From positions 197,037 to 261,036 of the forward strand of contig JAWQFM010000034.1 of the NCBI GenBank assembly GCA_033442325.1: 64,000 bases of DNA, written 5' to 3'. The notes under the pieces are model-generated. The model was given only the letters and a program-made list of their open reading frames with translations, ran no database searches and was not told the origin of the DNA. Each line of letters begins with the position of its first letter. The first letter of the stretch is position 1. The DNA comes from Salpingoeca rosetta. Lineage: Eukaryota > Protista > Choanoflagellata. This document shows, in pieces, positions 1-64,000 of the stretch. The position numbers and the translations under genes were made by a program.

Positions 1-41
1 TGTGTGTGTGTGTGTTCGTGTGTGTGTGTGTGTGTGTGTGT

Positions 42-74
<33 letters not shown>

Positions 75-102
75 CGTGTGTGTGTGTGTGGCTGTGTGTG
101 GC

Positions 103-300
103 TGTGTGCACCTCTGTGTCTGTCTGTGTGTCTGTGTGCACCTCTGTGTCTGTCTGTGTGTCTGTGTGCACCTCTGTGTCTGTCTGTGTGTCTGTGTGCA
201 CCTCTGTGTCTGTCTGTGTGTCTGTGTGCACCTCTGTGTCTGTCTGTGTGTCTGTGTGCACCTCTGTGTCTGTCTGTGTGTCTGTGTGCACCTCTGTGTG
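103..300. repeat. 30-bp minisatellite (tgtgtgcacctctgtgtctgtctgtgtgtc), about 6.5 copies, following a (GT)n tract at 1-100; intronic
   Basis: Identical 60-nt lines at 121-240 show the periodicity directly. Confidence 0.9.
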
Positions 301-386
301 ATAGTTCTTCGCCTCGCATTCTCAACGAACGCAACACCCATCCTTTCGTCCCACCATCATCATCTATCACCAGCGCATCAACACAG

Positions 387-6038
<5,652 letters not shown>

Positions 6039-6086
6039 GAGCAAGACTGCTGCTTCATCAACCGTTTGCCACCTTGTCGTTCGATG

Positions 6087-6146
<60 letters not shown>

Positions 6147-6720
6147 CCGCGACCGTGACCGTGACTATGACCGTGGTGGCATTCAAACATCCCTTCCTGA
6201 CTCTGATTGTGCGAGTGTGTGTCGTGTGTGCATGTATGCGAGCAATTAAAACAACACCGATCCAGTAAGTTTATTCCACACAATTGAGTCAGTCCACCTC
6301 GACTCTTTGCAGCAGCACCTCCACCACCACAATCGCCACCGCCACGCAATGCTTCACTTGTTCGCTCGCATCCGCTCAGTGAAGACTCTTCAAGCGTTTA
6401 TTGCATCGAGCAAGCATATCCTCCTCGAAACAACTGTCGAGGATTGAAACAAGCCATCAATACCAACAGGCACATGCAGATGCAACAAACAGTCGCGCGT
6501 CCACTGCACACACGTACACACACGCGTGCGCGACGTGTTCACACCACACATGGACATCACGCAAAACACACCACAAACAGGCACAAAGCAACGCAGATAG
6601 ATTGATAGTTAGGCAAGTTAAGCAGCCAACAACGACACATGCACGCGCACACGCACACACACGCACACACGCACACACGCACACACGCACACGCACACAT
6701 ACACACACAGGGGCAGCCAC

Positions 6721-8448
6721 TCATTGCAGATGTGTAGTGTGTGGGCTCCGTGTTGGCGAGATTGTAACGGGCGGGAAGCGGGGCTCTGCCCAGCGGAATG
6801 GCGACAGCAACAACGATGTCGACGATGACGAACAAGTGGTGGTCGTTGCCATGCGCGAGTGCGTGGATGTGACACCAGCGCCAGCACCAGCACCAACACC
6901 AGCACCAGTAGGGTGAGACGGGGCAGTGACTGGTGTGCTGTGGTGTGAAGCATGGGCGTGGCTGTCTGATCCTAGAAGTTGCAGGTCCACTGTCTCCGGT
7001 GGTGGCGGCGGCTGGAAGGTGTGGGTGGATTGGCCAAGACTGCTTGCATTCGACGTGGAGATGGGGTGGGTGTGCACCGCGGTCACCGCCACAGAATTTC
7101 CCATACCAAACTGGTGGTCCTTGTGCGATGCCATCAGACCGTGCGCCACATCCCACGCGTCGTCGATGGTCGAGACAGCAGGCATGCTGGTGGAGGATGG
7201 CATGGCAGGTGCCGGCACAGCGAGCGAGAACGCGCCCGTGCTGAGCTGCGGCTCGGATACCGACCGCTGAGTTGCCGTGCTGCGATGCAGTCGTGGTACT
7301 GCCACTGCACCTGTGCTTGAAGCGGCTGTGGGCAAGGGAGCAGGGGCGTGGGCACTTGTTGCTGCTGCTGCTGTTGTTGTTGTTGTTGGTGGTGGTGTTG
7401 CTGTCACAGCACCAAGCTTAGTGGACGTGGCGGCGGCGTCAGAGCTGCGAGTGTCACGCGATGAGGATGACGAATGTGTTTGACGTGTGTGACGGCCGCT
7501 GCTGCTGCGCTGTGAGCGGGAAGGAGTCGTTGCTCCTTTCACGGGCGTGGTTCGCGTTGAGGATGCACGCGAACTTGCTGGCGTGCTCTTGCGTGTGGAA
7601 TTGGAACGAGTGCGCCTGCGCTTCCCCTTGCGAGTGCTGTTGCTGCTGCTGTTGCTGCTGTTGCTGCTGTTGCGGCTGCTGCCCGAGCCAGCAGTGGCGC
7701 CCACGGCGGCGGCCTGTGTGTGCGCCCGCTTGGAGTGCTCCGTCACTTCCAACACGTGCTGCAAATCAGCCGCCATGGCACCTTTCATCAGGCGATCCGC
7801 GAGATCTGTCGGCACACAACAGTTAACATGAATGTTCGTGTGAGTGAGTGCGATGGTGGTGGTGAATGTGGTCGTGGTCGTGGTCGTGAAGGATTGGTGT
7901 GAGCGCTTTGGTGGAAAGCGCAACAGGGGGAGCGTGGCAACACGTCACACCAACACGTATAAACACACACAGACACAGCACAAACGTACGCACGCCTTCA
8001 CACAACTATGCATGTACAGGTGTACACGTGTACACGAGTACACATGTGCGTGTACATTGACACGCTGCCGTCTACACACCGGGAAGGAGGCGGAAGCAGG
8101 CGAGAAGACGACACTTTGTGCATTTCTTGTGCACAGACTTGTGAAAGGCGCTTCGCGGGCACTCCCCACTGCACCTGCAGCCCTTGAACTTGGTGGTCTT
8201 GGTCAGGGCAAGCAGGTGTGCGGCCACGCCCTGCGGCGATGAAAAGTCGGCAAAGTTGATCCCGCGGCGCAACTCCTGATTGCATTTGGAGACAAGTGGG
8301 AACGGACGGAGTGTAGGTTGTGCCAGGTTGATGCAATGTGGGTGTGAGCGTGGTGGACTTGTGTCATCAACATGGCAGCTGCTGCATAATGTGCCACACA
8401 CACACACACACACGCACACACACACGCGCGCGCACACACACACACAAC

Positions 8449-8522
<74 letters not shown>

Positions 8523-11187
8523 ACAGCACATTCTCACGTCATACACGCACAAGCACATACAACTCACATACAAGCACCCAGTTACAAGCACACACATACA
8601 CACGCACGCATTGACAAACGCACATTCAATCGCATGGCAAACACGCACAGTAAACAACCATGCACACCACAAACAAAACACCACATGCACCATCTCAACA
8701 CACCTTGGCCACCATGGTTCGCGCGTGCTTGTACACCATGCCGTAGCATGACTTGCAGTAGTCCTTGTCTTGCTTGGCCTTGTCCTGGCACACCACGCAC
8801 AGTGCGTTCCTGCGCAGCTTGGCGATGAGCTGCCTCTCCTCCGGCGTCACTTGCATGTCATCGAGCGAGGGACGGGTGCAGCCATCATCATCTACCATGG
8901 CAGCATCACCCTCAGCGGAACTGCTTGTGCTGTACTTGCTCCTCTTCTGCCATGGCTGCTCTCCATCATCGTGACACCTGTCACTGCTGCCAGCTACAGT
9001 CTGCGCGTTTCGCTTCTGCCTGTGCTGCTTGTGTTGTGACTTTGGGCTGGCGGTGCGACGACCGTGTGCTGCCTTTGCACGCCGCCCTCCCCTACTTGGA
9101 GAGCGCCGCGATGATGATGATGATGATGATGATGATGACGGTGATGAGCCAGTGCCCTTGTTCGTGCTGCCTGCTGCTGCGATTGTCTGTGAGCGAGAAC
9201 CATTGGCGGTGCTGTTTTGCGCATGCGACGCTTCTGCGTCGTGCTGCTGCTGTTGTTGTTGGAACGACATTGGGAGAGGCAGTACACCATCTGCACCGGT
9301 GACGTTGTGGTGCTGGTTGCCGCTGCCGCTGTTGCTGCCGTTGCCACCCTCTGGCGGCGTTGCGAGCAGGTCGTCAAACACGCTCGACTGCAGAAAGCTC
9401 CAGTCTGCATCCGTAAGCGGTGCCTGATCGAGCAGAGCTGACGGTGCTGGCAGAGGTGAGGCCATGCGCACGGGGCCTGCATGTAGCGTGTGGGCTTGCT
9501 CATATGGGTGGTCCATTGCTGCTGCCGTTGTTGCTGTTGTTGCCGCTGCTGCTGCTGCTGCTGGCGCCGATGGTTCGGTGCTGTGTGTGGGGAAATGGGG
9601 CTGGTGGGCGTGTGACGCAGTGGTGCTATTATGACCCACCCCATTGTCGGTGTGAGCATGATACATGTGCGCTGTTTCCATGTGCTGCTGCTGATGCTGG
9701 TAGTGCTGCTGGTACTGGCGCTGACGGTGGCAAGGGTTCAGGGCAGGCTGTCCCACCGACGCCTGCAAATCTGCAGCGAGGGCTTGAATGGTGTCGGCCG
9801 ACTTTTGCGAGGTGATGTAGCCCTGGCCTTGCTGCTGATGCTTTGCGTTGTGGTACTGCTGCTGTTGCTGCTGTTGGTACTGACGGTACGCATGTTTGTG
9901 GTCGTTAATGCTGTTACTGCTGTTGCTGCTGTTGCTGCTGTTGCTGCTGCTGTGGTGGTGGTGGTTGTGCTGCTGAATATGGTGCTCTCGCCCATGCGAT
10001 GACTCCAACGTTGTTGCGCCTGTAAAGAGATCCAGGCTTGAGCTGCTCAGGGTGAGGTCATTGGCCTCATCTTCGCCCTCCACGCTTGCCAGCAGCTTGC
10101 CCGTAGTTCCTGGCTGCGTGCCCGTCACGGCCGGTGGAAACAAGAACGTGTCATCGGTCTGCATCAGCCACGCGAGATCCTACGTACGTGGCAGTAGTAC
10201 GTGCGTATGGTGAGCACATGCTTGGGAGCAAGGCGCATGCCATGTGCATGTCGAATGAATTGAAAACGCCAAACGCGCAAAGCACGACACATCAGGCACA
10301 CACGCATGCACGCACGCACGCACGCACACATACACACACACGACCGCACACACACACGCACACACCTCATCTGAGGAGAGGAAAGCCAGTGGGCTGAGGG
10401 CGGTTGGCGCTGCTGAAGTCATTGTCACGCCTCCGGCTGTCGTGGATGTTGTTGGCATGTTGAAGGAGCTCTCGCCAGGGTGTGGTGCTGACATGATGCG
10501 AAACAGGGTCGGTGTCGTGGGCACCGAAGGCAGCGGGGTGGGGCAGCTGAGCTTGGGGAGTGCAAAGGAGAGTGGGGCAGAGCCTGTCTGGTTGCCGTCG
10601 TCGCCACGCTCACGAATGGGAGCAAACTTGGTGCTGTTGTTGTTGTTGTTGCTGCTGCTGCCTGTGTTGGTGCTGTCGGGGTCTGAGACGACACTTGAGG
10701 AGCTGTTGCTGATGGTGCTGAGGTTGCTTGCAGACTCGTGCTCTGGCTCAAACCCTTCCGCAATGGGCGCAAAGGGTGCGGCGAGTGACAGCCTGTGCTT
10801 GTGGTTGCTGGTGTGGGTGTCGTGCCTGGTGCTGTTGCCGTGGTGCGTGTGGAACGGAGATGTGGACCGGGAAGCAGACGAAAGGCAGGCGTTGGAAACA
10901 ACGGAAGCTGGGGACACAGATCGTGAAGTGGTATTGGAGGGTGGGCAGGGAGCGGAAGACGCAATGGATGCTGCGGAGCACGTTCGTTCCAGGTTCCGTG
11001 CTGGTGTGGATGCGGCGCAAGTGTCAGTTGTGGATGTGGATGATGGTGACGGGGATCGTGATGATGATGGCGAGGATGACGGGCAGCTGGGCGCAGGGGA
11101 AGCTAGTGGCGCTGCGGTTGCTGGTGCTGGTCTGCAGGGGTTCGCGTGTGCCTGCGCCGAGGGCTTGCGGTGAATGCCGATGTCCAT
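6721..11187 (-). CDS. About 1190-aa low-complexity (S/T/Q/H-rich) putative transcription factor with a nuclear-receptor-like double C4 zinc finger
   Basis: Exons 11187-10366, 10179-8704, 8275-8080 and 7805-6721 have GT-AG boundaries and total 3579 nt, in frame. The spliced core reads CVVCQDKAKQDKDYCKSC..(46 aa)..CRCSGECPRSAFHKSVHKKCTKCRLLACF, followed by a basic NLS-like RKGKRRRTR. The true start may lie slightly upstream. Confidence 0.75.
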
Positions 11188-12051
11188 GGTGTTGCCCGTT
11201 GAACGTGAACCGTTACACTGCCGTTGACTGAGGTTCGGAAGCTCTTGTGGTGGTTGGGAGAGAGGAGGGGGGTCTTGGCGTGGTGGTAACAATGTATATC
11301 GCTGCAGAGAGAGGGGAGCAGGAGGAGACAGACAGACAGACAGACAGTGTGTGTGTGTGTATGTATGTGTGTGTGTGCGTGTTTGGGTATCGTGTTGGTG
11401 ATGATTGGTTGGGAAGGTGAGGAAGCGCATGCGTGAATGCATTGGTGTTGCGGTGAATGCATTTGTGTAGCGGTGGTGTTGGCAAGTGAAAGTGAGTGGG
11501 AGGTTCCGAGTTTTAGATGTAGAGTGAGCAGCCAATGCATGTGTGCACGACGGCCGCGCTGCGGGTGGTCAAGCATGTGCATGCGAGGGGGCAGGGGTGG
11601 TGTTTCTGTGGGTGGATCAGAAACGGACCTGTGGAATGGAACCCAACTGAGCCAACGGGAGAGAAGGTTGCGAACTGCAGAATAGCAGGAGAGGCGGCCT
11701 GTGCCTCGAGGGATCAAGTGTGCGGTGGCTGTCTGCGTGAGGCTGTGGGAGGGAACAGTGGGGAGGGGAAATGCCACACCAGTGGGAAACTGCGAAGCTC
11801 AACCACGCGGGTTGCTGGGGTAGCTTGGGGTGGGTTTAAATGAGTTGCGGCACAGTGAAAGGGGCGCGGAGGGAGTATGCTGCTGGGAGTGGAATGCGGT
11901 GATATGAGTTGTTGGAGTGGGAAGGGGGCGCCATTTTTGCTGTTGTCTCTTTGTCTGAGTGGCAGGAGGTGGTGGTCACGGGCTTGTTGTGGTCAGCCGT
12001 GTGTGTGTATATGTGTGTGTGTATGTGTGTGTATGTGTGTGTACATGTGTG

Positions 12052-12125
<74 letters not shown>

Positions 12126-12595
12126 GCTTGCAAGTTTCATTGCGCACAAGCACGACCGTTACCACTAGGCCAGGCGTTTATTATGATGATGACGTCATGG
12201 GGAGGAAATTGTTCAAAATCATCAAGGCAGCGCTTTGTCTTCCCGCCACTTTGCAATAACATGGTTGGAAACAGCGATTCTGTACTTGAAGCTCCTGAAT
12301 TGTTCACAGCAGGCCACGGCAGGAAGACTTGTTCATGGTGGGTGGATGGGGCCGTGTGAGCATGCACAAGGAACGAGGACAAGCACGTTACATGTTCATG
12401 TCACACAAAAAGCAAAACAAGCAAAACAAGCACAGTCACATGACACACATACACACACACACACACACACATACACACACACACACACACACACAACACA
12501 CACACACACACACAACACACGCACGCGCACACACACACAACACACACACGCACGCGCGCACACACACACACACACAACACACCTTCCTTGTCTTG

Positions 12596-13522
12596 CTACT
12601 GCGCGTGCTCGTGAGAGGGCTGGTCGCCCGCGGACTGCTGTTGCTGCTGCTGCTGCTGCTGCTGTGGCATGAACTGTGCCAGGAAGGGCTGCAGCAGCTG
12701 CCATGTGCCGTGAGCAATGGCCGGACCCACGACGATGTACGCATCCCGTAGCGCAAGCATAAGACGCATGCTACTGATGTACCAGCCGCTATAGTAGTCG
12801 AGAAACAGCGCAGCAAGGCTGAGCGCATGCGCAATCATCTGCAGTGGGGGGTGGGGAGAAGGTAAGAGTATGGGAGGGAGAGGGAGGTGGATGGGGTGGT
12901 GTCGTTGACGACGATGAGCAGTCAGAGAAAGCAGGGAAGGTAGGGAATGGAGAGAGGTGCCAGACGCGCGCGCGTGTGTGTGTGAAGGGGGGGGGTACAC
13001 AGGCACAGGCACAGGCACAGGCACAGACACCGTCATTGACACAGCCACAGATACACAGGCACATGTACACACGCACGCACACGTACACGCACATGTACAC
13101 ACGCACGCACACAGGCACACACACACAGGCACACACGCACACAGCCACAGATACACGCACAAACACACGCGCACCGGAAGCGTTCTGTAGATGTATTGGT
13201 AGTTGGTGCGGGAGAGGGTGATACCAGCGAGACCAAGGCAAGCTTGCACAATGGCAGCATCCATGACAGGCCCAAACGCGGCTGCCGTGACACGGAGGGT
13301 GTGGGTCAGGATGGTTCCCAGGGACAGGCCGTATGCTTCGAGCCCATAGTGAAAGTAGGCGTTGTGGGGCGCGACGAGCCACGTGAGGAGATACTTCCAC
13401 GGCATGTGCCTCAGCTGCACACCGTCAACGCCGTACATGAGCGCGGTCACGCGCGGAAGCAGCAGCAGGCCAATCTGCTGCATGCCAAAACCAGGCAGGC
13501 AGTCGCTCGATGACACTGCCAT
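12596..13522 (-). CDS. Hypothetical hydrophobic/membrane protein of about 196 aa with a C-terminal polyQ
   Basis: Two non-repetitive exons, 13522-13175 and 12838-12596, are joined by a phase-0 GT-AG intron (CCG|gtgcgc...ctgcag|ATG). I recognise no family. Confidence 0.55.
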   Translation of the reverse strand: MAVSSSDCLPGFGMQQIGLLLLPRVTALMYGVDGVQLRHMPWKYLLTWLVAPHNAYFHYGLEAYGLSLGTILTHTLRVTAAAFGPVMDAAIVQACLGLAGITLSRTNYQYIYRTLPVRVCLCVYLWLCACVPVCVCLCACVCTCACTCACVCTCACVSVAVSMTVSVPVPVPVPVYPPPSHTHARASGTSLHSLPSLLSLTAHRRQRHHPIHLPLPPILLPSPHPPLQMIAHALSLAALFLDYYSGWYISSMRLMLALRDAYIVVGPAIAHGTWQLLQPFLAQFMPQQQQQQQQQQSAGDQPSHEHAQ

Positions 13523-13672
13523 TGTTGGGTGGAGGAAGGAGGTGGGCGCGGGGGAGGGGTGGATGTGTGTGCGTGTGTGTGTATGTTTGCGTGTGTGTCA
13601 GTGTGTGTGTGTCAGTGTGTCAGTGGGAAGGGGGGGGGGGTTGACGCATGCATCTGCGCACGTCACTCGCAA

Positions 13673-13773
<101 letters not shown>

Positions 13774-13803
13774 CACACACACGCGCGCGCGCACACGCAC
13801 ATG

Positions 13804-13903
13804 NNNNNNNNNNNNNNNNNNNNNNNNNNNNNNNNNNNNNNNNNNNNNNNNNNNNNNNNNNNNNNNNNNNNNNNNNNNNNNNNNNNNNNNNNNNNNNNNN
13901 NNN
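13804..13903. other. Assembly gap (100 N)
   Basis: Run of N. Confidence 1.
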
Positions 13904-13907
13904 ACAG

Positions 13908-14340
13908 TGATCGCGACCCGCAGCGCTGGTACGCACTGAAGGCGATGCAGGCGCCAACAACCAAGAACCTCGACGTCTCCGTCCCCGCACTCCGCGAGTT
14001 CTCGGTGCGTGTCTATGTGTGTGTGTGTGTCTATGTGTGTGTGTGTGTGTGTGTGTGCATGTGTGCGTACATGTGTGTGTGCGTGTGTGCATGTGTGCGT
14101 GTGTGTGTTCAGGTGGGTGCCGACTGCGCCACGGCATGATGCCACTCTCGTCCCACCCTCTCGCCCTTCATCATTCTCTTCCTGTTCATCACCCCCCCCT
14201 TCGCCAACCACTCCATGTTACAGTTGCTACGTGAGCTGAAGCACAAGAACATCATCATGATCAAGGACACGTTCCTTCGCCCCACCGTGGACCCGAAGCA
14301 GATATGGATCCTCTTTGAATACGCGACCTTTGATCTCTGG
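13908..14340 (+). CDS. CDK8: CDK8/CDK19-like kinase fragment (subdomains II-V only); partial, possibly truncated or misassembled
   Basis: Exons 13908-14004 (RWYALKAMQ..VSVPALREFS) and 14224-14340 (LLRELKHKNIIMIKDTFL..IWILFEYATFDLW) match CDK8 YALK..SACREIALLRELKHPNV..VWLLFDYAEHDLW. The N-terminus presumably lies in the gap. I found no HRD or DFG-equivalent exons downstream. Confidence 0.7.
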
Positions 14341-14493
14341 GTACGTGCGTGCGCATCTGTTGTCAATATGGCAGCGTGCGTGCGCATGAATGTGCCGGCG
14401 CGCCCGTATGTCAACGTCCTGTTTTCCTCCCTTTGCTTGCCTCAATCGCATGGGTACGCTACTGCGGTTTGCACACATGTCAGCCTTTCGACG

Positions 14494-14545
<52 letters not shown>

Positions 14546-14876
14546 GCACACGCACATGCACACGCACACGCACACGCACACACACACGCGCGCGCACGGC
14601 ATGACTGTACCCACGGAATTGGCAAGGGTGCAGGTACGGCCAGCCGTTGCTTGCAGATGGCCTTCAATGGGGAAGAGGAAGAAGAAGAGGTGGTGGAGAT
14701 GTATGAGCATTCAAAGAGAGACACTTGAAGCAGTATGAGAGACGCAGCAGTTTGAGAGACGCAGCAGTAGAGGAGCTTGATGTACTAACACAGACCTGCG
14801 GCCACGCCGTTGCAGACACACACACACACACACACACACACACATTCACATGCACTCGCTCACGAACACTGACAGC

Positions 14877-15238
14877 CTACTTTGCTTGTTGCGCGCGAGA
14901 TGCGTGTGCGAGCGAGTCAAGGTGCAGCTGAAGGTTCATGGTCTGGATATCGGAGAGCCCGAGCTCGCGTGGGTACGCGCCCGTGTCCATCCATGTCTTC
15001 AGCAATGCTCCGTTGACCCTGAGGTTGGCGACAGTGGGCACGATGGACGACAACCCAATTGACACGAGCCAGTGCTGCACCTGTGTTGCAGGGGGGGGGG
15101 TGCAGCGTTGGGGATGGGTTGTGGTGTGAGATGTCGAGGGTACGGGATGGAGTGGCACATCAGGAGAAAGCGCAAAGACATGTACAGACAAACAGGCTGA
15201 TAGACGGACATGCTGGCACACAGACACACAGACAGAGT

Positions 15239-15289
<51 letters not shown>

Positions 15290-15535
15290 CACAGACACAG
15301 ACACACACACACAAACAGCACACACACACAGGCACACACACACACACACAACCACAAACAACACACACACACACACAGACAGACACACACAGGCACACAC
15401 AGACACACACACACACACCTCCTCGGCGTCCCATTCCTCGAGCGGGATGTGCAGATCTGCTGTGTAGAAGGCGAACGCCAAGGAGCAGCTGCACGCCAAC
15501 ACCGCCACCAGCAGTTTGTTGCTCATCACCATCAT
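14877..15535 (-). CDS. Small protein (about 106 aa) with a signal peptide and a single SAM domain
   Basis: Exons 15535-15419 and 15080-14877 with a phase-0 GT-AG intron. MSNKLLVAVLACSCSLAFA looks like a signal peptide. PLEEWDAEEVQHWLVSIGL..LRVNGALL..ELGL fits the SAM consensus W-x3-V-x2-WL-x2-IGL..I/V-x-G-x2-L..LG. Confidence 0.7.
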
Positions 15536-15697
15536 CCTTTCTCCCTTCCGTTTTCTTTCCTCTTTGCGTGTTTGTGTTCTTTCTGTGGTCAGTGTGTGAT
15601 GCTGATGCACCAGCAAGCGCACGCGAGTGTTTGTGTGTGTGTTGGATGAGAGGGGGAAGGTTGTGTATTAGGAAAGAGAAAGTGCTCGAGCAAGAGG

Positions 15698-15728
<31 letters not shown>

Positions 15729-16301
15729 AGCAACCTACAGAGCAAATGCCACGCGGAACTGGCAGCCCAGCCCGCCACCACCATATCATGCATTGAACGT
15801 CAAGTCGCATGGAGAACAACAGCCAAGACCACACTGCGTCGCGTATCGTGTGTTGAACGAACAACAAGGGGAAGGGAGCAACGAAAGTACGGAAAAGGCG
15901 ACACACTCTCGACGGAGAGCCAGTGGTAAGGGCGGTGGTGGCGGTGGGTGGGAAACGAAAGAGCAACTTCGGTTTGTGTGAACAGGCGAACATCAACACA
16001 AACACGCGCGTGTGTGCGTGTGCGTGTGTGTTTGGAGGGCGTGCATGCAGCCATCAGGTAGGGATACAGGAGGGAGGGAGGGGAAGCGAGAGGGGAAAGG
16101 AGGGAGGGAGGGAGAGAAGGGGGGGGGAAGAGAGGGGCGGGAAAAGAGAAGTCATGGTTGGGCGATTAAACGGGGCGGGGGGGGTGTTGGTTGGCCGTCT
16201 CTGTGTGGGGCGACAGGGACGCTGGTTCCAGTTAAGAAGAAAGAGCTAAGAGATAAACGCTGGCAGCGACGATGCGACGACGCGAGGGCGACGGAGCGTG
16301 A

Positions 16302-17278
16302 TCAGTACATCATCCACGCATCCGCTGTGCCGCCTATTGCGATGTGGTGTGGTGTTTGTGTTGTGTGTGTGTGTGGTTATGAGTATGTGTTGAGTTGTGT
16401 GTGTGTATGTGTGTGTTGAGTTGTGTGCTCGGAGGAGGCAACGCAGGGTCACAACGCACCGGAACACACGCACACACGCACACACAATACACACATACAC
16501 ACAAACCAACACACGCACACACATACACACCTGTGAAGACGGGCTTGTCGCCAACTACAAATTCGGTGGGCGCAGGCGAGGTCGATGGTTCGTTCTGTGT
16601 TGGGGACGCCACCGCACCAGGCTCCACAAACTGTCGCGCGACATGGAACAATCATGTGAGCCCAGTGTCATCAACACAGGTATGTGCACGTACACATGCG
16701 CATGTGCGTGCACATATGCGTTCGCGTGCGTGCACGTGTCCGGTTGACTGACTCGTGAAACAAGCAGCCACAGCATGTCAGCCACCCACACACCCACACA
16801 CACACACACACGCACCCACACACACACACATGCTACAAACCAACACTAACACAGTCCACCACATGCGCGCACCTCGAAGCTTGCTGTGGAGACGCCCGAG
16901 AAGGAGTTGCGTCTTGAGGTTTCAAAGACGGACATGGCCGTGGGTCTGCCATTGCCGTTGAGGTGTCGGCGAGACGTGCTGCGAGAAAACCGCGCGCCGC
17001 CCTCGCCGCCTTCCTCCATCTGATGCACCGCACTGCAAACATGTAAACAAAAAGTAAGCAGCGATCATGAGCTATGGCATCAGCAGCAGCAGCAGCAGCG
17101 GCGGCGAGAGGTGGAGAAATGGGAGCACATGCATGAAAGTCTGTTGTGTGCCCGCACGCAGCGTTTCTTTTCTTGTCCTGATGTCCTGATGTTCTTGTTC
17201 TCTCTCTCTCTCTCACCCGCTCTGGACTTACTCTGAGCTTCGGCGAAGCCATCGCAGTACACGGCCCAAGCCCATCAT
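16302..17278 (-). CDS. Hypothetical 112-aa micro-protein in 4 exons
   Basis: Exons 17278-17232 (canonical GTAAGT donor), 17032-16873, 16630-16531 and 16333-16302 total 339 nt in frame. Product: MMGLGRVLRWLRRSSDAVHQMEEGG...RRNSFSGVSTASFEFVEPG...GDKPVFTGGTADAWMMY*. Confidence 0.55.
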
Positions 17279-17812
17279 CTTTTGTCGCTGCGCTTGCTGA
17301 GTGGCGTGTGCGTGCCTTCTTGAGCTTGTTCTCCACTCGAGTGGGGAGGAATCGAGGAGCACAAGAAGGAAGGGGAAATGAGTGAATGGCCACAGCTGTG
17401 ATTCTGTGCTGCTGTGCGCTTTTATTCCTGTGCTGTGTTGCTGCTGCAACTCCCGCTCTCTCCAGGACACACACAACCGCCAGTCAGCTCGTGCGTGCGT
17501 GCAAAAAGCAAGCGAAGAGAGAAGAGGGGGGGACGCGGAGAGCAGCACGCGTGGCTCCGGTGGCAAACGGGACAGCACGGCGCAGCACGACACAGCACGA
17601 CACGCTGCTTGGGTTCGTTGCGCCAAACACTTGATTCCGGTTGCTTGCGGCAACACGGAAATGTTACGCAAAACACACATAATTCACACATGAACTGAAT
17701 TCAGTCCGGGTAGCGATAACAGGTGTGTTCTCATTGGTCAATTCTGCTGGCCATTGTTTTTTGTGTATTCTTTTTTTGTGTGGTGACAGTTCACGACAGA
17801 CGACACGCGAAG

Positions 17813-20807
<2,995 letters not shown>

Positions 20808-20837
20808 CAGCACTGATTCTTTTTGTTCCTCTTTCTC

Positions 20838-20884
<47 letters not shown>

Positions 20885-21050
20885 TGTGTTTGTGTGTCGA
20901 CAAGTGTCGTGGCTTTTCTTTATTTTTGTTTTGACTGGCTTGTATTGGTTGGCTCTCCTTGTCTTGCTTGTGTTACACGCGTGTCACAGTACAATCACGG
21001 AGAGAAAGACAGAGACAACAACAACCACAGTGCAGGAAACGTGGACATGG

Positions 21051-21085
<35 letters not shown>

Positions 21086-21351
21086 GGTGTGTGTCGAGTC
21101 ATGCACGGTGTTTGGTTGCTTGAAGGAGATGTGGGTTGTAGGTGACGAGCCACCACCCAACACCACCCGAAACCAACGCAACACCAAAGCTGATGAAGGC
21201 TCAGTCAGTGACTTTCTTCAAAGGTGTGCACTGGTTATTGTATGGTTCATGTCGATAGCGAAAAACAAGAGAAATGCAAATGCACGACGCCAACAAAGGC
21301 GAAGACGCGGTGCATGCCAAACGCACACACACACACACACACACACACAAT

Positions 21352-21385
<34 letters not shown>

Positions 21386-21399
21386 CGTAACGCCAGGCA

Positions 21400-24099
21400 T
21401 CACTCCTCCTCAATGGTGACACCGAGGCCTGCTGCGGTGTGCTGGATACGAGCGGCGTCCTGCGACGCGCCAATGGCCACCATGTTCTTCAGCACAAACT
21501 GCGCCTCCTTCATCTGCGCAGGGACGAGACGCTCAGAGAGTATCAGACCGAGCACAGCCTCATGCACACCTTTCGTGGCCATCAGCCGCACGTGGTGCTC
21601 GTCGCTCGCCGCCAGGTTGCTCAATGCCCACAGCGCTTCCCGGGACAGCCAGTGCAGCGACGAGTTGGAAAAGTATGCCAGCACGTCCACCACGCCCTGT
21701 TTCAGCAGCAGCGTTGTGACGTCACTCTCCCCAATCGTCACGTTGCCGATGAAGCGAATGAGCGGGCGGAACAGCGCCTGCCGCGGCGTGCACTGACGCA
21801 ACAACGACAGCATGGTCGGCACGGCCCCGAGCGCAATCAAATCCGGGAGCGCCGTTGCGTCCTCAGACATGTACGCCAGCGCCCACGCCGCGTCCACCGT
21901 GGCCGCAGACATGTGCATGTGCGTGCCGAGCGTACGCAGCACGCGCAGCAGCACCGGCGCACAGGGCACAACGGCCTCAAACGACGGGCGCGGCTTGCCA
22001 CGGCACAGGTTCAGCAAGCACCACACCAGCGTGCAGATGCGCTCGCGTGTTGTGCGTGACACCACGACAGCGGGCGTTGCAAGCGTCGACACAGACCCGC
22101 CGACGCGCGTGCCAAAGCTGCCATTGAGCGTGGGCGTCGCAGTGGTGCTTGTCGACATGGTGGTGATGGTACTCGTCGTAGCGGTGGTGGTGGTGGTGTC
22201 GCTTCCCTCTGCCATGCTGCGGCCACCACCCGCACCAATGCCCTCATCATCCCCACCACCGTCCATCTGGCTGCCGAGCCCACCGATGCTGCTCATGCTG
22301 CTCCTGCTGCCGTCTTTGACATGCGCTGCGTATGCGCGTTCAAGGGCGGCGTCAAAGGAGAGGTTGTCGTTGTTCTGCAGGTGTGGTTCAAACGGAACAG
22401 CCAGCGACGGCTGCTGCCACCACACGCTTGCGTCCATCCACATACGGCGTTGCTGCATCTGCTGCTGCTGCTGCTGCTGTTGGTGCCCATGCAATTGCAG
22501 GTGCTGAAGCTGAAGCTGCGCCGTGGCTGACGTGTCACCCCCACCGACTCCACCGCCACTGCTGCCTGTCGTGGAGGTGATGGAGGATACCATGGACGCT
22601 GTCCCGGACGATGCTGGTGATGACGACGACGTGGATGTGGTTGACGATGTTCCGGATGCTGCCATCGTCAGCGCGCGCGATGCAGACATGGCGGTGCCCG
22701 TCTGCGAAGCCGTGTTCATGGCGGTCGTGTCGGGTGGCAGGATGCCCTCAAGAAGGGAGATGAGACGGGGCAGCACGCCGCACTCCAACACCTGGTCGCG
22801 CACGTGCGGGCCGTCCCCAGCCATGTTGGCCAGCCCCCACACCGCCGTGTGCGCAAGCTCCTCGTTGTCGTCGGCCAGCAGCGTGGTCAGGATGCGGCCT
22901 GCCCCTGCGTCCAACAGCTGGCTCGTCTGCTCCGGTGTGCCCGCTGCCAAGTTCGACAGCGCCCACGCCGCCTCCTTGGCGTGTGCGGGCGACACACCGA
23001 GCACCTCCATCAGGTACAGCGGCGTGTTGGCAGCCAGCATCGTCGCAATGGGTGGCTCACCGGGCCGGCACGTGAGCAGCCGCAGCGCCTTCAAGTGCTT
23101 CATCATCTCATCAGGGTCGCCTGCGGCCGCGGCGAGCTTGTTCTGGATGCCTTGCACCTCCGCCAGCAGTGTCGCGTTCACCTCCTGCTCAACCTTCAAA
23201 TTCGTGTATGCGTTGCCGGCAATGGCGCGCGGCTGGCCCACCGCCTGGCTGCCGCTTGTGGTGGCGGCGGGGTTGTTGCTGGTCTCGGTTGCGCTAGTGT
23301 CCATGCCCTTGCCACCGGTTCTTGCCGGCGACGAAGGAGACGGTGCGGGCGGCGGCGGGGTGGTGACGGGCGTGGTGCGCGGCGTGGATGTTGTGGGCGG
23401 CGGCGTGCCTGGCGAGCTGCCGAGCGGTAGGCTGCTGTTCAGCGGCTGCAGCACAGCCTGCTCAAGGCAGGCCTTGATGTCGCCGAGACAGCACGCCGAC
23501 GTGCGCGTGGTTGCGGACGTCTTTGCGTGTGTCTTGGCGGATGTGGCCGAGCCCAGCCGGGCGCCGCCAGCCGTTGCCAGCGATGACGAGGATGCCGATG
23601 TTGATGATGGCGCTGATGCTGACGACGGCGAGGTGGATATGTCCAGGTCGTCGCGTTTGGTGTTGAGGGCGTCTTGCCGCGCGGAGCGGCGCTGCTGCTC
23701 CCTCGCCGCCGCCCGCATGTTGCGCACGTCCTTGAGCGTCTTGGGCGTGTTGCGGTAGAGCCCAAACATGGCCGCAGACAGGTGCCGGCCGCCACCACCA
23801 CTGCTGCCGGGCGACGCGGTGCTGGTGTTGTGGCTGCTGGGGCTGGCGGAGGTGGAGAATGTGGATGTAAACGCCGAGGACGAGGACGAGGCTGGCGACG
23901 ACGCCTTGGCTGTTGTGGTGGAAGAGGAGGAGGATGCTGACGATGATGATGATGATGTGGTGACGCCACCGCGCAGGCCGCTGGCGCGCGCCGCACCGAT
24001 GATGCGATGCCTGCGCTGGCGGTCTTCCTCACGCGAGTGGTCCAGGTTGAGCTTCTTCACGCTCTGGATCAATACCATCTCGTCCGTGGCGCGCTCCAT
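21400..24099 (-). CDS. Divergent importin-alpha (karyopherin alpha)-like ARM-repeat protein, about 899 aa, single exon
   Basis: IBB-like YRNTPKTLKDVRNMRAAAREQQRRSARQDALNTKR. ARM motifs: EAAWALSNLAAGTPEQT, AVWGLANMAGDGPHVRDQVL, VWCLLNLCRGKPRP, DAAWALAYMSE, LIRFIGNV, REALWALSNLAA. ATG at 24099. Confidence 0.85.
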   Translation of the reverse strand: MERATDEMVLIQSVKKLNLDHSREEDRQRRHRIIGAARASGLRGGVTTSSSSSSASSSSSTTTAKASSPASSSSSAFTSTFSTSASPSSHNTSTASPGSSGGGGRHLSAAMFGLYRNTPKTLKDVRNMRAAAREQQRRSARQDALNTKRDDLDISTSPSSASAPSSTSASSSSLATAGGARLGSATSAKTHAKTSATTRTSACCLGDIKACLEQAVLQPLNSSLPLGSSPGTPPPTTSTPRTTPVTTPPPPAPSPSSPARTGGKGMDTSATETSNNPAATTSGSQAVGQPRAIAGNAYTNLKVEQEVNATLLAEVQGIQNKLAAAAGDPDEMMKHLKALRLLTCRPGEPPIATMLAANTPLYLMEVLGVSPAHAKEAAWALSNLAAGTPEQTSQLLDAGAGRILTTLLADDNEELAHTAVWGLANMAGDGPHVRDQVLECGVLPRLISLLEGILPPDTTAMNTASQTGTAMSASRALTMAASGTSSTTSTSSSSPASSGTASMVSSITSTTGSSGGGVGGGDTSATAQLQLQHLQLHGHQQQQQQQQMQQRRMWMDASVWWQQPSLAVPFEPHLQNNDNLSFDAALERAYAAHVKDGSRSSMSSIGGLGSQMDGGGDDEGIGAGGGRSMAEGSDTTTTTATTSTITTMSTSTTATPTLNGSFGTRVGGSVSTLATPAVVVSRTTRERICTLVWCLLNLCRGKPRPSFEAVVPCAPVLLRVLRTLGTHMHMSAATVDAAWALAYMSEDATALPDLIALGAVPTMLSLLRQCTPRQALFRPLIRFIGNVTIGESDVTTLLLKQGVVDVLAYFSNSSLHWLSREALWALSNLAASDEHHVRLMATKGVHEAVLGLILSERLVPAQMKEAQFVLKNMVAIGASQDAARIQHTAAGLGVTIEEE

Positions 24100-25694
24100 C
24101 TTTGCTTGTTGTGTGTGTGTGGGGGGGGGGAGCGGAGCGAGGAGGAACAAATGCAAGACAAGGGGCGAGGGCGAGGGCGAAGGGGAGGGGAGAGATGCAA
24201 CGGAGAAGGGAAGGAAGAAGCAGAGGAGGAGGGGAAGCAGCAGATGACGCTGGCCTTGAGCGAGCAGACTTGTGTGGCTGTGTCGATCAAGATCAAAGCA
24301 GGCCCTCATGCACCGCAATGCAACTTTGATGAAGTGATGGCGAAGCGAAGTGAAGCGTGAAGCGCGTGTGTGTGGACGACCAACGCGTGGTTTGGGGAGA
24401 GCGGGGGAGGGGAGTAGGACACGAGGCCGGTTCAATGTGTCAAACGTCCATCGAAACACACGATTTGGTCGATGGATTGATTGATTGATTGATCGAATGC
24501 GAATGGAGGTGAGAGGAACACTCCAGCAAGCAGGCAAGCAAGCAAGCAAGCAAGCAAACGGCGAGTCAAAGGATGAAAGTGACCAGGGAAGGGTGGTTGA
24601 CACGAGACCACACAACCAAAGAAACAAAGGGAGGTCTGTTCACCTTGTCTATGTGTGTGTCGACTGCTAAAGGATGATCAAGAGGTGGGGGGAGACAAGA
24701 AGAAGAAGAAGAAGAAGGGAGAGAAGAAGGAGGGAGGGGAACAAGGTCGCCCTGTTTCTGCGTGGTGGCGTGCTTGGTTGATGATGGCGAAGGAGGAGGG
24801 AAAAGAGAAGCAAGGCAAACAACAAGGGCAGGCACGACGCAAAACCCAAACAAAACACGCTGCCGCAAACGCGCCCTTTTCCGCTGAGTCAGCAAAACAT
24901 AGACGCGGACAGATACTTTTATTGTGAGAAATGATTCGATGCGGAATCGCATGTTTTGTGCTCGTGCCGATACGCGCGCTGTCCTCCTTCGCAATCCAAA
25001 CAAACAAGGGCACGTCGAGACACTGACGCCATTGGTGCACTGGGTTGCCTATGAGCTATGGGGGTGCTGATGGATTTGGCAGAAGGGTTGCCGACCCGAA
25101 TTAGCCGCAACGGAAAGCAGCAGAAGAAGGGGAGGAACAGCACGTGGTGCGGAGGACGGCGGCGGCTGATATCATCGCAGCTGCTGTTGGCAAAACAAAC
25201 ACAAAGCAACAGCTGAGCAAGTGCTGACGGCAAGCGAGAGCAGCATTGACGTCGACGACGACTGTTGGCTGCGCTTGCCCAGGTACAATGAGATGACGCG
25301 CACACGGCGCACAAACAAAGGGCTAGCGAGCAAGAGAGAAGCAGAAGCAAGCAAGAGAAAAGCAAAAGGGAGGAGGCAAGTCAGAGGGTCGAAGAGAGGA
25401 GCGGAGCTAATTTTTTCCCTCCGTTGGTGTGTTGCCGCGGCTACCACAACACAACACAGCACAGCACTCGCTCGTGTGTGGGAAGTGGCGTGGATTTGGT
25501 TCACTTTTGTCGCTGTTAGAGTGACCGCGTGTTCATTTTCATCGCCGCTCACCGTCGCCAACCGACCAAGGACCAAGAAACCAAGACCCAAGGAAGGTCT
25601 CACGTAGTCAAGTAGTCCAGTCGCCAAGTCGATTCCCCACCTCGCCTCAAGCACGTCGGATCAAAGTACAGCAATTCCCTGGCTGTCAACCAAG

Positions 25695-27330
25695 ATGAAG
25701 TCCACCATTGCAACGCTTTTGCTGCTGCTCGCGGCCTGCGGCCTTGCTGCACCACCAACTTGGGCCACGCCATTGGCCGGGGCAGCTGCCGAGAATGGCG
25801 AGGGCGGCGAAGGAGGCGAAGAAGAAGGCAGCGTGAACGCCGTCATCGCACACGGTGAGCGGTTTACGCGGCGACACTGTTGTGCCCGCATGTGGTGATA
25901 CTATCGTACCTGCATGTGGTGATACTATCGTGCCTGCATCCTGTGATTTACGCCAATCAAATGTTCATGGCCTGTGCACAAGCACACGTGTATTCGTGCA
26001 CGCTTCTCCTGCTTTCATCGCTTGCCCCTCTTCTAACCTCACTGCTGCGTTTGCTCTCGCTCACTGAATCTCCCGCTCACCGCCAATCATACAATGCCCA
26101 CGCACCTGTCTTGCCGTGCTTCCATCATTGCAGGCATCTGCATGGTCCTTGCCTGGATCCTCTTCTCCCCTTCCGCCATCTTCATCGCCCACTTTCTCAA
26201 GTTCCTGGGCCAAAAGTGGTTCCTCCTCCACAAGTACATGCAGGTGTGTTTGCTGTGTATGTGCTGTGTTTGCTTGTATACTGTGCTTGTTGTATTTGTT
26301 GTGTGTGTGTGTGTGTGATTGCACTACGTTTGTTGTGTGTGTGTTCATTGTGTGTGTGCGTGTGTGTACATGTCACATGGCACATTGCTGCCCTGCCCCA
26401 ACACCTCCCTAAGTTGTTCCACCACTCACCGTGTGCTTGGGCCTTGCAGATTATTGCGACACTGCTGACGGTGGCTGGGTTTATTGCCATCTTGTCGGGC
26501 GGTGAGGCCGAGGCTGAGGGCGCACACGGCTCCCTTGGCATCTTCCTCCTCGTCTGCACCCTCATCCAGGTATGTACGTTGTGTGTTGTGTGTGTGTGTG
26601 TATGTGTGTGTGTGTGTGTGCGTGCGTGCCTGCACCTGTGCGTGTTGGTCTGTGTGTGCACATATGTGTACGTGTCTGTGTCTGTGTCATGCTCTCACAT
26701 GTCCGTCACATGTCCGTCACATGTCCGTCACATGTCCGTCACATGTCCATCACATGTCGCTCACGCAACGCTCACGCAACGCTCACATGATGCTCCTCAT
26801 CCCGCCACCACCACCACGACCACCACACCAGGCCCTCCTTGGCTTTGCCCGCAACCTCATCAGCGGTGAGCCAACAGACCCCAACGACCCAAAGGACCAC
26901 GGCCCAAGGTAGGGTGCACCATGCTATGGGCCTATGCACATGTGCATGTTTTCGTGAATTGTGCTCTTGCGTGGAACAACATCAACCACCGTTGCACGCG
27001 TCGTTGACACTGCACTGCATGTTTCCCAGCACTGCATCTATCCCTGTTTCCACCCCTCCTACAATCCCCACTGCAATCCCACCGTCCCAACTGCACTCCC
27101 ACCACAACCACTGCCACGTGCGCAGGCGCTGGATGTTCAACTACATGCACTGGCTCCTCGGTGCCCTCACCACCGTAATTGCAAGTGAGTGAAAAAGAGC
27201 GCAATCGTGCATGTGTGTGTGTGTGTTTGCTGGAGGACTGCTTTGCTTTGGTTCATTTCTTCCTTGCAGCCTTGCTTACCCTATGTTACAACCCCTCTGT
27301 GTGTGTGTGTGTGTGTGTGTGCGTGCGTGC

Positions 27331-27383
<53 letters not shown>

Positions 27384-27561
27384 TGTGTGTGGTGCAGTCG
27401 TCACCATCTACCTTGGCCTTGATCTCGTGGAGATTGGCACGCCAGGATTCACAGGTGAGGAAACACAACTCACATTGTGCAAGGGTGTTCTGAAACTGTG
27501 GTCTGCCGATGATGAGGAATCAAAACCGCTGCACTGCTTCTCAAGAATGTTGGCGCCACCG

Positions 27562-27614
<53 letters not shown>

Positions 27615-27801
27615 TGCAGCGCTGTATGTGTGGCTCGGCGTGGAGGCGTTTGTAGTGCTTGTCTCCCTGGTGATCAACCACAGGGAGGGCCACTCCAACA
27701 ACGTTCTCCTGGCGGCTTGCGGCGTCTTTGCTGCCGCCGCCCTTGCATGCACCATCGTGATTGCCGTCAAGATTGGCACAGTCTCAAACATCGACCTTTG
27801 A
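25695..27801 (+). CDS. Cytochrome b561 domain protein (FRRS1/CYBDOM-type transmembrane reductase) with a signal peptide
   Basis: Exons 25695-25854, 26134-26243, 26450-26569, 26832-26908, 27126-27184, 27398-27454, 27620-27801. Four candidate heme-ligand His motifs: IAHGICMVLAW, KWFLLHKYMQ, AHGSLG, RWMFNYMHWLLG. About 6 TM helices. Confidence 0.88.
26696..26757. repeat. 11-bp tandem repeat (cacatgtccgt), about 5 copies, intronic
   Basis: Directly visible. Confidence 0.85.
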
Positions 27802-28308
27802 GAGTAATGGATTGGATATATGTGTGTGTTCTTGATTGATTGATTGATTGTGTTGTTGAGTGATTGGTTCCCACCCCCACTCCCGTATCCTCCCTTATGT
27901 TGCTTTCGTCCTCTCCTGACACCCTTTGACAGAAGTTGTGTGACTCTGTGGCGCGTTGTTTTGGTGTTTGTTTTTTTGACTGCACACGTGCACACAATAT
28001 ACGGCAAGCAGTGTGACCAATCATCGAGAAGAAGAAGAACGCAGTACCCACCTGAAATGTTATCGTTTGCACGTATGTAATGGAGTGAGCGATTGAGCGC
28101 TTGTGCTCCCTTGCTGCTGCCAACAGGCCAACAGAACAGAACAACAAGACAAGACAAGTAGAAGACAAACAAGAAGAAGGAAGGTTTGATGAAATGACGC
28201 ACTCTGCCATGTCATCCTCGTCGTTTTCTTGCAGGCATCCTGCCGAAACATGTATGAAATCATCTATGAAACTTCCCAACTTGCATTGGATCGGCTTGTG
28301 CTGGCAAG

Positions 28309-28808
28309 ATGACGAGCCGCAAACCGCAACAACACCCACTGCAACAGCAGCCCACGAGCGAGGACGGGATGTGCGCGGAGCGGCTTGAGCGTGTTGGGGC
28401 GTGGATGGAGAAGATGGTGGTGGAAGGGAAGCTGCCGTGCGCCTGTGTGTCTGTGCTGCGCGGCAATAAGGAGGTGTACTCCCACATGTGTGGCTTCCGC
28501 AACGTGGAGGACAAGGTGCCCGTGACGGAGGACACGCTCTTCCGCATCTACTCCATGACCAAGGCCGTCACCTGCGTTGCGCTCATGAGCCTGTACGAGG
28601 AGGGCCACTTTGAGCTCACAGACCCCGTGTCCAAGTTCATTCCGTGCTTTTCCGACATGAAGGTTGCCGTTGGTGGCTCTTATCCCGACTTTGAGCTGGA
28701 GGATGCCCGTTCCCCCATCACCATCCAGCAGCTCTTCACCCACACCAGCGGCCTCACTTACTGGTGTGTGTCGTTGTCGTTGTGTGTGTGCGTTGTTGTT
28801 GTTGTTGC

Positions 28809-28900
<92 letters not shown>

Positions 28901-29987
28901 TTGTGTGTGTGTGCTTTGTTGTGTGTACGTCGTTGTGTGTGCGCATGTGTTTGTTTGCTTGCGTGTGTGTATTGTTGTTGTGTGAGTGTGTGATGATACT
29001 TTGTACACTCCCCGCTGCACCTTCCACTTTCCACCTTCCACTGTCCACCTTCCACACCCAACCATGCAACCCGCCACGGTTTCCCACCACCTGACCCGCG
29101 TTCTCCCCAACTTCCTCCCTGAATTGGTGTTTAGGTTCTTTGATGACGAGCTGGGCGTGAACAAGGCTTACAAGGAGAAGAAGGTGATGTTCAGCCCGCT
29201 GTTTCCAAACGAGCACGACGGCATGGACCTTGAGAAGATGTGCGAGCGGCTGGCGTCATGTCCCCTCTTGTTCCACCCCGGCACCAAGTGGCAGTACTCC
29301 AACGCCACAGACGTCCTCGGCCGCCTTGTGGAAGTCATTTCCGGACAGCGCCTTGACACGTTCATGCAGGAGCGCATCTTCACGCCACTCGACATGCGTG
29401 ACACCGCGTTCCACGTGGCTGCAGAGCATGTGGACCGGTTCGCCCGCTGCTACACCGTTAAGCGCTCGGAGGAGGACGCCAAGAAAGGGGCGTTGCTCAG
29501 CGGCGCTGGGTTCCAGTTCCAAGGGTTTGAACGCCTGGACAACGATGCGCTGTTCATGTCCCCGCCCAACGTGTACGCGGGTGGCGGCGGCCTGGTCAGC
29601 ACCCTTCGCGACTACACGCGCTTCTGCCGCATGCTCCTCAACAACGGCGTGCTGGACGGTAAGCGGGTGCTCGGGCGAAAGACGGTGGAGTTTATGATGC
29701 TCAACCACCTCAACGGCGACATGGCAGACTACGGCATGCCGAGCTGGCTCAACATGAACCGCCACGGTGTTGGCTTTGGTCTTGGCTGGGCCGTTGTTGT
29801 GGACCCTGCACGCCTTGGAGCCATGTGCTCTGCGGGCGAGGTGGCGTGGGGTGGCATGGCATCCACATTCTTCTGGATCGACCCCAGAGAGGACATGGCG
29901 TGTGTGTTCATGACGCAGCTGGTCCCGTCCAGCGCCCTCCCGCTTCGCCGCACCCTCCGCTACCTCGTCAACGCCGCCATCGAGTGA
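28309..29987 (+). CDS. Beta-lactamase-related serine hydrolase (class C/EstB-like family VIII esterase), bacterial type
   Basis: Exons 28309-28763 and 29135-29987. Motifs: FRIYSMTK (SxxK), LFTHTSGL, LLFHPGTKWQYSNATDVLG (YxN), GGGGLVST, WGGMASTFFWIDP. Confidence 0.92.
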
Positions 29988-30000
29988 GCGTGTGTAATTG

Positions 30001-30080
30001 TGATTGTGTGATGTGATTGTGTGATTGTGTGATGTGATTGTGTGATTGTGTGATTGTGTGATTGTGTGATTGTGTGATTG
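30001..30080. repeat. (tgtgattg)n tandem repeat downstream of the hydrolase stop codon
   Basis: The 8-bp periodicity is directly visible. Confidence 0.85.
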
Positions 30081-31203
30081 TGTGTGTGTGTACATGTGTA
30101 CATGTGTATGTGATCTGTGCACGCTGTGTGCATGTGCACGCTGTGTACATGTGTATGTGATCTGTGCACGCTGTGCGCATGTGCACGCCGTGTATGCGCA
30201 TATGTTATGCTTACGTGAATGCGTGGTGCGATGAATGCCGTCCACATCCCCCGTTTCCTTCCACCCATGTGCATTCGAAGTGCATTCGATGTTGTTTATT
30301 TTTTGGGTGTGATTGTTGCAAGCTGAGACCACAATACAGTGTGTGCATCATGCAGTGATGCGCATGTTGGCCTGCATGCAAAGGAAGAAGGTCCGAGTAC
30401 CAAAACAGAGAGAAAGAGAAAGAGAGGACAAGCACGCGTGAACGTGCATTCACACGCGCAGGGGCGCATCCAACACAGCCGCCACTGTGGTTCCCACCCA
30501 AAGCAGCCCCCATACGCATGCACATTCATGGCGTGGGGGCTGGGGTTAGGAGTGGCGGTGATAGGGCTGCTGCCACCAAAGGAAAAGAGGGGAGAACGGG
30601 GAAAACGGGGGGAACTTACACATGCAAACTCACTTGTGAGACATGCAATGCAGAGCGTTTAAACACTGCTCGCTGCATGCAACAAACAAACCACAACAAC
30701 ACCAACAACGACATCAAGTATCAGCATTCAGGCCGAAAAGAAGAGCGCGTCTCTTACACAGCAACATGCATGCAGCACAGAAGAACACGGACACATTCGG
30801 TTCGCATACAAACTAAACTGGTCTTGGTCATGCACGAACCCATTGACAATCAATCAAACCAATCAAGAAGAAGAAAGAAGGGAGCAAACAAAGATAAGCT
30901 GGTGGTGGTGGTGGCGCTGCTGTTGCTGCATTTGCGGCAACAGCGTGCCGCATACGTTTGGGTATCACACACAGACACACACACACAACATCAAAACACA
31001 CACAATGAAGCTGAATCCACTACTCAAGTTATGCTGACTTGATACGTCTACCCTTATGAAAAAACTGCAAATGCGTGCGGGAGACGGCGACGGTGATGCA
31101 CAGTGGCCGTGTAGTGATGGCACCAGCAATGCGATGCGGGAAGCACCATCCATCCACATCCATATCCACATTCACATCACACGCCATCGCGCGTACGCTC
31201 GCG

Positions 31204-34200
31204 TCACACCCACGAGATGCGGGCTGCGTGTGTGACGACAGTTGCCAGTGGCGGCAGGGCCATCGACGACGACGACGACGACGACGACACGGATGGAAGT
31301 GCTCCACGTCGCTCATCATGGCTGCTCTCACCATCAGAACCATCGGCACCATCGCCATCAGCGCTCTGCTCGCCGACAGCCGGTTGCTGTCCTTGCTGGT
31401 GCTGGTGCTGGTGCTGGTGCTGCATCATCATGATCACGTGCTGCCGGAAGCAGACAAGGTCGTCCCCATCGTCACTCCCGCGTACGCGCATGCTGAACCC
31501 GCGGCGCTGGCGCCACGACAGCGCTGACGATGACAATGACGACGACGACGACATGGACGGTGCGGTGGAGGATGGTGCTGGTGCTGCGCCATCGCTTTTG
31601 GCCGCCTTCACAGCAGGAAGGCCAACACACGACGCACGCCGTGGCTGCTGCTGCTGCTGCTGCTGTGCAAGTGGCGGTGCTGGTGCTGCAGTGTCCACAA
31701 TGGGGTCGCGTGTCCATCGCCACGAGAGACGGCGGCGACTGGAGCGACGGCACACCGCGGGCGGTGATGGTGATGATGATGATGACGAGGCCGCCAGCCC
31801 CTTCCCCACCGCTGCCATCCCCGTCGAGGTCGACAGCGCTGCCGACGACGATGTGGACGCGGCGTCCGTGTGCCCGAAGTTGCGTGGACCATCGCGGTTG
31901 GTTGCACCGGACATGGGCGAGGCGAGCTGCGATGGTGCGGCGCTGCCAAGACCAGGCGACAGCGGGGACGCGAGCGCAGACACGTGTGCCGACGACGACG
32001 ACGACGACGACGATGACGATGGGCTGGTTGGCGCTGTTGCCGGCCAGCGAATGGCGGCGCCATCGCAGTCGAGCATCTGCAGCAGTGACGCGGGCGCGTG
32101 CTGCGGCCACTCATGTGCTTGTTGCTGCTGCTGCTGAGCACCGCGGCTCACCTTGGCCTTCTTCATCTCGGGCGTGCTTGCATGCAACGACGTTGTTGCA
32201 ATGCAGCGGCGCAGCGTGCGCGTGGACGACGAGGGTGAAGACATCGCCGATGACGACGCCGAGGAGGATGCAGACGAAGAAGAAGACGCGCCACCGTTGC
32301 GACGGGCAGCAGCGAGGTGCTGTGTTGCCAGCTGCTCCGACAGCACTGTTGTCTCGCAGTCGGCGGCTGCCGTCGCCTCAGACGCCTCAAACTGGGCGCC
32401 ATCAAACGAGAAAAAGCTGGCAAAGCTCAGCCCGCGCTTCGTCATTGTGCGGGCACGGTGTCCATCACCATCCACATCGCCAGCAGCACGGCGCGGCTGC
32501 TTCCGGGAGCCCTTCTTGCTCTTCTTGGCCGCGCGTGAGGATGATGACGACGGTGTTGCCGACGATGTTGTCGACGATGGTGCTGTTGCCGATGTTGCCG
32601 CTGCAGACGAGCCGTGTCGCGATGCAAATGGAGTGGAGAAGGAGAACGGAAGACCCGGCAGTCGGCGGCGGCGCCGAGGCGACTGCTTCTGCTGTTGTTG
32701 CCGCTGTTGCTTCTGCTGTTGTTGCCGCTGTGGCTGTGGCTGTGACGTGCCTTCCTCGTCCTGCTGCTCTTGCTTTTGCTGCACCTCCTCAGCCTGCTGT
32801 CGCGCTGTGGGCGCGTGCAGCTGCTGCTGGTGGTCCTGAGCACCATAATCACCATCAACCCCAGCATGGCTGCTGCCTGGCAAGCCCTGCAGGAAAAAGT
32901 CAAACTCGTCCTCAGCCTCCAGCAGGGCTGCGAGCGTGGTGGTTCGCGGGGTGTGCGGGCCAATGCCCCCCGTGGAGGCGCGGCGAGCAGCACGGCGGCG
33001 CCCACCAGCCGATGCAGATGCTCCCGCGGCGCGTGTTGTGGCCGTCGTGCTGGCGACGGCGTGGTGGTGCTCACGCTGTGGCTGCCGCTCAGCACGGCCA
33101 TCGCCAGCAGCGGTTGCGTCGTCGGTACTCTCGTCATCGTCGTCATCGTCGTCGTCATCACCATCCTCCAGCACAGCGCCGAGGCGGGCAATGGCGTCGT
33201 CGTGGGCGTGTGGCGGCGTGATGCGGCCCGTCTGGCCGTTGTTCAGGTGCCCCTCAACACCGGCGTGGTGGTCGCCAAGGATGGACGTCGTGCTGTACAC
33301 CTGCAGGTCGCCCAGCATCACCCGGCTCCCGCGACGCGCCGAACCGCCAGCTGCTGCAGCAGCAGCTGCTGCAGTGGTGGTGGTTGTATCGGGGGCAGCA
33401 TCGGCCGTGGCGTCCATGACCTGCTGCTGGTGCTCTTGCTTCGGCTCCTGCTGCTGCTGGTGTTGGTGGTGGTGTTGGAGTTGGGCTGCGTTGTCATCCG
33501 CTGCTGAAACTGCTGCCGCTGCTGCTTTGTCGGCAACGACAACAGGGCGGGTGACGCTGCTGAACGTGCTGCTGCAGTCGCCCATGACCAGGCCCACGTT
33601 GTCGTCGTCACTGCCGCACACGGACGATGCCGGTGACTCGTACAGGACAGCGCGCAGGCGCCGGCAGCCCTCGTTTGTCTGCAGAAACATACGCCGCCAC
33701 TTGCGCCGCTTCTTGGCCTCCCACGGCTGGCGCGAAAGCCCGCCCATGGCGAGGCGACAGGGGTCTGTCAGGTGCGCGGTGGGCGAGAAGTGGGCGCGGT
33801 CCACAAACGACATGATGTGCAGCCAGAGCTCCATGGGCAGCGAGGGCAGCTTGCTCTGCATGTCAAGCTGCTTCTTCACCCACATGACCACCTTCATTTG
33901 CGACCGCATGTCTTCGCCTGTGAGGTGGTGCGTGGCCGGGGACCACGGCAGCACGGCAAGCTTCACCAGCTGCACAAGCTCCTCGTCGACAGGCTTTGCG
34001 TTGGGGTATGCGCCCACGCGTGACGCAAGCTCGACGCAGCGGGGCGCCTCGCGGGCGGGATCCACGCCCATGCGAATCAGCTGGTGCACAAAGTCCGTGT
34101 CGCGCAGGTCGCAGGCAATCTCCAGTGGCGTGAGGCCGCGGATGTATGCCAGGTACGCGCGCACGGCCGGGAACTCGACGGCGAGGGCCGTGGCGTCGTG

Positions 34201-34691
34201 GCCGCGGCGGGTGGTGGCGGTCGTGTCGCTGCCACGCGAGGCAAGGTACTGCACCACAGGGAGGTGCCCGCGCTGGCAGGCGAGCAAAAAGGGCGTGTAC
34301 CCGCCCACGTCCTCCTCTGTGTGGGCGGCGGCGCCAAAGATCTTCTCCACCAGGTACTGCACGGTGGAGAGGTGGCCGCCGTTGGCAGCGGAGATGACCA
34401 CGCCCATCTGGGTGTTGTTGCGCTCCGAGGATCCAGAGCCGTTGTGGAGCAGAAACTCCACAACGTGCGTGTGCCCGCAGTAGGCGGCCAGCAGCAGCGG
34501 CGTGTCGCCGTTGTTGTTTCTCTCGGTGACTGACGCCCCTCGGTAGACGAGGTAGCGCACGAGCTCGATGGACCCGCCGCAGGCAGCCAGGATGAGGCTG
34601 CTGTAGCCGTCGTTGTCGCGCTCGTGGATGGAGCAGCCAAGGTTGTCCAGCCACTTGACTGTCTTCAACTGCGCACCGTTGGCAGCTGAGG

Positions 34692-34751
<60 letters not shown>

Positions 34752-35810
34752 GGTTGATTGCAGTGAGTATGGACGGATGGAGGTGTGAGGGGAGGTGGAG
34801 GTGTGGGCAAGTACGTGTGGAGGGAGGAGCGAAGGTGTTTAAGATACGGACACTCACACACACACACACAATGACATGGACATAAACACACACAGTCACT
34901 CACTCACAACAATACAAATACACACACAACACACACACACTGTCGTTTTGTTCTTACCAGAGAGGAGCGGGGTGAAGCCGCAGCTGTTGGTGTCTGTGAT
35001 GTTTGCGCCGAGCTCAATCAAGCGCTTGACAAGGGGGAGGTGTCCGCCATAGCACGCCAGCAGCAGCGCCGTGTCGCCGTTGTGGTTGACGGCGTGCAGG
35101 TTGAAGCCGTGGTCGTTGAGCAGCCACTCGACAATCTCTGTGCGCCCGCCATTGGCCGCAGAGAGGAAGATGCAGTGGCCGTTGAAGTTGCGCTCCGTAA
35201 GCGAGGCACCGCGCTCGAGAAGGAAGTCAATGACGTGGCGGTGGCCGCCCCACGCGGCAAAGAGGAGGGCCGTGTTGCCGTCGTGGTCGCGCTCCTCAAT
35301 GGAGAAGTGGTGGTCGTCCAGGAGCCAGCGCAGCATGTCCAGGTGCCCGCCGCACGCGGCCTGCAGCACCGCCGTGTGGTGCTTCTGGTTGTGCTCGTGG
35401 AGGGAGCGCCCGCGCGCGAGGAGCAGCTCAACAACGTCGCGGTGGCCGCCGTACACGCTGTACAGCAGCGGCGTGTTGCCGACGACATCTGTGCAGCCCA
35501 GGTCGGGGGAGAACGTGTCCAGGAGCCAGAGCACGAGGTCCTTGGCCCCGCCCCAGCAGGCATAGTGCAGCACGTTGCCCTTGCGGCGGTTGTCGGCGTC
35601 TGTGTCTGTCCACGCGGCGCCCTGTGTGAAGAGGAAGCGCACCACGTCGCCGTGGCCGCGGCGGGCGGCGAGCAGGACGGGGGTGGAGCCGTCGCTCGTG
35701 TGCGCCTTGAGCATGTCTTGGCCGTATCTGTGCACGAGCTTTGTGACGAGCTCCAGGTTGCCGTGGGCGGCAGCCTTGAGCATCTGCGATTCTTCAGGGG
35801 ATCGACCCAT
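31204..35810 (-). CDS. Ankyrin-repeat protein (about 1444 aa): about 13-14 N-terminal ANK repeats, an F-box-like motif and a long low-complexity tail
   Basis: Exons 35810-34958 and 34685-31204 with a phase-1 GT-AG intron total 4335 nt in frame. Repeated units include GNTPLLYSVYGGH, GNTALLFAAWGGH, GDTALLLACYGGH and GYTPFLLACQRGH. Confidence 0.9.
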
Positions 35811-35966
35811 CTTGAACTGTTCGCTCGGTCGGTTGGTCGGTTGGTTGGTTGGTGAAGACGTAAGTCGTGGGAGTGACTGGTGTGAGTCACTGCGAAAAGA
35901 GAAGCCGAAAGAGAGGAGACAGGAGTTGGATTCAACAACAGAGGAGTCGTTGGTGTAGTTGTTGTC

Positions 35967-35997
<31 letters not shown>

Positions 35998-36144
35998 GGT
36001 GGTGGTGGTGGTGGTGGAGCAAGTGATGGGACAAGGGAGCATGAATGAATGAAACGAGCACGGGTTCGTGTCGTGCAAAGCAAGCAGGCCGAGCGAGCAA
36101 GGAAGCATGGAAGGATGAGAGCGAAAAGGGGTGAAGGGAAGGAA

Positions 36145-36220
<76 letters not shown>

Positions 36221-36293
36221 AAGGGGAAGGTTGAGTTGACAGCCCACACAAGGATGGGAAGAAGGAGGACACCCAAACCAAGGGAGCAGGTGC

Positions 36294-36345
<52 letters not shown>

Positions 36346-38175
36346 AAGAAGCGTGAGTGAAGATGGAATGCAGTGAAGACAAAGCGTGACACACAAAAGG
36401 TGTGTCGTGTCGTGTCGTGTGTGTGTGTGTGTGTGTGTCTTGTGTGTGTGTTGTGTTGTGGCAAACGCAGCACACAATGCACACGCTCAGCGCTGAGAAA
36501 CCCGCTCGTGTACACAGCAAACACACAGGCGCACATGGGTTACGAACCGTGTTTGGGGGTCTAGTTGACGTGAGTTAATCGAAGGAAAGGGAAAGCGAAA
36601 GCGATAATGGACAAGAACGCTCGGGTTTCTTGTTCTCGCCGCGTGGTGGTGGTGGTGGTGGTGGTGATTGGTCTTGGGACTCAGCAAGGCATGCAACTGC
36701 GTCTCACAGTCACGCGGACACACGACTTAAGGTGCGAAGTTGGGGCCGTGAGAAAGTAGAGAGGATGTGTGACACACGCGCGAAGGTGGTCGCGAGCAAT
36801 TGCAGCGAGAAAAAGGAGTGCTGAAGATGGGAGGAGGAGATGACGGTGGTGGTGGTGTGTTTGCGAGCGGGCTGCCTTCGACTCGAGCGAAAGGTGGCCA
36901 GCAAGCACGATCACACAAAAGTGGGAGGAGAAAAGCGAGGAAGAAGCCGCAGAGCAGAGGACTCTGTCCACAAAACAAAACAAAACTCAGGAGGTGTGGA
37001 TGGATATGAGTGCTGCTAGTGCAGACACTGAAAACTCAGGAGAAGGAGGAGGAGGAGAGAGGTGGCCCGGTTTGCGTGGAAGACAAGGGTGGGGGTGGCA
37101 AGGGAAAATGAGGCTGTGGCTGCTTCAGGTGATGGAAGCAACAACAAGCACAGCCACGGGGGGGGGGGGGGGGGGGGGAAAGGTGGAGAAGTGAAGCAAG
37201 GGGGAAATGGAAGGTGTTGGCTGCTTGCTTGGTGGCTGCTTGTGGCTGGGTTGGAATGCCTTGGCGGTGCAGATTTCTTTGCCTAACAACCGGTCCGTGC
37301 ACCCATCAACGGTGCTCGCACAGGTGAAGCTTGTGGGCGCGCCTGTGTCGTGGTTGCACGGGGAAACACACACGCGCACGACGATGGAATGCGCGGACGT
37401 ATGTTTGTATGTGTGTGTGTGTGTGTGTGTGGCGTCAAAGCAAAATAGCGTGAGTCTCCCGCTTGCGCGTGCGTGCGTGCGTGCGTGTGTTTGTGGCGGC
37501 GACACAGCCAGCCAGCCTGGCAGAGCAGAAGAGAAGAGGAGGCGGGGTTGTGGAAACCAAAACAAATACACAAAAAGAGATGGCGCGCTTGGTTGCGCTT
37601 GGTGGTGGGCGCTGGAACTTGCCGCACGTATGCGGGGTTGGGAGACATGGTGGTGGACAGTGGGACACTCGGCAAGGCCGCAAAGCAAGCAAGCAAAGGT
37701 CGGCCTTGGTTGTGGCCTTGCTTGCTTCGCTTGTCCCACCAGTGGACACAAAAGCGTGCGTATGCAAGCAGAAAGAAGCAAGAGGCAAGAAAAGCAGGCA
37801 GTGGACGTTTTTCATCAAGAGGAAAGCATGCATGCACGGAACGCGAGCAATGCCCGGTATCGTGGGTGCCACACACACAATACCTGCGTGTGAATCGACG
37901 TGCGCGATATGCCAAGGCGCGGTAGCGTTGGTGATAGCGTTGATGGTAGCGTTGATGGTAGCGTGCGCCCAACTGTCCCGTAAGCGCGAACGTTTCTCGT
38001 GTGGGACATTCGCCACTTGCGCAGGTGGCGTTGAAAAGGTGCTCGTTAAATGCGCATCGAATTCTGGTACCGGAAAACTATTTTATGGTGTCGATTAATG
38101 TAAACACTGAACATTTGCGCGACAGTGCGACATGCAAAAATAGTGTTGATGTGTGAACGAAGGGAGGCAGCTACG

Positions 38176-38252
<77 letters not shown>

Positions 38253-38325
38253 ATACACACACTCATACACCCATACACACACACTCATACACACACAACA
38301 CACACAACACACACACACAGAGTTG

Positions 38326-61733
<23,408 letters not shown>

Positions 61734-61957
61734 GCGGGCAACTGATGTTGATGAGTGTGAGGGTGTAGCGAGGCGTGACAGTTGAGGTGTGAGTTGGTTG
61801 GAAGGAGAGGAGAGGGCAGTTGCTTGCTTGCTTGCTGTCTTGGGTGTGCGCCGTTGCAGCTCAACTACTTTTAATGGTGTTTTGAACTGTTTCAGTTGTC
61901 GTCGTGTTGTGTGTGTGTGTGTTCGTGTGTGTGTGTGTGTGTGTGTCTGTGTGGGGG

Positions 61958-62003
<46 letters not shown>

Positions 62004-62641
62004 TGTGTGTGTCTGTGTGTCTGTGTGTGTCTGTGTGTCTGTGTGTGTCTGTGTGTGTCTGTGTGTGTGTGTGTCTGCCTTCCTCTCTCAGTTCTATGCG
62101 TCTCTCCCCGTATCTCTCAAGTCTATACGTGACTACAGCAGCAACGACGGCATGGAAAATGAAAGAAGAAGAAGAAACAAAAGGAGAAAGCAACAGTGAG
62201 AAGCAAGGCAGGACGGCGCCATGGAGCCAACAAGCACAAGACCTCCAACCACAACAAGAAGCGGGAATGCAGGCGATCCTGCGTCATCACACCAAAACCA
62301 CCTCAAGACAACGAACGCCACATGTGGGACGGGTCAGAGACAAGACAGCAATCACAAGGAAACAAAGGCAAGGGGGGCGGGAAAAGAGCCTGTGGGTGCA
62401 AGTGAGAATGGGCAGGAGAAAGCACTGAAATGAAATGTGATGAAATGCAATGAAATGATGACAGCAACAACAACATATGTAAATGACAAGACAACTGATT
62501 TTGAGTAACGACGAGCAAAGTGGGCAGCTTGCAGCGTGCAAGTGCTGGAACTGCGAGTGATGGCGAAGTGTAGCACTGGACCTGACGATGGCTGTGTACC
62601 TGACATACCCCCTCGTACACCGGCCCATGACACGTGCACGT

Positions 62642-62943
62642 TTACGAGCCCTTTGCCTTGCGCAGCTTGTCTCTGTAGAGGGTCATGAGAGGGTTCTTGG
62701 TCATGGCAGCCGTCAGCTTCACAATCCAGTCGTTCATCTCCTCCTCGCTCGTCGTCTGCATCTTGTACGACGAGTGGTGGCCCTGGCAAGTGGCGGTGGT
62801 TGTGTATGTGTACGTGTGCATATGTGTATGTGTGTGTGTGTGTATGCGTGTATGTGTGTATGTGTGCGTGTGTGTGGCAATGGGTGAGGTGTTTGATGTT
62901 GCTGCTTGCTCACAGCCAGCGAAGGTGCATCACGCTGTGCAAG

Positions 62944-63009
<66 letters not shown>

Positions 63010-63396
63010 NNNNNNNNNNNNNNNNNNNNNNNNNNNNNNNNNNNNNNNNNNNNNNNNNNNNNNNNNNNNNNNNNNNNNNNNNNNNNNNNNNNNNNNNNNN
63101 NNNNNNNNNNNNNNNNNNNNNNNNNNNNNNNNNNNNNNNNNNNNNNNNNNNNNNNNNNNNNNNNNNNNNNNNNNNNNNNNNNNNNNNNNNNNNNNNNNNN
63201 NNNNNNNNNNNNNNNNNNNNNNNNNNNNNNNNNNNNNNNNNNNNNNNNNNNNNNNNNNNNNNNNNNNNNNNNNNNNNNNNNNNNNNNNNNNNNNNNNNNN
63301 NNNNNNNNNNNNNNNNNNNNNNNNNNNNNNNNNNNNNNNNNNNNNNNNNNNNNNNNNNNNNNNNNNNNNNNNNNNNNNNNNNNACGCCTCTCGTAT

Positions 63397-63464
<68 letters not shown>

Positions 63465-63771
63465 CAATACCACCATCACCATCATCATCATCACCACCAT
63501 CATCGCCACCACCATCATCATCATCACCACCGCCACCATCATGTGCATGTGCACGGGCGCACCTTCCTTGAGCATCCACCCGCTCTTCTCCGCGTCAACA
63601 AACGTCTCCACAAATCCGTCGTTCGTGTCGTGCAGGTCAAACTCTTTGTCGCGGATGCTCTCGTAAATGCGCTGGTGGGCAGAGATGGCGAGAGGTTGAG
63701 GAGTGGGAGGGGGATTGGAGGAGGTGAGGTGGTCGTGGTTGTGTTGTGTTGTGTGTGTGTGTGTGTGTGTG

Positions 63772-63859
<88 letters not shown>

Positions 63860-64000
63860 CTGGTTTTGCAACGTGTCACACGTTTAGAGGTAAACACCGC
63901 AAGCGCCACCACCACCACCACCACCACCACCACCACCACCATCAACACATACGGTGAGCAGGTCAGCGTCCAGGCTGCCGCCGTTGTCAATTCCACGGTT
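62642..64000 (-). CDS. CYTH: Cytohesin/ARNO/GRP1-family Arf-GEF, 3' part (end of Sec7, PH, polybasic tail); partial
   Basis: Exons 64000-63953 (NRGIDNGGSLDADLLT), 63671-63563 (RIYESIRDKEF..TFVDAEKSGWMLKEG), [gap], 62782-62642 (GHHSSYKMQTTSEEEMNDWIVKLTAAMTKNPLMTLYRDKLRKAKGS*). These match cytohesin NRGINEGGDLP..LYESI..TFFNPDREGWLLKLG..GNH..EEWI..RDPFY. Confidence 0.88.
63010..63383. other. Assembly gap (probably holds PH-domain exons of the cytohesin gene)
   Basis: Run of N. Confidence 1.

What the first reader, a model, noticed from the sequence alone, without database searches (positions are those of the whole stretch)
8080..8799. Nuclear-receptor-type double C4 zinc-finger DNA-binding domain in an apparent choanoflagellate, visible only after splicing
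Seen: joining the exon ending at 8704 to exon 8275-8080 gives C-x2-C-x10-C-x2-C-(46 aa)-C-x5-C-x12-C-x2-C-x4-C, i.e. CVVCQDKA..CKSCYG..KFKGCRCSGEC..HKKCTKCRLLACF. Known: the nuclear receptor DBD (zf-C4) is C-x2-C-x13-C-x2-C-x15-C-x5-C-x9-C-x2-C-x4-C, typically starting CxVCGDxA and ending CxxCRLxKC(L/F). The start motif, the D-box spacing and the ninth Cys all match here. Nuclear receptors are regarded as animal-specific, and a similar long-spacer NR-like finger occurs in insect Trithorax. No ligand-binding domain is evident: the rest is S/T/Q/H low-complexity sequence with a basic NLS-like stretch. Inference: a pre-metazoan stand-alone NR-like DBD transcription factor, possibly a relative of the domain later fused to an LBD. 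The P-box equivalent (CKSCYG versus CEGCKG) predicts different DNA specificity.
Basis: partly seen in the sequence, partly recalled or inferred. Interest (0 to 1): 0.88.

Follow-up and report, generated by a model that had tools for sequence, protein, structure and literature searches.

The report
Choanoflagellate nuclear-receptor-like zinc domain
A spliced gene of a choanoflagellate (probably Salpingoeca rosetta) encodes a conserved eight-cysteine, two-zinc domain that is predicted to fold like the DNA-binding domain of animal nuclear receptors; it has no detectable sequence match to that domain and no hormone-binding part, so it bears on where the animal domain came from.

Summary
The joins are supported by homology. 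An intron-less paralog on another contig of the same genome, and a transcript-derived Choanoeca flexa protein, both align straight across the two junctions. A phase-1 intron after the "LP" motif sits at the same place in Monosiga brevicollis and in two environmental genes.

The domain defines a small unannotated family. Its named sources are all choanoflagellates. Eight Cys are conserved, and the domain is strongly basic. No Pfam domain is found anywhere in the proteins, so there is no ligand-binding domain.

By sequence it is not a zf-C4 member: Pfam, PDB sequence and language-model searches show no nuclear-receptor (NR) signal. Two confident AlphaFold models nevertheless have NR DNA-binding domains as their best PDB matches with two aligners. 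Those matches cover 93-96% of the NR domain, but the scores are modest (Z 5-7, Foldseek E about 1).

My reading is an NR-DBD-like double treble-clef domain with a 46-51-residue helical insert, probably DNA-binding. Common ancestry with NRs is unproven.

Pfam zf-C4-only proteins in choanoflagellates were published in 2019.

The parts
10366..11187 (-). Putative upstream coding exon (S/T-rich, 274 aa from the first plausible ATG). The true start is uncertain.
   Evidence: It is in the same frame as exon 1. GT donor at 10365-10364 and AG acceptor at 10181-10180; the splice removes the in-frame TAG. No Pfam domain.
10180..10365 (-). Intron (GT...AG) with a GT-rich 5' part
   Evidence: the spliced CDS has no internal stop.
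8704..10179 (-). Exon 1: Q/H/S-rich low-complexity region ending in zinc module 1
8704..8799 (-). Zinc module 1 (CVVC-x10-CKSC) plus the start of the helix that follows it (YGMVYKH...)
   Evidence: This is the most conserved block of the family (CKSCYG.LYKHIK).
8276..8703 (-). Intron 1, GT-AG, with a long (GT)n tract and a C/A-rich 3' part
   Evidence: Homologs are continuous across the join. RNA-like runs hold word shares that fit its absence.
8080..8275 (-). Exon 2: 46-residue inter-module linker (helical in the homolog models) and zinc module 2 (C-x5-C-x12-CTKC, then RLLAC)
7806..8079 (-). Intron 2, GT-AG, phase 1
   Evidence: a phase-1 intron lies at the identical position after 'LP' in Monosiga brevicollis (L007) and in two environmental genes (L009, L010).
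7715..7805 (-). Start of exon 3: C-terminal helix of the domain (DLADRLMKGAM...)
   Evidence: It aligns with ELALQLLRMHL... of homologs. That segment is helix 111-143 in model 2.
6721..7714 (-). Rest of exon 3: S/T/A-rich tail with a basic KGKRRRTR stretch; stop at 6721-6723. Further introns are not excluded.
   Evidence: No Pfam domain.

Best explanation
The gene encodes a protein of about 1,190 residues that is mostly low-complexity sequence. Its only globular part is a basic domain of about 130 residues that should bind two zinc ions through eight conserved cysteines. In the models each zinc site is a treble clef: a CxxC knuckle, then a second CxxC at the start of a helix. The two modules and their helices pack as in the DNA-binding domain of nuclear receptors, with an extra helical insert of about 30 residues between the modules and a long C-terminal helix. 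It belongs to a small, unannotated family whose named sources are all choanoflagellates, with at least 2 and possibly 3 copies in this genome. The most likely function is sequence-specific DNA binding by the helix after module 1, in a nuclear transcription regulator whose disordered Q/S/T-rich regions act as effector parts. Shown here: the gene structure, the family, the Cys conservation and the predicted fold match. Inferred: zinc binding, DNA binding, nuclear location, and any common ancestry with NR DBDs.
For: Splicing and family. Frame-preserving GT-AG junctions. An intron-less paralog at G000:C25:530500-530907 aligns across both joins (33% over 115 aa, E 6e-21). The C. flexa transcript protein P0002 is 41% identical over 108 aa, E 7e-21. 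The phase-1 intron position is conserved. Eight hits were found in 1.84 billion representatives; the named ones are Barroeca monosierra, Choanoeca flexa and Monosiga brevicollis. The exon skipped in the M. brevicollis gene model was recovered.

Fold. The models have pLDDT 83.4 and 86.7, both with pTM 0.77. In VIA-align against 48,161 PDB representatives, NR DBDs are 11 of the top 15 (model 1) and 11 of the top 14 (model 2). The best match is ERR-gamma 8ifo_A: Z 6.0, rmsd 2.8, 72 of 76 residues, 21% identity. In Foldseek, the top 15 for model 2 are all NR DBDs, with prob 0.5-0.87 and TM by target 0.51-0.60. In the second look, all top 50 are NR DBDs, with Z up to 6.9, and RXR 4cn5_B gives rmsd 2.6 over 71 of 75 residues. 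For model 1, the top 3 ESM Atlas rows are zf-C4 clusters. Helices start at the second CxxC of each module (combined with Cys positions).

Other. Short motifs are shared with the SF-1 DBD as printed: C-x-S-C-x-G-hydrophobic-hydrophobic, and C-x2-C-R-x3-C-[LI]. The domain core has net charge +6 to +14 and pI 8.9-9.7 in all nine members.
Against: There is no sequence-level link to NRs. No PF00105 hit at E<=10 for any of 11 rows. Family profiles against PDB sequences find no NR chain. Language-model features find no zf-C4 cluster.

The structural scores are modest. Foldseek E is 0.7-3. VIA Z of 5-7 is below the value of about 8 that the tool itself calls safe, and unrelated helical chains score Z 4.8-5.6. 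For model 2 the Atlas ranks an archaeal 74-aa protein and bacterial ComF-type double zinc ribbons ahead of zf-C4. Pfam's only weak hits are to double zinc ribbon families (E 0.006-0.035).

The models carry no zinc, and I could not read their coordinates. The spacings differ from NRs: x10 instead of x13, and a 46-51-residue linker instead of 15-17. I have no read-level evidence of the splice junctions and no binding data.
Confidence: 0.6

Rival explanations
1. Convergent double zinc module. The domain is an independent combination of two zinc ribbon or treble-clef units, like the double zinc ribbon of ComF-type proteins. It would have no ancestry in common with NR DBDs and might bind protein or RNA rather than DNA. 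The NR resemblance would then be the generic packing of two CxxC-helix units.
For: The only weak Pfam hits are DZR_2 and DZR. The Atlas search of model 2 ranks ComF/DZR_2 clusters and an archaeal protein ahead of zf-C4. There is no sequence similarity to NRs. Spacings and linker length differ from NRs.
Against: In the PDB, NR DBDs rank first for both models and both aligners, covering 93-96% of the NR domain. No zinc ribbon, LIM, GATA, RING or PHD chain is in the 50 rows listed by the exhaustive search. Helices begin at the second CxxC of each module, which is treble-clef rather than ribbon geometry. The CxxCR-x3-C motif is shared. The domain is strongly basic.
Confidence: 0.25
2. True divergent homolog of the NR DBD. 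The family and animal NR DBDs would descend from one choanozoan double treble-clef domain, and this lineage gained (or NRs lost) the inter-module insert.
For: The same fold evidence as above. The non-ligand Cys four residues after the last ligand is kept in most members, as in NRs (the NR feature is from established knowledge). Structure-based identity to NR DBDs is 13-23%, against 3-14% for unrelated rows. The same genome holds another finger with weak direct zf-C4 similarity. Pfam zf-C4 in choanoflagellates is reported in PMC6792448.
Against: No statistical sequence signal. About half of the structure-based identity is the eight Cys themselves. hhalign of the family against the C23 zf-C4-like finger gives nothing, so there is no bridge. 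No animal hit was found in 1.84 billion representatives.
Confidence: 0.33
3. Artefact: a chance Cys pattern, a wrong splice model, or animal contamination.
Against: Conservation across at least 9 genes, including an intron-less paralog and a transcript-derived protein. The intron position is conserved. RNA-like runs hold word shares that fit loss of intron 1. The nearest relatives are choanoflagellates, and the assembly is 55.4 Mb in 68 contigs.
Confidence: 0.02

Closest known systems
Nuclear receptor DNA-binding domain (Pfam PF00105 zf-C4, 'double treble clef'; e.g. RXR 4cn5_B, ERR-gamma 8ifo_A)
   Same: Two Cys4 modules, each with its second CxxC at the start of a helix. The predicted overall packing is the same, and NR DBDs are the top PDB matches. 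A CxVC start, a CxxC-x-G-hydrophobic helix start and a CxxCR-x3-C motif are shared. The domain is basic.
   Different: No HMM match. Loop x10 instead of x13. Inter-module linker of 46-51 residues instead of 15-17, forming extra helices. Second module C-x3-6-C-x12-14-CxxC instead of C-x5-C-x9-CxxC. No ligand-binding domain. Found in choanoflagellates, not animals.
Stand-alone Pfam zf-C4 proteins reported in choanoflagellates (Lopez-Escardo et al. 2019, PMC6792448; cited in PMC8942334)
   Same: A non-animal, LBD-less NR-type zinc domain in choanoflagellates.
   Different: Those were detected by the Pfam model, whereas this family is invisible to it. The paper's text names no species or sequences, so identity with this family could not be checked.
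zf-C4-like finger in the same genome, G000:C23:207857-208111(-) (L012:1486-1740:-)
   Same: Same genome, sits in a low-complexity protein, has a CxxC-hydrophobic-helix motif and a CxxC-x4-C end.
   Different: It has weak direct NR similarity: PF00105 17.4 bits, E 0.006, below the 21.1 cut-off, and SF-1/RXR/VDR/GR in PDB at E 0.17-1.6. It shows no detectable relation to this family.
Double zinc ribbon (Pfam PF18912 DZR_2 / PF12773 DZR; ComF-type)
   Same: CxxC-x10-CxxC spacing of module 1. Weak Pfam hits (E 0.006-0.035) and Atlas shape matches (TM by query 0.35-0.42).
   Different: All hits are below the cut-offs. These families are prokaryotic. The models here have helices after each second CxxC, and the PDB searches list no zinc-ribbon chain.
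NR-type finger of Drosophila Trithorax
   Same: Said to be an NR-like double finger outside the NR family.

Membership tests
Pfam PF00105 zf-C4 / nuclear receptor DBD | Score at or above the curated cut-off (21.1 bits) against the family HMM | tested here: not met
   No PF00105 match at E<=10 for the window exons, the paralog or any of 11 alignment rows. The whole-genome PF00105 scan hits other loci, not this gene.
Pfam PF00105 zf-C4 / nuclear receptor DBD | Eight zinc-ligand Cys in two C4 modules | tested here: met
   Eight Cys columns are conserved in nine members. Zinc binding itself was not tested.
Pfam PF00105 zf-C4 / nuclear receptor DBD | Canonical spacing C-x2-C-x13-C-x2-C-x15-17-C-x5-C-x9-C-x2-C | tested here: not met
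   The family has C-x2-C-x10-C-x2-C-x46-51-C-x3-6-C-x12-14-C-x2-C.
Pfam PF00105 zf-C4 / nuclear receptor DBD | Conserved non-ligand Cys four residues after the last ligand (CxxCRxxxC) | tested here: inconclusive
   Present in 8 of 9 aligned members. It is Ser in the P0003/P0009/L021 clade and Val in the weak C18 copy.
Pfam PF00105 zf-C4 / nuclear receptor DBD | Double treble-clef fold with two helices packed into one globular domain | tested here: met
   This rests on predicted models only. NR DBDs are the top PDB matches for two models: Z 5.2-6.9, rmsd 2.6-3.6 over 67-77 residues, 93-96% of the NR domain. The scores are modest and Foldseek E is about 1.
Nuclear receptor (whole protein) | C-terminal ligand-binding domain (PF00104) | tested here: not met
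   No Pfam domain at all in the window exons, the 1,316-aa paralog, P0001, P0002 or P0003.
Nuclear receptor (whole protein) | Sequence-specific binding to hexameric half-sites through the helix after module 1 | not testable with these tools
   Only supportive: net charge +6 to +14.
Double zinc ribbon (PF18912 / PF12773) | Score at or above the curated cut-off (27 bits) | tested here: not met
   Best score 16.8 bits, E 0.006, over module 1 only.

The most novel reading that the evidence does not exclude
This family and the animal nuclear-receptor DBD descend from one stand-alone double treble-clef DNA-binding domain that existed in the common ancestor of choanoflagellates and animals. Choanoflagellates would then keep several diverged LBD-less lineages of it: this family, the C23 finger, and the other NR-like family noted by the scan. 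The animal innovation would have been the fusion to a ligand-binding domain.
Probability: 0.3. Interest if true: 0.85.

Novelty: new variant of a known kind. Interest (0 to 1): 0.62.

Why it matters
Nuclear receptors are a hallmark animal gene family, and the origin of their two domains is an open question. One paper reports Pfam-detectable zf-C4 domains without an LBD in choanoflagellates. The family described here is invisible to Pfam and unannotated, and the Monosiga brevicollis reference model even skips the exon for its second zinc module. It is nevertheless predicted to adopt the NR DBD fold. If that is confirmed, it widens the pre-animal repertoire of NR-type DNA-binding domains. It also provides intron-less, experimentally tractable members in S. 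rosetta, which is amenable to CRISPR editing, for testing what such domains bound before ligand control evolved. If the resemblance is convergent, the family is still a new lineage-specific zinc domain of probable transcription regulators.

Tried and rejected
No reads were laid.
- The search for homologous proteins with the exon-1 ORF found nothing. The real protein is about 1,190 aa, outside the tool's length window.
- Region searches with P0002 and P0001 added no new members.
- Searches of single exons or of the family profile against Pfam and PDB sequences gave only chance-level hits: DnaJ, FYVE, BMP receptor, scoloptoxin.
- ESM Atlas feature searches gave nothing at or above 0.9.
- hhalign of the family against the C23 zf-C4-like finger showed no relation.
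- The PF00105 hit on C31 (24.1 bits) lies in a junk ORF without paired Cys, and I rejected it as spurious.
- The first metagenome scan with piecewise alignment A3 failed for lack of a conserved stretch. The repeat with A4 found only 4 loci and no short-linker intermediates.
I folded the intron-less paralog and the C. flexa member instead.
- LIM, GATA, RING and PHD folds were considered; none appears in the 50 rows listed from the exhaustive search of 48,161 PDB representatives.
Full report
OBSERVATION. Exon 1 ends at 8704 on a full codon and is followed by GT. The intron ends with AG at 8277-8276. Exon 2 (8275-8080) has 65 codons plus one base and is followed by GT. The next AG is at 7807-7806, and exon 3 starts at 7805, completing a GAT codon. 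If intron 1 is not spliced, the reading frame stops two codons later. A further upstream intron (10365-10180) removes an in-frame TAG and links an S/T-rich exon. The four-exon CDS has no internal stop and gives about 1,192 residues from the first plausible ATG at 11187. The Cys spacing of the spliced product is C-x2-C-x10-C-x2-C-x46-C-x1-C-x3-C-x12-C-x2-C-x4-C.

ARE THE EXONS REALLY JOINED? No reads were laid, and I kept those places out of every later call. The joins are instead supported in four ways.
- The same genome (55.4 Mb, 68 contigs; the window is C34:197037-261036) holds a paralog on C25 in which the whole domain lies in one uninterrupted 1,334-codon frame. The spliced window domain aligns with it across both junctions (33% over 115 residues, E 6e-21).
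- The transcript-derived Choanoeca flexa protein P0002 aligns across both joins as well (41% over 108 residues, E 7e-21).
- The phase-1 intron directly after the 'LP' motif is at the identical position in Monosiga brevicollis and in two environmental genes.
- Word shares in public runs fit splicing. For 7806-8703, DNA runs hold 0.94 of the words. One RNA-like run holds 0.24, where exon 2 alone would give 0.22. Three hold 0.52-0.55, where exon 2 plus intron 2 would give 0.53. The same runs held 0.78-0.86 of 6700-10200. This last line of evidence is indirect.

THE FAMILY. phmmer of the paralog domain against 1.84 billion representatives found only eight proteins. The named ones are from Barroeca monosierra, Choanoeca flexa and Monosiga brevicollis. 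The rest are environmental. The M. brevicollis reference model XP_001746650 skips the small exon that encodes zinc module 2; I recovered it at L007:6782-6874. Environmental contigs L009 and L010 have the same three-exon layout. A metagenome scan added only one further member. A profile search of the window's own genome finds the window gene, the C25 paralog and a weak third copy on C18.

Across nine complete members, eight Cys are conserved. The consensus is C.VC...AK.GK..CKSCYG.LYKHIK, then 46-51 residues, then C-x3-6-C-x12-14-KC..CRV.AC...LP. The extra Cys four residues after the last ligand is Ser in one clade, so it is not a ligand. The domain core is strongly basic in every member, with net charge +6 to +14. 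No Pfam domain occurs anywhere in these proteins, so there is no ligand-binding domain.

IS IT A NUCLEAR-RECEPTOR-TYPE DOMAIN? By sequence, no.
- No member matches PF00105 even at E<=10. The only weak hits are double zinc ribbon families, at E 0.006-0.035.
- Family profiles find no NR chain among PDB sequences.
- Language-model features find no zf-C4 cluster.

By predicted structure, yes, at modest scores. I folded the intron-less paralog domain (pLDDT 83.4, pTM 0.77) and the C. flexa domain (pLDDT 86.7, pTM 0.77). In both models a helix starts at the second CxxC of each module, which is treble-clef geometry.
- An exhaustive VIA-align search of 48,161 PDB representatives puts NR DBDs at 11 of the top 15 (model 1) and 11 of the top 14 (model 2) ranks. 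Scores are Z 4.0-5.2 for model 1 and 5.2-6.0 for model 2. The best is ERR-gamma 8ifo_A, with rmsd 2.8 over 72 of 76 residues and 21% identity.
- Foldseek ranks NR DBDs first, with all of the top 15 for model 2, probability 0.5-0.87 and TM by target 0.51-0.60. Its E-values are 0.7-3, which is not significant.
- A second look gives NR DBDs in all top 50 rows, with Z up to 6.9 and RXR 4cn5_B at rmsd 2.6 over 71 of 75 residues.
- No LIM, GATA, RING or PHD chain appears among the rows listed.
- In the ESM Atlas, zf-C4 clusters are the top three rows for model 1. For model 2 they come only sixth, behind an archaeal protein and ComF-type double zinc ribbons.

Short motifs agree with the SF-1 DBD segment printed: C-x-S-C-x-G followed by two hydrophobic residues, and C-x2-C-R-x3-C-[LI].

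CAVEATS. The tool warns that Z under 8 can reflect a common arrangement, and unrelated helical chains score 4.8-5.6 in the same lists. The two models share most of their alignment. I could not inspect coordinates or zinc geometry. The fold resemblance is therefore likely but not proven, and ancestry is open.

CONTEXT. A whole-genome PF00105 scan hits two other loci. The one on C31 is spurious. The one on C23 is a distinct finger in an 886-codon frame, with weak but direct NR similarity: PF00105 17.4 bits, E 0.006, below the cut-off, and SF-1, RXR, VDR and GR in PDB at E 0.17-1.6. It shows no detectable relation to the present family.

Lopez-Escardo et al. 2019 reported Pfam zf-C4 domains without the hormone-receptor domain in choanoflagellates and concluded that the DBD predates animals (PMC6792448). 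PMC8942334 repeats this. The scan's own notes list several NR-like zinc-finger readings on other DNA of this genome, and one follow-up describing a family of at least 13 genes (s1-431372). I could not test whether that family is related to this one, and I do not count it as evidence.

VERDICT. It fails the sequence and spacing criteria of zf-C4 membership. I file it as a new variant of a known kind, working most likely as a DNA-binding module of a transcription regulator. My estimates are about 0.6 for that reading and about 0.3 for true common ancestry with NR DBDs.

Noticed in passing
G000:C23:207857-208111 (-), = L012:1486-1740:-: A different double zinc finger in an 886-codon low-complexity frame of the same genome. 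It has weak direct similarity to NR DBDs: PF00105 17.4 bits, E 0.006, below the 21.1 cut-off, and phmmer hits to SF-1, RXR, VDR and GR DBDs at E 0.17-1.6. It has a CxxC-IKFF helix start and a CFGCLYQRC end, and appears to lack one Cys of module 2.
   Followed up: partly
G000:C18:788277-788405 (+), = L017:1501-1629; also L017 about 1135-1260: A possible third, diverged family member split over small exons. One exon carries ICGICYSGLYNDVKK and another carries C-x5-C ... KCTRCRSIHV. The first CxxC was not located, so it may be a pseudogene.
   Followed up: partly
L007:6782-6874 (Monosiga brevicollis CH991554.1): The reference gene model XP_001746650 (P0007, 1,151 aa) skips the exon encoding zinc module 2 (HCDP...KCARCRVLSC...LP). 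It may also fuse this gene to an upstream FN3-containing gene.
   Followed up: partly
window 17988-18522: An assembly gap (run of N) flanked by (GT)n on one side and (CA)n on the other. It explains the apparent low GC of 18001-20000. The low GC of 62001-64000 was not inspected.
   Followed up: partly
window 8276-8703, 10180-10365, 7806-8079: The introns of this gene start with GT-rich or (GT)n sequence and end C/A-rich. This matches the polarised (GT)n...(CA)n intron architecture noted by another first-stage note (s1-431465).
   Followed up: no
Nothing was laid, and the places were not examined or sent anywhere afterwards.
   Followed up: no
P0004 (Logan contig, 521 aa): An environmental family member with about 230 residues between zinc module 1 and the KCTRCR motif, and only one upstream Cys in module 2. 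It may be an unspliced or chimeric prediction.
   Followed up: no
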